64,000 bases of DNA from an uncultured Erysipelotrichaceae bacterium (lineage in GTDB: Bacteria > Bacillota_I > Bacilli_A > Erysipelotrichales > Erysipelotrichaceae): the NCBI GenBank assembly GCA_947385085.1, contig CANDJN010000001.1:73494-137493 (forward strand), read 5' to 3'. Below, piece after piece: positions 1 to 64,000 of the stretch (its first letter is position 1; each line of letters starts with the position of its first letter). The translations under genes and the position numbers were made by a program. The notes under the pieces were generated by a model that worked only from the letters and a program-made list of their open reading frames with translations, searched no databases and was not told the origin of the DNA.

Positions 1-572
1 TCAGCGATTGGTTTTACTGATTTCAGCAATTTGGCATTAACGATCATATAGATGATAAACATCAAAAACACATTAACCGCAAGAGTGATTAAAAATGTCT
101 TTGGCAAATTAGCAATAAATTTGTAATCCCAGCTTGGCCACATGTGTTTCCAAAAGCTTTCTTTAGGATAACCAAGTACGATTAAGCCGTTTTTTCCTTC
201 TCCTGTAAAGGTTGGATATCCATCAATGTATCCACGGGTAAGATTAGCTATATCAGAAATTGAATAATTGAGAGGAATGGTATTAGGAAGATTATCGGAG
301 TGCCAAACACATTCACCAGTTTCATTGTCTATATAAACAGCCCATATATGATTGGATCGTAATTGTTCTACGATATCATTGGGCATTGTATATCCCTGAT
401 CAGTTTGCACGATGCTTTCTGCGAATTCCGATGCCGTTATCCACGGACTTCCATTCGGCTTTTGATTAGATACTATGACGGCTAATATAACAAGATTTGC
501 GATAAGTAGTAGGAATGAACTAAGTAATAAGATGCCGACAAAGCGTTGGATCAGCTTGGGTACACTTTTCAT
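1..572 (-). CDS. Sensor histidine kinase, N-terminal part (TM1, ~130-aa extracytoplasmic domain, TM2). The gene runs off the left edge of the window.
   Basis: ATG at 572-570 lies 1 nt after the stop of the upstream OmpR-type regulator. Translation MKSVPKLIQRFVGILLLSSFLLLIANLVILA... gives two hydrophobic segments around a soluble loop. The RR-HK operon order supports the call. Confidence 0.55.
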   Translation of the reverse strand, partial: MKSVPKLIQRFVGILLLSSFLLLIANLVILAVIVSNQKPNGSPWITASEFAESIVQTDQGYTMPNDIVEQLRSNHIWAVYIDNETGECVWHSDNLPNTIPLNYSISDIANLTRGYIDGYPTFTGEGKNGLIVLGYPKESFWKHMWPSWDYKFIANLPKTFLITLAVNVFLMFIIYMIVNAKLLKSVKPIA

Positions 573-573
573 A

Positions 574-1278
574 TTACTTGCTCTCCACAATAAGCTTATA
601 GCCCAACCCTTTAATCGTAATTAAGGAAACCGGTTGCGAAGGATTTTGTTCAATTTTTTCTCGCACACGGCGAATGTGAGCCATCAAAGAGTTTTCATAG
701 CCAAACGGATTGTCTCCCCAGGCGGCTTCACATAGGGCATCGATACTGACAATTCGATCCGCATTTCGATATAAGGCAGAGAGTATATTATACTCTTTTG
801 CAGTAAGAGGAATATGTTCACCATTTTTTATTACTTCTGCTCGATCAAAATCGATCACACTGTTTGATAATTTTACGAGTGGATTTTCACTCTTATAGCT
901 TCTGCGAAGTATAGCATTCACGCGAAATATGAGCTCTTTTGGTAAAAATGGCTTTACCACATAATCATCAGCCCCAAGTCCAAAGCCACGGAATTTATCT
1001 TCATCCTCTCCGCGAGCAGTCAAAAAAAGTATAGGATAGTCTGAAATACTTTTTAATTGCACCATAAGGTCGAATCCATTACCATCGGGCAGCATCACAT
1101 CTAATATAGCAAGTTCTGGTTGGAAAGTATTTGAAATAGCAATAGCCTCAGCTACGGATTTGACAGTCTTTATATTTTGAAATCCATCTTCATTTAAAAT
1201 AGAAACAACCATGTCCAAAAGCTCTTGCTCATCATCGACAAGTAGGATACGTTTCTGTTTTATGAAATCGAAATTCAT
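574..1278 (-). CDS. OmpR/PhoB-family response regulator (REC plus winged-helix)
   Basis: ILLVDDEQELLDMV...DVMLPDGNGFDL receiver motifs and a C-terminal LGYKLIV wHTH. Internal start MNFDF at 1278 with RBS AAAGGAG; the longer listed ORF has an implausible N-terminus. Confidence 0.85.
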   Translation of the reverse strand: MNFDFIKQKRILLVDDEQELLDMVVSILNEDGFQNIKTVKSVAEAIAISNTFQPELAILDVMLPDGNGFDLMVQLKSISDYPILFLTARGEDEDKFRGFGLGADDYVVKPFLPKELIFRVNAILRRSYKSENPLVKLSNSVIDFDRAEVIKNGEHIPLTAKEYNILSALYRNADRIVSIDALCEAAWGDNPFGYENSLMAHIRRVREKIEQNPSQPVSLITIKGLGYKLIVESK

Positions 1279-1431
1279 AGCTTTCAGTCTCCTTTGTGTT
1301 TTTATTATAGCATAAAAACATACTTTTTGATGTGACGCAGTGAAATGTAAGGTAAATGTAAGATAGCGAGAATGTAGCTGCAAGGTTAATATCGTAAACT
1401 AAGGTTGCGATGATAAGAAAGGAGCAAAACA

Positions 1432-2187
1432 ATGAATATCATTGAAACGAAAAACTTAACGAAGTCTTATGCTGATTTTACTGCTGTTTCTAATGTGAAT
1501 TTGCATATCCCGAAAGGTAAGGTATATGGCTTTCTCGGGCCAAATGGCGCAGGCAAGTCCACTACCATGAAAATGTTCATAGGACTGACAAAGCCTACCA
1601 GCGGTTCCTTTACAATTGATGGAAAGAAATATCCGCAAAACAGAGTCGAAATTTTGAAAGAGGTGGGCTCATTTATTGAAGCTCCTGCCTTTTACGGAAA
1701 TTTAAGTGGAGAAGAAAATCTTGAAATTATTCGCAGAATATTAGGATTAAGCAAAAACTCTGTATCAGAGGCTCTTGAAATCGTGGGACTTACGCAATTT
1801 AAGAAACGTCTTGCGAGAAAATATTCGCTTGGAATGAAGCAGCGGTTGGGACTTGCAAGTGCTTTGATAGGGAAGCCACCCATTTTGATATTAGATGAAC
1901 CAACAAACGGACTTGACCCTGTCGGTATTCACGAAATCAGAACGCTGATCCGTTCTTTGCCGGAAAAGTATCATTGCAGCGTTTTGGTTTCTTCGCACCT
2001 GTTGTCTGAAATTGAACTGATGGCGGATACCATAGGCATCTTAAATCATGGACATTTGCTATATGAGGGAACACTTGATCAATTAAAGCTGGACGCTGCT
2101 GCCAAAGGTTATCCAACCGATAATCTGGAGGATACTTTCCTGGCACTGATTGACGCTGATAATCGGCAGAGAGGGACAATAAGATGA
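1432..2187 (+). CDS. ABC transporter ATP-binding protein (lantibiotic/bacitracin-type LanF-like)
   Basis: Walker A GPNGAGKST, signature LSLGMKQRL, Walker B ILILDEP. RBS GAAAGGAG. Translationally coupled to two ~250-aa permeases. Confidence 0.85.
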   Translation: MNIIETKNLTKSYADFTAVSNVNLHIPKGKVYGFLGPNGAGKSTTMKMFIGLTKPTSGSFTIDGKKYPQNRVEILKEVGSFIEAPAFYGNLSGEENLEIIRRILGLSKNSVSEALEIVGLTQFKKRLARKYSLGMKQRLGLASALIGKPPILILDEPTNGLDPVGIHEIRTLIRSLPEKYHCSVLVSSHLLSEIELMADTIGILNHGHLLYEGTLDQLKLDAAAKGYPTDNLEDTFLALIDADNRQRGTIR

Positions 2188-2906
2188 GCATTGCTTTGGA
2201 ATGTAAAAAGGCAAAAAGAACGGGGTTTCTGCCGGCATTTGTCGGCGGCGGTATTCTGGCTGCAGCTGTGCCGATTATCAATATGTCCGTTCGATCTGAT
2301 ATGTATGTTGGATTACAAGAATCTCCCATACAAATTCTGATGAATGCAAACTGGCAGATGATTGCGATGCTTAATATTCTGCTTATCGTGATAGGAGGCT
2401 GTCTTTTATATAGTACAGAATTTGCGGATAATGCCATGCAAAAAATGAAATCTCTTCCTATTCGGGAAAGCAATATTTTTATGGGAAAATTTGCTTTGAT
2501 GGTTATGATGTGTGTGATCGTACTTATCTTTGAAGCAGCTGCAATCGCATTTTGTTCTTTCCATTGGTTTGAAATCGGGAGTGAATTTTGGATGGAGCTT
2601 TGTAAAAGCATTGGGTATACGATGTTATTGATGCTGCCATGTATTGTCACATCGCTGTTTATTTCTTCGGCTTGTAAGAATATGTGGATTTCCCTTGGCA
2701 TTGGGGTTGTCTGTGTTTTTACGGCGACCATATTGCCAACCGATCACTTTATTCTATCACTCTTTCCCTTTGCTTTACCGTTTCAAATTTATATAGATAC
2801 CGACACGGTACAAACCATGCACTATATATTTGCCGCAATGATCGAACTTGTGGCTTTCGGATTGGCAGAGTTGATATTTATAAAGGTAAGGAGGATGTTT
2901 GAATGA
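2184..2906 (+). CDS. ABC-2 type permease (LanE-like, ~6 TM)
   Basis: 240-aa polytopic hydrophobic protein overlapping the ATPase stop (ATGA). Confidence 0.7.
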   Translation: MSIALECKKAKRTGFLPAFVGGGILAAAVPIINMSVRSDMYVGLQESPIQILMNANWQMIAMLNILLIVIGGCLLYSTEFADNAMQKMKSLPIRESNIFMGKFALMVMMCVIVLIFEAAAIAFCSFHWFEIGSEFWMELCKSIGYTMLLMLPCIVTSLFISSACKNMWISLGIGVVCVFTATILPTDHFILSLFPFALPFQIYIDTDTVQTMHYIFAAMIELVAFGLAELIFIKVRRMFE

Positions 2907-3673
2907 GCTTTTTATCACTAATCGGCGTTGAATTCAAAAAAATAAAGCGATCTAAAATATTCCTGATCCTGTTTATTGCAACTGTTATCCTTTGGATACC
3001 GTCAATGATCAACGCCAAGTTAAATTTTGGAATGCAGGCCGAGGGAATTTCACCAGAAAACAATTACTTTATCCAAGGCTTTCTTGCCATGTCTTGGTTT
3101 ATGTTTCCTGCAAGTATGGTTGTTGGAACCGTTCTGCTTTCACAAAATGAAAGGTCGAATAAAGGAATTTTAAAAATGCTTGCTATGCCGATCAGTACGG
3201 TAAAATTATGCTTAGCTAAATTTGTTGTACTGCTTGTATTAGCAGCAGTACAAATTGTAATGATGACAGGGATGTATTATCTCAGCGCGGCGATTGTTAC
3301 TCAAACGCAGAATTACCCTTTTATGCTATCGCCGCTGTTTGTTGCCAAGGAAATCGGACTGTTTTTTATGGCTTCCATACCGATGATTGCATTATTCTGG
3401 ATGCTGTCAGTATGTATCTCGACAGCAATATTCTCTGTTGGCATAGGCTTAGCATCCATTGTGCCATCCGTACTGGTTATAAATACCAAGCTATGGTTCA
3501 TCTATCCTATGTCGTATCCATTCTTCGTGATTACTGCTGAATATGGAAAACTGGCAACCAATCTTGACACGGCTCAAGTGGAGCTGATACCTTGGATTCC
3601 TGTAGCAATTACGATTACTATTATTTGTTTAGGCATTTCCTGTATCCGTTTTGGGCAGGCTGAAAGGAGATAG
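2903..3673 (+). CDS. ABC-2 type permease (LanG-like, ~6 TM)
   Basis: 256-aa polytopic membrane protein, start overlaps the previous stop. Confidence 0.7.
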   Translation: MSFLSLIGVEFKKIKRSKIFLILFIATVILWIPSMINAKLNFGMQAEGISPENNYFIQGFLAMSWFMFPASMVVGTVLLSQNERSNKGILKMLAMPISTVKLCLAKFVVLLVLAAVQIVMMTGMYYLSAAIVTQTQNYPFMLSPLFVAKEIGLFFMASIPMIALFWMLSVCISTAIFSVGIGLASIVPSVLVINTKLWFIYPMSYPFFVITAEYGKLATNLDTAQVELIPWIPVAITITIICLGISCIRFGQAERR

Positions 3674-3677
3674 TATA

Positions 3678-3959
3678 ATGAAAAACAAAATTTTGACTGT
3701 TATCAGCACCATCATGCTTTTTGTTCCTTGGACAATATTGCTGCTTAGAATGTACGATTGGGCGTTAAAGTCGCCTACGGCAGAAATTATGATCGCTTGT
3801 TATTCCATATTTATGATCTTTAGCGGAATTTTTACAATCAATTCTTATGTCAAGGAAAAGGCGCAAAGTAATCTAATGAAAATCTGTTTGATTGTAAATG
3901 GTCTTTATGCGGTCGCCGGTGCAGTATTTCTAGTTATGATGTTATATAATTTTATGTAA
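3678..3959 (+). CDS. Small 3-TM membrane protein
   Basis: RBS AAAGGAGA 6 nt before ATG at 3678. 93 aa, hydrophobic throughout. Confidence 0.5.
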   Translation: MKNKILTVISTIMLFVPWTILLLRMYDWALKSPTAEIMIACYSIFMIFSGIFTINSYVKEKAQSNLMKICLIVNGLYAVAGAVFLVMMLYNFM

Positions 3960-4230
3960 GGCACATTGGCTAAAGAAGTAAAAGAAATCATATCAGAAAT
4001 TTTTGCTTAAAGCCATTGTTGTTTTGCGGATGGTAGCTTTCATCACGATAAAGGTAGCTTGCAAGACAACATGTTTGATGCCGGCATATGTGGATGTTAT
4101 CTTTTATAGATATGTTCTTGCAAATTAAGTTGGATTGCTCATTTGAAGGGAGCGATTGACACTGTTTTATTTTTTCTCAATCAGGTATAATGTGATCAAA
4201 ACTTGTCATACTAATGATGAGGTGATAAAA

Positions 4231-4560
4231 ATGGAAAGAAAAAAACAGTATAGCGAAAAGCAGGTTGAGCAAGATTTGTATCAGTATGAAATGGGTATTG
4301 AATTAGGTGCCGATGTAGAAAACGAAAAACAGCAGCATCGCAAAGAATACCAGCAGGAAAACCAGTCTTCTGATTATAAAAATGATTCTTCAAAGCAGAA
4401 TCGCAATCAGCGTAACCAGCAGCAAAGCAACAATCAATTTTCTTCGCTGAATCAAAGCAATAATCAGAACAAAAATCAGAATAATCAGCGACAGAATTCT
4501 CAATCTCAGCAAAATCGCAATCAGCGTGATCAGATGAACAATCGCAATAGCTTCCGCTAA
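4231..4560 (+). CDS. Q/N-rich low-complexity small protein (109 aa)
   Basis: RBS GAGGTGA before ATG 4231. C-terminal 70 aa are almost only Q, N, S, R with reiterated NQRNQ / QNRNQR units. Confidence 0.5.
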   Translation: MERKKQYSEKQVEQDLYQYEMGIELGADVENEKQQHRKEYQQENQSSDYKNDSSKQNRNQRNQQQSNNQFSSLNQSNNQNKNQNNQRQNSQSQQNRNQRDQMNNRNSFR

Positions 4561-4740
4561 GTATTGTTACGTATGATTCGTGAAAGATAAGCGAAAAGAG
4601 GTGTCATCCAAGTGGATCGCCTCTTTTTCTATGATGATAATATTAAGAAGGAATAGTTATCATCTATCACAAAGCTTTTTAAGCATAGGTGTGTTATAAT
4701 GGGTTAGAAGAAGCATACTTTTGCAGGAAAGGAAACGCTT

Positions 4741-5631
4741 ATGGAAATCAGAGTCCTTCGATATTTTTTAACTGTTGTACAAGAACAAAGCATCACCAAA
4801 GCTGCGTCAGTGCTGCATATTACTCAGCCAACCTTAAGCCGACAGCTCGCACAGTTGGAAGCGGAAATAGGGGTTAAGCTGTTTGAGCGCGGTTCGCGCA
4901 AAATTACCTTAACCAATGAGGGGATATTACTGCGACGGCGCGCCGAAGAGATTTTACAGCTGGTGGATAAAACAGAAAAGGAGATTATCATACAAGAAGA
5001 ACAGGTGGAAGGAAGGATAACCATAGGATGTGGAGAAACTGTATCGGTTCAGCTTTTGCCTGATCTGTTTGCAGACTTTCACAGAAAATATCCACTGGTT
5101 TCCTTTGATTTATATACCGCAACTGCCGATCAAGTAAAAAATCTAATGGACCGCGGTTTGGTGGATGTGGGATTGCTGGTGGAGCCGGTCGACATGGAAA
5201 AGTATGATTTTATACGCCTGGATCCCAAAGATCGTTGGGTGGTATTGATGCGACCGGATGATCCGCTTACAGAGAAAGAACGATTGACAGCTAAGGACTT
5301 ATTGACACTTCCGCTCATTTTACCGCGACGCTTACAGGTACAAAGTGAGCTGGCAAGCTGGTTTGGTGATTATTACGACAAGCTCAATGTGCTGTTCACA
5401 AGCAATTTAAGTACCAATGCGGCCATTATGGTAAACAGTGGCCTAGCTTATGCGGTAGCGATTGAAGGCTCTTTGCCGTTTTGGGATCGAGCTAAAATAA
5501 CCTACCGGCCACTACATCCTAAGCTGAGCGCTTCCAGTGTATTAGCGTGGAAACATGGACAGCCATTCAGTCTCGCTGCCACAAAATTTATTGAACATAT
5601 GAAATGCTTTTTAAGCATGGGTGAAGCATAA
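4741..5631 (+). CDS. LysR-family transcriptional regulator
   Basis: N-terminal HTH ITKAASVLHITQPTLSRQLAQLE plus a substrate-binding domain. Confidence 0.85.
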   Translation: MEIRVLRYFLTVVQEQSITKAASVLHITQPTLSRQLAQLEAEIGVKLFERGSRKITLTNEGILLRRRAEEILQLVDKTEKEIIIQEEQVEGRITIGCGETVSVQLLPDLFADFHRKYPLVSFDLYTATADQVKNLMDRGLVDVGLLVEPVDMEKYDFIRLDPKDRWVVLMRPDDPLTEKERLTAKDLLTLPLILPRRLQVQSELASWFGDYYDKLNVLFTSNLSTNAAIMVNSGLAYAVAIEGSLPFWDRAKITYRPLHPKLSASSVLAWKHGQPFSLAATKFIEHMKCFLSMGEA

Positions 5632-5867
5632 AAATAAAGTATTTGATATTATAGAATGATCAAGTAAAATGTAAGTAGTACTATGTTAACTGATTTCCAC
5701 TGTTGCTTCTGTTAAATTCAATGCTGTTGCAAATTCAATGAGCGATATTTCGGTTTGGAAAATTGACTGATATGCCATTGCCAAAACTTTGATTACAATA
5801 TATAAGAAGTATACGTTTTCTAAATACAATTAAGTGACTGTATAAAAAATAAAAAAGGAGACTAGCT

Positions 5868-6908
5868 ATGCAGTATATGAAACTTGGCACATCAGATTTA
5901 ATGGTATCTCGTATTTGTATGGGATGCATGGGCTTTGGAGATGCCAAAAATGGTCAGCATTCGTGGACGCTGAATGAGGAAGATTCTCGCAAAATCATTC
6001 ACAGAGGATTGGAATTGGGAGTGAACTTTTTTGATACTGCCATCGCTTATCAAAGCGGAACAAGTGAGCAGTATTTGGGAAGGGCATTAAAGGAATTTGC
6101 GCGCAGAGAAGATGTGGTTGTCGCCACCAAGTTTTTACCACGCACGCAGGCGGATATTGACGCAGGAATTACCGGTCAAATGCATATCGAACGCATGATC
6201 AATAAAAGTCTTGATAATCTTGGGATGGATTATGTCGATTTGTATATTTATCATATGTGGGATCATCAGACGCCGCTTTATGATATTATGGAGGGGTTAA
6301 ATAATATCGTTAAGGCAGGAAAAGCGCGTTATATCGGAATTTCTAACTGTTTTTCATGGCAACTGGCGAAGGCCAATGCACTAGCAGAAAAGGAAGGGTG
6401 GGCGAAGTTTGTTTCTGTTCAAGGGCATTATAACTTGCTTTTCCGTGAGGAAGAACGAGAGATGCTGGGATTGTGCAGGGAGGATAACATCGCTATGACG
6501 CCGTACAGTGCACTGGCAAGCGGGCGATTGTCAAAGGCCCCCGGTGAAACAAGCAAGCGATTACAGGAAGACAGCTATGCGAAGTTGAAATACGATGCCA
6601 CTGCCAAGCAGGATGAAATGATCATTCATCGGGTGATGGAGATGGCAAATAAGCATCATGTATCCATGAGTGAGATTTCCTTGGCGTGGCTTTTGACAAA
6701 AGTAACTGCTCCTGTTGTAGGGGCCACGAAGCCATCGCACATTGAGGGAGCAGTAAAGGCAGTTGATCTTGTGTTGACCCATGAGGAAGCATCCTATTTA
6801 GAAGAGCCTTATGTGCCCCATGCCTTGGTAGGCGTTATGGCTCAAAACACCGCACAGAACGCAAAAGCAAAGCATGTATGGTCAACCGGCAATCAGAAGC
6901 TATCATAG
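5868..6908 (+). CDS. Aldo/keto reductase
   Basis: AKR motifs (GxxxxDTAxxYG-like FFDTAIAYQSG, IGISN). RBS AAGGAG. Confidence 0.85.
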   Translation: MQYMKLGTSDLMVSRICMGCMGFGDAKNGQHSWTLNEEDSRKIIHRGLELGVNFFDTAIAYQSGTSEQYLGRALKEFARREDVVVATKFLPRTQADIDAGITGQMHIERMINKSLDNLGMDYVDLYIYHMWDHQTPLYDIMEGLNNIVKAGKARYIGISNCFSWQLAKANALAEKEGWAKFVSVQGHYNLLFREEEREMLGLCREDNIAMTPYSALASGRLSKAPGETSKRLQEDSYAKLKYDATAKQDEMIIHRVMEMANKHHVSMSEISLAWLLTKVTAPVVGATKPSHIEGAVKAVDLVLTHEEASYLEEPYVPHALVGVMAQNTAQNAKAKHVWSTGNQKLS

Positions 6909-7106
6909 TGATAAAGAAATCATGAGCAGAGAAGCTATACAAACAGAAAACAATATGGGTACGCAAAAATTAAGCAAGCTCATTATTAAGACGGGGATAC
7001 CGTTAATGCTGATGATCGCTCAGATATTTGGCATGACTACAAGAATCTTCATCAATCACAGGTGATTATTTGCGATATTACAAGGTGATTATACTAGGAG
7101 GTATTT

Positions 7107-7601
7107 ATGATGAATAATAAATTGGTTGCGTATTTTTCGGCAAGTGGTGTTACGGCGAAGGTAGCGTCGATGCTGGCAGAGGTTATAGAGGCAGAAATTT
7201 ATGAGATCAAACCGAAAGTTCCTTATACCGATACAGATTTGAATTGGATGGATAAAAACAGTCGCAGTTCATTGGAAATGAATGATCCAAATTCCCGTCC
7301 TGCGATTCAAGGTAAGGTGGATCACATGAAGAATTACGATGTCGTTTTTGTCGGCTTCCCAATTTGGTGGTATGTAGCCCCGACCATTATTAATACCTTT
7401 TTAGAAACTTATGATTGGAAGGGGAAAATTGTAATACCGTTTGCGACCTCAGGCGGCAGCGGAATGGGCAGCACCAATGATAAACTTCGTCCAAGCTGTA
7501 AAGGAGCGAAGCTGATGCCGGGAAGATTGCTCAATGGGGCAATTTCCATAAAAGAAATAAAGGAATGGGCAGAAAGTATTTTGAGTGATTCATCGAAATG
7601 A
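7107..7601 (+). CDS. Flavodoxin-like protein
   Basis: LVAYFSASGVT...FVGFPIWW, typical of flavodoxin_4. Confidence 0.75.
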   Translation: MMNNKLVAYFSASGVTAKVASMLAEVIEAEIYEIKPKVPYTDTDLNWMDKNSRSSLEMNDPNSRPAIQGKVDHMKNYDVVFVGFPIWWYVAPTIINTFLETYDWKGKIVIPFATSGGSGMGSTNDKLRPSCKGAKLMPGRLLNGAISIKEIKEWAESILSDSSK

Positions 7602-7658
7602 TAAAGAATGTGTTTTTTATAAAAGGATAAGGTATACATAATAGGGAAAGGAGATATT

Positions 7659-8063
7659 ATGACATCAAAAGAGTTGAAACAGGTTTTTCCACTAGGAGAA
7701 AAGAATGAAGCATTTGCGCAGTTTTTTGAGGGAACGAGCTATTTGAAAATGTTGAGCAGCGAGCGTGTAAGCATTGCCAATGTGACGTTTGAACCGGGAT
7801 GCCGCAATCATTGGCACATTCACCACAAGGGCGGTCAAATATTACTTTGTACGGCCGGAAGGGGCTATTATCAGGAGTGGGGAAAGCCGGCACAGGAAAT
7901 GAAACCGGGCGATGTGATCAATATACCACCAGAGGTTAAGCATTGGCATGGCGCTGCGTTTGATAGCTGGTTCGCCCATTTGGCCGTAGAGGTGCCCGCC
8001 GAGAACGCGTCCAATGAATGGCTGGAGCCGGTGGATGAAGAAGCCTATAACAAATTGAAATGA
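7659..8063 (+). CDS. Cupin-domain protein
   Basis: HWHIHHKGGQILLCTAGRGYYQEWG cupin metal-site motif. Confidence 0.75.
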   Translation: MTSKELKQVFPLGEKNEAFAQFFEGTSYLKMLSSERVSIANVTFEPGCRNHWHIHHKGGQILLCTAGRGYYQEWGKPAQEMKPGDVINIPPEVKHWHGAAFDSWFAHLAVEVPAENASNEWLEPVDEEAYNKLK

Positions 8064-8075
8064 GGAGATGTAACG

Positions 8076-8405
8076 ATGAAAAAAGTAACCGCAGGCAGAG
8101 ATGCACTGGGCAATTTTGCCCCTAAATTTGCTGAATTGAATGATGATGTATTGTTTGGAGAGATTTGGTCAAGGGAATCACAGCTATCGTTGCGTGATCG
8201 CAGTGTTGTCACGGTAACAGCACTTATGGCAAGCGGTGTTCTTGACAGTTCTTTGGCATTTCATATCCAAGAGGCAAAGCATAACGGTGTTACCCAAAAT
8301 GAGATGGCAGAGATATTGACCCATGCGGCTTTTTATGCCGGATGGCCAAAGGCATGGGCTGCCTTTAAGATGGCAAAAGAAATCTATGGAGAAACGGAAT
8401 CATAA
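8076..8405 (+). CDS. Carboxymuconolactone decarboxylase (CMD/AhpD-like) family protein
   Basis: Size and ILTHAAFYAGWPKAW motif. Confidence 0.7.
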   Translation: MKKVTAGRDALGNFAPKFAELNDDVLFGEIWSRESQLSLRDRSVVTVTALMASGVLDSSLAFHIQEAKHNGVTQNEMAEILTHAAFYAGWPKAWAAFKMAKEIYGETES

Positions 8406-8540
8406 GCTGATCGTAGCTTTTTAAACATTTTATGTGGTTGTTTTAAATTAGTTATATGAAAAACGATCGTTTTTTCATGAACTGAGAAACCCTGTGATAT
8501 TTTAGTAATGGCACTATAAGTCTTTTTTTAATCACAAGTT

Positions 8541-8589
8541 CCATTCATCTTGCACTGTGATCGCATGGTCTGATGAATGGCTTTTTTTT
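8541..8589 (+). terminator. Putative intrinsic terminator after the detox cluster
   Basis: 9-bp stem CCATTCATC/GATGAATGG followed by T8. The loop is long (22 nt). Confidence 0.4.
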
Positions 8590-8688
8590 AGTGTGTTTGT
8601 TATAATGAAACAGAAACAACTTTATGATCTGATTTTTGTGGTTGTTGTCATATATTTTATTTGTATTGATATTGTGAAGGAGTGAGGT

Positions 8689-9474
8689 ATGATGTTTCGC
8701 TGTCCAAAGTGTAACGAGCCGTTGCATCGCCATGGTATGTCCTATATTTGTGCTTATCATCACTGTTATGATTGTGCTAAGTCCGGCTATGTCAATTTGA
8801 CGTTACGACAGAAGAAACAGCACGGGGATGATGCGATGATGATTCAAGCGCGCACCGTCTTTTTATCAAACGGCTATTATGCGTCTTTACAAAAGGCATT
8901 GCTTAGGGAATTGCGTTTACTTAACCCACAGGTTTTGATTGATGGGGGATGTGGTCAAGGCTATTATACCAACGCATTGGCAGATCACTTACCGAATTGT
9001 GAAGTCTATGGCTTTGATTTATCTAAATACGCATTGAAAACGGCAGCGAAAGGAAATGCCCGGGTTCACTATGCGGTGGCAAGCGTCGCCCAGCTACCGC
9101 TTTTTGATGCCTGCGCTGATTGTGTTGTATCCATTTTTGCGCCGCTTTATGAACAGGAAATGCATCGCGTGTTAAAGGATGGTGGAGCTATGATTCGCAT
9201 TGGTCCCGGTCCGCGTCATTTATGGGAATTAAAGCAGGCTTTGTATGATAAGGTTTATGAAAATACAGAACCTGCTCCACTGTCACTTTTTACCCTTCGC
9301 AACGTTGTAACGGTGGATTATTCGATTACCCTTAACGATCATAAGGACCTGGAGGCACTGTTTTCGATGACGCCCTATGTATATCGAACATCACGAATTA
9401 AAGCAGAACGTTTAAAGGAATGGCAGGCAGACTCTATACAGCTTCAGTTTCGTATGGAAATATGGCAGAAATGA
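8689..9474 (+). CDS. rlmA: 23S rRNA (guanine745-N1)-methyltransferase RlmA-like
   Basis: N-terminal CPKC...C Zn-binding segment, then SAM motif LIDGGCGQGYY. Confidence 0.7.
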   Translation: MMFRCPKCNEPLHRHGMSYICAYHHCYDCAKSGYVNLTLRQKKQHGDDAMMIQARTVFLSNGYYASLQKALLRELRLLNPQVLIDGGCGQGYYTNALADHLPNCEVYGFDLSKYALKTAAKGNARVHYAVASVAQLPLFDACADCVVSIFAPLYEQEMHRVLKDGGAMIRIGPGPRHLWELKQALYDKVYENTEPAPLSLFTLRNVVTVDYSITLNDHKDLEALFSMTPYVYRTSRIKAERLKEWQADSIQLQFRMEIWQK

Positions 9475-9559
9475 AGATCTTTTGCTTTTAAGGGGTTAGG
9501 GGATATGCTATAATGAATCCGTTGTAGCGTTGGATAAAATACAGAAGGGTTGTGAAAAA

Positions 9560-10951
9560 ATGGCTTTTGAATCATTAAGCGAGCGCATGAGTAAGGCGTT
9601 TCGTAATATTACCGGAAAAGGAAAGCTGACAGAAAAAAATATGAATGATATGCTGCGAGAGGTTCGCATGTCGCTGTTAGAGGCAGATGTGAATTATCGC
9701 GTAGTTAAGGATTTTATCGAGCGAGTAAAGGAAAAGTCACTTGGCACAGAGGTGATGAGCTCGATCAATCCGGGGCAGCTGGTTGTAAAGATTGTTCATG
9801 ATGAAATTGTGGATTTACTGGGTACTAAAGATGCGCCGTTAAATTATCGCACCAGCGGTATCACCACCATTATGATGGTTGGTCTTCAAGGTACCGGTAA
9901 AACAACGGCGGCGGCGAAGATTGCCAATGTCATCAAAAAGAAACAAAATCGCAAACCGCTGCTGGTGGCCTGCGATATTATTCGTCCAGCGGCAATTGAA
10001 CAGCTGGTGACGCTTGGCAAAGCAATCGACGTGGAAGTGTTTACGCTGGGGGTAGAAACCTCGGCGCTGGAAACAGCACGTCAAGCGATGGATTATGCGA
10101 AAGAAAACCATTATGATACAGTGATTTTTGATACTGCCGGACGTTTACATATCGATGAGGAATTGATGCAGGAGCTGTCCGATATTCAAGCGATGATTCA
10201 TCCTGATGATATATTATTGACTGTCGATGCCATGACCGGTCAGGATATTGTAAATGTTGCCCAGAGCTTTCATGAGCAGCTGGGGGTTACCGGCCTGGTG
10301 CTGACAAAGCTCGATGGCGATTCGCGCGGTGGCGGTATTTTATCGGTGCGCACGATCACGCAGGTTCCGGTAAAATTTGTCGGACTCGGTGAGAAGATTG
10401 ATGATTTGGATGTGTTCCATCCCGATCGCATGGCCGATCGTATTTTGGGCATGGGCGATATTGTTACACTGGTGGAACAGGCGCAGGAAAAGATGGATAT
10501 GGAGGAAGGAGCCAAATCCGCAAAGCGAATGATGAACGGACAATTTACCTTGGATGATATGCTCGTTCAATTCGGTCAGCTGAAGCGCATGGGTTCTTTA
10601 GGCGGAATTATGAAAATGTTGCCGGGTTTCTCGCAGATGTCCCAACAAATTGATGAAGAAAAGGCAGAAAACACGATGAAAATGCGTGAAGCGATCATTT
10701 TAAGCATGACGAAGGAGGAACGGCTGAATCCTTCGCTGTTAAAAGCCTCGCGCAAGAACCGCATCGCCAAAGGATCAGGAACGAAGGTACAGGATGTCAA
10801 TCGTCTTTTATCGGAATTTGAGAAGATGAAACAGATGATGCGGCAGATGTCTAAAATGTCCGGAGGAAAAATGCCGATGGGCATGGGCAATATGAAAGGA
10901 ATGGGCAAAATGCGCGGCTTCCCGGGTATGGGGAAAAAGGGCTGGCGCTGA
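9560..10951 (+). CDS. ffh: Signal recognition particle protein Ffh
   Basis: NG domain GLQGTGKTT, DTAGR, TKLDGD; Met-rich M domain at the C-terminus. Start taken at MAFESL. Confidence 0.95.
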   Translation: MAFESLSERMSKAFRNITGKGKLTEKNMNDMLREVRMSLLEADVNYRVVKDFIERVKEKSLGTEVMSSINPGQLVVKIVHDEIVDLLGTKDAPLNYRTSGITTIMMVGLQGTGKTTAAAKIANVIKKKQNRKPLLVACDIIRPAAIEQLVTLGKAIDVEVFTLGVETSALETARQAMDYAKENHYDTVIFDTAGRLHIDEELMQELSDIQAMIHPDDILLTVDAMTGQDIVNVAQSFHEQLGVTGLVLTKLDGDSRGGGILSVRTITQVPVKFVGLGEKIDDLDVFHPDRMADRILGMGDIVTLVEQAQEKMDMEEGAKSAKRMMNGQFTLDDMLVQFGQLKRMGSLGGIMKMLPGFSQMSQQIDEEKAENTMKMREAIILSMTKEERLNPSLLKASRKNRIAKGSGTKVQDVNRLLSEFEKMKQMMRQMSKMSGGKMPMGMGNMKGMGKMRGFPGMGKKGWR

Positions 10952-10978
10952 GTATTTATGGGTGTCAAGGAAAAATAC

Positions 10979-11007
10979 TTGACACTTAATAAATATATGG
11001 TATAATG
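10979..11007 (+). promoter_or_regulatory. SigA-type promoter for the rpsP operon
   Basis: TTGACA, 17 nt, TATAAT. Confidence 0.6.
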
Positions 11008-11044
11008 ATACTCGTTTGAAGAATAAAAATAGGAGGAATTACTC

Positions 11045-11317
11045 ATGGCAGTAAAGTTAAGATTAAAAAGAATGGGTAAGAAAGGGAAGCCTTTTTACCG
11101 TATTGTAGCGGCGGATTCTCGCTATCCGCGCGATGGTCGCATTATTGAAAGCATCGGTACTTATAATCCGACGACAGATCCGGCTCAAATTACTTTGAAT
11201 AACGAATTGGCTGAAAAATGGCTGAAAAACGGTGCACAGCCTTCTGATACGGTGCGCAGTATTTTATCAAAGCATGGTATCATGAAAAAACTGCACGAAG
11301 AAAAGAACGCGAAATAG
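11045..11317 (+). CDS. rpsP: 30S ribosomal protein S16
   Basis: [26 protein letters not shown]. Confidence 0.95.
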
Positions 11318-11319
11318 TT

Positions 11320-11583
11320 ATGGTTGATTACGAAGCGGTCGTAATGGATCTGGTAAGACCGATGGTTGAAGATAAGGAAAGCCTTTCCGTTAAGCTGATG
11401 CCTTCATTGGATGAGCGTGAGATCCTAGTTTACGTCTATGCCAATAGTGACGATGTTGCACGATTGATTGGACGTAAAGGAAATATGGCTTCCGCAATTC
11501 GTCATATGATGTCGGTTGCTTCCCGTAAGGAAGAAGGCAAGCGCATCAATATCAAGTTTGAATCATATGGAGATGCGCTGTAG
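11320..11583 (+). CDS. KH-domain RNA-binding protein (YlqC-like)
   Basis: Conserved position between rpsP and rimM; IGRKGNMASAIRH GXXG KH loop. Confidence 0.8.
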   Translation: MVDYEAVVMDLVRPMVEDKESLSVKLMPSLDEREILVYVYANSDDVARLIGRKGNMASAIRHMMSVASRKEEGKRINIKFESYGDAL

Positions 11584-11611
11584 AACGCATCTTTTTATGT
11601 GAGGTGAAACA

Positions 11612-12109
11612 ATGGAATACAGAACAATCGGATTAATAGTCGGTACCCATGGAATAAAGGGTGAAATCAAGGTGTTGATAAGAACGGATTTTGTCGCAGA
11701 ACGCTTTGCGCCGGACAAGATAGTCTATTTGGATTACCAAGGTGTAATGCAAAAGTATCGGATTGAAAGAGCGCGTCCTCATAAGGGGACATTGCTGGTA
11801 AAGCTATATGGAGTGGATGATATTAACGCTGTGGAAGCATGGCATGGCTCACGTTTATGTATTGGTGAGGATCAATTACTGCCGATAGATGAGGATGAAA
11901 TCTATTATCATGATTTACTGCATATGCAAGTAGAAACTGTGAATCATGAACCGCTTGGAGAAGTGGTGGAGCTGTTAGAAGGGGGAAAACACCTCATTTT
12001 GCGGGTGCGCGGGGAGCGTGAAAAACTCATTCCTTATGTGAAAGCATTTATCGTGAGTGTTGATCACAAACAGCGAATGTTAACTGTTAATTTGTTGGAG
12101 GGTATGTGA
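11612..12109 (+). CDS. rimM: Ribosome maturation factor RimM
   Basis: GxHGIKGEIKV N-terminus, PRC barrel; synteny with trmD. Confidence 0.9.
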   Translation: MEYRTIGLIVGTHGIKGEIKVLIRTDFVAERFAPDKIVYLDYQGVMQKYRIERARPHKGTLLVKLYGVDDINAVEAWHGSRLCIGEDQLLPIDEDEIYYHDLLHMQVETVNHEPLGEVVELLEGGKHLILRVRGEREKLIPYVKAFIVSVDHKQRMLTVNLLEGM

Positions 12110-12837
12110 TGAAAATAACCGTATGTACCTTGTTCCCGGAATTTTTTGATCAGTTTATCAGCACATCGATCATAAAGCGTGCCATCGATGCCGGAAAAAT
12201 TACCTTTTCCTGTGTGGATTTTCGCGCCTTTACGACCGATAAGCATCGACACGTTGATGATACACCTTGTGGGGGCGGCGCAGGGATGGTATTGATGTGT
12301 CAGCCGATGATTGACTGTTTAAAAGCGGTGCGCACGCCGAATTCATTGGTCGTTATGTTAACACCGCAGGGGCAAACCTTTCATCAAAGCACGGCACATC
12401 ATTTGGCAGCTGTAGATCATCTGATACTGTTGTGCGGCCATTATGAGGGTTTTGATGAACGCATCCGCAGCTATGTGGACATGGAGCTTTCCTTGGGCGA
12501 TTTTGTCTTGACCGGAGGGGAAGCAGCAGCAATGGTCATTTGTGATGCAGTCATTCGTTTAGTGGACGGGGTAATTCTCAGCGAATCCCATGAGGATGAT
12601 TCTTTTGAAAACGGATTGTTGGAATATCCGCAGTATACAAGACCGATTGAATATGATGGTTTACGCGTACCGGAGATATTGTTAAGCGGGCATCATGAGA
12701 ATATTCGTAAATGGCGCTTAAAGGAATCACTGCGCAAAACGCTGCATCAGCGTCCTGATTTATTACAACAGCGTTCCTTAAACAGGGAAGAGACTGAACT
12801 TTTGGCAGAAATCAGGCAGGAAGAAGAAGAAAACTGA
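12106..12837 (+). CDS. trmD: tRNA (guanine37-N1)-methyltransferase TrmD
   Basis: Classic TrmD sequence (ITVCTLFPEFF...LTGGE). Confidence 0.95.
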   Translation: MMKITVCTLFPEFFDQFISTSIIKRAIDAGKITFSCVDFRAFTTDKHRHVDDTPCGGGAGMVLMCQPMIDCLKAVRTPNSLVVMLTPQGQTFHQSTAHHLAAVDHLILLCGHYEGFDERIRSYVDMELSLGDFVLTGGEAAAMVICDAVIRLVDGVILSESHEDDSFENGLLEYPQYTRPIEYDGLRVPEILLSGHHENIRKWRLKESLRKTLHQRPDLLQQRSLNREETELLAEIRQEEEEN

Positions 12838-13557
12838 AATGAAAAGCTTGTTTCTACTTTGAAAAGGGGAAAATGGTAGTGGCATTTACTCTTACAGAAA
12901 AGGGTAGATGCTATTGCTTTTATGGAAAGAATTGAGTGATACTCTTATCTATCAGATGGAGAGATTATCAGAATTTATCGCTGTATTTCTGTATACTCAA
13001 GAGCATTCTTTTGCAGTTTAGGACTAAAGTCCACATGGATATGAAAGATGTACCATTCAGTCTGACAGCCAGTCTGTTCATCGGTACTATTTATTGTTTA
13101 GAAGGTAAGGCTTTAAAATAACCTTATCTTTTTCTATCTTATGAATTGCATAAGCCTTAAGTTTTTCGTATAGGTATTTAGACCATCCCGGCATCCGTTA
13201 AAGGCACTGGGAAATTGATCCCTTCTGGAACATTTGAAAGGGAAGTAATCAGGTAGTCCAAGGTACACGGCCTGCCATACATGCACATACGATAATTGGA
13301 GCATTTAAGAGACATCTTACAAAATCAATTTGCCAAAAGTAGCTTGTCTTTGCCATTTGTTTGTGCGATGGCACTTTTAGGTGATAAATTTTTCACTACG
13401 TAGCTTATCCGTTGCGCAAGGTAGCGTGATAGTTGCTTTACATGAGATAGCACATGTATTATAATTTTTTTAATAATGAATACATTGGAAATATGACTGT
13501 GATCATAACGATAAGGTATGCGTTATCTAATATCAAAAAAAGACGGAGGGATGAACT

Positions 13558-14496
13558 ATGAGTCATGTGATTGAAGTCGATCATTTAACAAAGGAATATA
13601 AAAAGCTGCGAGCTGTCGATGATCTTAGCTTTACGGTGGAAACCGGTGAGATTTTGGGCTTGTTGGGACCGAATGGCAGCGGTAAATCCACCACAATAAA
13701 CTGTATTTTGACATTATTGTCTTATCAAAACGGCAATATTCGCATCTTTGGTGAAGCCATGCGTCCCAATGCTTATGATTTGAAGCGTAAGATCGGTGTG
13801 GTTTTTCAGGAAGTGGCTGTATTTGAGGAATTGAGCGTATATGATAATATCAATTATTTCTGTGGATTGTATATTAAAGATCGCAAGCAGCGCAAGCAAT
13901 ATGTTGAAGATGCGATTGCTTTGGTAGAGCTACAGGATTTTAAAAAATTCATGCCGAAGCAGCTTTCCGGGGGGTTATTGCGCCGTTTGAATATCGCCTG
14001 CGGCATCGCTCATAAGCCGGAACTGATCTTTTTGGATGAACCGACCGTAGCGGTCGATCCCCAAAGTCGTAATGCGATTTTGGAGGGAATTAAAGAGCTG
14101 AATCGCCGTGGCGCGAGTATTGTTTATACTTCTCACTATATGGAAGAAGTCGAGATTTTGTGTGATCGCGTCATCATCTTGGATAAGGGTAAGCTGTTGG
14201 CTTCGGGTACGTGTGATGAATTAAAGAAGCTTGCCAGCATTGAAGAAAAGATCAGCGTGGAAATTCGCGGATTGGATAAAGCACATTATGAGCACATTCA
14301 GGCAATGGAACAGGTGGAATCGGTTAACTACGATGGTCAAGTATTACAGATCATTTATAAGCAAGGACAGGATCATCTCATTGCGCTGATGGGTTATTTA
14401 CAACAGGAGCATATACCATATCACCGCATTTATTCAGAACGTCCGACATTAAATGACGTGTTCTTGGAATTAACGGGGAAGGAGCTGCGCGATTGA
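13558..14496 (+). CDS. ABC transporter ATP-binding protein
   Basis: Walker A GPNGSGKST, signature LSGGLLRRL, Walker B IFLDEPT. Confidence 0.9.
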   Translation: MSHVIEVDHLTKEYKKLRAVDDLSFTVETGEILGLLGPNGSGKSTTINCILTLLSYQNGNIRIFGEAMRPNAYDLKRKIGVVFQEVAVFEELSVYDNINYFCGLYIKDRKQRKQYVEDAIALVELQDFKKFMPKQLSGGLLRRLNIACGIAHKPELIFLDEPTVAVDPQSRNAILEGIKELNRRGASIVYTSHYMEEVEILCDRVIILDKGKLLASGTCDELKKLASIEEKISVEIRGLDKAHYEHIQAMEQVESVNYDGQVLQIIYKQGQDHLIALMGYLQQEHIPYHRIYSERPTLNDVFLELTGKELRD

Positions 14497-15686
14497 TGTT
14501 TTGGCATAATTTTCAATATACATTAAAGACACTTGCCAAAGATCGTATGCTGATTTTCTGGACATTTGCCTTTCCATTGATTTTAGGTACCTTTTTTCAA
14601 ATGGCTTTTGCGAATATTGAGTCAAGTGAAACATTTTCACCGATCGAAATTGCGATTGTAGAGAACGATGCGTGGAAACAGCACACCGTATGGAATGAGG
14701 CATTCGCGCAGATGAGTGAAGAAGGCAGCAAGGATCAGTTGTTTCATACGCGCTATACAGACGAAACAAAAGCAAAAGAGCTGTTGGAAGCCAATGAAAT
14801 CAGCGGTTATGTATGGATCGATGATACTTTGCAGGTCACGGTCAATGGCAGTGGTGTGAATGAGACGATTTTACAGCATGTTTGTGAGGAGATCATGCAG
14901 GTTGAGACATTAAGTGATATGGCAGTGGAAAAGACAATGTCCCAATGGACGCAAAATCCGGCATCGATGATTCAGAATCAGGACTTACAAACCCGTGTTT
15001 ATGATGAAGTCCATGCAATATTAGCACAGGAGACTATCACGATCCAAGATGATTCACCAGATCATATGAGCTATACAATGATTGAATTCTATACGCTCAT
15101 TGCGATGACGTGTTTATATGGAGGAATTCTTGGGATGGTGGCGATGAATCGCAATCTTGCCAATATGAGTGACAGCGGCAAGCGGGTTGCGGTGAGCCCG
15201 GCCTCCAAAGGAAGTCTTGTTTTAAGCAGTGTCAGCGCCGCTTATATAGTACAGCTGTTGGGTCTAATATTGTTATTTGTCTATACAAGCTTTATTCTCC
15301 ATGTGGATTACGGTGATAATTTTTTGGCAGTGGCAGGATTAGCTGTAGTAGGAAGTGTGGCAGGCTTAGCTCTTGGTATTTGTGTCGCAGCCTTGTGTAA
15401 ACAAAATGAAAATACAAAAACCGGCATTTTGATTTCGATAACAATGCTTGGAAGCTTCTTATCGGGTATGATGGGCATAACGATGAAGTATATCGTTGAT
15501 ACGAATTTTGGATGGCTTAATCGCCTAAATCCAGCCGCAATGATCACAGATGGCTATTATTCACTGTATTTTTATGATACAATGGATCGCTATTTCATGA
15601 ATATCATTAGCATGTTGATATTTTCCGCAGTGCTGCTTGTCTTAGCGGCGTTTAAGGTAAGGAGGCAGACTTATGACAGTATTTAA
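14493..15686 (+). CDS. ABC-2 family permease with a large extracytoplasmic loop
   Basis: N-terminal TM, ~170-aa soluble loop, C-terminal TM bundle; coupled to the ATPase. Confidence 0.7.
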   Translation: MMFWHNFQYTLKTLAKDRMLIFWTFAFPLILGTFFQMAFANIESSETFSPIEIAIVENDAWKQHTVWNEAFAQMSEEGSKDQLFHTRYTDETKAKELLEANEISGYVWIDDTLQVTVNGSGVNETILQHVCEEIMQVETLSDMAVEKTMSQWTQNPASMIQNQDLQTRVYDEVHAILAQETITIQDDSPDHMSYTMIEFYTLIAMTCLYGGILGMVAMNRNLANMSDSGKRVAVSPASKGSLVLSSVSAAYIVQLLGLILLFVYTSFILHVDYGDNFLAVAGLAVVGSVAGLALGICVAALCKQNENTKTGILISITMLGSFLSGMMGITMKYIVDTNFGWLNRLNPAAMITDGYYSLYFYDTMDRYFMNIISMLIFSAVLLVLAAFKVRRQTYDSI

Positions 15687-16821
15687 AGCGTTTTTGAAAG
15701 TACTGTATCGCTGTAAGATGCCAATCTTGCTTTATACGATTATCTTATTGTTTTTTAGCGGCTTTCAGATGCAGTCGAGCGACAATAATTTGAGCTTTAC
15801 CGCCAGTAAGCCAAAGATTGCGATCATCAATCATGATGAACACGGCGGTATAAGTGAAAATCTGATGACATATATGGAAAAGCATTGCGAAGTAACGATG
15901 GTTGATGCAACGCAATCGCAACTGGAAGAAGCATTGTTTTACCGCCAGATTCACTATATTATTACGATTCCCGAGCATTTCCACAACGATTTTATGGCAG
16001 GAAAGCAGCCGCAATTAAGCGTGAAAAGCACGGGGGATTATGAAGCAAGCTTGGCGCAATTACAGCTGGAGCGCTATTTGGAAGCGGCAAATGCGGTTCG
16101 CTTACTATCTGTAAGTGAAAGCGAGCTATATGCAAATATGGAAAAGGCATTAAGTAAAAGCATAAGTGTATCTATGAATTCCGAATTGGATACCACAGCT
16201 TTAAGCAAAGCGTCCTTTTACTATAATTTCGTGAACTATGCGCTTCTGGCAGGATGCATTTATGTCATCTGTTTGATCTTATCCAGCTTCCAACAGGAGC
16301 CGGTACGCAAAAGAACGCTCGTGAGCAGTATGAATTTTGCGCGGTATCACCGTCAGCTATTGTTATCAAACAGTGTACTGGCGATCGCATTATGGGCATT
16401 TTATGTACTGATCAGCTTTGTGCTGGTAGGGAATATCATGTTCAGTGAACACGGTCTTGCCTATATCTTAAATTCATTTGTGTTTACACTATGCGCCCTA
16501 GCGCTGGCATTCTTCATCGGCAATTTGGTGACGAACAAAAATGCGATGAATGGAATTATCAATGTGATCGCTCTTGGCAGCAGCTTCTTATGTGGCGCCT
16601 TTGTGCCGATGGAATTCATGCCAGATTTCGTCTTGCGCATCGCCCGAATTTTGCCATCGTATTGGTTTATTCATGCCAATAATTTCATTCAAGAAATCAC
16701 GGTCTTTGATTCTACGGCATGTCAGGAGCTGATGCTTCACATGGGCATTGTGTTGGCATTTGCGCTGCTTTTTGTGATTTGTGCTTATATTGTCGGTCGC
16801 AAGAAACGAAAAATTGCCTAA
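15673..16821 (+). CDS. ABC-2 family permease (second subunit)
   Basis: Same architecture; overlaps the previous gene. Confidence 0.7.
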   Translation: MTVFKAFLKVLYRCKMPILLYTIILLFFSGFQMQSSDNNLSFTASKPKIAIINHDEHGGISENLMTYMEKHCEVTMVDATQSQLEEALFYRQIHYIITIPEHFHNDFMAGKQPQLSVKSTGDYEASLAQLQLERYLEAANAVRLLSVSESELYANMEKALSKSISVSMNSELDTTALSKASFYYNFVNYALLAGCIYVICLILSSFQQEPVRKRTLVSSMNFARYHRQLLLSNSVLAIALWAFYVLISFVLVGNIMFSEHGLAYILNSFVFTLCALALAFFIGNLVTNKNAMNGIINVIALGSSFLCGAFVPMEFMPDFVLRIARILPSYWFIHANNFIQEITVFDSTACQELMLHMGIVLAFALLFVICAYIVGRKKRKIA

Positions 16822-16926
16822 ATATCGGCAAAGATGGTAATGGATCCGCTACTTATGGTTGATAACGAGCAATATATGGGTATGTCACGCTGATTTTGTT
16901 GCACACTAGTGGTAAGGTGTGATGAG

Positions 16927-18093
16927 ATGAAGCGAAAATACTGTATCATGAATTTTCTGGCTTTTTTTGCCATATCAATGGTAAATACCCAAATGATACC
17001 GTTTTTGACTTCAATCGGATACTCGCTCATACAGCGTGGTTATCTTTTGGCGATGAATGCGGTAGTAGCGATCTTCGCTCAGTTTTTGTTTGGCTATCTC
17101 TGTGATAAATATACAAAAATAAAGCCGTTTTTTGCCTTGGCATATGTCTTATTGCTAGTAAGCAGTGTGCTGATGCTTTGGCAAAGTCAACGGCTTTTCT
17201 GGTATCATTTAGGGACGGTGGCATGCAGCGGCGGGATGGTTAAAGTGATTATGGGGTTGAATGAAACATGGATGCTGGAAGCTGACAGTGAGCATTATGG
17301 ACTGCTGCGCTCGTTTGGTGCCCTTGGCCTGACGATCGGTTCGCCGATTGCCGGATGGCTGAGTGATGCGTTTGGCTATTTTGCATTGATTATCGCATTG
17401 AGCGCGGTCAGCGTGTTATGCTTTATTTTCATGGGTATGGCTCAGGATGTTAAAAAAAGCAGTAAGCCAATACAGATGAAATCGTTAGGCAAGCTGCTTA
17501 AAAACGTTCCGTATTTACTGCTTGTAGTAATTTATTTATTAATTTATATGATTGGTACTGCGGATCAATATGTCGTGGTGGATAAATTATTAAGCCTGGG
17601 TGAGAATCGTGCCATGGTGGGATTAAAATGGGCACTGCAGGCTTTTATGGAGGTGCCGTTATTTTTATTGGCAGACAAAATCTTAAAGCGATTTGAATTA
17701 ACGACGCTGCTTTGTTTCGGTACGGTGATGTATGCGATAAAATTCGCACTCTATGCGCTTGGGCAAAGCGGATGGTGGATTATCGCCACAGCATCTTTGC
17801 AGATCGTTACATTGCCGATTGTCATGTTAACAAGCAAGTTATTGATTAAAGCAGAGACTCCAAAGGAATTATCAAGCAGTGCGCAAATGTTTGCCATGGC
17901 GGTGTTTGTGGGCGGATCAGGATTAATCACGCCACTCATAACCTCACGCTTGTGTGATGCATTTGGCTATGATATGACCTTGTGTTTAATTTCTGGTTTT
18001 ACGCTGGCACCACTGGCATTAATATGTTATTATATGCGGCTACAGAAAAGGAAAACAAGGACTTGCGTATCATGTGAAAAATCGGTACAATGA
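16927..18093 (+). CDS. MFS transporter
   Basis: 12-TM hydrophobic profile. Start taken at MKRKY. Confidence 0.7.
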   Translation: MKRKYCIMNFLAFFAISMVNTQMIPFLTSIGYSLIQRGYLLAMNAVVAIFAQFLFGYLCDKYTKIKPFFALAYVLLLVSSVLMLWQSQRLFWYHLGTVACSGGMVKVIMGLNETWMLEADSEHYGLLRSFGALGLTIGSPIAGWLSDAFGYFALIIALSAVSVLCFIFMGMAQDVKKSSKPIQMKSLGKLLKNVPYLLLVVIYLLIYMIGTADQYVVVDKLLSLGENRAMVGLKWALQAFMEVPLFLLADKILKRFELTTLLCFGTVMYAIKFALYALGQSGWWIIATASLQIVTLPIVMLTSKLLIKAETPKELSSSAQMFAMAVFVGGSGLITPLITSRLCDAFGYDMTLCLISGFTLAPLALICYYMRLQKRKTRTCVSCEKSVQ

Positions 18094-18108
18094 TGGGGTA
18101 GGAAGGGG

Positions 18109-18621
18109 ATGGCCTATTTGAAGTCATTTCATTTTGTAAGGCAGGGAAATGATCATTATGATATGCTGGATCATGGTTTCTTGATGTATCGCGGTGAAAT
18201 GAATGCTATGAAAGGATCTCAAACACTGCGTTTGCGTAATTCTTATGATGATGTGATCATTACCATAACCTTGACGACAGGCAATGCCTTTTCCTTGTTT
18301 CATACGCGCAGGGACATGGCGATGAGTGTAGAAATGGAAGATATGAAAGGTCAGCTGATATGGGAGGGGAATCAACTACGATGGCAGCTTCCATCTGCAC
18401 AGTATACTTTTGCCGGAGTGGATCATTCTCCCTATGTGGATATGATTATGAGCCGCGATCAGGAAGTATTGGGATATTCGCAAGGAATGTCCTGCTGGTT
18501 GAAAAGCACGTCCTACAGTGCGGTATTTGCCATGCTGTGGATGTTCATGCAGCAGCGATATAAGCTTCATTTAATTGATGAAGGCACATTTGTAGAGCGA
18601 GTGAAAGAGGCGAAACGATGA
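18109..18621 (+). CDS. Hypothetical protein (170 aa)
   Basis: ORF coupled to the downstream HAD gene (ATGA overlap). No recognizable motifs. Confidence 0.45.
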   Translation: MAYLKSFHFVRQGNDHYDMLDHGFLMYRGEMNAMKGSQTLRLRNSYDDVIITITLTTGNAFSLFHTRRDMAMSVEMEDMKGQLIWEGNQLRWQLPSAQYTFAGVDHSPYVDMIMSRDQEVLGYSQGMSCWLKSTSYSAVFAMLWMFMQQRYKLHLIDEGTFVERVKEAKR

Positions 18622-19397
18622 TACATTGTACAAATAAAACCTTTCTGATTGATCTGGATGGAACGATGTATCGTGGTGATCAAGTGATTCCTGAAGCGAT
18701 CAGACTGATTCAAAGACTTCAAAAGCTCCATATACCTTTTGTATTTGTTACCAACAACGCTACTCGCACACCCCAACAAAATGCGGATCATATGAGAGCG
18801 TTGGGTTTTCACAATATTCAGCCAAAGGCATTTTTTACTTCGGCGATGGCAGCGGCGGCGCATATGAAAAAAATGAGTACCGCCAATAAAGTATTTTGCA
18901 TTGGTGAATCGGGTCTATGGGAAGCGGTAAGAGAAAGCGGCTATGAAATAGATGAAGAAAAGGCGGAACTCGTCTTTGTCGGATTGGATCGACAAGCTGA
19001 TTTTTCGCTTTATTCTCGGGCTGCGTATTGCTTACGGCATAATCATGCGCTGTTGGTCGGTACCAATGGTGATCGGCGGGTACCGCATGGAGATGGCTTT
19101 TTGATCGGAAATGGAGCGGTGCTGGAAATGCTTGAATATGCCAGTGAGGCCAAGCGTGTCACCATCGGAAAGCCCAGTGCGATCATGATGGAGGAAACCC
19201 TCGCGTATATCGGCAAGAGTGCGGATGAATGTGTAGTGTTGGGTGATAATCTGGAAACGGATGTCGCATTTGGAAAGGATAATGGGGTCTTGACGATTAT
19301 GGTAACCAGTGGTGTTCACACACGTGAAGATGCCAGACGATTTCGCATTCAACCGGATCTTTTGATCGCTTCGCTTGATGAATTGCACATAAAATAA
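18618..19397 (+). CDS. HAD-superfamily subfamily IIA hydrolase (NagD/YutF-like)
   Basis: DLDGTMY motif I, VTNN motif II, GDNLETD motif IV. Confidence 0.85.
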   Translation: MIHCTNKTFLIDLDGTMYRGDQVIPEAIRLIQRLQKLHIPFVFVTNNATRTPQQNADHMRALGFHNIQPKAFFTSAMAAAAHMKKMSTANKVFCIGESGLWEAVRESGYEIDEEKAELVFVGLDRQADFSLYSRAAYCLRHNHALLVGTNGDRRVPHGDGFLIGNGAVLEMLEYASEAKRVTIGKPSAIMMEETLAYIGKSADECVVLGDNLETDVAFGKDNGVLTIMVTSGVHTREDARRFRIQPDLLIASLDELHIK

Positions 19398-19433
19398 AAC
19401 ACTGTACCGTACAATGAAAACGGAGGGGTTTTC

Positions 19434-19994
19434 ATGGCGATACAGGATTTTTTTATGCTGTGGCAGGATTTGGGACTCTTTCTGTATGCAGTACTCAAGG
19501 CTTTTTTACCGCTTCCGTCTTTGGAAGTGATTCTAGTTCCTTTGGTGATAGCGAATCCTACCCATTGGCTATGGTATTCGCTGGAAGGAGCACTCGGCAC
19601 TATGATTGGTGGGGGAATCGGCTATGCGATTGCCGATCGTCTTGGTAAAAAAGCATTGAAGAACATTGCGACGGCAGAAGATATTCGAAAGGGCGAGGAA
19701 CTCATGAATCGCTATGGCATATGGGCGGTATTAATTGGTGGAATTACACCGATACCTGATTTTTTATTGGCCTATCTAGCCGGTTTTGCGCATATGCGTT
19801 TTTTTCTGTTTGCACTATGTGATGCGGCTGCGCGACTTTTACGTTCGCTGTTGGTGTGCTACGGCATGATCAAATTAGGTGAAGTGGTCAATGTGGATGG
19901 ATTCGGTACGATCTTCTCATTAATCATCTTTATATGGCTATTGGTTCGCTGGGGGCGTTCTAAATGGCGTCTTCGTAAACAAAGTGATGAATAA
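19434..19994 (+). CDS. DedA/YqaA-family membrane protein
   Basis: Size, TM pattern and the GxxxG-rich central segment. Confidence 0.6.
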   Translation: MAIQDFFMLWQDLGLFLYAVLKAFLPLPSLEVILVPLVIANPTHWLWYSLEGALGTMIGGGIGYAIADRLGKKALKNIATAEDIRKGEELMNRYGIWAVLIGGITPIPDFLLAYLAGFAHMRFFLFALCDAAARLLRSLLVCYGMIKLGEVVNVDGFGTIFSLIIFIWLLVRWGRSKWRLRKQSDE

Positions 19995-20622
19995 AATAGG
20001 GGATGATGTGATCTTCATCCATGAGCTCCGGATGCCATTGTACTGCAATGATCGGTAACTTCTTATGGTAAAGTGCCTCAATGCGACCATCTTCAGCCAT
20101 CACAGCGGCGTGTAAAGAATCACCAAGCTGATTCACACATTGATGATGGTAACTGTTTACGACCGCTTTATGAGTGAGTAATTGGGTAAAAGGAGTCTTA
20201 TCTATCACAGTAACCGAATGTGTATGGGGCATTGTCTCGTGATCAGATTGTATAAAATGCTGGCAGTTGGTTCCACCAAAATATACATTGATGATTTGCA
20301 TACCACGACAAATCCCCAATACTGGCTTATGCTGTTTTACGAAAGCATCCAATAATGTAAAATCATAATGATCCACAGGACGCTGATAAAGTTTTGTCTG
20401 TTCATGAATTGCCTCATGAAAGTAAAAGGATGCAATGTCATAACCGCCACATAATAACAAGGCATCGAATTCCTCAGCTAAGTCGCTCACGGAATCCATG
20501 CGCAGCGGACAAAGGCAGTGCAGGGGATAGGGCTGTAATGAGCGCAGATAGCTTTCATTCACAAAATATTTCCATGCATGATCAATATATTCAATTCGAG
20601 GAGAGATCAAAATTTTTTTCAT
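19960..20622 (-). CDS. Class I glutamine amidotransferase-like protein (peptidase C26 / gamma-glutamyl-GABA hydrolase family)
   Basis: GICRGMQ catalytic Cys elbow; VQWHPE His motif. Confidence 0.8.
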   Translation of the reverse strand: MKKILISPRIEYIDHAWKYFVNESYLRSLQPYPLHCLCPLRMDSVSDLAEEFDALLLCGGYDIASFYFHEAIHEQTKLYQRPVDHYDFTLLDAFVKQHKPVLGICRGMQIINVYFGGTNCQHFIQSDHETMPHTHSVTVIDKTPFTQLLTHKAVVNSYHHQCVNQLGDSLHAAVMAEDGRIEALYHKKLPIIAVQWHPELMDEDHIIPYFIHHFVYEDAI

Positions 20623-20880
20623 AGCATACCTCCATCCATATACTATGCATCAAGCAATTTTATGAAATGGCAATATACCAGATCAATAGACTGAAGCCTT
20701 ATAACTGTATAAATGCTACATTTTAAAAAGAGATGGAAAATTATTGAATAATAATACTATTACTACATGTTTGTACTGCTAATCACTGCATTGATATATT
20801 ATTGAAAGACGAAGTGAATGACAGATAATGTAAAATCAGCATTATTTCTTGTAAAATGTTAAAATTTTTTAAATTAATTA

Positions 20881-20909
20881 TTGACATTAATGCACAAATA
20901 TTGTACTAT
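20881..20909 (+). promoter_or_regulatory. SigA-type promoter driving a small RNA
   Basis: TTGACA, 17 nt, TACTAT. No ORF downstream. Confidence 0.55.
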
Positions 20910-20915
20910 ATCTGC

Positions 20916-21056
20916 AGGTGGTAACACCTCTTGTGGCGCCCTCCTAGCCTATCTTTTCTTCCCCCACCCATATGGATAGGCCTAGTATCTCCCCCAAATT
21001 TAACCAGTGGGCGCCACTCGTCTATAAAGAAAAACATCGAGCAATCGATGTTTTTT
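20916..21056 (+). ncRNA. Candidate ~140-nt trans-acting sRNA with two CCCCC motifs (RsaE/RoxS-like architecture)
   Basis: Own promoter and terminator (ACATCGA-GCAA-TCGATGT plus T6). Outer helix UGGCGCCC/GGGCGCCA. Inner hairpin CUAGCCUAUC/GAUAGGCCUAG presents UUCCCCCACCC in the loop; a second UCCCCCAAA lies in a single-stranded stretch. Confidence 0.5.
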
Positions 21057-21113
21057 GTTCTATAGCAATATAAACATAATATATGATGTGAACCGGCAAT
21101 GAACTTTGATTGA

Positions 21114-22061
21114 TCATAAAGAAGCAGTGTAGCGCCGCCCTTGCCAAGTATTGCGGCGAATCATTTCTTTATCAATGGTATTGAGAACCACTTTCTTGTT
21201 GGCACTCCATCGCGGTGCAATTAAATCACACTGAGCACCATCACCGCTCAAACGCTGAATGATGATTTCAGGCGGCAATATTTCTAATTGCTGGATGACA
21301 ATATTGACATATTCATCTAAGGAAAGCAAGGGGAATGAGTTTTGTTCGTATTGTCTAGCCATTTCAGTGTTTTTCATGATATGAAGCATATGAATCTTTA
21401 TGGCATGAATCGGCAGGGTAGAAAGTACTTGGACACTTTCTATCATTTTTGCTTCATCTTCTGTAGGCAGTCCGTTGATCAGATGGACACAAATATGCAG
21501 CTTTGTTTTGCTCAATCGTTGAATACAATCATAAAATTGGTCAAAAGTATGACCACGATGAATGACCCTGGCGGTTTCATCATGGACGCTTTGTAAGCCC
21601 AATTCAATCCAGATATCCTTAGTTTGGGCGCATTGATGAAGATATGCAATTTTATCAGCTTCCAAGCAGTCTGAGCGTGTAGCGATACAGATGGCAGGAA
21701 TCTCATCCATTCCCATAAATGGTGTAAGCATTTGTTTGATAACGGGTAAAGGGGCATAGGTATTGGTAAATGCCTGAAAATATGGCATTGCCATTCCATT
21801 CCATTTCGCTTTCATGTGTTTCTTTCCTGCAAGAAACTGAGACATAAGATCATCGCTGCGCTGTCCGGCAAATTCACCGCTGCCTGCGGCTGTGCAGTAA
21901 GTACAACCGCCGTATCCGCAAGTGCCATCCCGATTGGGACAAGTCATTCCGGCATCAAGTGGAACTTTGAATACCTTACTGTGATAGGTATGACGCAGAT
22001 AGTAATTCCATGTATGATAGCGCTTATGATCATCACTGTAAGGAAAGGGATTATTTTTCAT
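21114..22061 (-). CDS. TIGR01212-family radical SAM protein (YhcC-like)
   Basis: Radical-SAM core present. The CxxxCxxC assignment is tentative (CPNRDGTCGYGGCTYC region). Confidence 0.7.
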   Translation of the reverse strand: MKNNPFPYSDDHKRYHTWNYYLRHTYHSKVFKVPLDAGMTCPNRDGTCGYGGCTYCTAAGSGEFAGQRSDDLMSQFLAGKKHMKAKWNGMAMPYFQAFTNTYAPLPVIKQMLTPFMGMDEIPAICIATRSDCLEADKIAYLHQCAQTKDIWIELGLQSVHDETARVIHRGHTFDQFYDCIQRLSKTKLHICVHLINGLPTEDEAKMIESVQVLSTLPIHAIKIHMLHIMKNTEMARQYEQNSFPLLSLDEYVNIVIQQLEILPPEIIIQRLSGDGAQCDLIAPRWSANKKVVLNTIDKEMIRRNTWQGRRYTASL

Positions 22062-22222
22062 AGGATCACCGCTATTATTTTATCACAAAAGCTGTTATTC
22101 TTTTTGATGATACTTAAAGTAATAAAATCATAATGAAATGCATCAGAAAATGATTGTATTTTTATTTGGATATGAGATAATTATAAACACAAAAATTTAT
22201 AAGAAATTCGAGGTCTGATAAC

Positions 22223-22906
22223 ATGCGTACGACGAAACAAACCATACAATGTAAGAAATATCCGATTTGTTATACCTTGTTAAGAAAAAAGGTGAAAAAC
22301 ATCAATATGCATATTGAGAATAATGGTGAGATTATCGTCAGTGCCAATGCGTTTGTGCCATTGGAGCGCATTGATGATTTTGTCTTTGATAAGCTTTCGT
22401 GGATTCAAAAGCATCGTGAGGCAATTCTAAGGCGAAGTCAGCGGGTACTGCGCTCTGATACGGAAATGATGCTGTTTGGCAAAACGTACCAGATAAAATA
22501 CAGCGAGGGACGCTTTTCTCATGTATCTTATGGGAAGGATACGATTCAAGTCGTATTAAAGGAAGGAGCAGAAAAGGATCGGGTCGTACAACTGTTCTTG
22601 GATAAACTATGTAATGATGTGTACACGGACATTGCTAAGATCACGCATCGCATGCTGGAGGATTATCATTTGACATTTCCGACTATAAAGATACGAAGAA
22701 TGAAAAGTCGTTGGGGAAGCTGTATCCCAACCAAGCATCAGATTACACTGAATAAACAATTGATTCACTATCCGATTGAGTTTATTGAATATGTGGTATT
22801 GCATGAATTTGTACATTTTATTCAACCTAATCACTCTAAAGCCTTCTATCGTATCATTGAGAATCATATGCCGGACTATCGTGAGCGTATGGCACTGGTA
22901 CGCTAG
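22223..22906 (+). CDS. YgjP-like (DUF45, WLM/SprT-like) zinc metallohydrolase
   Basis: HEFVHFIQPNH HExxH motif; N-terminal pattern of the YgjP family. Confidence 0.7.
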   Translation: MRTTKQTIQCKKYPICYTLLRKKVKNINMHIENNGEIIVSANAFVPLERIDDFVFDKLSWIQKHREAILRRSQRVLRSDTEMMLFGKTYQIKYSEGRFSHVSYGKDTIQVVLKEGAEKDRVVQLFLDKLCNDVYTDIAKITHRMLEDYHLTFPTIKIRRMKSRWGSCIPTKHQITLNKQLIHYPIEFIEYVVLHEFVHFIQPNHSKAFYRIIENHMPDYRERMALVR

Positions 22907-22941
22907 TATGGAGAATTATGGATTGAAAGACAGGTGAAAAG

Positions 22942-23985
22942 TTGATGAATTATGAAACAAAGCTATTTCAAGCTTATCATGTGAATAGGGAAAAGCTCAT
23001 ACACTATGGCTTTGAGAAAAGGAAATATGACTATGTTTGGTCAAAAACGATGAGCGAACCGTCATTGAGAATGGAGGTTGTCATAGTTGAAGATGGCGCG
23101 GTACATGCATCCATTATAGATACGGTGTTTGAAGAAGAATATACACAATATCGTTTGGATTATGCAGAGGGTGAATTTGTCAATCGTGTGAAAGAGGAAT
23201 TTACCGCTGTACTTATGGATATACGTACCCATTGCTTTACCAAGTCATATTTTGTGAGTGATCAAGCCAATCGCTTAGCGCTGCTCATCAAATCACAATT
23301 TGGAGATGAACCTTCATTTTTATGGGAAAAGACGCCGAACGCTGCTGTCTTTAAAAATCCTGCAAATCAAAAATGGTATGCATTGATTATGAATCTTGCC
23401 GGAAAAACCATTCATTTAACATCGGAAACGGTCGATATATTGAATGTAAAACTGCCTAGTGAACAAATTGAGCAGCTATTAAAAAGAACCGGCTTTGTGC
23501 CGGCATATCATATGAATAAAACACATTGGATAACGATATTATTAGATGATTCATTAAAAGATGATGAGATAATGCAGTATATTATGCAAAGTCATGGTGA
23601 TACGCATCACCGTGATGAATGGATTGTTCCCGCTAATCCGAAATATTATGATGTGATCAGTGAATTTGAAAATACCGATACAATCACTTGGAATCAAACG
23701 GCACATATTCAAAAAGGGAACGCTGTCTATCTCTATTTTGGCTTACCATATTCCGCTATTTTATATAAGTGTATGGTGATTGAGACAGATTTGCCTACAT
23801 CTTCTCGGGATAACAAAGGACGCATGAAAAAACAGATGCGGATTCAACGCATTGAAAAATATGAAAACGATCAGTTCCCGTTGTCATTATTGAAGCAATG
23901 CGGGGTAAAAAGCGTTCGCGGCGCAAGAAGTATGCCGGAGCAGTTAAGTCGCATGATCAATCACAAAAATGATAAGAATGAATAG
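22942..23985 (+). CDS. Three-part protein: unknown N-domain, MmcQ/YjbR-like DNA-binding domain, C-terminal PUA-like (EVE/ASCH-type) domain
   Basis: Central KWYALIMNLAGK...THWITILLD matches the YjbR family. C-terminal WIVPANPKYYD...KGNAVYLYFG fits a PUA-like fold. Confidence 0.5.
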   Translation: MMNYETKLFQAYHVNREKLIHYGFEKRKYDYVWSKTMSEPSLRMEVVIVEDGAVHASIIDTVFEEEYTQYRLDYAEGEFVNRVKEEFTAVLMDIRTHCFTKSYFVSDQANRLALLIKSQFGDEPSFLWEKTPNAAVFKNPANQKWYALIMNLAGKTIHLTSETVDILNVKLPSEQIEQLLKRTGFVPAYHMNKTHWITILLDDSLKDDEIMQYIMQSHGDTHHRDEWIVPANPKYYDVISEFENTDTITWNQTAHIQKGNAVYLYFGLPYSAILYKCMVIETDLPTSSRDNKGRMKKQMRIQRIEKYENDQFPLSLLKQCGVKSVRGARSMPEQLSRMINHKNDKNE

Positions 23986-24037
23986 GATTATAAAGTCATC
24001 AGTTTCCCTTGGCTATAAATGAAAAGGGTAGTGTTTT

Positions 24038-24780
24038 ATGAAAAAACATACACAAAAAATATTTTCTATAGCACTGATTATCTTTCTTTCAATTTTGATT
24101 ATTATCATGCCGAACTGTGTGGATGGTTCTCGTGTCACGGCCGGAAAAGAACCGATTTACTGCGCGAAGATCTACAGTACCAATAGCAATAAGGTCACAT
24201 ATTGGGGCTTAAGCGATAAGGTAATCCGCTATGCGAACGAATCACCTAATGAGCCCTTTGAAGACAACATCGGAGTTAAAATGGGCAGCTGGTTTATGAA
24301 TTATGAGTCACCGAATGATCACCATAATAACAAGAGTGAAATTTTTAGATGATTTGTACCATACTGTATTGACGGAAAATGATGACATCCGAAATTTAAG
24401 CAACGAGTATCATTTTTCCAATGCCATCAAGGATCAATGCTTGGCAATAGATTCCACGGTACATAACATTTATCGTTATAATGAATTTATGAAGCATTAT
24501 CAAAACCATCAAAATGCTTTTATTCGAGTTGCACAAACTACCGATGAGGGAGATTTGATATTAAACGATCTTTTGTATGATGCGAGTAGCGATACGATCT
24601 TTTGGTAGAGGATAACCCAAGGCATGCCAATTCGGAAATGGAGGATCGTCAAATTACCATGATGCATTTTAATCACATGAAAGAAAGAACGATGGGCGAT
24701 GCGCGTCTTTGGGGTGTATATCAGGATCCCATGAATATGCAGGATGAACAATTTGTGCAGGTTAAATTGTGGTATTATTG
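24038..24780 (+). pseudogene. Possible frameshifted gene for a secreted protein, split over three reading frames
   Basis: ORFs 24038-24352 (signal peptide) and 24303-24608 plus a further in-frame-shifted ~52-aa segment to 24780 overlap head-to-tail in different frames. Confidence 0.3.
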
Positions 24781-24873
24781 AAATGAATTTATATCATATA
24801 AGTCATAAATGCCAAGTTATAGATGAGACATTTACGATAGTAGGGTTCCAATGTGAAAGCTTTGAATGAATAA

Positions 24874-24904
24874 GCAAAAAAACGAGCAGCCACTCGTTTT
24901 TTTT
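24874..24904. terminator. Bidirectional intrinsic terminator
   Basis: AAAAAAA-ACGAGCAGCCACTCGT-TTTTTTT, an A-run and T-run flanking a GC hairpin; serves minus-strand aroF. Confidence 0.6.
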
Positions 24905-24923
24905 GTCTGATACAAGCTCGCTA

Positions 24924-25940
24924 TTACATCTCCCGACCAATTACATGAGCGATGGCACGCCCCTTGCGAATCACTTCGGCGAAGCGCTCCGGCTTTAAAG
25001 ACTGCGCCCCATCTGACCATGCACATTCAGGATTGTTGTGGACTTCAATAATCAAACCATCAGCTCCGGCGGCAATGGCAGCCAGAGACATAGATTCGAT
25101 CAGCTTCCAATCACCGGTCGCATGACTAGGATCAATGATGATCGGCAAATGAGTTTTTTCTTTAATAATCGGCACCACGCTGAGATCTAAGGTATTGCGA
25201 GTATATTTTTCAAAGGTACGAATACCGCGTTCACAGAAAATGACGTTCTGATTGCCCTCGGACATGATATATTCCGCTGCCATAATCCATTCTTCAATCG
25301 TATTGGCCAAGCCGCGCTTCAACAGAATCGGCTTATTGACGCGACCGACTGCTTTTAACAAATCGAAGTTTTGCATATTGCGGGCACCGATTTGGATCAA
25401 ATCGACATTTTCGATGAATTCATCCAGCTTATCTGCACTCATTAATTCTGATACAATCGGCAATCCCGTTTTACTGCGAGCGTTTACCATACAGGTGATA
25501 CCTTCAAAGCCCATACCTTGGAAAGCATAGGGAGAAGTGCGAGGCTTATAAGCGCCCCCTCGCAGCATATCTCCACCAGCGTCCTTGACTGACTGTGCGA
25601 TATCCATGATCTGCGTCTGTCCTTCAACTGAACAGGGCCCGCCGATCACAACGATTTTTTCGTTTCCGCCCACCTTAATGCCGGCGACATCGATCACGCT
25701 GTCCTGCGGATGAAATAATCGATTGGCTTTTTTGTAGGGGGCAGCAATTCGGGTGACATCTTCCACAAAGGGATTGGCTTGAATTGTTTTTTCGTCCAAA
25801 CCAGCCGTATCACCGACCAATCCGAATACGTTGTAATTGTCACCGTGAATCAGCGTAACCTGTAAGCCTCTGCTTTCAAAGCTTTGGATCAGTTTGTTAA
25901 TTTCCTTTTGTGGTGCTTGTTTTTTTAATGTGATAATCAT
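24924..25940 (-). CDS. aroF: 3-deoxy-7-phosphoheptulonate (DAHP) synthase, type I-beta with an N-terminal regulatory domain
   Basis: KDO8P/DAHP synthase TIM-barrel motifs (GPCSVE, KPRTSPY); ~70-aa N-terminal extension. Confidence 0.85.
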
Positions 25941-27202
25941 AATGGTTCTCCTTCTTTTTTATCTAATGCTTCATAGGCTTGTAAAATCTGAGTAACAGCG
26001 GTGTTGATGTCACGATCGTTTTCAATGATAACATCACTATAGCCTTCGTATAGATGCCTGCGTTCTTCATATAATGCAGCGATGGCGTTCTTGCTGGAGG
26101 ATAGAGGCCGAGCCTTGTCCACCAGCAACAAATCCAAATCACGCTTCACGTAGACAATCCATCCATTACATGCTAATCGCTCCATGTTTTGCGGATTCTT
26201 AACGATGCCGCCGCCTGTCGCAATAATGATGTTCTGACTTTTTGCAAGCTGTGCGCAAACACTGCTTTCGATTTCACGAAAGGCAGCTTCACCATCCTGA
26301 TTGATAATATCAGCGATACTACGATGAGTCTGTGTTTCGATTGCTTCATCTAAATCAATCCAATTCCTGCCTAATTGCTCACCCAGAAGCCGTGCGATGG
26401 TTGTTTTGCCACAGGAGGGCATACCGATCAAAACGATGTTGCGTTTTTCCTTGATCATTTGATGATAAATTTCATCAATTCTATGATCGCTAATGGCTTT
26501 TCTAGTGAAGAATTCCACAGCGTATTTTGCTTGCGCGATGAGCATCTCCAAGCCGCCGGCATAGCGAATACCGCGTTGGCGTGCCTGTAGACATAAGCGG
26601 GTAAGCAGGGGATTGTAAATAATATCCACCACAGCTTCACAGGCAGGAAAATCAGCGAGGTCACAAGGACACTCATCATTGTCGGGATACATTCCGCATG
26701 GTGTGGTGTTGACGATGATTTGAACATCACGATGTCTTTGACGTGCCTCCTCATAGGAAATGGTAGTAGGAGAGGCAGTGCGTCGCGTGGATATGATCTG
26801 TTTACAGCCTTCATCTTTTAATACTGCCTTAATTGCCTGAGCACCCCCGCCATCACCTAGAACCAGTACTTTCTTATTGTAAACGTTGATATGATGCTGG
26901 TTCAGCGTATAGCGAAAGCCATCATAATCCGTATTGGTTCCCATTAAACGACCATTTTGATGAAGAATGGTATTAACTGCACCAATCTTACATGCTTTTT
27001 CATCCATTTCATCCAGATAGGATATTACCGCTATTTTATAAGGTATTGTCACATTAATGGCAGAAAAATCACGCTGTTTCATAAAGCAATGAAATTCTGC
27101 TTCTGTTAACGGACACAGCTCATAAGTATAGGAAGCCAGTAGTTCATGAATGGTCTTTGAAAAGCTATGTCCCAGCTTATTTCCGATTAAACCGTATTTC
27201 AT
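25937..27202 (-). CDS. aroE/aroK: Bifunctional shikimate dehydrogenase / shikimate kinase (AroE-AroK fusion)
   Basis: N-terminal AroE motifs (GLIGNKLGHSFS, NVTIPYK, GTNTDYDGF, LGDGGGAQA). C-terminal P-loop GMPSCGKTT shikimate-kinase domain. Start at MKYGL (27202) with RBS GAGGG. Confidence 0.8.
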   Translation of the reverse strand: MKYGLIGNKLGHSFSKTIHELLASYTYELCPLTEAEFHCFMKQRDFSAINVTIPYKIAVISYLDEMDEKACKIGAVNTILHQNGRLMGTNTDYDGFRYTLNQHHINVYNKKVLVLGDGGGAQAIKAVLKDEGCKQIISTRRTASPTTISYEEARQRHRDVQIIVNTTPCGMYPDNDECPCDLADFPACEAVVDIIYNPLLTRLCLQARQRGIRYAGGLEMLIAQAKYAVEFFTRKAISDHRIDEIYHQMIKEKRNIVLIGMPSCGKTTIARLLGEQLGRNWIDLDEAIETQTHRSIADIINQDGEAAFREIESSVCAQLAKSQNIIIATGGGIVKNPQNMERLACNGWIVYVKRDLDLLLVDKARPLSSSKNAIAALYEERRHLYEGYSDVIIENDRDINTAVTQILQAYEALDKKEGEPL

Positions 27203-27501
27203 CTTATCCCTCTTTTCCACTTGAATAAAAAAAGCATCCACATGATTTGTTAGATGCTCAAACAGCCCCGGCAAGTAAAAGTTCCAATCACAAAAGGAAT
27301 GGCTTACCGAGGCAATGTAAAGGTAAAATAAAATGTAGAAGATAGAACCATAGACATAAGAATCACTCCTATTGGAAATAATCATACAGGAAAAGAAAGT
27401 AAAATGCAAGTCCAATTTCATGTCATAGCATAAGACGCACTGAAAATGCTGGTCGTTTTATCATGATTCCTGTATAATGATGAGCAGACGAGGATGATGT
27501 T

Positions 27502-28245
27502 ATGAAAAAGCTAATAGTCAATCAAACGGTTTTTCAAAAAGGTGAAGTAAAGATTTGTGTACCGCTTTGCGGCGGCGATATTGAGGAATGCTTGGAAGAA
27601 TGCAACTGCTTGGAAAAGGAAATCGATGTGGTGGAGTGGCGAATGGATTATCTGCGAGGATCATCTGTGAATGACTGGTTAACAGCATTAAAAGCCATTC
27701 GCAATCATTGTGCTTCCTATACGCTGCTTGCGACATGGCGGCGCATGGAAGAAGGGGGTCGACAACCAATGAAAGCAGAAACTTATGAATCATTGAATCG
27801 GGCGGTAATTCAAAGTGGAATGACGGATATGATTGATGTGGAATTATTTGCGGGGGAAGAAATCGTTTCATCATTGGTACGGGAGGCACATGTTCATGGG
27901 GTAAAGGTGGTAATGTCTCATCATACTATTCATGCGACCCCTACCAAAGAGGAAATGATGATTCGGCTTATGGCTATGGAGCGAATGGGAGGGGATCTGG
28001 TGAAATTGGCAGTGATGCCGCAATGCGTTCAGGATGTTTGGGATTTATTATCAGCCAGCAGCGCCTATAGTGAGCGTGAAGACAGCTGTCCGCTGATTTC
28101 CATGGCAATGGGTCAGCTGGGTGTAGTCAGTCGCGTCAGCGGTGTCATCAGCGGCTCGGTTATGAGTTTTGGCGCACTGAAACAGACGAGTGCTCCGGGG
28201 CAGTTACCTTGGCGTGTCTTAAAAGAGATATTAGAAAAGCTATAA
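27502..28245 (+). CDS. aroD: 3-dehydroquinate dehydratase, type I
   Basis: Type I DHQase length and motifs (EWRMDYL, catalytic Lys region). Confidence 0.8.
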   Translation: MKKLIVNQTVFQKGEVKICVPLCGGDIEECLEECNCLEKEIDVVEWRMDYLRGSSVNDWLTALKAIRNHCASYTLLATWRRMEEGGRQPMKAETYESLNRAVIQSGMTDMIDVELFAGEEIVSSLVREAHVHGVKVVMSHHTIHATPTKEEMMIRLMAMERMGGDLVKLAVMPQCVQDVWDLLSASSAYSEREDSCPLISMAMGQLGVVSRVSGVISGSVMSFGALKQTSAPGQLPWRVLKEILEKL

Positions 28246-28587
28246 TATTTATGTTATAGATAAGAAGTGGACTAAATTCAAATCAATCATAATGAGTAAA
28301 ATATACGCCTCCTGATATAAAGTACTGCTTTATGAAAACAATCATGAACAGCAATAAATCTTATGAAGAAATGAATTAAAGAAAGGGCACAAAATGAATA
28401 AAGATATATTAAGTAGGATCTTGAAACTGCATATTGCAAATCTAAGAAACCTTCCTGTGAATAGTTTACAGGTTTGTGAAAAAATATAATTTGCCGCTTC
28501 CAATGGATATATTTCTTGAATGTAATAACGAATCGTTTTTTTAGCAAAGTAAATTATTATTTATTCGTCAAATAGAAAAAAAGAAAA

Positions 28588-28616
28588 TTGACTGTCAATG
28601 GCAATAATGTTATAAT
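28588..28616 (+). promoter_or_regulatory. SigA-type promoter with ~250-nt leader upstream of nfnAB
   Basis: TTGACT, 17 nt, TATAAT. Confidence 0.55.
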
Positions 28617-28867
28617 GTAATTACATTGTGAATGTCGGTACTATTTGCAACTCATAATGGGCTTGTATTTATCGAGATTATGTGCGATTGCTTATTTTAT
28701 TAATGTTGAAAAAAGGAAAAGAGCAGTAACTTTATTAGTAAACAAAGAGTGTCGCATATTGCACTTATCGCAAAAGCAATGTAAAATAATAATCAGTGAA
28801 GTCATGTAAGTGTCATGAACCTATGTCACAATGGCATACACTGAAAGGAAAGATGGGAGATGAAGGA

Positions 28868-29710
28868 ATGTATACCATTCTGCAAAAAGAGCGTTTAAAT
28901 CCGACCGTGACCAAAATGGTCATACAGGCTCCAAAAGTCGCAAAAAAAGCACAAGCAGGACAATTCATTATACTGCGCGTGCATGAAAACGGAGAACGTA
29001 TTCCGTTAACAATTGCCGATTATGATCGTACAGCAGGTACAGTAACGATTATTTATCAAATTGTCGGTCAGACAACTATGTTGTTAGATCGTTTGGAGAA
29101 AGGCGATTCGTTGTGTGATTTTGTCGGACCACTAGGTAAGCCCAGCATTGTGACCGGGTTGAAAAAGGTGTGCGTGATTGGTGGCGGTGTTGGTTGTGCC
29201 ATTGCTTATCCTACAGCCAAGGCATTGCACGAAAACGGTGCGACGGTTACAGTGGTCAGCGGTTTCCGTAATAAGGATTTGGTTATTTTACAAGAGGAGT
29301 TTCAAGCTGTATCCGATGATTGTCATTTGGTGAGTGATGATGGATCAACCGGACAAAAGGGATTGGTAACCGATGTATTGAAGGAACTCATCGCGAAGGG
29401 CAATGTGTTTGATGAAGTTATAGCGATTGGACCATTAATCATGATGAAGTTTGTCTGCCAGTTAACCAAGCAATATGGCATAAAAACAGTGGTAAGTATG
29501 AATCCGATCATGATCGATGGCACAGGTATGTGTGGATGCTGTCGCTTAAGTGTTGGTGGAGAAACACGTTTTGCTTGTGTGGATGGTCCTGATTTTGACG
29601 GTCATGCGGTTGATTTTGATGAAGCAATGAGTCGAAACAGCTCCTATCGTGAGCAGGAACAGCATCGACGTGAAGAAACGTGTAATCTGTTTCAGAAGGA
29701 GGCGGCTTAA
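28868..29710 (+). CDS. nfnA: NfnA / SudB-like ferredoxin-NADP reductase subunit (dihydroorotate dehydrogenase electron-transfer-subunit fold)
   Basis: FAD/NAD-binding GPLG and GGGVG motifs; C-terminal CGCC...C [2Fe-2S] Cys cluster. Start at MYTIL. Confidence 0.8.
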   Translation: MYTILQKERLNPTVTKMVIQAPKVAKKAQAGQFIILRVHENGERIPLTIADYDRTAGTVTIIYQIVGQTTMLLDRLEKGDSLCDFVGPLGKPSIVTGLKKVCVIGGGVGCAIAYPTAKALHENGATVTVVSGFRNKDLVILQEEFQAVSDDCHLVSDDGSTGQKGLVTDVLKELIAKGNVFDEVIAIGPLIMMKFVCQLTKQYGIKTVVSMNPIMIDGTGMCGCCRLSVGGETRFACVDGPDFDGHAVDFDEAMSRNSSYREQEQHRREETCNLFQKEAA

Positions 29711-29712
29711 TC

Positions 29713-31098
29713 ATGGTGAATATGGCAACAGAAAAAGTCAAAATGCCTGTTCAGGATGGCGAAACGCGGCGTTTCAATTTCTTGGAAGTGGCACTGGGGT
29801 ATACGAAAGAAATGGCAATGGAGGAGGCAACGCGCTGCCTGAATTGTCCTACTCGTCCCTGTGTGAGCGGCTGCCCGGTTAAAGTTAAGATTCCTGATTT
29901 TATAGCGGAGGTTGCGAAAGGCGATTTTAAAAAGGCATATGAGATCATTCATGAAACAAGTTCATTGCCTGCTGTATGCGGTCGTGTTTGCCCTCAGGAA
30001 ACTCAGTGTGAGCAACAGTGCGTGCGCGGACGTAAGGGTGAAGCCGTTGCGATTGGTCGTTTGGAGCGATTTGTGGCAGATTGGTATCGGGAAAATGTCT
30101 CTGTAACACCATCGCGTCCAGCCAGCAATCATCATCGAGTTGCAGTTGTCGGCAGCGGCCCTGCCGGTTTAACCTGTGCCGGTGACTTGGCTAAGCTTGG
30201 CTATGAGGTGACTGTGTTTGAGGCTTTGCATACACCGGGTGGTGTCTTGATGTATGGAATTCCTGAATTCCGTTTACCTAAGGAAATCGTACAAAAGGAA
30301 ATTGCCGGATTGAAGGAATTGGGCGTAACCATTGAATGTAACACTGTGATCGGTCGTTGCGATTCCGTAGATGAATTGTTTGAGGAAGGCTATGAAGCTG
30401 TCTTTATCGGCAGTGGTGCCGGTTTGCCGAATTTTATGAATTTACCGGGTGAAAACTTAAAGGGTGTTTATTCTGCCAATGAGTTTTTAACTCGCTGTAA
30501 TTTGATGAAGGCCTATCAGGATGGTGTAGATACACCGATTCAGCGACCCAAACGGGCGGTGATTGTCGGCGGCGGCAATGTGGCTATGGATGCGGCACGC
30601 TGTGCTAAGCGTTTGGGGGTAGAAACCGTATCGGTAGTTTATCGTCGATCCATGGAAGAATTACCGGCACGTAAGGAAGAAGTTGAGCATGCGATGGAGG
30701 AAGGGATTGATTTTCAATTACTGCGCAATCCTGTGCGAGTGCTCGGCAATGAAGATGGCTGGGTGACCGGTGTGGAATGCGTAGAAATGGAATTGGGTGA
30801 ACCGGATGAAAGCGGACGTCGTCGCCCGATGGTAAAAGAAGGAAGCAATTTCATTATCGAAGCGGACTGTATGATAATGGCAATCGGTACATCGCCAAAT
30901 CCACTGATTCGCTCTACGACCCAAGGCTTACAGACCAATCGCAAGGGCTGCTTGATCTGTGATGAACAAGGTCGCACTACACGCGAAGGAGTATTTGCCG
31001 GCGGTGATGCCGTTACTGGTGCGGCTACGGTGATTCTCGCTATGGGAGCAGGCAAGAATGCGGCATTGGCCATTGATGAATACATCAAAAGTAAATAA
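29713..31098 (+). CDS. nfnB: NfnB / GltD-family NADPH-dependent glutamate synthase small-subunit homolog
   Basis: N-terminal Fe-S Cys motifs, two GxGxxG motifs (VVGSGPAG, IVGGGNVAMD). Confidence 0.85.
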   Translation: MVNMATEKVKMPVQDGETRRFNFLEVALGYTKEMAMEEATRCLNCPTRPCVSGCPVKVKIPDFIAEVAKGDFKKAYEIIHETSSLPAVCGRVCPQETQCEQQCVRGRKGEAVAIGRLERFVADWYRENVSVTPSRPASNHHRVAVVGSGPAGLTCAGDLAKLGYEVTVFEALHTPGGVLMYGIPEFRLPKEIVQKEIAGLKELGVTIECNTVIGRCDSVDELFEEGYEAVFIGSGAGLPNFMNLPGENLKGVYSANEFLTRCNLMKAYQDGVDTPIQRPKRAVIVGGGNVAMDAARCAKRLGVETVSVVYRRSMEELPARKEEVEHAMEEGIDFQLLRNPVRVLGNEDGWVTGVECVEMELGEPDESGRRRPMVKEGSNFIIEADCMIMAIGTSPNPLIRSTTQGLQTNRKGCLICDEQGRTTREGVFAGGDAVTGAATVILAMGAGKNAALAIDEYIKSK

Positions 31099-31108
31099 AT
31101 GATGAAAG

Positions 31109-31140
31109 GATATACGAATTTATGTCGTATATCTTTTTTT
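31109..31140 (+). terminator. Intrinsic terminator after nfnB
   Basis: GATATACGA...TCGTATATC stem plus T7. Confidence 0.7.
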
Positions 31141-31348
31141 ACAAAAAGGCGTTAATAAGTTGCATCCAATCATTGCTTTTTGAGGTTACAAGCTGTAAAA
31201 TATTTTACAGGGTATAAAGCATATGCCTTATGTTTTAATCAAAGATGAAATTGATGTTCTATCAACTGTGAAGTACAAGCTTGATCTTTTCCAGAAAATT
31301 TAAAAAGATCACAGAACATCAGCAATTGATAATCAGGAGGGTGCGTAA

Positions 31349-32653
31349 ATGGCAATAGTTGAAGTTGTAAAGTATAACGGTAAATCGGATGTGTTCGCAT
31401 GGAAATATCCAAGTGAGGAATTAGGAACATGGACACAGTTGATTGTAAATGAAGCACAGGAAGCGGTTTTAGTAAAAAGCGGCAAGGTTCTCGATGTGTT
31501 TGGCAGTGGTCGCCATACACTTGAAACGGCAAACATTCCACTTCTCAATAAAATTATTAATCTTCCTTTTGGAGGAAGAAGCCCCTTTACCGCAGAAGTA
31601 TGGTATATTAACAAGGGGTACAATCTTGATATTAAATGGGGAACTCCTTCTCCGGTTCAAATTCAAGATCCTAAGTATGGCATTTTTGCGCCAGTGCGTT
31701 CCAATGGTGCATTTGGCATTCATATTAATGATGCAAAGAAATTTTTAATTAAACTTGTTACTACAATATCAACATTCGATGCTGCTTCAATTACGAAGTA
31801 TTTCAGAGGTCTTTACGTTACGAAGGTTAAAGATGCAATTTCCACATATCTTGTTCATAAGCAGATCAGCATTCTTGAAATCAATGCTTATATTGATGAA
31901 TTATCTCAGTATATGAAGGAAAGCGTCCAACCGGTTATGGATGAGTATGGCATTGAACTTGTTTCTTTCTACGTAAATGAGATAAGCGTTCCGGAAGAAG
32001 ATAGCGCAGTTAAGAAATTAAAGGATGCTCTTTCTAAACGTGCTGAAATGAACATTATTGGCTATAGTTATCAGCAAGAGCGTTCTTTCGATACCCTTGA
32101 AGGTGCTGCTAAAAATACCGGCTCTACAGCTGCTCCGCTTATGGGTGCAGGAATGGGATTAGGTATGGGCTTTGGTATGGGACAAGGCGTAGGGACAGGA
32201 TTCGGAAATATGGCTCAAGAGATTCAAGTGAATAATCCTAATGATGCGACAAAGGAATGTCCAAATTGTCATGCTCGTATACCACAGGTTCAAAGATTTT
32301 GTGGTAACTGTGGATTCGATTCTGAGAAGAAACCAGAGGCAACACAGGAAAGGAAATTAACTTGTTCAACTTGTGGCAGCGCTATTACGGAAAATACGAA
32401 ATTTTGCCCAGAATGTGGCAGAAAAATCGTACATTGTCCACAGTGTGGAAATGATATTGCGGATGAAAGTACAAAATGCGCGGCTTGCAATTATGAAAAA
32501 CCCAAAACCTGTCCGGATTGTGGAGCAAAGATTTCTTGCAATGCTAAGTTCTGCCCTGAATGTGGAAAAGTACTTGTTAAAATATGTCCTAATTGTAATA
32601 CCCCAATTGAGGGCGAAGAGAAGTTTTGTCCCGAATGCGGTGAAAAGTTATAA
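31349..32653 (+). CDS. SPFH/band-7 (YdjI / COG4260-like) protein with a Gly/Met-rich linker and five tandem C-terminal zinc ribbons
   Basis: SPFH core; GAGMGLGMGFGMGQGVGTGFG linker; five CxxC-x(9-12)-CxxC units. Confidence 0.75.
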   Translation: MAIVEVVKYNGKSDVFAWKYPSEELGTWTQLIVNEAQEAVLVKSGKVLDVFGSGRHTLETANIPLLNKIINLPFGGRSPFTAEVWYINKGYNLDIKWGTPSPVQIQDPKYGIFAPVRSNGAFGIHINDAKKFLIKLVTTISTFDAASITKYFRGLYVTKVKDAISTYLVHKQISILEINAYIDELSQYMKESVQPVMDEYGIELVSFYVNEISVPEEDSAVKKLKDALSKRAEMNIIGYSYQQERSFDTLEGAAKNTGSTAAPLMGAGMGLGMGFGMGQGVGTGFGNMAQEIQVNNPNDATKECPNCHARIPQVQRFCGNCGFDSEKKPEATQERKLTCSTCGSAITENTKFCPECGRKIVHCPQCGNDIADESTKCAACNYEKPKTCPDCGAKISCNAKFCPECGKVLVKICPNCNTPIEGEEKFCPECGEKL

Positions 32654-32665
32654 GGAGGCATTGGC

Positions 32666-33361
32666 ATGAATAGAAGAAGTATGACAATATCGTTTAGTGG
32701 TGTTATCATCCTAATTGTAACGGTTATTATAACCACACTCTATGTTGATGATTGGCCTATGCTTACCATAGGAGCATTTATCATGTTGCTTTTAACGGAA
32801 ATATTGTTCTTTGGTGGCTTAATTCTTGTTGAACGAATTGCTGAAAGAAGTGAACAAATTATAACTCGTTCCACTTTATACACATTGCTGAGCGCTTATT
32901 TGGTAGTGAATGTTCCGGTATCTATCCTTTACATGGCATTTTTAAAGGAAGCCAGCACTTCCTTTATGATTATAGAAGTAGTTCTCCTTGCTATTTTAGC
33001 CATCGGCATTGTAGTATCCTTAACAGCAAGCAAGGGCATTCATCAGGCAAATGAGATAACTATGAGCAATGTATCTAACATGGAAGCATTAGTAGGTCGC
33101 TTGAATAAATTAGCTACAATGTCAGAATGTGAAGCTTATGCGGCTACTTTGAAAAAACTAAGTGATGATTTGCGTTTTACCGACTTTTCGGTTAATGTCA
33201 TGGAGGATGAAGAAATTGCTGATTCGATCTCGGCATTAGAAATTGAAATCAGCAATGAAAACATTTCTGAGGAAGCGATAAAGGGCGCATTAGTAAAAAT
33301 TAATTCCTTAATTTCTCAAAGAAAGCTGACAGCCAGTACGATGAAAAAAGGAAAAATATAA
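32666..33361 (+). CDS. 4-TM membrane protein with a cytoplasmic coiled-coil tail (YdjH-like position)
   Basis: Hydrophobic N-terminal half, charged helical C-terminal half; 12 nt after the SPFH gene. Confidence 0.55.
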   Translation: MNRRSMTISFSGVIILIVTVIITTLYVDDWPMLTIGAFIMLLLTEILFFGGLILVERIAERSEQIITRSTLYTLLSAYLVVNVPVSILYMAFLKEASTSFMIIEVVLLAILAIGIVVSLTASKGIHQANEITMSNVSNMEALVGRLNKLATMSECEAYAATLKKLSDDLRFTDFSVNVMEDEEIADSISALEIEISNENISEEAIKGALVKINSLISQRKLTASTMKKGKI

Positions 33362-33384
33362 ATGAATAGAGAGGAGAAAAGAAT

Positions 33385-33972
33385 ATGAATAACTCTAAAG
33401 TAGCAATAGCTGTAAGTAAGACGATTAGCTTTATTCAATTAGTAGGTGGGATTATTTTAGTCTTTATGTTTGGACTTTGCGCGATTATGTATTTAACGGA
33501 TAAGGAATATGCGGGTGAAACGGGAATAGCATTTTTGATTACTTGTTTAATCATTACAGGCCTCGGTATATGGCTTATCACTCTTTCAAGAAAAAAGAAG
33601 AAATTAGTTCGCGAGTTTAAGAAATACGTTGCCGTAATTTCACAGGATGCTTCCGGATATATTCCTGATATTGCGACCTCTTTAGGCACATCGGAAGATA
33701 TTGTGAAAAGCAACATTGAATTGATGATACAAAAGGAATTCTTCACGAACGCATATATTGATAGAAGCTCCAATTGCGTTGTTATTGGTAATAAACAGAA
33801 TGCACAAACAACGATGTCTACAGCTAATGCATATGCGAATTCCACAAATACGGATATGTCGACAGTGGAAATGGTAACCGTAAAATGTAATGGATGTGGT
33901 GGAATTAATACTATCGCAAAAGGGCACACTGGCACATGCGATTATTGTGGTTCGGCAATAAAAGGAGTGTAA
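33385..33972 (+). CDS. 2-TM membrane protein with a C-terminal zinc ribbon (YdjG-like)
   Basis: C-terminal CNGCGG...CDYCG ribbon; RBS GAGGAG. Confidence 0.55.
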   Translation: MNNSKVAIAVSKTISFIQLVGGIILVFMFGLCAIMYLTDKEYAGETGIAFLITCLIITGLGIWLITLSRKKKKLVREFKKYVAVISQDASGYIPDIATSLGTSEDIVKSNIELMIQKEFFTNAYIDRSSNCVVIGNKQNAQTTMSTANAYANSTNTDMSTVEMVTVKCNGCGGINTIAKGHTGTCDYCGSAIKGV

Positions 33973-34413
33973 AGAGGGAGCAATGCTTATATTTACACAA
34001 CAACCAAATAAAGTAACAATGTTAGGGGTTACATTTTTTAGTAATGTATGTTATGATAAGGATAGGGAATAAATTGCTTATTTCTCAATTCATAATAAAT
34101 TGGCGTTTTATTATGAATTTCATGATGACTGTGTAGAAGCAGCATCATCAATTTTTATCATATCGATTTCCTTTCGATAACTAACCAAGAGAAAGACACG
34201 ATGGCGATCGTGTCTTTCTCTAGTTATTGTCACTTTGTTTTTGATCAATTGACATTAAAATATTTTTCATTCACAAATGATATATCATCATGGGACTATG
34301 GCCAAGGTCAGTTACTGATAATGATTTCTATTCTTACTACATTATAAAAATCATTTTTGATAAATCCCTTAAGAAAGGAAAGCTTGTATTAATGCATTAA
34401 TTCATGATTTTTA

Positions 34414-34443
34414 TTGACAAACACTTTCCTTTTTCGTTATAAT
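34414..34443 (+). promoter_or_regulatory. SigA-type promoter for the leuS leader
   Basis: TTGACA, 18 nt, TATAAT. Confidence 0.55.
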
Positions 34444-34449
34444 CATAAG

Positions 34450-34672
34450 CAGAAATAAAGGCTGAGAATTAGAGTAGTACGTAAAAGTCTGTATTCAGAG
34501 AGCAGTTGGCTGGTGAAAAACTGTTATTAGCTTTTAGGGAACTCACTAAGGAGCCGATAATGAGAAGTTATACGTATCCTTGCGTTAAAAGGATAAAGTG
34601 CATATATCTATTGATATATGAAGCAAGGTGGTACCGCGTTCATGACGTCCTCGCAAATGAGGACTTTTTTTT
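34450..34672 (+). promoter_or_regulatory. T-box riboswitch leader (Leu, candidate specifier CUC at 34542-34544)
   Basis: Conserved T-box AAGCAAGGUGGUACCGCG at 34621-34638; terminator GUCCUC/GAGGAC plus U8 at 34647-34672; AGAGAG and GGUGA stem-I motifs; GAACUCA specifier context. Confidence 0.8.
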
Positions 34673-34694
34673 ATGAGAGAGAGGATGAAAGAAT

Positions 34695-37091
34695 ATGAGC
34701 TTTAATCACAAGGAAATAGAACAGAAATGGCAGAGATATTGGGAGGATCATAAGACCTTTGTATGTGATGTATGGGACTTTGACAAGCCGAAGTTTTATG
34801 CATTAGATATGTTCCCGTATCCCAGTGGACAGGGGTTGCATGTGGGACATCCGGAAGGATATACCGCAAGCGATATTGTTTGTCGAATGAAGAAAATGCA
34901 GGGATATAATGTTTTACATCCAATGGGATTTGATTCCTTTGGTTTACCGGCAGAACAATACGCGATTCAAACTGGAAATCATCCCGAAGGCTTTACTCTA
35001 AAAAACATCGCGACCTTTACTCGACAATTAAAAATGCTTGGCTTTGCCCTGGATTGGGACAAGCAGGTATCTACGTGTGATCCGCATTACTATAAATGGA
35101 CACAGTGGATATTTAAACAGCTGTATGAGGATGGCTTGGCAAAATACGTAAACATTCCGGTAAACTGGTGTGAGGAATTGGGAACAGTTCTTGCCAATGA
35201 TGAAATTGTGGACGGAAAAAGTGAACGCGGTGGTTATCCGGTTGTGCGTAAGAATATGATGCAGTGGGTGATTGATATACCGAAATATGCGGATCGCTTA
35301 TTAGAAGGCCTGGATGATATTGATTGGCCAAGTTCCACAAAGGAAATGCAGCGTAACTGGATTGGCAAATCGATGGGTGCTCACGTTGATTTTAAAGTGG
35401 CAGATCATGATGAATCCTTTACAGTGTTTACGACGCGTTGTGATACCTTGTTTGGGGCGACCTATTGCGTATTGGCTCCAGAACATGACCTCGTTCAAAA
35501 AATCGTAAGTGATGAACAAAAAAACGATGTGGATCACTATGTTTCGGCTTGTGCTCATAAGTCGGAATTAGAACGCACAGAGTTAAATAAAGAGAAAACA
35601 GGCGTTTTTACCGGCGCCTACGCGATCAATCCGGTTAACAATAAAAAAATACCAATTTGGATTTCTGATTATGTGCTGGCAAGCTATGGTACGGGGGCGA
35701 TTATGGCGGTACCGGCGCATGATGAACGTGATTATGCATTTGCTAAAAAATTTGACTTGGAAATTATTCCTGTCTTAGAGGGCGGCGATATTACCAAGGA
35801 AGCATGGACAGAGGATGGACTTCATATCAATTCCGAGTTTTTAGATGGTATGAATAAAGAGGATGCGATTGCGGCGATGATTGCCTTTCTGGAAACAAAT
35901 CACTGCGGTCGTGCACAGGTGAATTATCGCTTACGGGAATGGATTTTTGCACGTCAGCGTTATTGGGGGGAACCGATTCCGATTGTCCACATGGAAAATG
36001 GTGAAAGTGTAGCACTGAATGATGAAGAATTGCCATTAGTATTGCCGCCATTAGCCGATTACAGCCCCAGCAAAAGCGGTGCAAGTCCTCTGGAAAAAGC
36101 AACGGAATGGGTGAATGTGGAACGAAACGGACAAAAGGGCAAACGTGAAACGAGCACCATGCCGGGCAGTGCCGGATCCAGCTGGTATTTCTTGCGCTAT
36201 ATCGATCCGAAAAATGACGAGATGTTTGCGGATCCGAAGCTGTTAAAGCATTGGATGCCGGTGGATTTGTATATCGGTGGCAGTGAACACGCGGTCGGAC
36301 ATCTGCTTTATTCTCGCATGTGGAACCATTACTTATATGACAAAGGTTTGGTTCCGATCAAAGAACCGTTTCAGAAACTGTTCCATCAAGGTATGATCCT
36401 TGGTGAGAACAATGAAAAAATGTCAAAATCACGCGGCAACGTTGTCAATCCCGATGATATTGTGAAGCAATATGGCGCTGATACCCTGCGGCTTTATGAG
36501 ATGTTTATGGGACCGTTAGAGGCCAGCAAGCCATGGGCGGACAGCGGTGTCGAAGCCAGCCGCAAGTGGCTGGATCGTGTATGGCGTTTGATGATGGAAA
36601 GTGATAAATTAAGCGATGAAAACGATCATCAGTTAGATTACAGTTATCATTTTACCGTAAAAAAGGTAACGGAGGACTTCGCATCCTTAAATATGAATAC
36701 GGCTATTTCTCAAATGATGATTTTCATCAATGACTGTTATAAATGCGAACATGTATATCGTCCCTATGCTTTGGATTTTATTAAAATGCTCTCCTGTGTC
36801 GCTCCGCATGTTTGCGAGGAAATGTACACAACATTGACGGGGAAGGAATGCATTGCCAATGAAGCATGGCCGATCTATGATGAAAATCAGCTGAAAAAGA
36901 CTGAAATGGAAGTCATTGCTCAGGTAAACGGCAAGCTGCGCGGACGCTTTACGGTATCGGTAGATGCCGATGAGGACGAGATTCGTCAAGCGGCGATGGA
37001 TCTGCCAAATGTAAAAGCACAGATTGAAGGTAAAACTGTGCGCAAAATCATTGTGGTTAAAGGCAAGGTAGTGAATATTGTAGCGAACTAA
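34695..37091 (+). CDS. leuS: Leucine--tRNA ligase
   Basis: HVGH (HIGH) and KMSKS motifs, CP1 editing domain, 798 aa. Confidence 0.97.
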
Positions 37092-37118
37092 AAAGTGATG
37101 TAAAATCACTTTTTTCTT
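37092..37118 (+). terminator. Intrinsic terminator after leuS
   Basis: AAAGTGAT-GTAAA-ATCACTTT plus T-run. Confidence 0.7.
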
Positions 37119-37301
37119 CTTATGAGTCTGGTTAAGAAGATTGATGTTGTTATTTGTGATTTAATTAGCACATCAGCGTCAATGCTATTGTTGTGATTAT
37201 GGCAACACCGTTGGACACATCACTTTTAAAGCGGTTAAGGGATAGTGTAAAATGTGGTAGAGTCATATTAAAGTGCCTTGTAGCGAAGCGGAAAGGAATG
37301 A

Positions 37302-37847
37302 ATGCTTAAAATGATGAACAGAAAAATAGTTTTATATATTTCAATGAGTTTCGATGGCTTTATTGCCGATCATCACCATCGTGTCGCATGGATTGAGGGA
37401 GAAGATCATAGTCATAGCGGTGATTATGGATATGGTGATTTTATTAAAACGATTGATACTGTCATATTGGGAAGTCATACTTACCAGCAAATCATAACGG
37501 AGCTATCCCCCGATGAATGGGTATATCAAGGCCTAACAAGCTATGTGTTGACTCATAAAGAATTCACAGACACTGAGGATATCAAATTCGTGAATGAGCA
37601 TATCAGTGTTCTAATAGCAAAGCTTAAAAGGCAAGAGGGGAAGGATATATGGATTTGCGGAGGAGCAGATATCGTGAATCAATGTATTAAAAATAATCTG
37701 ATTGATGAATACCATATCACTATTGTGCCGATTATTTTAGGGAAGGGAATCCGATTGTTCCATGATGATAATTTTTTGATCAAGCTGAAATGGAAAGAAA
37801 CAAAACAAGAAAACGGATTATTAGAATGTAGCTATGTTAGAAGATAA
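37302..37847 (+). CDS. Dihydrofolate reductase-like protein (RibD C-terminal domain family)
   Basis: YISMSFDGFIA...WICGGADIV pattern. Confidence 0.7.
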   Translation: MLKMMNRKIVLYISMSFDGFIADHHHRVAWIEGEDHSHSGDYGYGDFIKTIDTVILGSHTYQQIITELSPDEWVYQGLTSYVLTHKEFTDTEDIKFVNEHISVLIAKLKRQEGKDIWICGGADIVNQCIKNNLIDEYHITIVPIILGKGIRLFHDDNFLIKLKWKETKQENGLLECSYVRR

Positions 37848-38027
37848 ATATGGCAATGGAGAATGAGAGTGGATAAGAAAATTTAAAGCTAAACGGATCA
37901 AGTGATAAAAACTATATAGGAGATACGCTTTTTATGTTATAATATTTGATGTGAGGGTCAGCATATATAGATCATGTTAAGACAATTAATAATAGGCTAT
38001 GAGTTTACAAAGGAGGAAGATGGATAT

Positions 38028-38528
38028 ATGAAAAGATACCCTTTTTTCATTACCCTGGTGGGCATATTAATTATGAGCGGGTGCACCAAAATGGAGCCAA
38101 TTACAGATTCTAATTTTCAAAATGGTATTTCTGATGCGACCGTATTTGTGCGCGGAATGGGATGCAATGATCCGAATTGTACAGATTCCACACATCACCA
38201 CGATTGCCCGTCAGACTGCGATGATTATAATCATTACCACAACTGTGACTTGAATTGTACGGAAACAAGTCATCATCATTTCAATACACATCATGGAGAT
38301 GATATTGATACCAATGTCTCTTTTGTGAGTGGAATGGGGTGCAATGACCCGAATTGTACAGATTCCACACATCACCACGATTGTCCAGCCGACTGCGATG
38401 ATTATGATCATTATCATCACTGCAGCTTGAATTGTACGGAAACCAGTCATCATCATAATGAATCAAATAATGCGAATCGCTCTGGACAGCATCATCAGAG
38501 AAGACATCATGGTGGCACCCATCATTAG
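38028..38528 (+). CDS. Cys/His-rich tandem-repeat lipoprotein (putative extracytoplasmic metal-binding protein)
   Basis: Lipobox LIMSGC after a signal peptide. Two 59-aa repeats each carry CNDPNC, CPxDC, CxLNC pairs separated by HHH/HYH stretches; C-terminal His-rich tail. Confidence 0.6.
   Translation: MKRYPFFITLVGILIMSGCTKMEPITDSNFQNGISDATVFVRGMGCNDPNCTDSTHHHDCPSDCDDYNHYHNCDLNCTETSHHHFNTHHGDDIDTNVSFVSGMGCNDPNCTDSTHHHDCPADCDDYDHYHHCSLNCTETSHHHNESNNANRSGQHHQRRHHGGTHH
38148..38457 (+). repeat. ~177-bp tandem duplication (2 copies, ~90% identical) inside the lipoprotein gene
   Basis: Unit 1 starts GTGCGCGGAATGGGATGCAATGATCCGAATTGTACAGATTCCACACATCACCACGATTG; it repeats starting at 38325. Confidence 0.8.
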
Positions 38529-38644
38529 CGATGGAGAATCTTTAAAAGCCAAACCCTATGGGATTAACTCAAATGTTTAATAGGAGATTGGCTTTTTAAA
38601 TTTGATACTTAAGATAGAGCAAAACACATTTGAAGGAGACAGTT

Positions 38645-39259
38645 ATGAAAGAAATTGATCCCAGACAAATCAAAAGAGCACAAGCATATGAATTATGGAT
38701 GAAAGCACCAAATCCGAAAGTGACCTTTTTCAAAACATTTGATGTGACACCGCTGGTTAAAAAAAGCTTAAAACAAAAATATAAGTTTAATATGCTGATG
38801 GATTATTGTATCGGGAAAGCAGCTTCTGGGATAGAAGAATTTTATACACTCCCTGTAGGAGATAAGCTAATTCAATACGATACACTTGCTGTCAATACGA
38901 TCGTAAAAAATAAAAATGGCGAGGTGAGCTCCTGCGATGTATTATACAGTGATGATTTGGAGCAATTTAATGATGATTATTTAAAGTATACACAAGAAGT
39001 CAACGAAACATGCCAAAATCGCGATTTGACAGACAGTATGGTGATTGGTACCTCTGCCATCATTGACACAACGCTTGATGGCATTGTGGGAATGAACAGC
39101 GATTTTCACAATCCGTTTGTCATGTGGGGAAAATATCAAAAGCGATTTTTTAAATATGAACTGCGTATTTCCTTTCAATTTCACCATACACAAATGGATG
39201 GGGCACATGCAGGACGATTTTTAGAGCAGCTACAAAAGGAAATGAATCATTTACGATAA
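38645..39259 (+). CDS. cat: Chloramphenicol O-acetyltransferase family protein (type A CAT-like)
   Basis: CAT-family catalytic motif FHHTQMDGAH near the C-terminus; ~205 aa; RBS GAAGGAG. Confidence 0.7.
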   Translation: MKEIDPRQIKRAQAYELWMKAPNPKVTFFKTFDVTPLVKKSLKQKYKFNMLMDYCIGKAASGIEEFYTLPVGDKLIQYDTLAVNTIVKNKNGEVSSCDVLYSDDLEQFNDDYLKYTQEVNETCQNRDLTDSMVIGTSAIIDTTLDGIVGMNSDFHNPFVMWGKYQKRFFKYELRISFQFHHTQMDGAHAGRFLEQLQKEMNHLR

Positions 39260-39396
39260 TACGGATGTGATTGCAAAAGAAGCGAAGCAGATTACGAAAG
39301 CGAGGATATGCAATGAATTTTACGACTCATGGCAATAAGCAAAATGAAAAAACTGCATCCGATGTTCACAAGCGCTGATTATTTTAATTTCGTCAT

Positions 39397-39999
39397 TTGA
39401 TCATTTCGACTTATAGTGGTCATTATAAAAATTCAAAGTATTTATCCATGGACGCAGAAACAGATGCGATCGATGAATTTCTAAAAGAAAACGGCATTGA
39501 TCATTTAAAAGCGGTGATCGGATTCTCGTTGGGCGGCAATATGGCGTTTTATTATTTCTGTCACCATAGTACAATGATTGATCAGGTCATTGTGGATACC
39601 GCTCCCATAATTAAATTCCCGCATTTTATTAAATCGTACTTCTATAACAAATTTCGAAGATGACTGAATAATGCAAGAAATCATCCTGATAAAGCTGCGG
39701 AAGTTTTAAATCAATGCTTTCATGGTATGGGAGATGCGCAACAATATATTGCGCCTATTGTAAGTTTCGATAGCTTAAAAAACTTAATCGAGAGCTGTTT
39801 TCATGTCGAAGCCCCCAAGTTGGATTCACAAACACAGCGCAAAATTACCTTTGTATATGGGAAGGAGGATACCACCAGGCTCTGTTTACCGCGAATCAGA
39901 AAATACAAAAACAGTGAATTTATAATCGCCGCTTCCATGGGACATTGTGGTTATTTTCAATTTCACAGTGATGATTATCTAACAAGATTGCTGCAATAA
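39397..39999 (+). pseudogene. Fragmented alpha/beta-hydrolase gene (two out-of-frame pieces, N-terminus missing)
   Basis: Piece 1 carries the nucleophile elbow GFSLGG; piece 2 carries the C-terminal His region (MGHCGY); ~60-nt frame break between them. Confidence 0.55.
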
Positions 40000-40006
40000 G
40001 AGATTT

Positions 40007-40339
40007 CTATGGTCTGTTATTTTCTCCCCACTCGCATAATTGATCCAAAATTGGCATTAACGATTTTCCTTTATCGGATAAATAATATTCTACTTTAGGT
40101 GGAATTTCTTGATATTCTTTGCGTATGATCAAGCCGCATTCTTCCAGATCTTTTAAATTGGCCGTTAAGGTTTTAAAGGAGATGGGATCTAAAAATCTTT
40201 TCAGTTCATTATAGCGAAAGGTTCCGTAAAAGGCTAGGGAATATAGGATCGATAATTTATATTTACCGGATATTAAAGACATACTATAGGAAAATCCGGA
40301 ATCTTCAAAATGGACGTCCTTCTCAGCACATGGCTTCAT
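40007..40339 (-). CDS. HxlR-family transcriptional regulator
   Basis: wHTH; start at MKPCAEKD with RBS AAAGGAG. Confidence 0.8.
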   Translation of the reverse strand: MKPCAEKDVHFEDSGFSYSMSLISGKYKLSILYSLAFYGTFRYNELKRFLDPISFKTLTANLKDLEECGLIIRKEYQEIPPKVEYYLSDKGKSLMPILDQLCEWGENNRP

Positions 40340-40472
40340 TTTACACTCTCCTTTAGGTAAGTACTTTACAAAATGATTGTACCATAATAAAATGTATATG
40401 TAAATGATTTCGTTGTGTATAAACATCTGATGCGCGGAAATCTTTACCGATATTCACAATGGAGGAATGAAC

Positions 40473-41033
40473 ATGAGAAAAAATATTAAAACAACCGAAG
40501 CAATTTTTCCGATGCCGGTATTAATGATCGCTACCTATAATGAGGATGGCAGTGTTGATGTCATGAACGCCGCATGGGGAACAATGTTATCACGCAATCA
40601 AGTGATTCTAAATTTAACCGAAACACACAAGACGGTTAAAAACATCAAGCAAAGAAAAGCATTTACAGTCAGTATAGCGGATAGTGATCACGTGGTGGAA
40701 GCGGATTATTTCGGCGTTGTATCAGGCAATAATACACCAAATAAATTTGAAAACAGTGGCTTATCACAAACAAAGTCAGAAAATGTCAACGCTCCGATCA
40801 TCAATGAATTTCCAATTTGTCTTGAATGCGAGTTTATCGAGTATCAGGATGGTGAATATGGTTGTGGTGTCATTGGTAAAGTTGTGAATGTTACCGCCGA
40901 TGAAAAAGTGTTGAAGGATGATCGTGTTGATATTGAGGCAGTGAGCGCCATTGCGTTTGATCCCTATACTGCCGGATATTATAAGGTCTCAAAGAGAGTC
41001 GGGAATGCCTTTAAAGATGGCTTTCAATTATAA
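40473..41033 (+). CDS. Flavin reductase-like (FMN-binding split barrel) protein
   Basis: MPVLMIATYNEDGSVDVMNAAWG motif; divergent from the HxlR regulator. Confidence 0.75.
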   Translation: MRKNIKTTEAIFPMPVLMIATYNEDGSVDVMNAAWGTMLSRNQVILNLTETHKTVKNIKQRKAFTVSIADSDHVVEADYFGVVSGNNTPNKFENSGLSQTKSENVNAPIINEFPICLECEFIEYQDGEYGCGVIGKVVNVTADEKVLKDDRVDIEAVSAIAFDPYTAGYYKVSKRVGNAFKDGFQL

Positions 41034-41219
41034 TAATAAATATAGTACAAAGATTATTATGCTATCGGATAAGGAAGCGCAGAAACAGCGCTTCTTATTT
41101 ATGCTACTATATCGAATTGCGATATGGATGTTTTTTTAGATGGTTTCATGGAATGCTGGTAAACAATGCGGGTATTTGTTATAATGAGATAGTGATAATG
41201 CTTAACACAGGAGTTCATT

Positions 41220-42113
41220 ATGAAGATCAATCGTTTATTTGGAATCATCTATTTATTGCTTGACAATGATACTATGACCGCAAAGGAACTATCAGAATAT
41301 TTTGAAGTGTCCACAAGAACAATATACAGAGATATTGAATCATTGAGTGAGATCAATATACCGATATATATGAGCAAAGGAAAGAATGGTGGAATTCGTT
41401 TATTAGATCATTATAAATTTGATAAGTCATTATTAACAGATGAAGAACAAAATCAAATATTATTCTCATTACAGGGAATTCATCAATTACAAGGTAATAC
41501 AAATGATATATATGAAAAACTAAAAAATATATTTTCAAAAGATGACACCAGTTGGTTTGAGGTTGATTTTTCAGTATGGGGTCATTCTAATGTTCATAAG
41601 GCTAATTTTGAAATCATCAAAAATTCAATTATAAACAAGACCATCATCGAGTTTTGTTATTTCAATTCCTATGGGAAGCATTCCCAACGAAAGGTTGAAC
41701 CTTATAAACTATGCTTCAAATATAATTCATGGTATTTATATGGTATTGATAGCGATAAAAATACGGAGCGCTTTTTTAAGCTTATGAGAATGAAAAACGT
41801 AAAAGCAACGAATGAAAGCTTTGAAAAAACGGTACCTGTACCCATCAAGCGAGAAGAACATGCGCCTAAGATGATTCAACTGGTTTTACAGATTGACAAA
41901 GAGCTATCATACCGTGTCTATGATGAATTTGATGAAGCAGACATTCAAATATCGGAAAATAAGGACTTCATTGTGACAACAGAATATCCTTTCACTGATT
42001 GGATCTATGGCTATATTCTTTCCTTTGGTGAACACATTAAGGTTTTAGCGCCGGAAATGATAAAAAATGAAATCATAAACAAATTAAAGAATAATTTAAA
42101 TCAATATTTTTAA
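41220..42113 (+). CDS. YafY-like transcriptional regulator (N-terminal HTH plus WYL domain)
   Basis: HTH AKELSEYFEVSTRTIYRDIESL; C-terminal WYL-type region (SWYLYGID). Confidence 0.7.
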   Translation: MKINRLFGIIYLLLDNDTMTAKELSEYFEVSTRTIYRDIESLSEINIPIYMSKGKNGGIRLLDHYKFDKSLLTDEEQNQILFSLQGIHQLQGNTNDIYEKLKNIFSKDDTSWFEVDFSVWGHSNVHKANFEIIKNSIINKTIIEFCYFNSYGKHSQRKVEPYKLCFKYNSWYLYGIDSDKNTERFFKLMRMKNVKATNESFEKTVPVPIKREEHAPKMIQLVLQIDKELSYRVYDEFDEADIQISENKDFIVTTEYPFTDWIYGYILSFGEHIKVLAPEMIKNEIINKLKNNLNQYF

Positions 42114-42178
42114 TATGACGATATGGTGTCATATTCCATTTGTTATAATACCTTTATGAAAATAGAGGAGGAATTAAC

Positions 42179-42814
42179 ATGGCTTTTGATTATAAGAAGG
42201 AGTATAAGGAATTATATCTGCCTAAGAATAAACCGACTATTGTAACAATACCGAAGATGAATTATATCGCGGTAAGAGGTTCAGGAAATCCGAATGAAGA
42301 AAATAGCGCTTATAAAAACTCTATCGGACTGTTATACGGTGTTGCTTATACCATTAAAATGAGCAAGAAGGGCACGCACAAAATACCGGGATTCTTTGAA
42401 TTTGTGGTACCGCCGTTAGAGGGACTTTGGTGGCAGGACGGAGCAGATGATATGCTTGATTATCATCGCAAGGATGCGATGCATTTCATATCGATGATTC
42501 GTCTTCCTGATTTTGTCACTGAGGATGAAGTGGCATGGGCAATAGAAGAAGCGACGAAAAAGAAAAAGCAGGATTTTTCCAGCGTTGCGTTTTTAACCTA
42601 TGATGAAGGCTTATGCGTGCAGTGCATGCATATCGGCAGCTATGATGATGAACCGGCAACCGTCGCTCAAATGCATACATTTATGGATAAAAACGGATAT
42701 GAATTGAACATAACGGATATAAGATGGCATCATGAAATCTATTTAAATGATCCAAGAAGATGCGCTGTTGCTAAATTAAAAACGGTCATTCGCCATCCGA
42801 TTAAGAAAAAATAA
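42179..42814 (+). CDS. GyrI-like small-molecule-binding domain protein
   Basis: Size and GyrI-like pattern (IVTIPKMNYIAVRGSG...). Confidence 0.55.
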   Translation: MAFDYKKEYKELYLPKNKPTIVTIPKMNYIAVRGSGNPNEENSAYKNSIGLLYGVAYTIKMSKKGTHKIPGFFEFVVPPLEGLWWQDGADDMLDYHRKDAMHFISMIRLPDFVTEDEVAWAIEEATKKKKQDFSSVAFLTYDEGLCVQCMHIGSYDDEPATVAQMHTFMDKNGYELNITDIRWHHEIYLNDPRRCAVAKLKTVIRHPIKKK

Positions 42815-42912
42815 CGAGATAAAATTGAATGCTGTATGAATTATTATTATACAGGCTAGCTCATTATTTAACGAAAGAATAATCACAAATCACAATGTGT
42901 AAAGGAGAAATT

Positions 42913-43188
42913 ATGGCAGAAATAACTTCGATGAAAAATATCGGAAAAGAATTAGCGAGAAAATTGAAAATAATAGGTATCAATTCACCAGAGGAATTAA
43001 TGCGAACAGGCAGTAAAGAAGCTTTTTTAAGATTAAAAATGCGATTACCGGAAGTTTGTCTGGTTCATTTATACACTCTCGAGGCGGCGATAACTGATAC
43101 AGCTTTCAACAAATTATCAGCGGAAACAAAAAAAGAATTGAAAGAGTTTTCTGATGACTGGAAATCATCGCGAATTACTATTGATTAA
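42913..43188 (+). CDS. TfoX/Sxy C-terminal-domain protein (stand-alone)
   Basis: LKNIGKELARKLKIIGINSPEEL helix-hairpin-helix-like TfoX_C pattern; RBS AAAGGAG. Confidence 0.55.
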   Translation: MAEITSMKNIGKELARKLKIIGINSPEELMRTGSKEAFLRLKMRLPEVCLVHLYTLEAAITDTAFNKLSAETKKELKEFSDDWKSSRITID

Positions 43189-43202
43189 GGAGCGGAAGCA
43201 AA

Positions 43203-43952
43203 ATGAACGAATATATCAATATCACATTAGCAAATATCGATCAGGAGCATTTATGTTGTGCGATTGGTGATCCGAAGCATCGTGAAGGAGTCAATCAGAA
43301 AAAAGCATGGATAAAAAGTAAATTGAAAGATGGACATGTATTTAGAAAGCTAAATGCAAGAGGCAAAGTATTTATTGAGTATGAACCGATTGAGACCGCA
43401 TGGATTCCCATTCATGGAAAAAACTATGAATACATTTATTGTTTATGGGTTGCCGGAGCTTATAAGGGAAAAGGAATCGGAAAAGAACTATTAGAATACG
43501 CCATCGAGGATGCCAAAGATAAAGGTAGGAGTGGAATTTGTACATTATCTTCTAAGAAGAAGAAACCTTTTATCGGAGAAAAGAAGTTTTATGAGCATTA
43601 TGGATTTAGAGTAGTGGATGTGGTGCAGGATTATGAGTTAATGGCACTTCAATTTGATGATAGTGAAGTTCCTCAATTCAATGACAGTGTTAGAAATATG
43701 AGAATTGATTCGCAAGCATTTACCATCTATTATAGTCCTGAATGCCCATATGTGGAATATGAGGTAAAAGAATTATCACAGTATGGTAAAGAGAATAATA
43801 TTGAAATTCGTTTTGTCAGGATTGATACACTGGAGAAAGCCAAAAATGCTCCGTGTATATTTAACAATTGGGCGAATTTCTATAAAGGCATATTTATATC
43901 CAATACCATTTTGAATGCCAAATCTTTTGCTAAATTGCTTCAGGTAAAATAA
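43203..43952 (+). CDS. GNAT-family N-acetyltransferase (YoaP-like, with C-terminal extension)
   Basis: GNAT core (VAGAYKGKGIGKELLEYAI) plus ~100-aa C-terminal domain. Confidence 0.65.
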   Translation: MNEYINITLANIDQEHLCCAIGDPKHREGVNQKKAWIKSKLKDGHVFRKLNARGKVFIEYEPIETAWIPIHGKNYEYIYCLWVAGAYKGKGIGKELLEYAIEDAKDKGRSGICTLSSKKKKPFIGEKKFYEHYGFRVVDVVQDYELMALQFDDSEVPQFNDSVRNMRIDSQAFTIYYSPECPYVEYEVKELSQYGKENNIEIRFVRIDTLEKAKNAPCIFNNWANFYKGIFISNTILNAKSFAKLLQVK

Positions 43953-44837
43953 ATGGAATTTATTACAGCGAAAACGATTCTATCCAAAGTGAAAAATGGT
44001 AATGCTTGGTATGGAATTGACTATAATATGAATCTATATCGCGGCTGTCCTCATCAATGTATTTATTGTGATTCTCGAAGTCAATGCTATCATATTGATC
44101 AATTTGATATCGTGAAAGGAAAAGCCAACGCTCTTGTGATCCTAGAAAGGGAACTATCCAAAAAACGTAAAAAGGGCATTGTTGGAATTGGCGCTATGTC
44201 AGATCCGTACAATCCGTTAGAACAGGAGTTTGAACAAACAAGAGGAGCATTAAGATTAATCGCAAAATACGGCTTTGGTGTTTCCATTGATACAAAAAGT
44301 GATCTTATATTAAGAGATATTGATTTACTGAAAGAAATTAATAAGAACGGCAATGTAATCGTTAAGTTTACCATTACTACTCCAAAGGATGAATTATCCA
44401 AGTGCATTGAGCCTAACGTATGCGTTTCATCACAAAGGCTGAAAGCAATTAAAAAAATAAGTGAAAATGGAATCTTTACCGGAATCATGATGAATCCGGT
44501 TCTTCCTTTTATAACGGATAAGGAAAGCGATATAAAGGAATTGGTAAGATTGGCAAGCAAGTCCGGAGCGAAATTCATACATACTTATATGGGAATGACG
44601 CTAAGAGATCAGCAACGAGATTATTATTTTAAAAAATTAGATCAACATTTTAAAGGATTAAAAGAAAAGTATATTCATAGGTACGGAGATCAATATATGT
44701 GCGCTGTTCCTAATCAACGCTTATATAGAGTGTTTACTGATGAGTGTAGTAATTATGGTATCTTATATCGTATGAAAGAAATTGTGAATGCCTATAAAAG
44801 AGAAAATATGGCAGTTAAGCAGCTCTCGTTATTTTAA
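43953..44837 (+). CDS. SPL-family radical SAM protein (spore-photoproduct-lyase-like / DNA photolyase-like)
   Basis: CPHQCIYC radical-SAM cluster motif ~30 aa from the N-terminus; abuts the GNAT stop (TAAATG). Confidence 0.7.
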   Translation: MEFITAKTILSKVKNGNAWYGIDYNMNLYRGCPHQCIYCDSRSQCYHIDQFDIVKGKANALVILERELSKKRKKGIVGIGAMSDPYNPLEQEFEQTRGALRLIAKYGFGVSIDTKSDLILRDIDLLKEINKNGNVIVKFTITTPKDELSKCIEPNVCVSSQRLKAIKKISENGIFTGIMMNPVLPFITDKESDIKELVRLASKSGAKFIHTYMGMTLRDQQRDYYFKKLDQHFKGLKEKYIHRYGDQYMCAVPNQRLYRVFTDECSNYGILYRMKEIVNAYKRENMAVKQLSLF

Positions 44838-45029
44838 TAAATGATCGGCTTTAAATGGTTATATTTACACAATATATGTATAAGAATAGGGAATGATATG
44901 GTATTTTATTTTAGAAGCGCTAACATGGTAGTACATAAGCATAGGGGGATAGGGGAAGATAAAGCAGAAAAATAATTGAATGGCACAAGTGAATATGGTA
45001 ATATAACTATGTTGGAGGCGAAATAAGTA

Positions 45030-45560
45030 ATGTATGAGAAGAAGGAGAAAAGGTATGGTATTATAGCGATATTATATTACATGATCTATATTTTGGGTTC
45101 ATGGATATGTGGGGTTTTATACCAAAATAACATTGGTTCTAAATCAATATATAGAATATCTGTATTACTGTTTATTTTTGGAGTAATAATTGTATTAGTC
45201 AAAGATAGAAACTTTAAGAATTTAGGCTTCGTCCATGGACGCAAAGTAGACATCGCTATAGCTATGACAATCGTCCTGATAACATTTTTGCTTGTATTTA
45301 TATGTAGCGGATTGGAATTACAAAAAGTTTTTTCACAGACGCTTTACTATCTATTTTATATAGCCGCAATAGAAGAAGTTTTATTTAGGGGAATGATCCA
45401 TAATTATATGTTTTAAATAATATATCTTTTTCCTATATCCTAGTAGCCATTCCCAATCTGATAGAAACTTTTGTATTCCATCTTATATTTTGTTTGATTA
45501 CTTATAGAAGAAAAAATATTTTACTTCCCATCGCGATTCATTATGCGTATGATATTTTAG
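45030..45560 (+). pseudogene. CPBP-family (CAAX-protease-like) intramembrane metalloprotease, apparently frameshifted near the 3' end
   Basis: EEVLFRG (EExxxR) motif at the end of the 128-aa ORF; downstream out-of-frame segment encodes ...IAIHYAYDILGLII. Confidence 0.4.
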
Positions 45561-45885
45561 GATTAATCATATGAGAAGTGTAAGGAGAAGGAATAATGAT
45601 ATTTCAAGCTTACAATGCTGAATAAAAAAAACAGTCATGCCGTTACATGGGATGGCTACTACTGTGAACAAGGGGATACCTTATTTAGGACATTATCATA
45701 TTATTTTGTGTGAACTGGCTGGAATTATGATTATTCATTGTCAGCCAATACAGCGAAAAGACGGAGTTTGTAACTTCCTAATATGAAAATGCAGTATTTC
45801 ATAATATGGGACGTGGACAAATAATAAGGAATAATGTCCTTATCACGAAAGAAATAATTATTTAATGGAGAGGAGAAAATATACT

Positions 45886-46491
45886 ATGAGAAGAAAACTG
45901 CTGTTTTTTGTCGCTATGATCCTGGGAACAACCGGTTGTAGTAATGATCAGATAAAGGCTACAAGCGATGAGCTTCAAATGATACAAGATAAAATCATTA
46001 AATACGATACCATTCATGGCGTACAAGAAAACTATGCTTTTAATTATGTAGATGAAGAAAATGGATTAGTGGTAGTAGGATTGCTAAATAATAGCCTCGA
46101 AGCACAGGAAAAATTCAAAAAAGACGTTGTGGATTCAAATTTCATAAAGTTTGTCCAAAGTGATGAATTTGTGGATGAAGCAAGCAATTATATGCAAGAT
46201 AAAAGCGCATTTATTAGAACGTATCACATTCTTAATGTCGCTGAAAGCAATGATACGAATTACATTTACTTAACGATAAGGCAATTTCAGGAAGAAGAGG
46301 TTCAAACCATTAAAGTAAAAAGAAGTTTATGCCCCGATATTATTGAAGGGAAGGACTATGAATTCACTATAAAGCCGAATTATGAATGCAAAGATAATCT
46401 GTTATCAATATTTAGCCATAGTAATGTGTTAGCGATAGAGGCGACAAATAAAATTGGTTTAGAACAGATACAGGATGATTTGCCCAAATAG
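45886..46491 (+). CDS. Hypothetical lipoprotein
   Basis: Signal peptide with lipobox LGTTGC; RBS AGGAGA. Confidence 0.6.
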   Translation: MRRKLLFFVAMILGTTGCSNDQIKATSDELQMIQDKIIKYDTIHGVQENYAFNYVDEENGLVVVGLLNNSLEAQEKFKKDVVDSNFIKFVQSDEFVDEASNYMQDKSAFIRTYHILNVAESNDTNYIYLTIRQFQEEEVQTIKVKRSLCPDIIEGKDYEFTIKPNYECKDNLLSIFSHSNVLAIEATNKIGLEQIQDDLPK

Positions 46492-46779
46492 TTAAGTTAA
46501 TTAATTTTGGACTATGATGTATGGTTTATTATAATGGATCATAAAATTCAGCGTATTTCCTCTTTACTTCCCTAAATATTTAGGATTATAATATAAAAGT
46601 TTCCAGGAGATATTTATATTATCAAAGATGCTCTGGTAATGCTTCAAGGAACGTTTCTTTACCAAGAAAAATAAATCGAATATATAAATTTACGTTTTTA
46701 AAGCTATATTATTACAAGGAAAGGAGGAGCATTATTTTTTCACGCACATGAAGTTATATGCAATTAAAAGGGATTAAGG

Positions 46780-47664
46780 GTGCAAAATAACGCCTTATGT
46801 TTCCAAGAAAAGATAATGCGAATATATATGAGCGAATTTCAACAAATCAAAGCATGGTATGATTCCATCAAACAGTTGGCGGAAGAGACAAACGAGGCTT
46901 TTAATTCTGAAAAGATGATTCTATATGTTTCTTCTTATTATCAGGATGCACTGTCAACGCTGTTAAAAAATGAATATCATGATGAAAAGAAGGAAATAAG
47001 CGATGAGGAAATTACCCGCTTCATCACCTTGGCAGCGGCTAAAATGAACAAAACTTTAATGGAGGAATTGTCCTATAAATATATACATGCCAATTTTGAG
47101 AAAATCAATCAATTGCTTACACAGACACAGCTTTGTGAAACAGAGTTTCTTGCAAAAAATCATGATATGTTACAGGCGTATTATGATACGGAAATGATGC
47201 TCGATAATCTCACATATAAGGATCATCCAGTGGAATCGTTTCGTCGATTTATTGAGAAAAATTATATTCAGTTGAAAGCTGGTAAATCAGATGAATATGT
47301 GCTTAAATTCTGCTTTGAAGAGGAGCCATTAAAAGAATATCAAAGCTTTGAATGCAATACGATTGGTGAATTCCTTGCTTTTTGTTCACCGCTGTTGTTG
47401 GAAAAGATAAATCATGAACAGTTATTGCGAATCAAAGCTTATTTTAATGCCGTTAAGCTAAACTCTAATGAAACATTTGATTATAATATCGCGAAAGAGT
47501 TAAGAAACGAGGCGCTGTATCAGTATCTTGACAGCTTTGAGTACATACGGTTGCATTTCTTTTTAGAAGATTTATACTTGCTGCTGTACTATGATAAAAT
47601 TGATGATTTTAAAAGTCAATCGGTTGCGGAGGCATTGAAGCAGGAATTAGAAAAACAGCAATAG
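46780..47664 (+). CDS. Hypothetical helical protein (294 aa)
   Basis: Long ORF, no recognizable motifs; start uncertain (GTG 46780 or ATG 46816/46828). Confidence 0.45.
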   Translation: MQNNALCFQEKIMRIYMSEFQQIKAWYDSIKQLAEETNEAFNSEKMILYVSSYYQDALSTLLKNEYHDEKKEISDEEITRFITLAAAKMNKTLMEELSYKYIHANFEKINQLLTQTQLCETEFLAKNHDMLQAYYDTEMMLDNLTYKDHPVESFRRFIEKNYIQLKAGKSDEYVLKFCFEEEPLKEYQSFECNTIGEFLAFCSPLLLEKINHEQLLRIKAYFNAVKLNSNETFDYNIAKELRNEALYQYLDSFEYIRLHFFLEDLYLLLYYDKIDDFKSQSVAEALKQELEKQQ

Positions 47665-47812
47665 GAAGGTTAATACTCGCATCGTGCTTTGTTTTAGCGA
47701 TTCTTTGACCATTTTCAGTTAAGTTTTTTTGCTATCGAATAATTACTGTTTGCCTTGACCTTTGCCTTTATGGTATACTATTTACGCATAATTTTGGAAG
47801 GTGATGAAAACA

Positions 47813-48544
47813 ATGGGCAGACATTTTGAAGTACGTGCCGCTTCAATGGCTAAAACAGCGGCTGCTAAGGCAAAATTATATTCTCGTTATGGCAAGGAAA
47901 TATTAATGGCAGCGAAAAACGGAGTTCCTGATCCCGATATGAATACGACGCTGAAGAAAGTTATTGAGCGGGCTAAAGCCAATCAAGTTCCCAGTGATGT
48001 TATCAAACGTGCGATCGACAAAGCGAAGGGTGGCAGCGGTGAGAACTACGCACCGGCAACCTATGAAGGTTTTGGCTCTGGTGGTCAGGCAACGATTATT
48101 GTCGATTGTTTGAGTGATAATGCCAATCGTACCATTGCGGATTTGCGCGGTTGCTTTAACAAATCTCATGCTAAAATGGGTGTCAGTGGCTCGGTTTCTT
48201 TTAATTATGAAAAGGTTGGTTTCCTTTCCTTTGCTTATGAGGATGAGGAAGCGGTGATGGATGCATTGATTATGGCTGATGTAGATTTAAAAGATATTGA
48301 GGTTGAAGAAGCGCAAATGAGTGTTACAGTCGAACCTGCTGATCTCAATAAGGCTAAAGAAGCTATAGAGGCTTTGATTCCTGATGTAAAATTTGACGTG
48401 TTGGAGCTTACGATGTTACCAAATGAATACGTGGAATTGGAAGGGGAGGAACTGGAGTTATTTCAGCGTTTGCTACGGCTGTTAGATGAAGTGGATGACG
48501 TACAAAACGTCTATCACAATGTATCCAACATAAACGCAGAATAA
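47813..48544 (+). CDS. yebC: YebC/PmpR-family DNA-binding regulator
   Basis: MGRHFEVRAASMAKTAAAKAKLYSRYGKEI, near-invariant family N-terminus. Confidence 0.9.
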   Translation: MGRHFEVRAASMAKTAAAKAKLYSRYGKEILMAAKNGVPDPDMNTTLKKVIERAKANQVPSDVIKRAIDKAKGGSGENYAPATYEGFGSGGQATIIVDCLSDNANRTIADLRGCFNKSHAKMGVSGSVSFNYEKVGFLSFAYEDEEAVMDALIMADVDLKDIEVEEAQMSVTVEPADLNKAKEAIEALIPDVKFDVLELTMLPNEYVELEGEELELFQRLLRLLDEVDDVQNVYHNVSNINAE

Positions 48545-48751
48545 AGTCTCTGATGCTTTGTCACAGATGAGAAAGCCGTAAGTTTTTAGCAAATCAGACA
48601 GAGGAGTTATATGTATTGTTGAGCTCTTCTGTCTTTTGTTTCTTTTCAACGTGATGTTTGTAAAGTATATTCTTTTATAAAGCATTATCAGAGATAGATA
48701 TTCCCATGGTATAATATACAATGTAAGTGATTTATATAGGAGGTTATAGCA

Positions 48752-49174
48752 ATGAGAGATGCAGAAAAAACAATAGGAAATATGATTGACAAGCAAAGCG
48801 TATGCTATATCAGTTCCATTGATCAAGAGGGATTTCCAAATACCAAAGCCATGCTGAAACCACGTAAAAGAAATGGCTTAAAGGAAATTTATTTTTCAAC
48901 AAATACATCTTCATTGAAAGTACAATCATTTAAAGATAATCCCAAGGCTTGTGTTTATTTTTGCGATAAGCGTTTTTTTCGAGGTGTTATGCTGAAGGGA
49001 ACTGTGGAGGTTTTAGAAGACCAAGAATCAAAAGAGATGTTATGGCAGTTTGGTGATACCATGTATTATAAAAAAGGTGTAACAGATCCGGATTACTGTG
49101 TCTTGAAATTTACGGCCCTTTCCGCAAGATATTATAGCCATTTTAAATCAGAGGAAATAAACATATATCAATAA
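48752..49174 (+). CDS. Pyridoxamine 5'-phosphate oxidase-like (general stress protein 26-like) protein
   Basis: Split-barrel FMN-binding pattern; ~140 aa. Confidence 0.6.
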   Translation: MRDAEKTIGNMIDKQSVCYISSIDQEGFPNTKAMLKPRKRNGLKEIYFSTNTSSLKVQSFKDNPKACVYFCDKRFFRGVMLKGTVEVLEDQESKEMLWQFGDTMYYKKGVTDPDYCVLKFTALSARYYSHFKSEEINIYQ

Positions 49175-49218
49175 CAGCTTGTTTGGTACACTTATGAAAG
49201 GAGAGGTTAGCTATAATT

Positions 49219-49626
49219 ATGGTTCAGTCAATTATAAAAAAAGTATTTCAATGTGATAAAGATAAATTATGGAATATAATAACAGATAATACTAATTATA
49301 CTTGGAGAACTGACTTATCTAAGATAGAAATTGTTGATGATACCCATTTTATAGAATATGCTAAAAATAATTATCCTACTTATTTTACCATTACTCAAAA
49401 AGAAAAATTGCATATATATGCGTTTGATATAGAGAATACAAATATAAAAGGAAAATGGATTGGGAAGTTTAGAAAGCTTGATAATGGATGTATTGAAATA
49501 GAGTTTACAGAAGCAATAGAAACATCTCATTTTATTATGAAATTATTGGCAAAGCCCTACTTAAAAAGTATGCAGAAAAGATATATAAAAGATTTAGAGC
49601 GTGTATTAAGTAGAAAAAAATCATAA
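49219..49626 (+). CDS. Hypothetical protein (135 aa)
   Basis: ORF with RBS; very AT-rich. Confidence 0.4.
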   Translation: MVQSIIKKVFQCDKDKLWNIITDNTNYTWRTDLSKIEIVDDTHFIEYAKNNYPTYFTITQKEKLHIYAFDIENTNIKGKWIGKFRKLDNGCIEIEFTEAIETSHFIMKLLAKPYLKSMQKRYIKDLERVLSRKKS

Positions 49627-49898
49627 AATATCGAGGGGAGATTATGAAAATAACTAACATTTATAAATCCTTGTATATGATTTCCTTATTTTTAGATTGG
49701 GGTTTGCGATAAGATTTGGTGTAAATTATTTTAAATGTTAAAATTAATTCAGCACCATTTTATACTTTTATTATGCAAAGAGTAATTGAGTTTATAATAC
49801 CAATTATTATTGTCACAATGTAGTAAAGCTTAAATGTAAAAGACTTTTGACAGACAAGCTCTTATTTTTATGGTAAATTGTTCTTGGAGGTGTTTCAA

Positions 49899-50474
49899 AT
49901 GGAATTTGGCACTAGAATTAAAAAATATCGTGAACATATCAATTTATCACAAGAGGAATTGGCAAATAAGATTTATGTATCTCGACAAACGATTTCTAAT
50001 TGGGAAAATGATAAATGCTATCCTGATATCAATAGTTTGAAACTGTTAAGCAGTATTTTTGATACATCTATTGATGATTTAATCGAAGAAGATATAGAGA
50101 GGATGAAAAAACAGGTGAATGAGAGTGAACGAAAAGAGTACAGTATGCTGTCAGCTTTTTTCAGCGTCGGGTTTTTGTTCATGATCACTTGTGCATATCC
50201 TTGCGTAAGATTTGCGGGAATAGCTGGGATTATTATTTTGATTGTAATAAGTTCAATTACCTTATTCATTGGCATAAAGATCGAATCTATTTACAAAAAG
50301 AATGACTGCCGTACTTTTAAAGAAATTGTTACATATTTGGACGGTACCTCTTTATCTGCGAAAGAACAAATAGAAGAAAAGGCCAAAAGACCTTATCAAA
50401 AGTTTTTATTAGGACTGGGGTCGGGATTTATAGCGATTGTGATATTTATCGTTTTGGATATGATCTTTCAATAG
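49899..50474 (+). CDS. XRE-family HTH regulator with a C-terminal membrane domain
   Basis: HTH LSQEELANKIYVSRQTISNWEN; two C-terminal TM helices; RBS GGAGGTG. Confidence 0.75.
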   Translation: MEFGTRIKKYREHINLSQEELANKIYVSRQTISNWENDKCYPDINSLKLLSSIFDTSIDDLIEEDIERMKKQVNESERKEYSMLSAFFSVGFLFMITCAYPCVRFAGIAGIIILIVISSITLFIGIKIESIYKKNDCRTFKEIVTYLDGTSLSAKEQIEEKAKRPYQKFLLGLGSGFIAIVIFIVLDMIFQ

Positions 50475-50674
50475 TGAGTATTTAATAAATGCTATTAATC
50501 CTGCGTGATTGGTTGACGCTTGAACCAAACGATTGGATATAAGAAAACGGAAAACGGTATTTTCTGTTCAAAAGAAAGCGGTCTGAAAACGAAAGTCGAT
50601 GAGCTTTCTCATATGTTTTCTTTTGCCTTAATTCCCTATGATTATTGATCAAAATATCGATCCGTTAATTTCGA

Positions 50675-51229
50675 TCAGGAATGCCGCTTTTGAAAAAAAA
50701 GCTTGCCCTCCCAGTACAGGGTATTCCACATGCGAAAATATTCTTTGATGTATTCTTGCCATGAATCGCGCTTTGCCTGTCCCATCATGGAATGGCCAAA
50801 AAACTTGCGGGCAAAAAAGTAGGCGCGGCGGCGATGGGAACTACCGGTGATGACAAGCAGATTGAGATCGCCGAATTGTTCTTTGGTGTAAAGAAAATTT
50901 TGATAAGTATTACGGGCTTTGGTTTCCAGCAGGATTGGAACGATCACGCCCTTTTTTTGTAACGCGGCTTTCATCACTTCTGCTTCTACATCCGCGTTTT
51001 TAACCGCAGCGCCAGAAATAATAATGAAGGAAATGGAATGCCTGTTTAAATGCGTTATTGCGGCTGCCAGCCGTTTGTTTTGGGCAGGGGATAAAGTACC
51101 ATCGTCCTTGGTAGGACAGCCCAGAATCAACATGGCATCAAAATGATTTTTGAGTTTCGGTAAAGAACCTTTACGAAAGATTAAGAACGGAAAGAACAGG
51201 ATTAACAAAATGAACAGTATCACTGTCAT
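50675..51229 (-). CDS. YdcF/SanA/ElyC (DUF218) family protein
   Basis: N-terminal TM plus DUF218 pattern (ILGCPTKDDG...IISGAAV). Confidence 0.65.
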   Translation of the reverse strand: MTVILFILLILFFPFLIFRKGSLPKLKNHFDAMLILGCPTKDDGTLSPAQNKRLAAAITHLNRHSISFIIISGAAVKNADVEAEVMKAALQKKGVIVPILLETKARNTYQNFLYTKEQFGDLNLLVITGSSHRRRAYFFARKFFGHSMMGQAKRDSWQEYIKEYFRMWNTLYWEGKLFFQKRHS

Positions 51230-52335
51230 ATCTCTTGTACCGGAGGTAATAGCTCTTGTGCTACCGCTTCTTTCTGATGATGTGGCCAGCCATAGATCCG
51301 CGCACTTTTTAATATGATTTCCTGTTCGTATAAGGGCAGCTGACGAAAACGTACCGCAATGGTGACATCACTTTTTTGACGCAATGCTTTTAAATAAGTC
51401 CGTCCTGTTTTATTAAATCCTAAAATGCGAATGTGTTGTAGAGGGGGAAGGTTATTCATCTGTTGTTTGGTGGTATGATGCAACAAATGGACTAGGGTTC
51501 GGCGAATGCGTGAAGTGCTGTAGCGTTTTGATGTCGCAGACGATAAGAAAGCTTCTAGTGTATCACATGCTACTGCCTGTGTTATCAATAACTGTTCAAT
51601 ACCTTCATCCATCATAAATAAAGAACGCAAATAGGTAGGGGATAGGGTGAGCAGCAGCATTCGTAAATAAGGGTAATAATCGTCGAGTACATGCAGCTGG
51701 TGAGAAGAAAAAGACATGGGAGTAAAAAAGGAAATATCCTCACCGGCCAATATTGCTTTACGCAATGCGCTCGCAGACGCAAATGGTTGGTTCAGCGAGG
51801 TATCATGGTATAAATTCGTTCGCTTGATACAATGAGCACGTATCGGATAAGACTTTAATACGCGTAGATAGTTCCATCCTAAAATATCATTAGCTGCCAA
51901 TTTGCCATCGACTGCTTCATGTGCCTGTGCGCTGGAGCAGCCGTGTTTCATCCAGTCACGATAATCCACGGTTGCTCGTTGTGCTAAGCTGTTGAGCATC
52001 GCAAGATCATTGCTTTCACTACCGAAGACTATATCCTCCACCTGTGCCAAGGCAAGAGATTGGACACTGCCTTGAGCAAACTGCTCCACACTTTGTGTCG
52101 CATAGGAAAATGGCAATTCCATCACGATATCAACACCATGCGCCAATGCTGTTTTACAGCGGCAAAGCTTATCCATAATCGCGGGTTCTCCCCGTTGGAC
52201 AAAATTGCCGCTCATCACCGCAATCAGCACATCACAGCCAGTGATGGATCTGGTTTTTTTAATATGATAAATATGCCCGTTGTGAAACGGATTGTATTCG
52301 CAAATAATGCCAGCAGCTTTCATAGTTACTCCCAT
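51226..52335 (-). CDS. tmcAL: tRNA(Met) cytidine acetate ligase TmcAL (YlbM nucleotidyltransferase family)
   Basis: N-terminal IICEYNPFHNGHIYHI HxGH-type nucleotidyltransferase motif typical of YlbM/TmcAL. Confidence 0.75.
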   Translation of the reverse strand: MGVTMKAAGIICEYNPFHNGHIYHIKKTRSITGCDVLIAVMSGNFVQRGEPAIMDKLCRCKTALAHGVDIVMELPFSYATQSVEQFAQGSVQSLALAQVEDIVFGSESNDLAMLNSLAQRATVDYRDWMKHGCSSAQAHEAVDGKLAANDILGWNYLRVLKSYPIRAHCIKRTNLYHDTSLNQPFASASALRKAILAGEDISFFTPMSFSSHQLHVLDDYYPYLRMLLLTLSPTYLRSLFMMDEGIEQLLITQAVACDTLEAFLSSATSKRYSTSRIRRTLVHLLHHTTKQQMNNLPPLQHIRILGFNKTGRTYLKALRQKSDVTIAVRFRQLPLYEQEIILKSARIYGWPHHQKEAVAQELLPPVQEI

Positions 52336-52447
52336 CTTTTATCACTCCCTAAAATATACCATAAATTCATGCTTTTCACCATGAAAAGTGTTGAGAATCA
52401 TATCAGATTATTGTATCATTTTAACATAAAGAGAGAGGATGGGCTTA

Positions 52448-53392
52448 ATGAAAGAAGAACAATTTTCCTTCCATAGTTTTCAAGACGGTTTAGAAATATG
52501 GGGAACATTGATTGTACCGGAAAAAGCCGTTGGTATCATTCAGATCGTGCATGGTATGAGTGAGCATCGCCGTCGTTATATGCCGTTTATGCGCTATCTG
52601 GCGAAGCATGGATGGATCTGTGTCATCCACGATCATCGAGGTCATGGTGAAAGTATAAAGTGCGATGAGGACCTTGGCTATTTTAATGATATTAGTGGAA
52701 CGTATTTGATGGAAGACACCCATCAGTTAACCTATTTAATCAAAAAGCGTTATCCGAATCTGCCATATGTATTATTTGGGCATTCCATGGGTTCACTTGT
52801 GGTTCGCTCCTATGTAAAGAAATATGATTATGAATTAAGCGCGCTTGTGGTATGCGGTTCGCCCAGCAAGAATGCGATGTTGCCGTTGGCTCGATTACTT
52901 GTCTATTTTATTGCCCGTATAAAAGGCGATCATTATCGCAGTTCATGGCTACAACACCTTGTGTTTGGCTCTTATGCCAAACGCTTTCCTAATGAAACCA
53001 GTGAAAATTGCTGGATTTGCCGCGATCAAAAAGTCGTAGCTGAATACGATAACGATCCCAAATGCGGCTTTATCTTCACCACCAACGGCTTTCGCTCTGT
53101 GTGGAATTTGATGCGCAATGTTTATGATCGAGACGATTGGACAATGTTGAATCCTGATCTGCCGATATTGTTTATTGCCGGCACAGCTGATCCGTGTATC
53201 AGAGATCAGCGTAAATTTGCACAGGCGGTGGAATTTATGAAGAAAATTGGTTATCACAAGACAACCTGTAAAACCTATTGGGAATTGCGTCATGAGATTT
53301 TGAACGAACAAGAGCAGCATCAGGTCTATGAGGATGTGATATCATTCATGAAAGAGAATGCTTTGAGAGATAAGCAAGAGAAGACATCATAA
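52448..53392 (+). CDS. Alpha/beta hydrolase (lysophospholipase / monoacylglycerol lipase-like)
   Basis: GHSMGS nucleophile elbow; HG oxyanion region. Confidence 0.8.
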   Translation: MKEEQFSFHSFQDGLEIWGTLIVPEKAVGIIQIVHGMSEHRRRYMPFMRYLAKHGWICVIHDHRGHGESIKCDEDLGYFNDISGTYLMEDTHQLTYLIKKRYPNLPYVLFGHSMGSLVVRSYVKKYDYELSALVVCGSPSKNAMLPLARLLVYFIARIKGDHYRSSWLQHLVFGSYAKRFPNETSENCWICRDQKVVAEYDNDPKCGFIFTTNGFRSVWNLMRNVYDRDDWTMLNPDLPILFIAGTADPCIRDQRKFAQAVEFMKKIGYHKTTCKTYWELRHEILNEQEQHQVYEDVISFMKENALRDKQEKTS

Positions 53393-53583
53393 TTATTGAT
53401 ACTTATAAAGTGCTTTCAGACATCATGAAATGATTGATTTTCAAAACGAAAAATAAAAAAAGTCTTTTCTTTCTCATTTATTTATGGTTTAATATTATGG
53501 TACGCATGAAAACGCCTGATTTTATTGACGTAAAATGATGAATGGCGTATAATATGTGCGTCAAAGACAACGAGGTGATTCCT

Positions 53584-54129
53584 TTGAAATGGTCCAAATT
53601 GGAACTTATGAGTGCCCCGAATCAGACATTATCGTTTTTTGATGAGATTACGTTTGATCCGTCGGCCTTTTCTAAGATGAACCAGATCAGAGGACTGAGA
53701 AATGTTACCGTAAGCGGAGAGCTTCAATATGATGAGGAAGTTGATCGCGTCTATGTACAATGTAATATTTCCGGTGTCATGATTCTTGCTTGCTCGATTA
53801 CCAATGAGGATGTGGAATATGGTTTTCAGACATCTTCTAATGAGACATTCGCATTTACCAAATGCGATGATGATGTACATGAGGCCAAGGGCGATGTCAT
53901 CGAATTATTGCCGGTGATCTTTCAGCTGATAGTCATGGAGGCTCCTTTAAAGGTTGTAAAAGAAGGAGCAAACTATCCGAAGGGGGATGGCTGGGAAGTG
54001 GTGAGTGAGGAAACATGGCAGCAAGAAAAAAGTCAGAGAATTGATCCTCGTTTGGCAAAACTAAAAGATTTCAAAGTAACAGATGATGAAGCAGGAGGTG
54101 CTAACAATGGCTGTACAACAAAGACGTAA
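53584..54129 (+). CDS. yceD: YceD (DUF177) family protein, probably TTG start
   Basis: Conserved position just upstream of rpmF; GAGGTGA RBS 5 nt before TTG; an alternative ATG at 53542 lacks an RBS. Confidence 0.65.
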
Positions 54130-54280
54130 TTCAAAAACCAGAAAAGCTAAGAGAAGAACACATTATAAATTGGCTGCGCCTACTTTGGTGAAATGCCCGG
54201 CATGTGGTGAGTATAAACCAGCCCATAAGATGTGTGAATGTGGTTTTTACAATGGCAAAATGATTGTTGAAAAAGCATAA
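54107..54280 (+). CDS. rpmF: 50S ribosomal protein L32
   Basis: [17 protein letters not shown]...[17 protein letters not shown]. Confidence 0.95.
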
Positions 54281-54346
54281 AAGGGGCAGTATGCCTTTTT
54301 TTCTGCATAATGAACAAGTAAAGGAAGAAAAAGAAGGAGTATGACA

Positions 54347-54802
54347 ATGGAAGATAAATCAATGGGAATTCTATTTTTGGTGATTTTTGCAGCATTAGCA
54401 ATATGGTTTTTAATAGTATGGCGCAACTATCAGAAGATGAATCGTGTATTAAATCAGTCGCATAAGCTGACAGGGACGGCTGAGGGAACAGTAAAAGAAC
54501 TGGTGAGTGTTTATCGTCGTAACCGCTCTTTTCGTTGGAAGAATGAATATCCCGTGATTGCATTTATAGCGAATGGACAAGAATATGAAACGGCGATTGC
54601 TTTCGCAGAAAAACGGGCAGGAAGCTATGATATGAATGATCGTTATACCGTGTGCTATTTGCCGGAGGATCCTACTGTTTGTATCGTAGATGAATTTCGT
54701 TCCAAGATGCAGTCCAACAGCAAACAAAAGCTGATTGGTATGGTGGTATTGGCATTCTTCATGGTTAATATGCTTGTCAGTGCGATAAGCATGTTATTTT
54801 GA
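54347..54802 (+). CDS. DUF3592-like membrane protein
   Basis: N-terminal TM, beta-rich middle, C-terminal TM; RBS AAGGAG. Confidence 0.5.
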   Translation: MEDKSMGILFLVIFAALAIWFLIVWRNYQKMNRVLNQSHKLTGTAEGTVKELVSVYRRNRSFRWKNEYPVIAFIANGQEYETAIAFAEKRAGSYDMNDRYTVCYLPEDPTVCIVDEFRSKMQSNSKQKLIGMVVLAFFMVNMLVSAISMLF

Positions 54803-55018
54803 TTTTTTGTTAAAAAACTATGAAAGCAGTAAAAGAAAGTGGTTAGTGAATGATTCGCTTTCTTTTTTTAGTTGGAAATGGTATTCAAAAAATGGGGAAA
54901 CATTGCATAAAATCATCAAAAACCATTGTATTCGATGGAAAATCGTGGTATATTATTGATGTAACCTCGACAGGAGTGGGTCATGCCCACTCTATTATTA
55001 TGTTTAAAAGGAGCAATG

Positions 55019-55488
55019 TTGTGGAAAATACGGATCAAATCAAAGAAGTCATTCGCCCAATTTTAGCGACCATGCAAATACAAATGGTGGAATGCGGATG
55101 GCATCGTGAAGGATCAACATCGATCCTTCGTTTAGCTGTAATGCGTGAGGATGGCAGTATGGACATTGATACGTGCGCCGTAATCAGCGAGGCGGTATCT
55201 CTTGCCCTTGATGAAGCAGATCTTATCGCTCATGAATATTTTTTGGAAGTGTGTTCACCGGGGGCAGAACGAGAACTTTATGGTGAAGAAGATATTCTTA
55301 ACGCAGTAGGAGAATACGTGTACATCAAATTTCGTAATCCGAAAGGTGGACGTGATGAAATCTATGGAACGCTGTTACAGGTGGAAGCGGATCATCTGCA
55401 TATTGCTTACATGGATAAAGCGGTAAAAAGAGAATTGAATGTCGATCGAGACAATATCGCTCAGATTCGGTTGGCAGTAAAAATTTAA
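55019..55488 (+). CDS. rimP: Ribosome maturation factor RimP (GTG start)
   Basis: RBS AAAGGAG 7 nt before GTG; product ~156 aa matches RimP; immediately upstream of nusA. Confidence 0.8.
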
Positions 55489-55508
55489 TATGAAAGGAAA
55501 AATGAAAA

Positions 55509-57167
55509 ATGAAGTTGGATGAATTTATGGCAGCGATGCAGGCCATTGAAAGCGATCGAAAGTTATCAAAGGAAATTGTCATTGAAGCTTTGGAAGAAGC
55601 ATTATCTAAGGCATATCGCAAACATATCGAGATTCCCGATGCCTTGGTACGGGTCGATGTCAATGCCAAGGGTAGCATCAAGGTATACCAGCAGCGCAAG
55701 ATTGTGGAAACGGTAGAAGATGACGAGCTGGAAATTTCCTTGAGTGAAGCCAAAAAAATCAAACAGGAATATGAACTGGGTGATATGGTGGAACATGAGG
55801 TCAATATTGCGGAAATGGGTCGTGCTGCGGTGGTATTGGCAAAGAATGTCATGAAACAGAAAATTCGCGAAGCGGAAAAGCAAGCCGTATATGATGAATA
55901 CTGTGATAAAGTGGAAGAAATGGTCATGGGAACCATTGAGACAGTAGAGGATAAATTTGTCATTGTGAATATTGGTAAGACGATGGCACTGATGCCCAAA
56001 AACCAGCAGATTCCCAATGAGAAATATGTGGAAGGTCAGCGCATTCGCGTTGTAATCGCTGAAGTAAATAAGGATACCAAGGGGGCGCAGGTTTTGGTTT
56101 CTCGTGGATCGGCAACATTGGTAAAGCGGTTGTTTGAAAAAGAAGTACCCGAGATTTATCAGGGTGTGATCGAGATTAAGGCGATTGCCCGTGAGGCCGG
56201 AGAGCGAACCAAAATGGCTGTGTATACCAATAATGAAAATGTGGATCCGATCGGCGCCTGTATTGGACCGCGCGGACAGCGAGTTCAGGTGGTCATTGAT
56301 GAATTAAAGGGCGAAAAAATTGACATCTTTGAATGGAGTGATGATGTCAGCGAGTTGATTAAAAATGCCTTGGCACCGGCTGAGGTGCTTGCGGTCATTC
56401 CTAATGAGGAACGTAAAAACGGCTTGTTGGTTGTCGTAGCGGATCATCAATTATCGCTGGCAATCGGTAAAAAGGGGAAAAATGCCCGATTGGCAGTGAA
56501 ACTGACCGGCTCTAAAATAGACATTAAATCAGAAAGTGACATGAAGGAAAAAGGCATTGATTGGCAGACAATCGCGCTGCAGCAGCATGAGTTATTCCTA
56601 AAACAGCGTGAAGAAGCTAAAGCTAAAGCACAGGCAATGCAGTTTGAAGCTGTTGCCGCAGCCGAGGAAACGCCAGTGGAAACTCCGGAATTCGCTTATC
56701 ATGATGAGATTGAAGAAACGCATATGGATGAGATACTGCGTGAAGAAGCAACTGCTGCTGAATCAAAGGAAACAGAAGTCAAGGAGGCAAAGCCAGAAGC
56801 CGTAAAACCGGCTGCTAAGGTAACCTCTGATCTGGAAGAGGCAGCGCGCCTAGCAAAAGAGAAACAGCGTCAGGAAGGCTTAAATCTGAAAGAAAAGCAG
56901 GAATACGTATCAAAATTTGAGAAAATTCTTGATAACAAGCCAAAGGAAACGCCGATCGTTCGATCGAAGAATCGCCGTAAGGATGATGATGAGCCGAAAC
57001 GGAAGGCAACTTTTGATTTAAGCAAGAAGGATTATGAATTGAAACCAATTTATACGGAAGAAGAATTGGAAGAAATTGCTCGTCAGGAAGCAGAGGAAGA
57101 AGAAAACGATTGGATCAATGACGATGATATTGATTTTGATGAGTACGAGGAATATTACGAAGAATAA
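55509..57167 (+). CDS. nusA: Transcription termination/antitermination factor NusA with a ~180-aa acidic low-complexity C-terminal extension
   Basis: N-terminal, S1 and two KH domains (GPRGQRVQ, IGKKGKNARLA), then an E/K/D-rich tail ending DDDIDFDEYEEYYEE. Confidence 0.95.
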   Translation: MKLDEFMAAMQAIESDRKLSKEIVIEALEEALSKAYRKHIEIPDALVRVDVNAKGSIKVYQQRKIVETVEDDELEISLSEAKKIKQEYELGDMVEHEVNIAEMGRAAVVLAKNVMKQKIREAEKQAVYDEYCDKVEEMVMGTIETVEDKFVIVNIGKTMALMPKNQQIPNEKYVEGQRIRVVIAEVNKDTKGAQVLVSRGSATLVKRLFEKEVPEIYQGVIEIKAIAREAGERTKMAVYTNNENVDPIGACIGPRGQRVQVVIDELKGEKIDIFEWSDDVSELIKNALAPAEVLAVIPNEERKNGLLVVVADHQLSLAIGKKGKNARLAVKLTGSKIDIKSESDMKEKGIDWQTIALQQHELFLKQREEAKAKAQAMQFEAVAAAEETPVETPEFAYHDEIEETHMDEILREEATAAESKETEVKEAKPEAVKPAAKVTSDLEEAARLAKEKQRQEGLNLKEKQEYVSKFEKILDNKPKETPIVRSKNRRKDDDEPKRKATFDLSKKDYELKPIYTEEELEEIARQEAEEEENDWINDDDIDFDEYEEYYEE

Positions 57168-57185
57168 AGGCAGGAGGGTATCACG

Positions 57186-57449
57186 ATGAGAAAAATACCG
57201 ATGCGCCGCTGTGTTGCGACCGGTGAAAGCCTGCCCAAAAAAGAATTGCTTCGGATCGTTCGTACACCGCAAGGCGATGTCATTATTGACGAAAGCGGTC
57301 GTCAAAACGGACGGGGGGCTTATTTGAAGCGCAGTAGGGAAGCGGTAGAAATTGCAAAAAAGCGTAAAGCACTGACACGTGCTTTGGAATGTGAGATTCC
57401 CGATACGCTGTATCAGGAATTGATGGGGATGTTTGATGATGAATCGTAA
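57186..57449 (+). CDS. ylxR: YlxR (DUF448) RNA-binding protein
   Basis: MRRCVATGE...GRGAYL motif; conserved position after nusA. Confidence 0.9.
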   Translation: MRKIPMRRCVATGESLPKKELLRIVRTPQGDVIIDESGRQNGRGAYLKRSREAVEIAKKRKALTRALECEIPDTLYQELMGMFDDES

Positions 57450-57735
57450 CGCCATCGGGCTTTTGGGTCTCATACGGCGATCACGACGATTGATCAGCGG
57501 CGCAGAAATCATCAAGGGCATTCAAAAGCAACAAGTATATCTTGTGGTGATTGCGGATGAATGCGGTGAGAACATGCGCAAGAAACTGATGGATAAATGC
57601 ACATTTTATAAAGTCCCTTATGTATTTATGGATGGCAAGGTATTAAATCAGGCGATTGGAACGCAAAATTACATTGCGGTAGCGATCACAGATCAAGGCT
57701 TTGCGCAAAAGCTTCATGCTTGCTGGAAAGGCTAG
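57433..57735 (+). CDS. ylxQ: L7Ae-family ribosomal protein (YlxQ-like)
   Basis: Position between ylxR and inf[12 protein letters not shown]...VIADE. Confidence 0.8.
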
Positions 57736-57743
57736 GTGATATT

Positions 57744-59585
57744 ATGGCAAGACAACCACAGCGAAGAAATAATCGGAAGAAAAACAATTCCCGCAATCGC
57801 AGCGGACAGGCAGTAACCAAGAAGCGCGAAGAAGTAAAGGAAATAACCTATAGCGGATCGATGAGTGTCGGTGAATTGGCGGAGAAATTAAATCGTAACG
57901 CCAGTGAAATTATTAAACTGTTGTTTATGATGGGAACGATGGTAACGATTAATTCCACATTAGATGAAGAAAATATTGAATTGGTATGTATGGAATTCAA
58001 TGTGGAAACTCATAAGGAAGTTATTATCGAAGAAAGTGATTTTGAAGAAATGATGGAAGTGGAGGATGAGGAAAACCTGGTGAGCCGTCCTCCGGTCATT
58101 ACCATTATGGGACATGTCGATCACGGTAAAACCACCTTGTTGGACACCATTCGTAAAACCCATGTTACAGAGGGTGAATTCGGTGGCATTACCCAGCATA
58201 TTGGTGCTTATCAAGTGCAGGTAAAGGGAAAAAAGGTAACCTTTTTGGATACCCCTGGACATGAGGCATTTACCGCAATGCGCGCCCGCGGTGCTAAGAT
58301 TACCGATATTGTCATCATTGTGGTGGCGGCGGATGATGGTGTGATGCCGCAGACCAAGGAAGCAATTGACCATGCCAAGGCAGCCGGTGTGCCAGTCATT
58401 GTAGCGGTGAATAAAATTGACAAGCAGGGTGCCAATCCGGAGCGGATTATGTCAGAAATGGCAGAGTTGGATATGATGCCGGAAGAATGGGGCGGTAATA
58501 CAATTTACTGTAACATCTCCGCAAAAACCGGTGAAGGCGTTGCCGACTTGCTGGATACGATTATGGTATTAGCTGAAGTTGAGGACTTTAAAGCGAATCC
58601 GGACAAATTAGCCGTTGGTACGGTAATTGAGGCAAAGCTGGATAAAGGTCGTGGCCCGGTCGCTACGCTGTTGATTCAAGGCGGTACACTCCATGCCGGA
58701 GACAGTCTAGTGGTAGGTACGGCGTTTGGCCGTGTACGAAAGATGGTTGATGATCTTGGCCGTGAAATGAAACAGGCCCTGCCTTCAACACCGGTGGAAA
58801 TTATCGGCTTGAGCGATGTTCCGGTTGCCGGCGATATCTTTAAAGTATTTGACAGTGAGAAAAAGGCTCGTCAAATTGCCGAAACCCGTTTACAAAAACG
58901 AATTGAACAGGAGCGCAACGCGACAAGTGCGATGTCATTGGATGATTTGGCTCGTCAGATTGAAGAAGGCGATTTACAGACGCTGAATATTATTATCAAA
59001 GCCGATGTTCAGGGTAGTGCTGAAGCCGTAAAGGCAAGTATGGAAAAAATCGATGTACAGGGTGTTAAAGTCAATGTCATTCGTTCCTCTGCTGGTGCGA
59101 TTACCGAATCAGACATTATGTTAGCCAGTGCTTCTCATGCGTTGATTTACGGCTTCAACGTTCGTCCGAATGCGACAGTGCGTAAAAAAGCGGAGGAAGA
59201 AGGAATTGAAATCCATCTGCATAACATCATCTATAAGGCATTGGAAGAAATGGAAAATGCCATGAAGGGTATGTTAGCGCCGGTATACGAGGAAGTAGTC
59301 ATCGGACAGGCAGAGGTACGTCAGCTGTTTAAAATGAGCAAGGTCGGTACGATTGCCGGCTGTATGGTGAGCGATGGCTGTATGAAACGCGATTGCAGCG
59401 TGCGTTTGATTCGTGAAGGCGTTGTTATTTACAGCGGCAAGCTTGGTTCGCTGCGCCGTTTCCAAAATGATGTCAAGGAAGTGCAAAGCGGCTTTGACTG
59501 CGGTTTAACCATTGAAAACTTCAACGATATTAAAGTGGATGATGTGATTGAGGCCTACGAGGATCAACAGGTTGATCCTCAATAA
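57744..59585 (+). CDS. infB: Translation initiation factor IF-2
   Basis: G-domain [24 protein letters not shown]. Confidence 0.97.
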
Positions 59586-59599
59586 GTAGGTGATAAAAA

Positions 59600-59941
59600 A
59601 TGAGCATGAAAAAAGACAAGATCGCCGGTATCATTCAAAGAGAAGTATCGCAGATTATTCAATTTGAACTCAAGGATCCTAAACTCGGCTTTATTACCAT
59701 TACCGATGTAGCGGTGAGCGGCGATTGTTCACAAGCCAAAATCTATGTTTCCTTCCTCGGTCAAAACGCACGGAAAGAAGCCGGGATGAAAACGCTGGAG
59801 CGTTCTAAAGGCTTCATTCGCTCCCAATTGGCACAGCGATTAACGATCCGCAAGGTTCCGGAACTGATATTCTTGCAGGATTCCGTATTAGAGCGGGGAA
59901 ATAAAATAGAGCAGATTATTGCGGACATTCATAAACAGTAA
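59600..59941 (+). CDS. rbfA: Ribosome-binding factor A
   Basis: RbfA KH-like fold, conserved after infB. Confidence 0.9.
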   Translation: MSMKKDKIAGIIQREVSQIIQFELKDPKLGFITITDVAVSGDCSQAKIYVSFLGQNARKEAGMKTLERSKGFIRSQLAQRLTIRKVPELIFLQDSVLERGNKIEQIIADIHKQ

Positions 59942-60145
59942 AAGGACTGGCGCAATGTCATTAAGTTAAGGCGATATTGAGGGATTGATAATTAATCAGT
60001 TCCTCTCTTTTTTATACTTTTTAAATTTATAATTAAATTCACTGGATCATTTCATATCATTAGACGATTTCTAATGACATTGATAAATTATCATGTTTTT
60101 TTCATAAAGATGTTGTATAATATGATTAAGTAAGAGGGATTAATA

Positions 60146-61510
60146 ATGAGGAAAAAACAAATCATTAAAATCATTGGTATGATAGCGCTATTAATACCGC
60201 TGGTTTTGAGCGGAAATCAGTTTTTGTATGCGGAAGAATCATCGGATGATGATGTTCTGAACACTGAGGAAATAGAAAATAATGAAGAGATAAGCATACA
60301 GGAAAATGAGAGCGAAGAAGTCGCAGCGCAAGGTCTACAGACATACGAATTGAGTATACTCGAGTTTATTACGATCAATGATCTCAACGTTAAGATTGAT
60401 GGTTCTCCATATATGTATTCGCCGGATGAATTTTCATTCACTAATATATTGACATTACAATTCAATGACAGTGATCCACATGTGATAGAGCTTCATTCAG
60501 AGGATTATCAATTTACACCTTCTGTTGTTACAGTGGATCCGACGAATCCCGAAAGAGAATATTATATTAAGTCAACGAGGGTGAACGATCAGTATACTTC
60601 TGTGTATGGAAAAGACGGTACGCAAAAAGATGTCTATGACAATGATGAAACGGTAACGGTGTCTGCGGTTACCGAATATTGGAATCATTATTTGTTTTAT
60701 CGATTCGATGGCGGAGAATGGATTACGAGTAAGGCGGATGCGGGTATGTTTGAGGTTCATGCGAAATCTAAGGATGCACATGAGATATCTGTCGAATATT
60801 TTGTACGTTATATAATGATGGGTGATACCCCGACTGAAAGTGAAAAAAGAACTATGACGGTTAAATTTGCGGCGGCACAAAATGGTGAGAATTCTGAAGA
60901 ACCGGATGTTCCAGTGGATGTAACATTTACTGATGAAGAAGGTAATGAATATACAAAAGATGAGATCGAATGCAAGATTACGGAAATGAATCCTGCGGAT
61001 TATGAGAAATATCAGCGTGTCATTGTGAATTTTGATGAATATAAAGGTTTAGAGGATAATCATATTTTATATTATCAGGCAGGTTTGTTTGCGCAGGATG
61101 TTCGGGTACAGCCAAACGGAATGTATGAACTTGTCTTGCCTTATCCGCAAGGTGCGTCAATGCTGAATGATTTTGTAATCAAGCAATTTAAAGATGGAAA
61201 CACTGATCATCCGGTTACTTTACAATACACTTTGGATGAAGATGGAATCCATGTCCAAGTAGATAACGTATCTGTTTTTGTTGTTGGGTGGAATGATGCA
61301 GAGGTGCAGACTGATCCTGATGATAAAACGGAGATCGATCCAACAAATCCGACAAATCAAAGTGTAAACAAAAGTAATACAGGCACGACAGGTGGAGTAA
61401 ATACAGGTGATATTTTCGGAATTAATCTTTGGATGATATTGGCAATGGTTTCTTGTTTTTCCATTTGTGTGGTTCTTCGTAAGAAATTCCATAACTTAGA
61501 TCATTCTTAA
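60146..61510 (+). CDS. Secreted or surface protein with a signal peptide and a C-terminal TM anchor followed by a basic tail
   Basis: N-terminal signal peptide, acidic low-complexity stretch, Ig/invasin-like beta-rich body, C-terminal ...NTGDIFGINLWMILAMVSCFSICVVLRKKFHN. Confidence 0.6.
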   Translation: MRKKQIIKIIGMIALLIPLVLSGNQFLYAEESSDDDVLNTEEIENNEEISIQENESEEVAAQGLQTYELSILEFITINDLNVKIDGSPYMYSPDEFSFTNILTLQFNDSDPHVIELHSEDYQFTPSVVTVDPTNPEREYYIKSTRVNDQYTSVYGKDGTQKDVYDNDETVTVSAVTEYWNHYLFYRFDGGEWITSKADAGMFEVHAKSKDAHEISVEYFVRYIMMGDTPTESEKRTMTVKFAAAQNGENSEEPDVPVDVTFTDEEGNEYTKDEIECKITEMNPADYEKYQRVIVNFDEYKGLEDNHILYYQAGLFAQDVRVQPNGMYELVLPYPQGASMLNDFVIKQFKDGNTDHPVTLQYTLDEDGIHVQVDNVSVFVVGWNDAEVQTDPDDKTEIDPTNPTNQSVNKSNTGTTGGVNTGDIFGINLWMILAMVSCFSICVVLRKKFHNLDHS

Positions 61511-61816
61511 AACTGAAAGTATATGACAGAAAAATCGGGTTATAGATTATCTGAAAAGGATAGTCAATACCCAATGTCAATAGGTCTAGGTGATATTATT
61601 GATTTCATTTCTAATCCTAAATCTTTATTTGTTTTCAATTCTGAATCTGACTTTTATAAGAGAAAGAAAGCTTAGCTTTGAAACTGTCCTTTAAAATATT
61701 ATCTGTATGGAAACAGGTTCTTTGAATTCCAATAAATTATAGAAAAAGATATCCATTCTATCATGAATATCCTCATAAAATCCTTGTTATATTTAAAATT
61801 ATCTTAACTTAATGAC

Positions 61817-61840
61817 ATTGAGGGCTAGCGCCCTTTTTTT
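61817..61840 (+). terminator. Intrinsic terminator (GC hairpin AGGGC-TAGC-GCCCT plus T7)
   Basis: Palindrome followed by a T-run. Confidence 0.45.
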
Positions 61841-61846
61841 GTATTG

Positions 61847-64000
61847 TTATGATTCTTTTGAAGTGTTTTCTGTTGCTTTGGTGATGTACTCTTGAAGACG
61901 CCGAAATCGACTTAGCTGTTGAGTGAGGATTGTCATAACAATCGGTATGACTACGATGCCACCCAAGGTAGCACATAAAGGGATGAAGCCTAGCTGTACT
62001 ATCATAAAGACCTTTGGCAAAAAGATGATCGCCAAGGTGAAAAGCAGAGCCATTGACAGGAAAACAAGGCGTCGTTGTCTGGTGAATGGGGAACAGATGC
62101 GGCGCAATACCGTTAACATGCAGGTTCCGGTTAAAATCACGCACATGGTAGATCTCACCTCATCGCCATATTGGAATATTGAGGTAAATAAGGATACGCA
62201 TAATATCGCAGCGATGACCATGAAGGCACCCGGTGCCGCATGGGTTAATACATTAATGACAAAATTTCCTTTGACACGATTGTGATTTGGTTCTAAAGCA
62301 AGAAAGAACGAGGGAATTCCGATGGTCAAAGAGGAAATCAATGTTAACTGGATGGGGATAAACGGATAACGGCTATTCAAGAATAAGGTAATGACTGCCA
62401 GTGCGGTAGAAAATATTGTTTTGACTAGAAACAGCGAAGCAGCACGCTGTATATTGTTGATAACGCGTCTTCCTTCCGCAACGATATACGGCATATTCTT
62501 AAAGTTATTATCAAGTAAAACGAGATTGGCAATGTTTTTGGCAGCTTCACTGCCCTGAGCCATTGCGATGGAACAATCCGCTTCCTTTAATGCCATGACA
62601 TCATTGACACCATCTCCGATCATGGCAGTAGTATGCTGCTGCTTCAGGGCATGAATAATCATTTTTTTCTGTTGGGGAGTGACCCGTCCAAATACGGTAT
62701 ATTGCTTTACTGCTTCCGGGATTTGTTCCTCTGTGAGCGTGGATGCATCAATATAGGCATCCGCATGAGCGACCTTGGCTTTTTGGGCAATGCGATGAAC
62801 GGTAATGGGATTATCGCCGCTGATGATTTTAATGTCAACTCCTTGTGCCGCAAAATAGTTTAACGTATCGGATGCTTCCTTACGAATTGGGTCATTTAAT
62901 AGAATTAATGCGATCACATCACCCGGTTCACTAACCTGTTCCTCAAGAATGGTTCCTTGTGAATAGGCGAGGGTGAGGACACGATAACCTTTTTGTGAAT
63001 ATTTGGCTATTTGCGTTTCGGCCATGGTATCCTTATGAATTGGCATGCATTCGTATGCGCCTAGCAGATAGGATCCGTGATCAAAAGAGGCTGCACTGTA
63101 TTTGCGCTCGCTGGAAAAAGGAATGACGGCGCTCGCATTGCCGTCCTTGGATTTTTTTATATATTGACGAATGGCCTGGGCAGTAGAATTATCATCGTCG
63201 GTCGCATACATCATCCAAGCCAGAATTTCATTGACATTATGCCTGGAATCACTGACGATACTTTCCACCTGCATATTGCCTTGGGTGATTGTCCCGGTTT
63301 TATCCAGGCAAAGCATATCAACCCGTGCCAGTGTTTCAATACAATACAATTCCTGAACAAGCGTATGATGTTTAGCCAGATGAATGGACCCCACTGCCAG
63401 GGCAACCCCGGTTAACAGCACCAGTCCTTCAGGAATCATGCCGATAAGCGCTGACACGGTTGGAACCACCGCTTCCGCAAAGGGATAGTCCAGAAAATAA
63501 TACTGCTTCAGAAACAACAGAATGCCAATGGGAATAATCGCAATACCGATATATTTAATGATGAAATTGATGGAATCACGCAATTCGCTTTTATGCTTTA
63601 TTAACACCTTGGCATCTTTCATAATCGTGTTGACATAATTGGATTCTCCCACATGCTCCACCTGGGCATAAGCCGTTCCTGATAAAATATAGCTGCCCGA
63701 ATATAAGAAATCACCGGCGCGTTTTACGACAATATCGGATTCACCGTTTACATTGCTTTCATTGATTTCCAGCTTTCCTTCTCTGATATAGCAGTCGCTG
63801 CAAATCTGTGCACCGCTTTTCAAGATCATGATATCATCTAAAACGATTTCTTCAGTATGTATATCACATATGGTCTGATCACGGATAACGGAAATGGTAG
63901 ATTCGTGAATCAATGATAATTTGTCCAAAACGCGCTTAGCGCGAATTTCCTGGAAAATGCCGATGACTAAGTTACTGAAAGCGACCCCTAAAAACAACAG
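61847..64000 (-). CDS. P-type cation-transporting ATPase (type II, Ca2+/Mg2+-like), C-terminal ~716 aa; the N-terminus lies beyond the window
   Basis: DKTGTIT phosphorylation motif, GDGVNDVMALKEAD hinge, C-terminal TM bundle. Confidence 0.9.
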   Translation of the reverse strand: MLFLGVAFSNLVIGIFQEIRAKRVLDKLSLIHESTISVIRDQTICDIHTEEIVLDDIMILKSGAQICSDCYIREGKLEINESNVNGESDIVVKRAGDFLYSGSYILSGTAYAQVEHVGESNYVNTIMKDAKVLIKHKSELRDSINFIIKYIGIAIIPIGILLFLKQYYFLDYPFAEAVVPTVSALIGMIPEGLVLLTGVALAVGSIHLAKHHTLVQELYCIETLARVDMLCLDKTGTITQGNMQVESIVSDSRHNVNEILAWMMYATDDDNSTAQAIRQYIKKSKDGNASAVIPFSSERKYSAASFDHGSYLLGAYECMPIHKDTMAETQIAKYSQKGYRVLTLAYSQGTILEEQVSEPGDVIALILLNDPIRKEASDTLNYFAAQGVDIKIISGDNPITVHRIAQKAKVAHADAYIDASTLTEEQIPEAVKQYTVFGRVTPQQKKMIIHALKQQHTTAMIGDGVNDVMALKEADCSIAMAQGSEAAKNIANLVLLDNNFKNMPYIVAEGRRVINNIQRAASLFLVKTIFSTALAVITLFLNSRYPFIPIQLTLISSLTIGIPSFFLALEPNHNRVKGNFVINVLTHAAPGAFMVIAAILCVSLFTSIFQYGDEVRSTMCVILTGTCMLTVLRRICSPFTRQRRLVFLSMALLFTLAIIFLPKVFMIVQLGFIPLCATLGGIVVIPIVMTILTQQLSRFRRLQEYITKATENTSKES

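Follow-up and report, generated by a model that had tools for sequence, protein, structure and literature searches.

A new family of predicted small RNAs with two C-rich single-stranded motifs in Erysipelotrichaceae

C-rich small RNAs of Firmicutes and the present locus

LhrC of Listeria (RF00616) and RsaA, RsaC, RsaG, RsaH and other small RNAs (sRNAs) of S. aureus act independently of Hfq, carry UCCC motifs in loops or linkers and pair with Shine–Dalgarno (SD) sequences. The cia-dependent csRNAs of streptococci are short, end in a rho-independent terminator and leave an anti-SD-like pyrimidine stretch unpaired between their stem-loops. RsaE/RoxS of Bacillales blocks translation initiation on its targets and/or brings about their cleavage by RNase III, and its promoter carries a Rex operator and depends on ResD/SrrA. 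The C-rich motifs of RsaE are duplicated, unpaired, long and highly conserved, taking the form of two copies of a 10-nt repeat that contains CCCCUU and is complementary to AAGGGG, and the hosts of RsaE/RoxS are Staphylococcaceae and Bacillaceae (PMC6158497). A literature search in a limited library yielded no description of C-rich sRNAs, or of any regulatory RNA, in Erysipelotrichaceae. Matches to the motif strings of the RNA described below were confined to unrelated primer sequences of eukaryotic or viral origin, and neither motif nor Dielma occurred in the 200 of 408 files of the Fremin and Bhatt 2021 text supplements that were covered.

The locus analysed here lies at 20914–21056 on the + strand of a 64-kb stretch of DNA (the window) and is, as judged by comparative sequence analysis, a real stand-alone non-coding RNA gene of ~140 nt present in part of the Erysipelotrichaceae. 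The RNA family is absent from Rfam 15 and previously uncatalogued: no relevant Rfam match was obtained in the window at the gathering threshold, in 20600–21150 at E ≤ 10 (RsaE model included) or at E ≤ 5 in the loci with three divergent homologues. Since no Rfam 15 match was found, the RNA is not regarded as a member of RsaE/RoxS, and identity with RsaE, LhrC, csRNA or any riboswitch was rejected for want of a relevant match at these permissive E-values.

The RNA resembles RsaE/RoxS (RF01820) in design only, with no evidence of homology. Both are stand-alone genes of ~100–140 nt with their own promoter and intrinsic terminator, both carry two related C-rich motifs, of which a hairpin loop holds one and an unpaired stretch the other (the case in the MFE folds of all 11 homologues of the new RNA), and in both these motifs are conserved above the rest of the molecule, with a sequence conservation unusually high for an sRNA. 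The motifs here, however, are CUUCCCCCACCC and CUCCCCCAAA, with no CCCCUU anywhere in the RNA, and their predicted partners are GGGUGGGGGAAG and UUUGGGGGAG instead of AAGGGG. The outer helix (P1) encloses the inner hairpin (P2), whereas the hairpins of RsaE/RoxS are serial; the new RNA has an additional 5′ GNRA hairpin; and its hosts are Erysipelotrichaceae, strict anaerobes (Dielma fastidiosa, Massilicoli timonensis and MAG lineages). No site similar to TTGTGAA-N4-TTCACAA (a consensus from general knowledge; up to 3 mismatches allowed) was found within 5 kb of the promoter. The initial annotation had described the RNA as a candidate RsaE/RoxS-like regulator whose primary sequence has no obvious match to RsaE/RoxS, and on these grounds (no RF01820 match, no CCCCUU, nested helices, another host family, no Rex-box) the description fails as a statement of membership.

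By general description, the new RNA shares with LhrC and the other UCCC-motif sRNAs the exposure of C-rich motifs on a Firmicute sRNA, but it has no Rfam match, a different fold and a single copy per locus, and its C-runs are longer (C5) and embedded in invariant segments of 13–21 nt. It likewise shares with the csRNAs, by general description, an unpaired anti-SD-like pyrimidine stretch and a rho-independent terminator, but differs in lacking an Rfam match, in architecture and in showing no anti-AUG element. The CiaR-type repeat TTTAAG-N5-TTTAAG was not noticed upstream when the sequences were read by eye.

Homologues, promoter, fold and terminator

Eleven homologues were collected, seven through gene neighbourhood and four through a pattern demanding both C-rich motifs; in those four the invariance of the motifs is by construction, because the search pattern required them. 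Eight other Erysipelotrichaceae lineages supplied the homologues, among them Dielma fastidiosa (L043) and Massilicoli timonensis (L038), with a bird-gut metagenome as one further source; their scores with the covariance model were 40 to 173 bits. Every homologue folded alone gave the same layout, and the common architecture consists of promoter, 5′ GNRA hairpin (not in Massilicoli), P1, P2 and terminator. Homologues were present where the adjacent radical-SAM protein is only 60–77% identical, and in such loci the RNA core is ~100% identical and the surrounding intergenic DNA unalignable. Among relatives examined by synteny, nhmmer and the covariance model detected no homologue in Ca. Merdibacter, Erysipelothrix and Clostridia (L001–L009). 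L025/L026, whose radical-SAM identity of 82% makes it the nearest relative sampled, likewise had none, and neither L063 nor L064 showed one in the ±10 kb covered. In some close relatives without the RNA, the radical-SAM and amidotransferase genes abut.

A sigma-A type promoter was located at 20881–20909 (+), with the -35 element TTGACA at 20881–20886, a 17-nt spacer and the -10 element TACTAT at 20904–20909. Its score of 10/12 was the joint top in a 2.2-kb scan, and an A/T-rich stretch lies immediately 5′ of it. All 11 homologues have TTGACA and a TAnnAT-type -10 element at a spacing of 17–18 nt, while spacer and upstream sequence are divergent. On this evidence the sRNA promoter looks strong and unregulated or constitutive. 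The predicted transcript of ~140 nt (20914–21056, +) was delimited at its 5′ end from the position of the -10 element and at its 3′ end from the U-tract, and is indicated by covariance model, fold and conservation. The covariance model matched the window at 20914–21062 with 166 bits, and the window contains a single copy of the sRNA. Contigs from within the species showed zero substitutions from promoter to terminator, all substitutions falling at positions 1–221 of the intergenic region.

The RNA 20917–21056 (+) was folded at −48.7 kcal/mol, against a shuffle mean of −26.4 (z = −7.74), and 0/200 shuffles were as stable. The folds of the window and its homologues place at 20916–20929 (+) a 5′ hairpin, H0 (AGGUG-GUAA-CACCU), of 5 bp with a GNRA tetraloop, which in 8 of the 11 folded homologues reads GUAA, GUGA, GAGA or GCAA; H0 has a 3-nt loop in L032 and L046 and is missing from Massilicoli (L038). 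Its upper pairs covary (U-A to C-G, G-C to A-U). P1 is formed by the 5′ arm GUGGCGCCC (20933–20941, +) and the 3′ arm GGGCGCCAC (21009–21017, +), and is supported by both the fold and a sequence-only alignment, in which four of its nine pairs show compensatory changes inside the main clade. The pair 20941/21009 is C-G in the window, U-G in L028 and L029 and U-A in L031, and in L065, Dielma and Massilicoli the sequence of P1 is wholly different with complementarity kept. Within P1, the 5′ arm CUAGCCUAUC of P2 (20944–20953, +) pairs with the 3′ arm GAUAGGCCUAG (20975–20985, +) with one bulged C, a pairing that fold and covariation both indicate, with double changes between lineages in 6/10 pairs.

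The fold is predicted to display two single strands, UCUUCCCCCACCC in the 21-nt apical loop of P2 (20954–20974, +), which contains C-rich motif 1 at 20958–20969, and UCUCCCCCAAA in the 3′ internal loop (20986–21008, +), which is unpaired in all folds and contains motif 2 at 20989–20998. The motifs are mutually related, with the shared form YCUYCCCCCA. They are the most strongly conserved part of the RNA, and these two single-stranded stretches are its only invariant segments. The P2 loop has a length of ~20 nt across homologues, is single-stranded in the MFE fold of each, and is entirely identical in 6/7 of those derived from the neighbourhood. L029 and L033 are without one G at the loop–stem junction (G20974 or G20975); the L029 fold retains the loop sequence, and the L033 fold shortens the loop by 1 nt. 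In the internal loop, UAUCUCCCCCAAA is invariant among the neighbourhood-derived homologues, and the 3′ part is variable in length and sequence. TYCCCCCA occurs in the window at chance level (3 against 2.97 expected); the case for the RNA rests on fold and conservation and not on C-runs.

The intrinsic terminator occupies 21030–21056 (+), with a stem at 21035–21040/21045–21050, a GCAA loop and a U6 tract at 21051–21056; in the fold the core stem is extended by A-U pairs to a 12-bp hairpin, followed by U6. It was absent from the output of a simple terminator scan and was recognised from the fold and the homologues, every one of which has a hairpin and U-tract at the equivalent place. In the homologue alignment all eight stem pairs show double changes, and 99% of cells are paired. 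The sequence linking P1 to the terminator shows no conservation. With an A-run 5′ of the window hairpin, the terminator may serve the convergent radical-SAM gene as well; L028, among other homologues, has no A-run and retains the U-tract on the sRNA strand.

In an alignment of 12 sequences, 95.1% of cells were paired, compared with 73.5% after shuffling and 32–43% in slid controls, double changes were seen in 25 of 31 pairs, and the covariation score was 0.685 against 0.244 for the shuffled alignment. The covariance model puts the P1 3′ arm of Dielma-type sequences in the wrong columns, so the P1 pairing figures of this alignment are understated. P1 and the terminator still covary in the sequence-only alignment, and RNAalifold on a MAFFT alignment recovers H0, P2 and the terminator. 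Between lineages the helix sequences are completely different and still complementary, and the C-rich loops are unchanged.

The predicted strand of the RNA is fixed as + by the conserved promoter, the U-tract and the G-U/U-G pairs; read on the opposite strand, the U-G wobbles become A-C mismatches and the fold is weaker (z = −5.1). An opposite-strand leader of the amidotransferase gene was rejected on these same points. Mechanical ORFs of 43–44 aa are present on both strands of the segment, none is conserved among the homologues, in which frames are shifted by 1-nt indels, and L029 and L034 have no ORF of at least 25 aa. A small-protein reading was rejected, as no reading frame is conserved.

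The features described in the initial annotation were all recovered at its coordinates: the near-consensus SigA promoter (TTGACA-17-TACTAT), the clean intrinsic terminator (though the simple scan missed it), the outer helix enclosing a hairpin with a C-rich loop and the second, unpaired C-rich motif. The proposed self-contained transcription unit of ~140 nt is likewise predicted here, with promoter, structure and terminator conserved between genera and with compensatory changes in the comparative alignment. Its statement that the segment has no ORF is wrong literally and right in that none is conserved.

Proposed function and alternative readings

By analogy with the described systems, the most likely role of the RNA is in trans, through anti-SD pairing. 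The full reading, of a stand-alone structured sRNA gene of an uncatalogued family that acts in trans by C-rich seed pairing, is held with roughly even confidence. The sigma-A type promoter drives a predicted RNA beginning with the short GNRA-capped hairpin, which would probably protect it from 5′ exonuclease. P1 is a clamp helix holding P2, such that the fold presents both C-rich stretches as single strands. These stretches would act as seeds for G-rich sequences, of the GGGUGGGGGAAG and UUUGGGGGAGA form, at or near the SD sites of targets, with target sites expected to be GGGUGGGGG-like or UGGGGGAG-like at the RBS, and pairing would block translation initiation and/or expose the target to RNase III cleavage, as for RsaE/RoxS. 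The seed idea was adopted because the two invariant single-stranded C-rich stretches parallel the duplicated motifs of RsaE (PMC6158497). If SD pairing is true, the C-rich seed design of aerobic Bacillales is also at work, via an unrelated RNA, in gut Firmicutes that are strict anaerobes.

The RNA could alternatively bind a protein, an RNP or the ribosome, as a sequestering or scaffold RNA that titrates or guides its partner (e.g. a KH- or S1-type protein), a reading that we consider unlikely. Pairing seeds are typically 6–10 nt, and the conserved stretch here is unusually long by comparison, the whole 21-nt loop and a 13-nt segment of the internal loop being invariant between genera in which all helices have been replaced. 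RsaE-type seeds, however, are likewise long and highly conserved (PMC6158497). One scaffold bearing two related motifs would suit a binder, as would a promoter that is apparently strong and unregulated and the lack of an evident mRNA target in the window scan. GNRA hairpins are common in RNAs with tertiary structure, and the tetraloop hairpin kept in 8/11 homologues is consistent with binding, but Massilicoli is without it. No candidate protein gene is consistently linked to the RNA: the adjoining genes (amidotransferase, radical SAM, NUDIX) encode enzymes, and of these the amidotransferase gene alone is next to it in nearly all sampled lineages. The lack of the RNA in the close relatives L025, L063 and L064 also runs contrary to a housekeeping role. 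A broader version is equally doubtful, namely an unconventional class of structured ncRNA whose C-rich loops, set on the P1 clamp beside the GNRA hairpin, would bind protein, the ribosome or G-rich RNA, or would sense a signal that gates read-through into the NUDIX gene, the window carrying the free-standing form. Protein binding or NUDIX gating, if true, would amount to a new class of riboregulator.

The gene order bears on whether the RNA is a cis leader that would control a downstream NUDIX gene through the terminator, either in the manner of a riboswitch or as an attenuator under protein or RNA control, the window copy being an orphan remnant or a leader-derived sRNA left when the NUDIX gene was lost or moved. 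We regard this as improbable, a little more so than protein binding. The divergent neighbour in the window is a Peptidase_C26/class-I glutamine amidotransferase gene (PuuD-like by Pfam; 19960–20622, −), and the same holds in L029, L034, L043 (Dielma), L038 (Massilicoli), L046 and L065. On the other side a TIGR01212-type radical SAM gene is convergent (21114–22061, −), its stop codon 57 nt past the sRNA terminator; it adjoins the sRNA in the window clade (L027–L032) and not in Dielma or Massilicoli. A co-oriented NUDIX gene (PF00293) follows the RNA in three lineages, Dielma, L034 and Massilicoli, and in Massilicoli its SD (AAGGAG) and ATG come so soon (ATG 19 nt after the terminator U-tract) that no space is left for a separate NUDIX promoter. 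A structured conserved domain followed by a terminator is also attenuator-like, and a leader or read-through role may apply where NUDIX follows. In Dielma, however, the NUDIX start lies ~250 nt beyond the terminator, and a co-oriented downstream gene is not consistent among lineages, being confined to these three. A convergent downstream gene and the lack of any NUDIX homologue nearby mark the window, L027–L032 and L065, yet RNA conservation there is equally strict. Because that gene is convergent, the RNA of the window clade is not the leader of its neighbour, so the possibility of a cis element of an adjoining gene, raised by the initial annotation, does not apply there. Moreover, no antiterminator pairing between P1 and the terminator was seen in any lineage by inspection of sequences and MFE folds, the linker between them is unconserved and no Rfam riboswitch or leader matched.

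That the locus is a conserved DNA element (a protein-binding palindrome, a bidirectional terminator region or a mobile insertion) is very improbable, since the placement of the terminator hairpin between an A-run and a T-run, 57 nt beyond the convergent radical-SAM stop, and the absence of the whole element from some close relatives with abutting genes are outweighed by compensatory changes that keep pairing in four helices, U-G wobbles sensible only as + strand RNA and a consensus promoter kept at a fixed distance. A repeat or mobile element was rejected: the window has one copy, there was no match in viral contigs or in phage or plasmid collections, and no terminal repeats were found.

Host range and target search

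Erysipelotrichaceae are common members of the human and animal gut, where this RNA fills a gap in regulatory RNAs. Its comparative support is unusually clean: the helices covary in full, the loops are invariant, and promoter and terminator are both conserved. Its presence in the cultured species Dielma fastidiosa and Massilicoli timonensis makes direct testing possible, and the alignment and model could serve as the start of an Rfam family and help to annotate gut MAGs better.

Both motifs were compared by RNAduplex with the initiation regions of 67 window ORFs, and the best energy, −21.9 kcal/mol, did not surpass that of shuffled motifs (mean best −23.5). G-rich initiation regions were no commoner in RNA-carrying loci, and complements of the motifs were not clearly enriched within the window. 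The amidotransferase initiation regions of six lineages have ordinary SD sequences with chance-level matches to the motifs. As to complements in stable RNAs, the window contains no tRNA, and its T-box sequence was a poor match. These negative scans carry little weight because they cover only ~64 kb of genome. The 12/14 match noted at 19605–19618 in the neighbouring DedA gene, where the coding sequence specifies Gly-Gly-Gly, is probably due to chance.

Promoter, terminator and predicted fold

The sRNA, a predicted transcript of about 140 nt (20914–21056, + strand), lies in a 491-nt intergenic region between a divergent Peptidase_C26/class-I amidotransferase gene (19960–20622, −) and a convergent TIGR01212-type radical SAM gene (21114–22061, −); no + strand gene follows it. 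A promoter-like site, consisting of TTGACA (−35, 20881–20886, +) and TACTAT (−10, 20904–20909, +) separated by 17 nt, was present as initially annotated, scored 10/12 and ranked joint first in a 2.2-kb scan. The RNA (20917–21056, +) folded at −48.7 kcal/mol, whereas dinucleotide-shuffled sequences averaged −26.4 ± 2.9 (z = −7.74); the reverse-strand fold was weaker (z = −5.1).

The predicted fold, on the + strand throughout, begins with a 5′ hairpin (H0, AGGUG-GUAA-CACCU, 20916–20929), followed by an outer helix (P1) in which GUGGCGCCC (20933–20941) pairs with GGGCGCCAC (21009–21017), and an inner hairpin (P2, 20944–20953 with 20975–20985). Motif 1, CUUCCCCCACCC (20958–20969), is contained in the 21-nt P2 loop and motif 2, CUCCCCCAAA (20989–20998), in a 23-nt 3′ internal loop. 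The initially described arrangement of an outer helix around a hairpin, with a C-rich loop and a second C-rich unpaired stretch, was fully recovered, as was the terminator, a 12-bp hairpin followed by U6 (21030–21056). The terminal hairpin was missing from the output of a simple terminator scan and is supported by the fold and comparative data. Short C-runs in the window occur at chance level, and the case for the sRNA is independent of their count.

Occurrence and structure in relatives

In same-species contigs with identical flanking proteins, the intergenic regions were 98.5–100% identical; all substitutions fell in the first 221 nt, and from promoter to terminator T-run length alone varied. 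One such contig (L020) has an extra called 70-aa gene (664–876, +) at the radical-SAM 3′ end, which looks like a frameshift or assembly variant of that strain. Loci of radical-SAM homologues of falling identity to the window protein were compared as a graded series, and the sRNA was present in L027 (77%), L028 (76%), L029 (71%), L031 (66%), L032 (65%), L033 (64%) and L065 (60%). It was absent from the equivalent spacer of L025/L026 despite 82% identity, from within ±10 kb in L063 and L064 (a Longicatena MAG), and from the nearest species-representative genome in the distant-relative scan (58%). Across the series, P2 and both loops were near-constant (within 56 nt, 0–3 substitutions and no deletion longer than 1 nt), P1 diverged to varying degrees, by changes in single pairs at the least and by replacement of the whole helix in L065, and the surrounding intergenic DNA was unalignable.

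A metagenome scan for the two-motif pattern yielded L046 and more distant forms, assigned by exact protein look-up to Dielma fastidiosa (L037, L043, L045, L054) and Massilicoli timonensis (L038, L056), together with L034 from a bird-gut sample. The remaining 21 pattern matches were rejected as C-rich chance, with no covariance-model match in the eight searched. Pattern-found homologues carry both motifs by construction, which does not apply to the seven found by neighbourhood; in these seven, motif 1 and UAUCUCCCCCAAA of motif 2 were invariant. In all homologues the promoter (TTGACA, 17–18-nt spacer, TAnnAT-type −10) keeps a constant distance to the first hairpin, and a U-tract lies 3′ of the last one.

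With eight main-clade sequences as input, a covariance model gave scores of 166 bits for the window, 90 for L065, 67 for Dielma, 60 for L034 and 40 for Massilicoli. The comparison for compensatory changes that the initial annotation had proposed was made on a 12-sequence alignment, in which 95.1% of cells held a standard pair (73.5% with 3′ partners shuffled, 32–43% with partners slid by 1–3 columns), the covariation score was 0.685 (0.244 and 0.08–0.14, respectively), and both sides had changed in 25 of 31 pairs. As this alignment was fitted to the model, counts were repeated on a MAFFT-only main-clade alignment, giving compensatory change in 4/9 P1 pairs and 3/8 terminator pairs, and 96.8% paired cells versus 33–44% when slid. 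P1 support in the 12-sequence alignment is underestimated because the model puts the P1 3′ arm of Dielma-type sequences in the wrong columns. RNAalifold recovered H0, P2 and the terminator unguided from a MAFFT alignment of all lineages, and each homologue folded singly gave the same layout.

Helices were swapped wholesale between lineages: P1 is GUGGCGCCC/GGGCGCCAC in the window, GGGACACCC/GGGUGUCAC in L046, GUGGAAGAAUUUCA/UGAAAUCUUCCAC in L065, CAUCUUAAC/GUUAAGAUG in Dielma and GACAUUGAUUUGA/UCAAAUCAAUGUC in Massilicoli, and P2 is CUAGCCUAUC/GAUAGGCCUAG in the window, CUAACCUAUC/GAUAGGUUAG in L065, CUAACUUAC/GUAAGUUAG in Dielma and AUUCCC/GGGAAU in Massilicoli. The 5′ hairpin carried a GNRA tetraloop (GUAA, GUGA, GAGA or GCAA) in 8 of 11 folded homologues; its loop was 3 nt in L032 and L046, and Massilicoli had no 5′ hairpin. 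The sRNA forms a transcription unit that is conserved, structured and non-coding, and it is almost certainly a genuine RNA gene. Selection is strongest on its two single-stranded C-rich segments, whose sequences resemble one another (YCUYCCCCCA).

Family assignment and mode of action

Rfam 15 gave no match for the sRNA at the gathering threshold, terminator-like noise only at E ≤ 10 (20600–21150), and nothing at E ≤ 5 in loci with three divergent homologues. Because of these negatives at all thresholds, membership of the initially suggested RsaE/RoxS class, of LhrC or csRNA, or of a catalogued riboswitch or leader family was ruled out. The sole Rfam match in the window was an unrelated full-length T-box leader (34455–34655, +; RF00230, 126.6 bits, E = 1e-27) upstream of an ORF at 34695–37091. 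RsaE has a CCCCUU motif in a loop and a second one between hairpins, and either motif alone represses targets with AAGGGG (PMC6158497). In design, the sRNA is similar to RsaE/RoxS and to other C-rich sRNAs of Firmicutes, but it differs from RsaE/RoxS in model score, motif sequence, helix topology, promoter operator and host range. No description was found in the searchable literature, and we rate it as a new family of an already known kind of regulator. New sRNA families are not rare; support for this one is unusually good, and its gut clade is unstudied and has cultured members.

By analogy, the C-rich segments may act as seeds pairing with G-rich RNA, most plausibly Shine–Dalgarno (SD) regions, a mechanism on which our judgement is evenly balanced. 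Duplex energies of the motifs against 67 window initiation regions were no better than for shuffled motifs, the amidotransferase initiation regions were ordinary, and G-rich initiation regions were not enriched in carrier loci. Motif 1 complements had seven non-self matches in the window (3.4 expected), not a clear enrichment, and motif 2 complements fewer than expected. These negatives carry little weight because they cover only 64 kb of genome. Within the DedA/VTT gene (19434–19994), ATTGGTGGGGGAAT (19605–19618, +) matches the motif 1 complement at 12/14 positions, probably by chance; it encodes a Gly-Gly-Gly stretch, and nucleotide conservation in orthologues is unlikely. A 170-aa ORF without a Pfam family (18109–18621, +), between the MFS and HAD-IIA genes and syntenic in several Erysipelotrichaceae loci (L010, L063, L065), has a G-rich initiation region, GGAAGGGGAUG, with a predicted sRNA duplex of −19.1 kcal/mol, within the shuffled range.

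A rival reading, a protein- or ribosome-binding RNA, is favoured by the fully invariant long loops and by the GNRA hairpin. Taken with linkage to a NUDIX hydrolase gene (PF00293), these features mean that the RNA may be of a non-standard kind. This gene lies downstream of and co-oriented with the sRNA in Massilicoli (L038:1–211, −), L034 (3278–3805, +) and Dielma (L043:8483–8986, −), starting 19, about 45 and about 250 nt past the terminator, respectively. A leader gating the NUDIX gene is plausible for Massilicoli, where its SD, AAGGAG, immediately follows the sRNA U-tract, but cannot account for the window clade (window and L027–L032); no NUDIX homologue was found in the window or main-clade loci. 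Both strands have mechanical ORFs of 43–44 aa that overlap the region, so the initial description of it as ORF-free holds only in that none is conserved across homologues; a small protein is excluded by 1-nt indels among homologues and by the lack of any ORF of ≥25 aa in L029 and L034. A DNA-level element is excluded by the covariation and by U-G/G-U pairs in P1, P2 and the terminator, which on the opposite strand would give A-C mismatches.

Gene neighbourhood

The divergent amidotransferase gene, after which come DedA/VTT, HAD-IIA and MFS genes, adjoins the sRNA in the window, L029, L034, L046, L065, Dielma and Massilicoli; the convergent radical-SAM gene is a neighbour of the sRNA in the window clade only. 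In relatives without the sRNA (L063:10001–11670, L064:10001–11638), the radical-SAM and amidotransferase genes abut co-directionally with a 48–62-nt gap; they are co-directional in the window clade too (window 19960–22061), with the 491-nt spacer and oppositely oriented sRNA between them. This comparison suggests that insertion or rearrangement took place at the sRNA locus. A box, GACAGATAATGTAAAA (20818–20838, +), about 45–60 nt upstream of the −35, was not seen in more distant homologues and is kept in the window, L027 and L032 even though the gene upstream encodes an amidotransferase in the window but is Rce1-like in L027. The box might represent a site at which a regulator acts on the sRNA promoter, or else a relic.

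What the first reader, a model, noticed from the sequence alone, without database searches (positions are those of the whole stretch)
38028..38528. Lipoprotein built from a duplicated 59-aa Cys6/His-rich unit, a candidate extracytoplasmic metal-binding protein
After a lipobox the mature protein is almost entirely two copies of a motif with three CxxxC or CxxxxC pairs separated by HHH/HYH runs, plus a His-rich C-terminal tail. The underlying DNA is a ~177-bp tandem duplication at ~90% identity, so the duplication is recent or homogenised. The composition points to Zn, Ni or Cu binding at the cell surface, analogous to but unlike histidine-triad or polyhistidine proteins. It sits in a decaying accessory region next to a CAT-family gene. 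I do not recognise the motif as a named family.
Basis: seen in the sequence. Interest (0 to 1): 0.65.

Follow-up and report, generated by a model that had tools for sequence, protein, structure and literature searches.

The report
Cys/His-rich surface lipoprotein, sensor-linked module
This gene encodes a lipid-anchored surface protein made of two copies of an undescribed 48-residue cysteine/histidine module that most likely binds metal ions, and in other gut bacteria the same module sits on, or is encoded beside, membrane signalling proteases of the BlaR1 type, which suggests how it is used.

Summary
Window 38028-38528 (+) encodes a 166-aa prolipoprotein (lipobox IMSG|C19) with two 46-48-aa units and a His-rich tail. 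Each unit is three C-x3/4-C-x4-H-x-H sub-repeats.

The duplication is not recent. The units are 86-88% identical in DNA, with dN 0.075 and dS 0.71.

No Pfam, NCBIfam or PDB family matches, and AlphaFold2 gives no confident fold. The family is small: 67 clusters among 1.84 billion proteins, all from animal-gut Firmicutes metagenomes. The six Cys and six outer His per unit are 96-100% conserved.

The main new result is that the unit is a portable extracytoplasmic C-terminal module. Nine of ten long homologues are BlaR1-type M56 membrane proteases. One carrier appears to be an anti-sigma-like protein. In 12 of 38 species the module is fused to, or encoded next to, a blaI-blaR1 pair, sometimes as the operon's only cargo.

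The window copy is an orphan in an uncultured Erysipelotrichia genome. A one-unit orthologue occupies the same position in a relative.

Best reading: a metallothionein-like surface metal binder or sensor element (Zn or Cu; unresolved). This is inferred, not shown.

The parts
37935..37943 (+). Candidate extended -10 promoter element TGtTATAAT, about 85 nt upstream of the start codon
   Evidence: Read directly from the sequence. The same TGnTAnAAT-type element lies at a similar distance upstream of homologues L007, L009, L014, L006 and L015. The consensus scan, which requires a -35 hexamer, did not report it. This is inference only.
38010..38017 (+). Ribosome-binding site AAGGAGGA
   Evidence: Sequence. 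The GGAGGAAGAT...ATG arrangement is shared with many homologues.
38028..38528 (+). Coding sequence of the 166-aa prolipoprotein, stop codon included
   Evidence: ORF list. The in-frame ATG at 37974 lacks an RBS. The exact protein is present in public assemblies. A 99% identical protein is found on four syntenic metagenome contigs.
38028..38084 (+). Type II (lipoprotein) signal peptide MKRYPFFITLVGILIMSG plus the lipidated Cys19 (codon 38082-38084)
   Evidence: Fits the PROSITE-style lipobox rule. Among homologues of 270 aa or less, 81 of 115 pass the same strict rule, with the Cys at about position 19. Weak LPAM_1/LptM_cons Pfam hits occur in family members.
38142..38279 (+). Unit 1 (aa 39-84): VFVRGMGCNDPNCTDSTHHHDCPSDCDDYNHYHNCDLNCTETSHHH, made of three C-x3/4-C-x4-H-x-H sub-repeats
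38280..38318 (+). Inter-unit linker with a His dyad (FNTHHGDDIDTNV)
   Evidence: Linkers in homologues likewise carry HH dyads.
38319..38456 (+). Unit 2 (aa 98-143): SFVSGMGCNDPNCTDSTHHHDCPADCDDYDHYHHCSLNCTETSHHH
   Evidence: It is 86% nt-identical to unit 1 over 138 nt, with dN/dS about 0.11.
38457..38525 (+). His-rich C-terminal tail NESNNANRSGQHHQRRHHGGTHH, ending in HH
   Evidence: The tail pattern GQHHxExHHGxxHH is conserved. Of the 126 family proteins, 73 end in HH. A similar tail ends the BlaR1-like proteins of the operon-type loci.
38541..38599 (+). Inverted repeat (12-nt arms, 35-nt loop) followed by T-rich sequence; a weak terminator candidate
   Evidence: I1. It was not called by the terminator scan and is not conserved in the syntenic locus L049.

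Best explanation
The gene encodes a lipid-anchored extracytoplasmic protein. After Sec export and cleavage and lipidation at Cys19, the mature 147-residue chain displays two copies of a previously undescribed 46-48-residue module. Each module consists of three Cys2His2 'knuckles' (C-x3/4-C-x4-H-x-H). The chain also carries His dyads in the linker and tail.

The most likely function is metallothionein-like binding of soft or borderline metal ions at the cell surface. Up to about six ions could sit in the knuckles, with more on the His dyads. Zn(II) or Cu(I) are the best candidates, and Ni or Co cannot be excluded. The chain probably folds only when metal is bound.

The module is portable. In other gut Firmicutes it sits at the extracytoplasmic C-terminus of BlaR1-type M56 sensor-proteases, and in one case of a protein that appears to be an anti-sigma factor. 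It is also found as a lipoprotein encoded immediately downstream of blaI-blaR1. It therefore probably acts as the ligand-binding, sensing or buffering element of such circuits. Metal occupancy (or its loss) at the surface would be read by the protease, which then removes a BlaI-type repressor.

The window copy is an orphan, stand-alone version with its own promoter in an Erysipelotrichia genome. It was probably acquired from Clostridia, and it would act as a surface metal sink or relay.

Shown here: the gene, the lipobox, the unit anatomy, purifying selection, family distribution, and the fusions and operons.

Inferred: metal binding, which metal, stoichiometry, and any coupling to a sensor in this organism.
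For: Anatomy:
- The ORF, lipobox and two units are present as described.

Selection and synteny:
- dN 0.075 and dS 0.71 between the two units.
- A syntenic one-unit orthologue exists in a related species (L049).
- Near-identical two-unit copies occur on four metagenome contigs.

Ligand-like conservation:
- In 193 HMM-defined units, C11, C16, H21, H23, C25, C29, H34, H36, C38, C42, H47 and H49 are 96-100% conserved. The Met of the GMGC motif is 94% conserved. The middle residue of each HxH is free to vary. The independently built alignments A2 and A3 show the same invariants.
- Divergent members repeat the 13-aa sub-motif exactly (for example CDESCTNAEHYHG three times). The number of sub-motifs per protein is mostly 3, 6, 9 or 12.

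No autonomous fold:
- AlphaFold2 pLDDT is 38 for the full protein and 56 for a single unit with 78 sequences, with no regular secondary structure.

Always extracytoplasmic:
- Members carry a lipobox, another N-terminal hydrophobic signal-like sequence or a preceding TM helix; the remainder are N-terminally truncated.

Link to signalling proteins:
- Nine of the ten long representatives are Peptidase_M56 proteins with the units at the extreme C-terminus, and four of these also carry an M23 domain.
- L021 has a Penicillinase_R repressor followed by an M56 protein ending in two units.
- L016 and L037 have blaI, then blaR1 with a His tail, then the lipoprotein.
- 12 of 38 species loci carry an adjacent or fused blaI/blaR1 pair.
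- BlaI is the only recurrent non-generic neighbour across 42 loci.
- In L045 an ECF-type sigma factor gene overlaps the start of a membrane protein that ends in the module.
- One MAG holds both an orphan lipoprotein and an M56 fusion, with 84% nt-identical modules.

Precedent:
- A BlaI/BlaR1-type pair responds to a metal: PetR/PetP and copper (PMC7896320; bioRxiv 10.1101/2020.07.31.226407).
Against: - There is no direct evidence of metal binding.
- Metal identity cannot be derived from the sequence.
- The window (64 kb) contains no M56 or BlaI gene. About two thirds of family loci are orphans in unrelated neighbourhoods.
- No Zur, Fur or CsoR-type site or riboswitch was recognised upstream of the window gene.
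- In several M56 fusions, large other extracellular domains lie between the membrane and the module. In those proteins the module need not be the sensor.
- In M23 fusions, the module occupies the position usually held by a wall-targeting domain.
- One family member is encoded next to a double thioredoxin-fold protein (L052), which fits a thiol-redox role as well as it fits metal loading.
- All homologues come from metagenome assemblies. There are no expression data.
Confidence: 0.55

Rival explanations
1. The module is an extracytoplasmic thiol-based redox or oxidant sensor. In these strict anaerobes the Cys pairs, free or holding Zn as in zinc-thiolate switches, would be oxidised on exposure to oxygen or electrophiles. 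This would change conformation and activate the attached or partner BlaR1-like protease or anti-sigma factor. The stand-alone lipoprotein would act as a sacrificial thiol buffer.
For: - Invariant Cys pairs in hosts that are obligate anaerobes.
- Placement at the sensor end of two classes of signalling proteins.
- A double thioredoxin-fold protein is encoded immediately upstream of one member (L052).
Against: - The six His per unit are as invariant as the Cys, together with a conserved Met and the His-rich tails. A pure thiol switch does not explain these.
- The thioredoxin neighbour is seen in only one locus.
- This rival overlaps the main model if Zn is bound.
Confidence: 0.15
2. The module is a docking or targeting module with, at most, structural metal. 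It would tether its carrier (an M23 peptidoglycan hydrolase, a BlaR1-like protein or a bare lipoprotein) to the cell wall, to a surface polymer or to another copy of itself. It would neither buffer nor sense metals.
For: - In L038, P0069 and P0088 the units follow M23 peptidase domains. In lysostaphin-type enzymes that position is held by the wall-targeting domain; this comparison rests on established knowledge, not on a test here.
- The module always occupies the extreme C-terminus.
- The same genome can carry the module on two different proteins.
Against: - A lipoprotein made only of targeting modules would have no cargo.
- The module is strongly acidic and His-rich, unlike known wall-binding domains.
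- No similarity to SH3b, LysM, CWB or SLH domains was found.
- The blaI-blaR1-lipoprotein operons make the lipoprotein the regulated product.
Confidence: 0.12
3. The protein is the precursor of a lipidated, post-translationally modified peptide or protein (a RiPP-lipoprotein hybrid) whose Cys residues are enzymatically converted, as in DAG-RiPPs, bufferins or oxazolins.
For: - RiPP precursors with lipoprotein signal peptides and Cys motifs exist, including C-terminally modified proteins larger than 30 kDa (PMC13056109).
- The family has repeated short Cys motifs.
- A radical SAM gene lies about 5.4 kb downstream in the window's contig (L001 15926-16810).
Against: - No modifying enzyme (MNIO/DUF692 or radical SAM) recurs next to the gene in 42 loci (gene tables).
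- The defining CPxCGxG motif is absent.
- MNIO chemistry needs O2, and the hosts are gut anaerobes.
- The radical SAM gene is separated from the lipoprotein gene by seven unrelated genes and is not conserved elsewhere.
Confidence: 0.05
4. The ORF is a spurious or decaying low-complexity ORF with no function.
For: - Unusual composition.
- A neighbouring pseudogene (split hydrolase 39397-39999).
- No annotation anywhere.
Against: - dN/dS of about 0.11 between the units.
- 126 homologues with conserved signal peptide, units and tail.
- A syntenic orthologue in a related species.
- A strong RBS.
Confidence: 0.02

Closest known systems
Bacterial metallothioneins (SmtA/BmtA type)
   Same: Short Cys/His-rich chains with little or no structure without metal. 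Ligand residues are the conserved positions. A role in buffering Zn or other soft metals is plausible here too.
   Different: Metallothioneins are cytosolic, lack a signal peptide and use mainly Cys clusters. Here the protein is exported and lipid-anchored. Ligands are arranged as regular C-x3/4-C-x4-H-x-H triplets with equal numbers of Cys and His. No Pfam match at E<=1.
Streptococcal polyhistidine-triad (Pht) lipoproteins
   Same: Surface lipoproteins of Gram-positive bacteria carrying several copies of a short His-based metal (Zn) motif.
   Different: Pht proteins use HxxHxH without Cys, are about 800 aa and are linked to AdcAII zinc uptake. No sequence match was found, and no zinc-uptake genes lie nearby.
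BlaR1/MecR1-BlaI signal transduction (Peptidase_M56 with Penicillinase_R repressor)
   Same: Homologues carry the module exactly where BlaR1 carries its extracellular sensor domain, after the last TM helix. A BlaI-type repressor gene lies upstream.
   Different: The sensor of BlaR1 is a penicillin-binding (class D beta-lactamase-like) domain. Here it is replaced by Cys/His units and/or a His-rich tail. The window protein itself has no M56 domain, and there is no blaI/blaR1 pair within 64 kb.
PetR/PetP copper switch of Synechocystis, and CopY
   Same: These are BlaI-family repressors whose activity depends on a metal. PetP is an M48/M56 protease that degrades PetR when copper is present. This shows that the BlaI/BlaR1 chassis can report metal status.
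   Different: PetP has no extracytoplasmic sensor domain. CopY binds Cu itself through a C-terminal Cys motif, which is absent from the BlaI-like proteins here (sequences). Neither system has a partner lipoprotein.
Retroviral-type CCHC zinc knuckle and C2H2 zinc finger
   Same: Four ligands lie within about 13 residues. A Cys pair is followed after four residues by a His, which resembles C-x2-C-x4-H-x4-C.
   Different: The ligand order and spacing differ (CC-HH with HxH). The context is extracellular, not nucleic-acid binding. No Pfam match.
Exported Cys-containing copper-binding proteins and RiPPs (Csp1, bufferins, oxazolins, DAG-RiPPs)
   Same: Exported or lipidated Cys-rich products implicated in copper handling. 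CxxxC motifs occur in Csp proteins. A lipoprotein signal is present on DAG-RiPP precursors.
   Different: There is no four-helix bundle and no MNIO or partner genes. The motif differs (no CPxCGxG or EGKCG). The hosts are anaerobic Firmicutes.

Membership tests
Bacterial lipoproteins (type II signal peptide) | Positively charged N-terminus, hydrophobic stretch, and a lipobox [LIVMFWSTAG]2-[LIVMFYSTAGCQ]-[AGS]-C with the Cys at positions 15-35 | tested here: met
   MKRYPFFITLVGILIMSG-C19 fits the rule. 81 of 115 short homologues pass the same strict pattern. Lipidation itself was not tested.
Polyhistidine-triad proteins (Pht, PF04270) | Repeated HxxHxH motif within the Strep_his_triad domain | tested here: not met
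   No Pfam or NCBIfam hit at E<=1 to 10. The motif here is HxH preceded by a Cys pair.
Bacterial metallothionein (SmtA family) | Sequence match to the Metallothio_Pro profile; cytosolic Cys9His2-3 Zn4 cluster | tested here: not met
   No Pfam hit for the window protein or for 28 members. The protein is exported. Functional resemblance is not excluded.
Heavy-metal-associated (HMA) domain | GMxCxxC loop within a beta-alpha-beta-beta-alpha-beta fold of about 70 residues | tested here: not met
   The local sequence is GMGC-x4-C, with a different Cys spacing. No PF00403 hit. The AlphaFold2 models have no such fold.
C2H2 zinc finger / CCHC zinc knuckle | C-x2-4-C-x12-H-x3-5-H, or C-x2-C-x4-H-x4-C | tested here: not met
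   The spacing here is C-x3/4-C-x4-H-x-H. No Pfam hit.
BlaR1/MecR1 family (Peptidase_M56) | Multi-pass membrane protein with an HExxH M56 domain, followed by a TM helix and an extracellular C-terminal domain; a cognate BlaI repressor gene is adjacent | tested here: not met
   The window protein has no M56 domain. No M56 or BlaI ORF exists in the 64-kb window. The feature is met by homologous module carriers: P0068, P0069, P0083, P0088, P0105, P0109, P0110, P0114, P0121, L018, L021, L036 and L038.
DAG-RiPPs / MNIO-modified precursors | C-terminal CPxCGxG (or EGKCG) motif and an adjacent MNIO (DUF692) gene with its partner | tested here: not met
   The motif is absent. No recurrent modifying-enzyme neighbour was found in 42 loci (gene tables). 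The definition is taken from PMC13056109.
Metal-binding protein (generic) | Stoichiometric, specific binding of a metal ion by the conserved Cys and His residues | not testable with these tools
   Only indirect support is available: ligand-type conservation and the lack of a metal-free fold.

The most novel reading that the evidence does not exclude
The Cys2His2-triplet unit is the ligand-sensing domain of a new class of extracytoplasmic metal (or metal/redox) sensors built on the BlaR1-BlaI chassis and on a sigma/anti-sigma chassis in gut Firmicutes. The free lipoprotein is a split-off co-sensor or decoy that sets the threshold of the switch. That would make it the first membrane-anchored, extracytoplasmic metallothionein-like protein wired to regulated proteolysis.
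Probability: 0.25. Interest if true: 0.78.

Novelty: new variant of a known kind. Interest (0 to 1): 0.58.

Why it matters
Firmicutes genomes encode many BlaR1-like M56 proteins whose signals are unknown. A compact Cys/His module sitting in the sensor position gives a concrete, testable ligand hypothesis (metal or redox) for one subgroup. That module is also produced as the only cargo of blaI-blaR1 operons.

It would also add a new type of extracytoplasmic metal-handling protein in strictly anaerobic gut bacteria. In those organisms Zn and Cu availability is shaped by diet and by the host.

The module is only 48 residues and repeats cleanly. If it binds metal tightly, it could also be useful as a small genetically encoded metal-binding tag.

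Tried and rejected
- Tandem Repeats Finder found no 177-nt array. The repeat was confirmed with the direct-repeat finder instead.
- Pfam, NCBIfam and PDB sequence or profile searches gave nothing beyond lipoprotein-signal noise.
- AlphaFold2 on the full protein (25-sequence alignment) and on one unit (78 sequences) gave pLDDT 38 and 56.
- A Foldseek search of the unit model against the PDB returned no hits. Further fold searches were judged meaningless at this confidence.
- Rfam at the gathering threshold (whole window) and at a permissive threshold (37840-38660) found no riboswitch or leader for this gene. The only hit was a chance miRNA-like match at E 0.11.
- The promoter/terminator scan gave counts no higher than the shuffled controls.
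- Upstream regions of 31 stand-alone homologues showed no shared operator. The GTCGAAnnnnTTAGAC repeats of the blaI promoters were not seen upstream of the window gene by eye; no pattern search was run.
- The similarity between the two intergenic regions flanking the gene is not conserved in the syntenic locus L049 and was not pursued.
- Literature searches for a described Cys/His-rich lipoprotein or a metal-sensing BlaR1 in Clostridia found none. They yielded only the PetRP precedent and the DAG-RiPP paper.
- My first impression that a lipoprotein and an M56 fusion in one MAG share an identical unit was wrong. They are 84% identical in DNA.
- The invariance seen in alignment A4 is partly circular, because its units were picked with a Cys/His regular expression. 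I therefore rely on the HMM-defined units and on alignments A2 and A3.

Full report
**1. What is in the window**

The stretch 38028-38528 (+) is an intact ORF of 166 codons. An AAGGAGG ribosome-binding site lies at 38010-38016. The longer in-frame version starting at 37974 has no such site.

The product begins MKRYPFFITLVGILIMSG|C, a canonical type II signal peptide with the lipobox Cys at position 19. The mature chain has four parts:
- a 19-residue spacer;
- unit 1 (aa 39-84, nt 38142-38279);
- a 13-residue linker containing HH, then unit 2 (aa 98-143, nt 38319-38456);
- a tail, NESNNANRSGQHHQRRHHGGTHH.

Each unit reads F-V-x-G-M-G-C-x4-C-T-D-x-x-H-H-H-D-C-P-x-D-C-x-D-Y-x-H-Y-H-x-C-x-L-N-C-T-E-T-S-H-H-H. 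This is three sub-repeats of C-x3/4-C-x4-H-x-H. The mature protein is 17% His, 8% Cys and 13% Asp.

**2. The repeat**

The direct-repeat finder gives 38145-38279 versus 38322-38456: 135 nt, 88% identical, spacing 177. Tandem Repeats Finder does not report it, because only about three quarters of each period is similar.

Codon by codon, most differences in the 46-codon core are synonymous. dN is 0.075 and dS is 0.71 (Nei-Gojobori). The duplication is therefore old, and both copies are under purifying selection.

**3. Is it a known family?**

No.
- Pfam and NCBIfam give nothing for the window protein.
- Pfam on 28 family members gives only weak lipoprotein-signal models.
- Profile searches of all PDB sequences, with the whole-protein alignment and with the unit alignment, give no relevant hit.
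- AlphaFold2 gives pLDDT 38 for the whole protein and 56 for one unit with a 78-sequence alignment, with essentially no secondary structure.
- Foldseek against the PDB returns nothing.

The lack of a metal-free fold is typical of small metal-dependent domains. It is negative evidence only.

**4. The family**

A word-indexed search of 5.8 billion proteins found 65 relatives, none with a functional name. An exhaustive HMMER profile search of 1.84 billion cluster representatives found only 67.

In the GTDB species set, 38 loci were recovered. All are metagenome-assembled genomes labelled Lachnospiraceae, Oscillospiraceae, Clostridia and the like, with isolate labels that suggest animal-gut studies.

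Copy number per protein is 1 in 71 proteins, 2 in 45, 3 in 8 and 4 in 2.

In 193 units defined by an HMM rather than by a Cys/His pattern:
- the six Cys and the six outer His of the three HxH triplets are 96-100% conserved;
- the Met of GMGC is 94% conserved;
- the middle residue of each HxH varies among H, Y, F and N.

Divergent members repeat the 13-residue sub-motif almost exactly. The number of sub-motifs per protein is mostly a multiple of three. This is the signature of ligand residues. It suggests that the elementary unit is a Cys2His2 site. Seventy-three of 126 proteins end in HH.

**5. Host and history of the window copy**

The neighbouring LeuRS is most similar to proteins of uncultured Erysipelotrichia: 84% to an 'Erysipelotrichia bacterium' MAG, 77% to Anaerorhabdus, and 75% to Erysipelatoclostridium. 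This is a different class from most family members, so horizontal acquisition is likely.

One family member (P0042) lies on a mobilisable element with a Mob_Pre relaxase, a serine recombinase and TnpV.

The gene's G+C content (41%) does not differ from that of the window (40%).

A related species carries a one-unit orthologue (P0008, 107 aa) in the same position, between LeuRS and the CAT-like, HxlR and flavin-reductase genes (L049). Four metagenome contigs of the window species (99.4-99.6% DNA identity) carry the two-unit gene. The gene is therefore maintained. The only decayed neighbour is a split alpha/beta-hydrolase (39397-39999). That hydrolase is absent from L049.

**6. The informative context**

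Around most stand-alone homologues the neighbourhood is not conserved. The module itself, however, is portable.
- Nine of the ten long representatives from the exhaustive search are BlaR1-type Peptidase_M56 membrane proteins. In each, one or two units plus the His tail form the extreme C-terminus, after the last TM helix. Four of them also carry M23 peptidase domains.
- In P0068, P0083 and P0114 the units are the only extracytoplasmic domain.
- In L021, a Penicillinase_R (BlaI) repressor gene precedes such a fusion.
- In L012, L016, L019, L020, L024, L031 and L037, the stand-alone lipoprotein lies directly downstream of blaI and a blaR1-like gene. The short extracellular part of that BlaR1-like protein ends in the same kind of His-rich tail. 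The gap to the lipoprotein gene is about 65-70 nt in L012, L016, L019, L024 and L031 and 32 nt in L037 (L020 was not measured), so the lipoprotein looks like the operon's only cargo.
- Altogether, 12 of 38 species loci have blaI/blaR1 fused or adjacent. BlaI is the only recurrent non-generic neighbour in a clustering of all flanking ORFs.
- In L045, an ECF-type sigma factor gene (Sigma70_r2, 37 bits) overlaps the start of a single-pass membrane protein that ends in the module. This is the arrangement of a sigma/anti-sigma pair.
- One MAG encodes both an orphan lipoprotein (L015) and an M56 fusion (L018), with modules 84% identical in DNA.

**7. How it most likely works**

Shown by these analyses:
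- the protein is predicted to be exported and lipid-anchored;
- it is built from conserved Cys2His2 triplets;
- it is under purifying selection;
- it belongs to a module family that recurrently occupies the sensor end of transmembrane signalling proteins.

Inferred:
- the units bind soft or borderline metal ions, about three per unit, with extra capacity on the His dyads, and they fold on binding, like a surface-anchored metallothionein;
- in BlaR1-type carriers, metal occupancy, or its loss by chelation or oxidation, is the signal that controls cleavage of the BlaI-type repressor;
- where the lipoprotein is the operon cargo, it is the induced sink or a co-sensor.

Zn(II) fits Cys2His2 sites and the association with Zn peptidases. 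Cu(I) fits the CxxxC-plus-His ligand sets of Sco and CuA proteins (established knowledge). Cu(I) also fits the copper precedents in the BlaI family, namely CopY and PetR/PetP. I cannot decide between the two metals.

For the window organism, no partner sensor is visible in 64 kb. No metal-regulator site or riboswitch is visible either. There the protein may simply be a constitutive surface metal buffer.

**8. Rivals**

- A thiol or zinc-thiolate redox sensor is compatible with the Cys pairs, the anaerobic hosts and one thioredoxin-fold neighbour (L052). It does not explain the equally invariant His residues.
- A wall-targeting or docking module is suggested by its position after M23 domains. 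It would leave the bare lipoprotein without a function.
- A RiPP-lipoprotein hybrid was considered because such precursors exist (PMC13056109). The defining motif is absent, and no modifying enzyme recurs.
- A spurious ORF is excluded by the conservation and the dN/dS value.

**9. Novelty and verdict**

By sequence and by predicted structure the unit matches nothing described. By kind it is a Cys/His-rich extracytoplasmic metal-binding module, a category with known examples (Pht, Csp1, bufferins, metallothioneins). I therefore rate it a new variant of a known kind.

Its recurrent coupling to BlaR1/BlaI and to sigma/anti-sigma signalling is unreported in the literature I could search. It makes a specific hypothesis testable.

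Its interpretation is plausible and strengthened, but unproven. Its claims of a recent duplication and a decaying context are not supported.

Noticed in passing
window 34455-34655 (+): T-box leader (Rfam RF00230, 126.6 bits) immediately upstream of the leucyl-tRNA synthetase gene (34695-37091).
   Followed up: no
window 39397-39663 and 39727-39999 (+): Two adjacent ORFs that look like the halves of one alpha/beta-hydrolase; only the first half has a Pfam match (Abhydrolase_1, E 8.9e-07), the second has none. This is probably a frameshifted pseudogene. The gene is absent between the CAT-like and HxlR genes of the syntenic locus L049.
   Followed up: partly
window 37855-37934 and 38530-38598 (+): The intergenic regions on both sides of the lipoprotein gene share ATGGAGAAT...ATAGGAGATnnGCTTTTTA (19-nt direct repeat D3, spacing 664). 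This could be a duplicated terminator or promoter piece, or a trace of insertion. It is not conserved in L049.
   Followed up: partly
window 38020-38031 (+): Four-codon mini-ORF ATGGATATATGA whose stop overlaps the lipoprotein start codon (ATGA). Relative to homologues, the RBS-to-start spacer carries a 4-nt insertion, giving an 11-nt spacing.
   Followed up: no
window 40007-40426 (-) and 40467-41033 (+): Divergent pair of an HxlR-family regulator and a flavin reductase. It is also present in L049. This is a typical thiol or electrophile-stress module and has no evident link to the lipoprotein.
   Followed up: no
L012, L016, L019, L024, L031 and L037, about 40-110 nt upstream of blaI: The blaI-blaR1-lipoprotein operons have a TTGACA -35 element followed by two copies of an imperfect palindrome, GTCGAAnnnnTTAGAC, flanking the -10 region. 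This is probably the BlaI-like operator. L018 and L021 use a different palindrome (AGACTnnnnnnAGTCT).
   Followed up: partly
L016 4737-5933; L037 4844-5968: BlaR1-like M56 proteins whose only extracellular part is a low-complexity linker ending in a His-rich tail (for example GGSHDGHHSESHHDSSHHDGSHH). This resembles the tail of the lipoprotein encoded next to them.
   Followed up: partly
L052 1939-9685: A one-unit family member (P0042) lies on a mobilisable element (Mob_Pre relaxase, serine recombinase, TnpV, NikA-like). Directly upstream is a 299-aa protein with two thioredoxin-fold regions.
   Followed up: partly
L045 4020-5698: An ECF-type sigma factor gene overlaps the start of a 362-aa single-pass membrane protein of no known family. 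That protein ends in one Cys/His unit and a His-rich region, so it is a probable sigma/anti-sigma pair.
   Followed up: partly
L018 4045-7768 and L027 3-2947: In these loci the module-bearing ORF is followed directly by a BlaR1-like (M56) gene: in L018 it is itself an M56 protein, so two M56 genes lie in tandem, while in L027 it is cut off by the contig start and its type is unknown.
   Followed up: no
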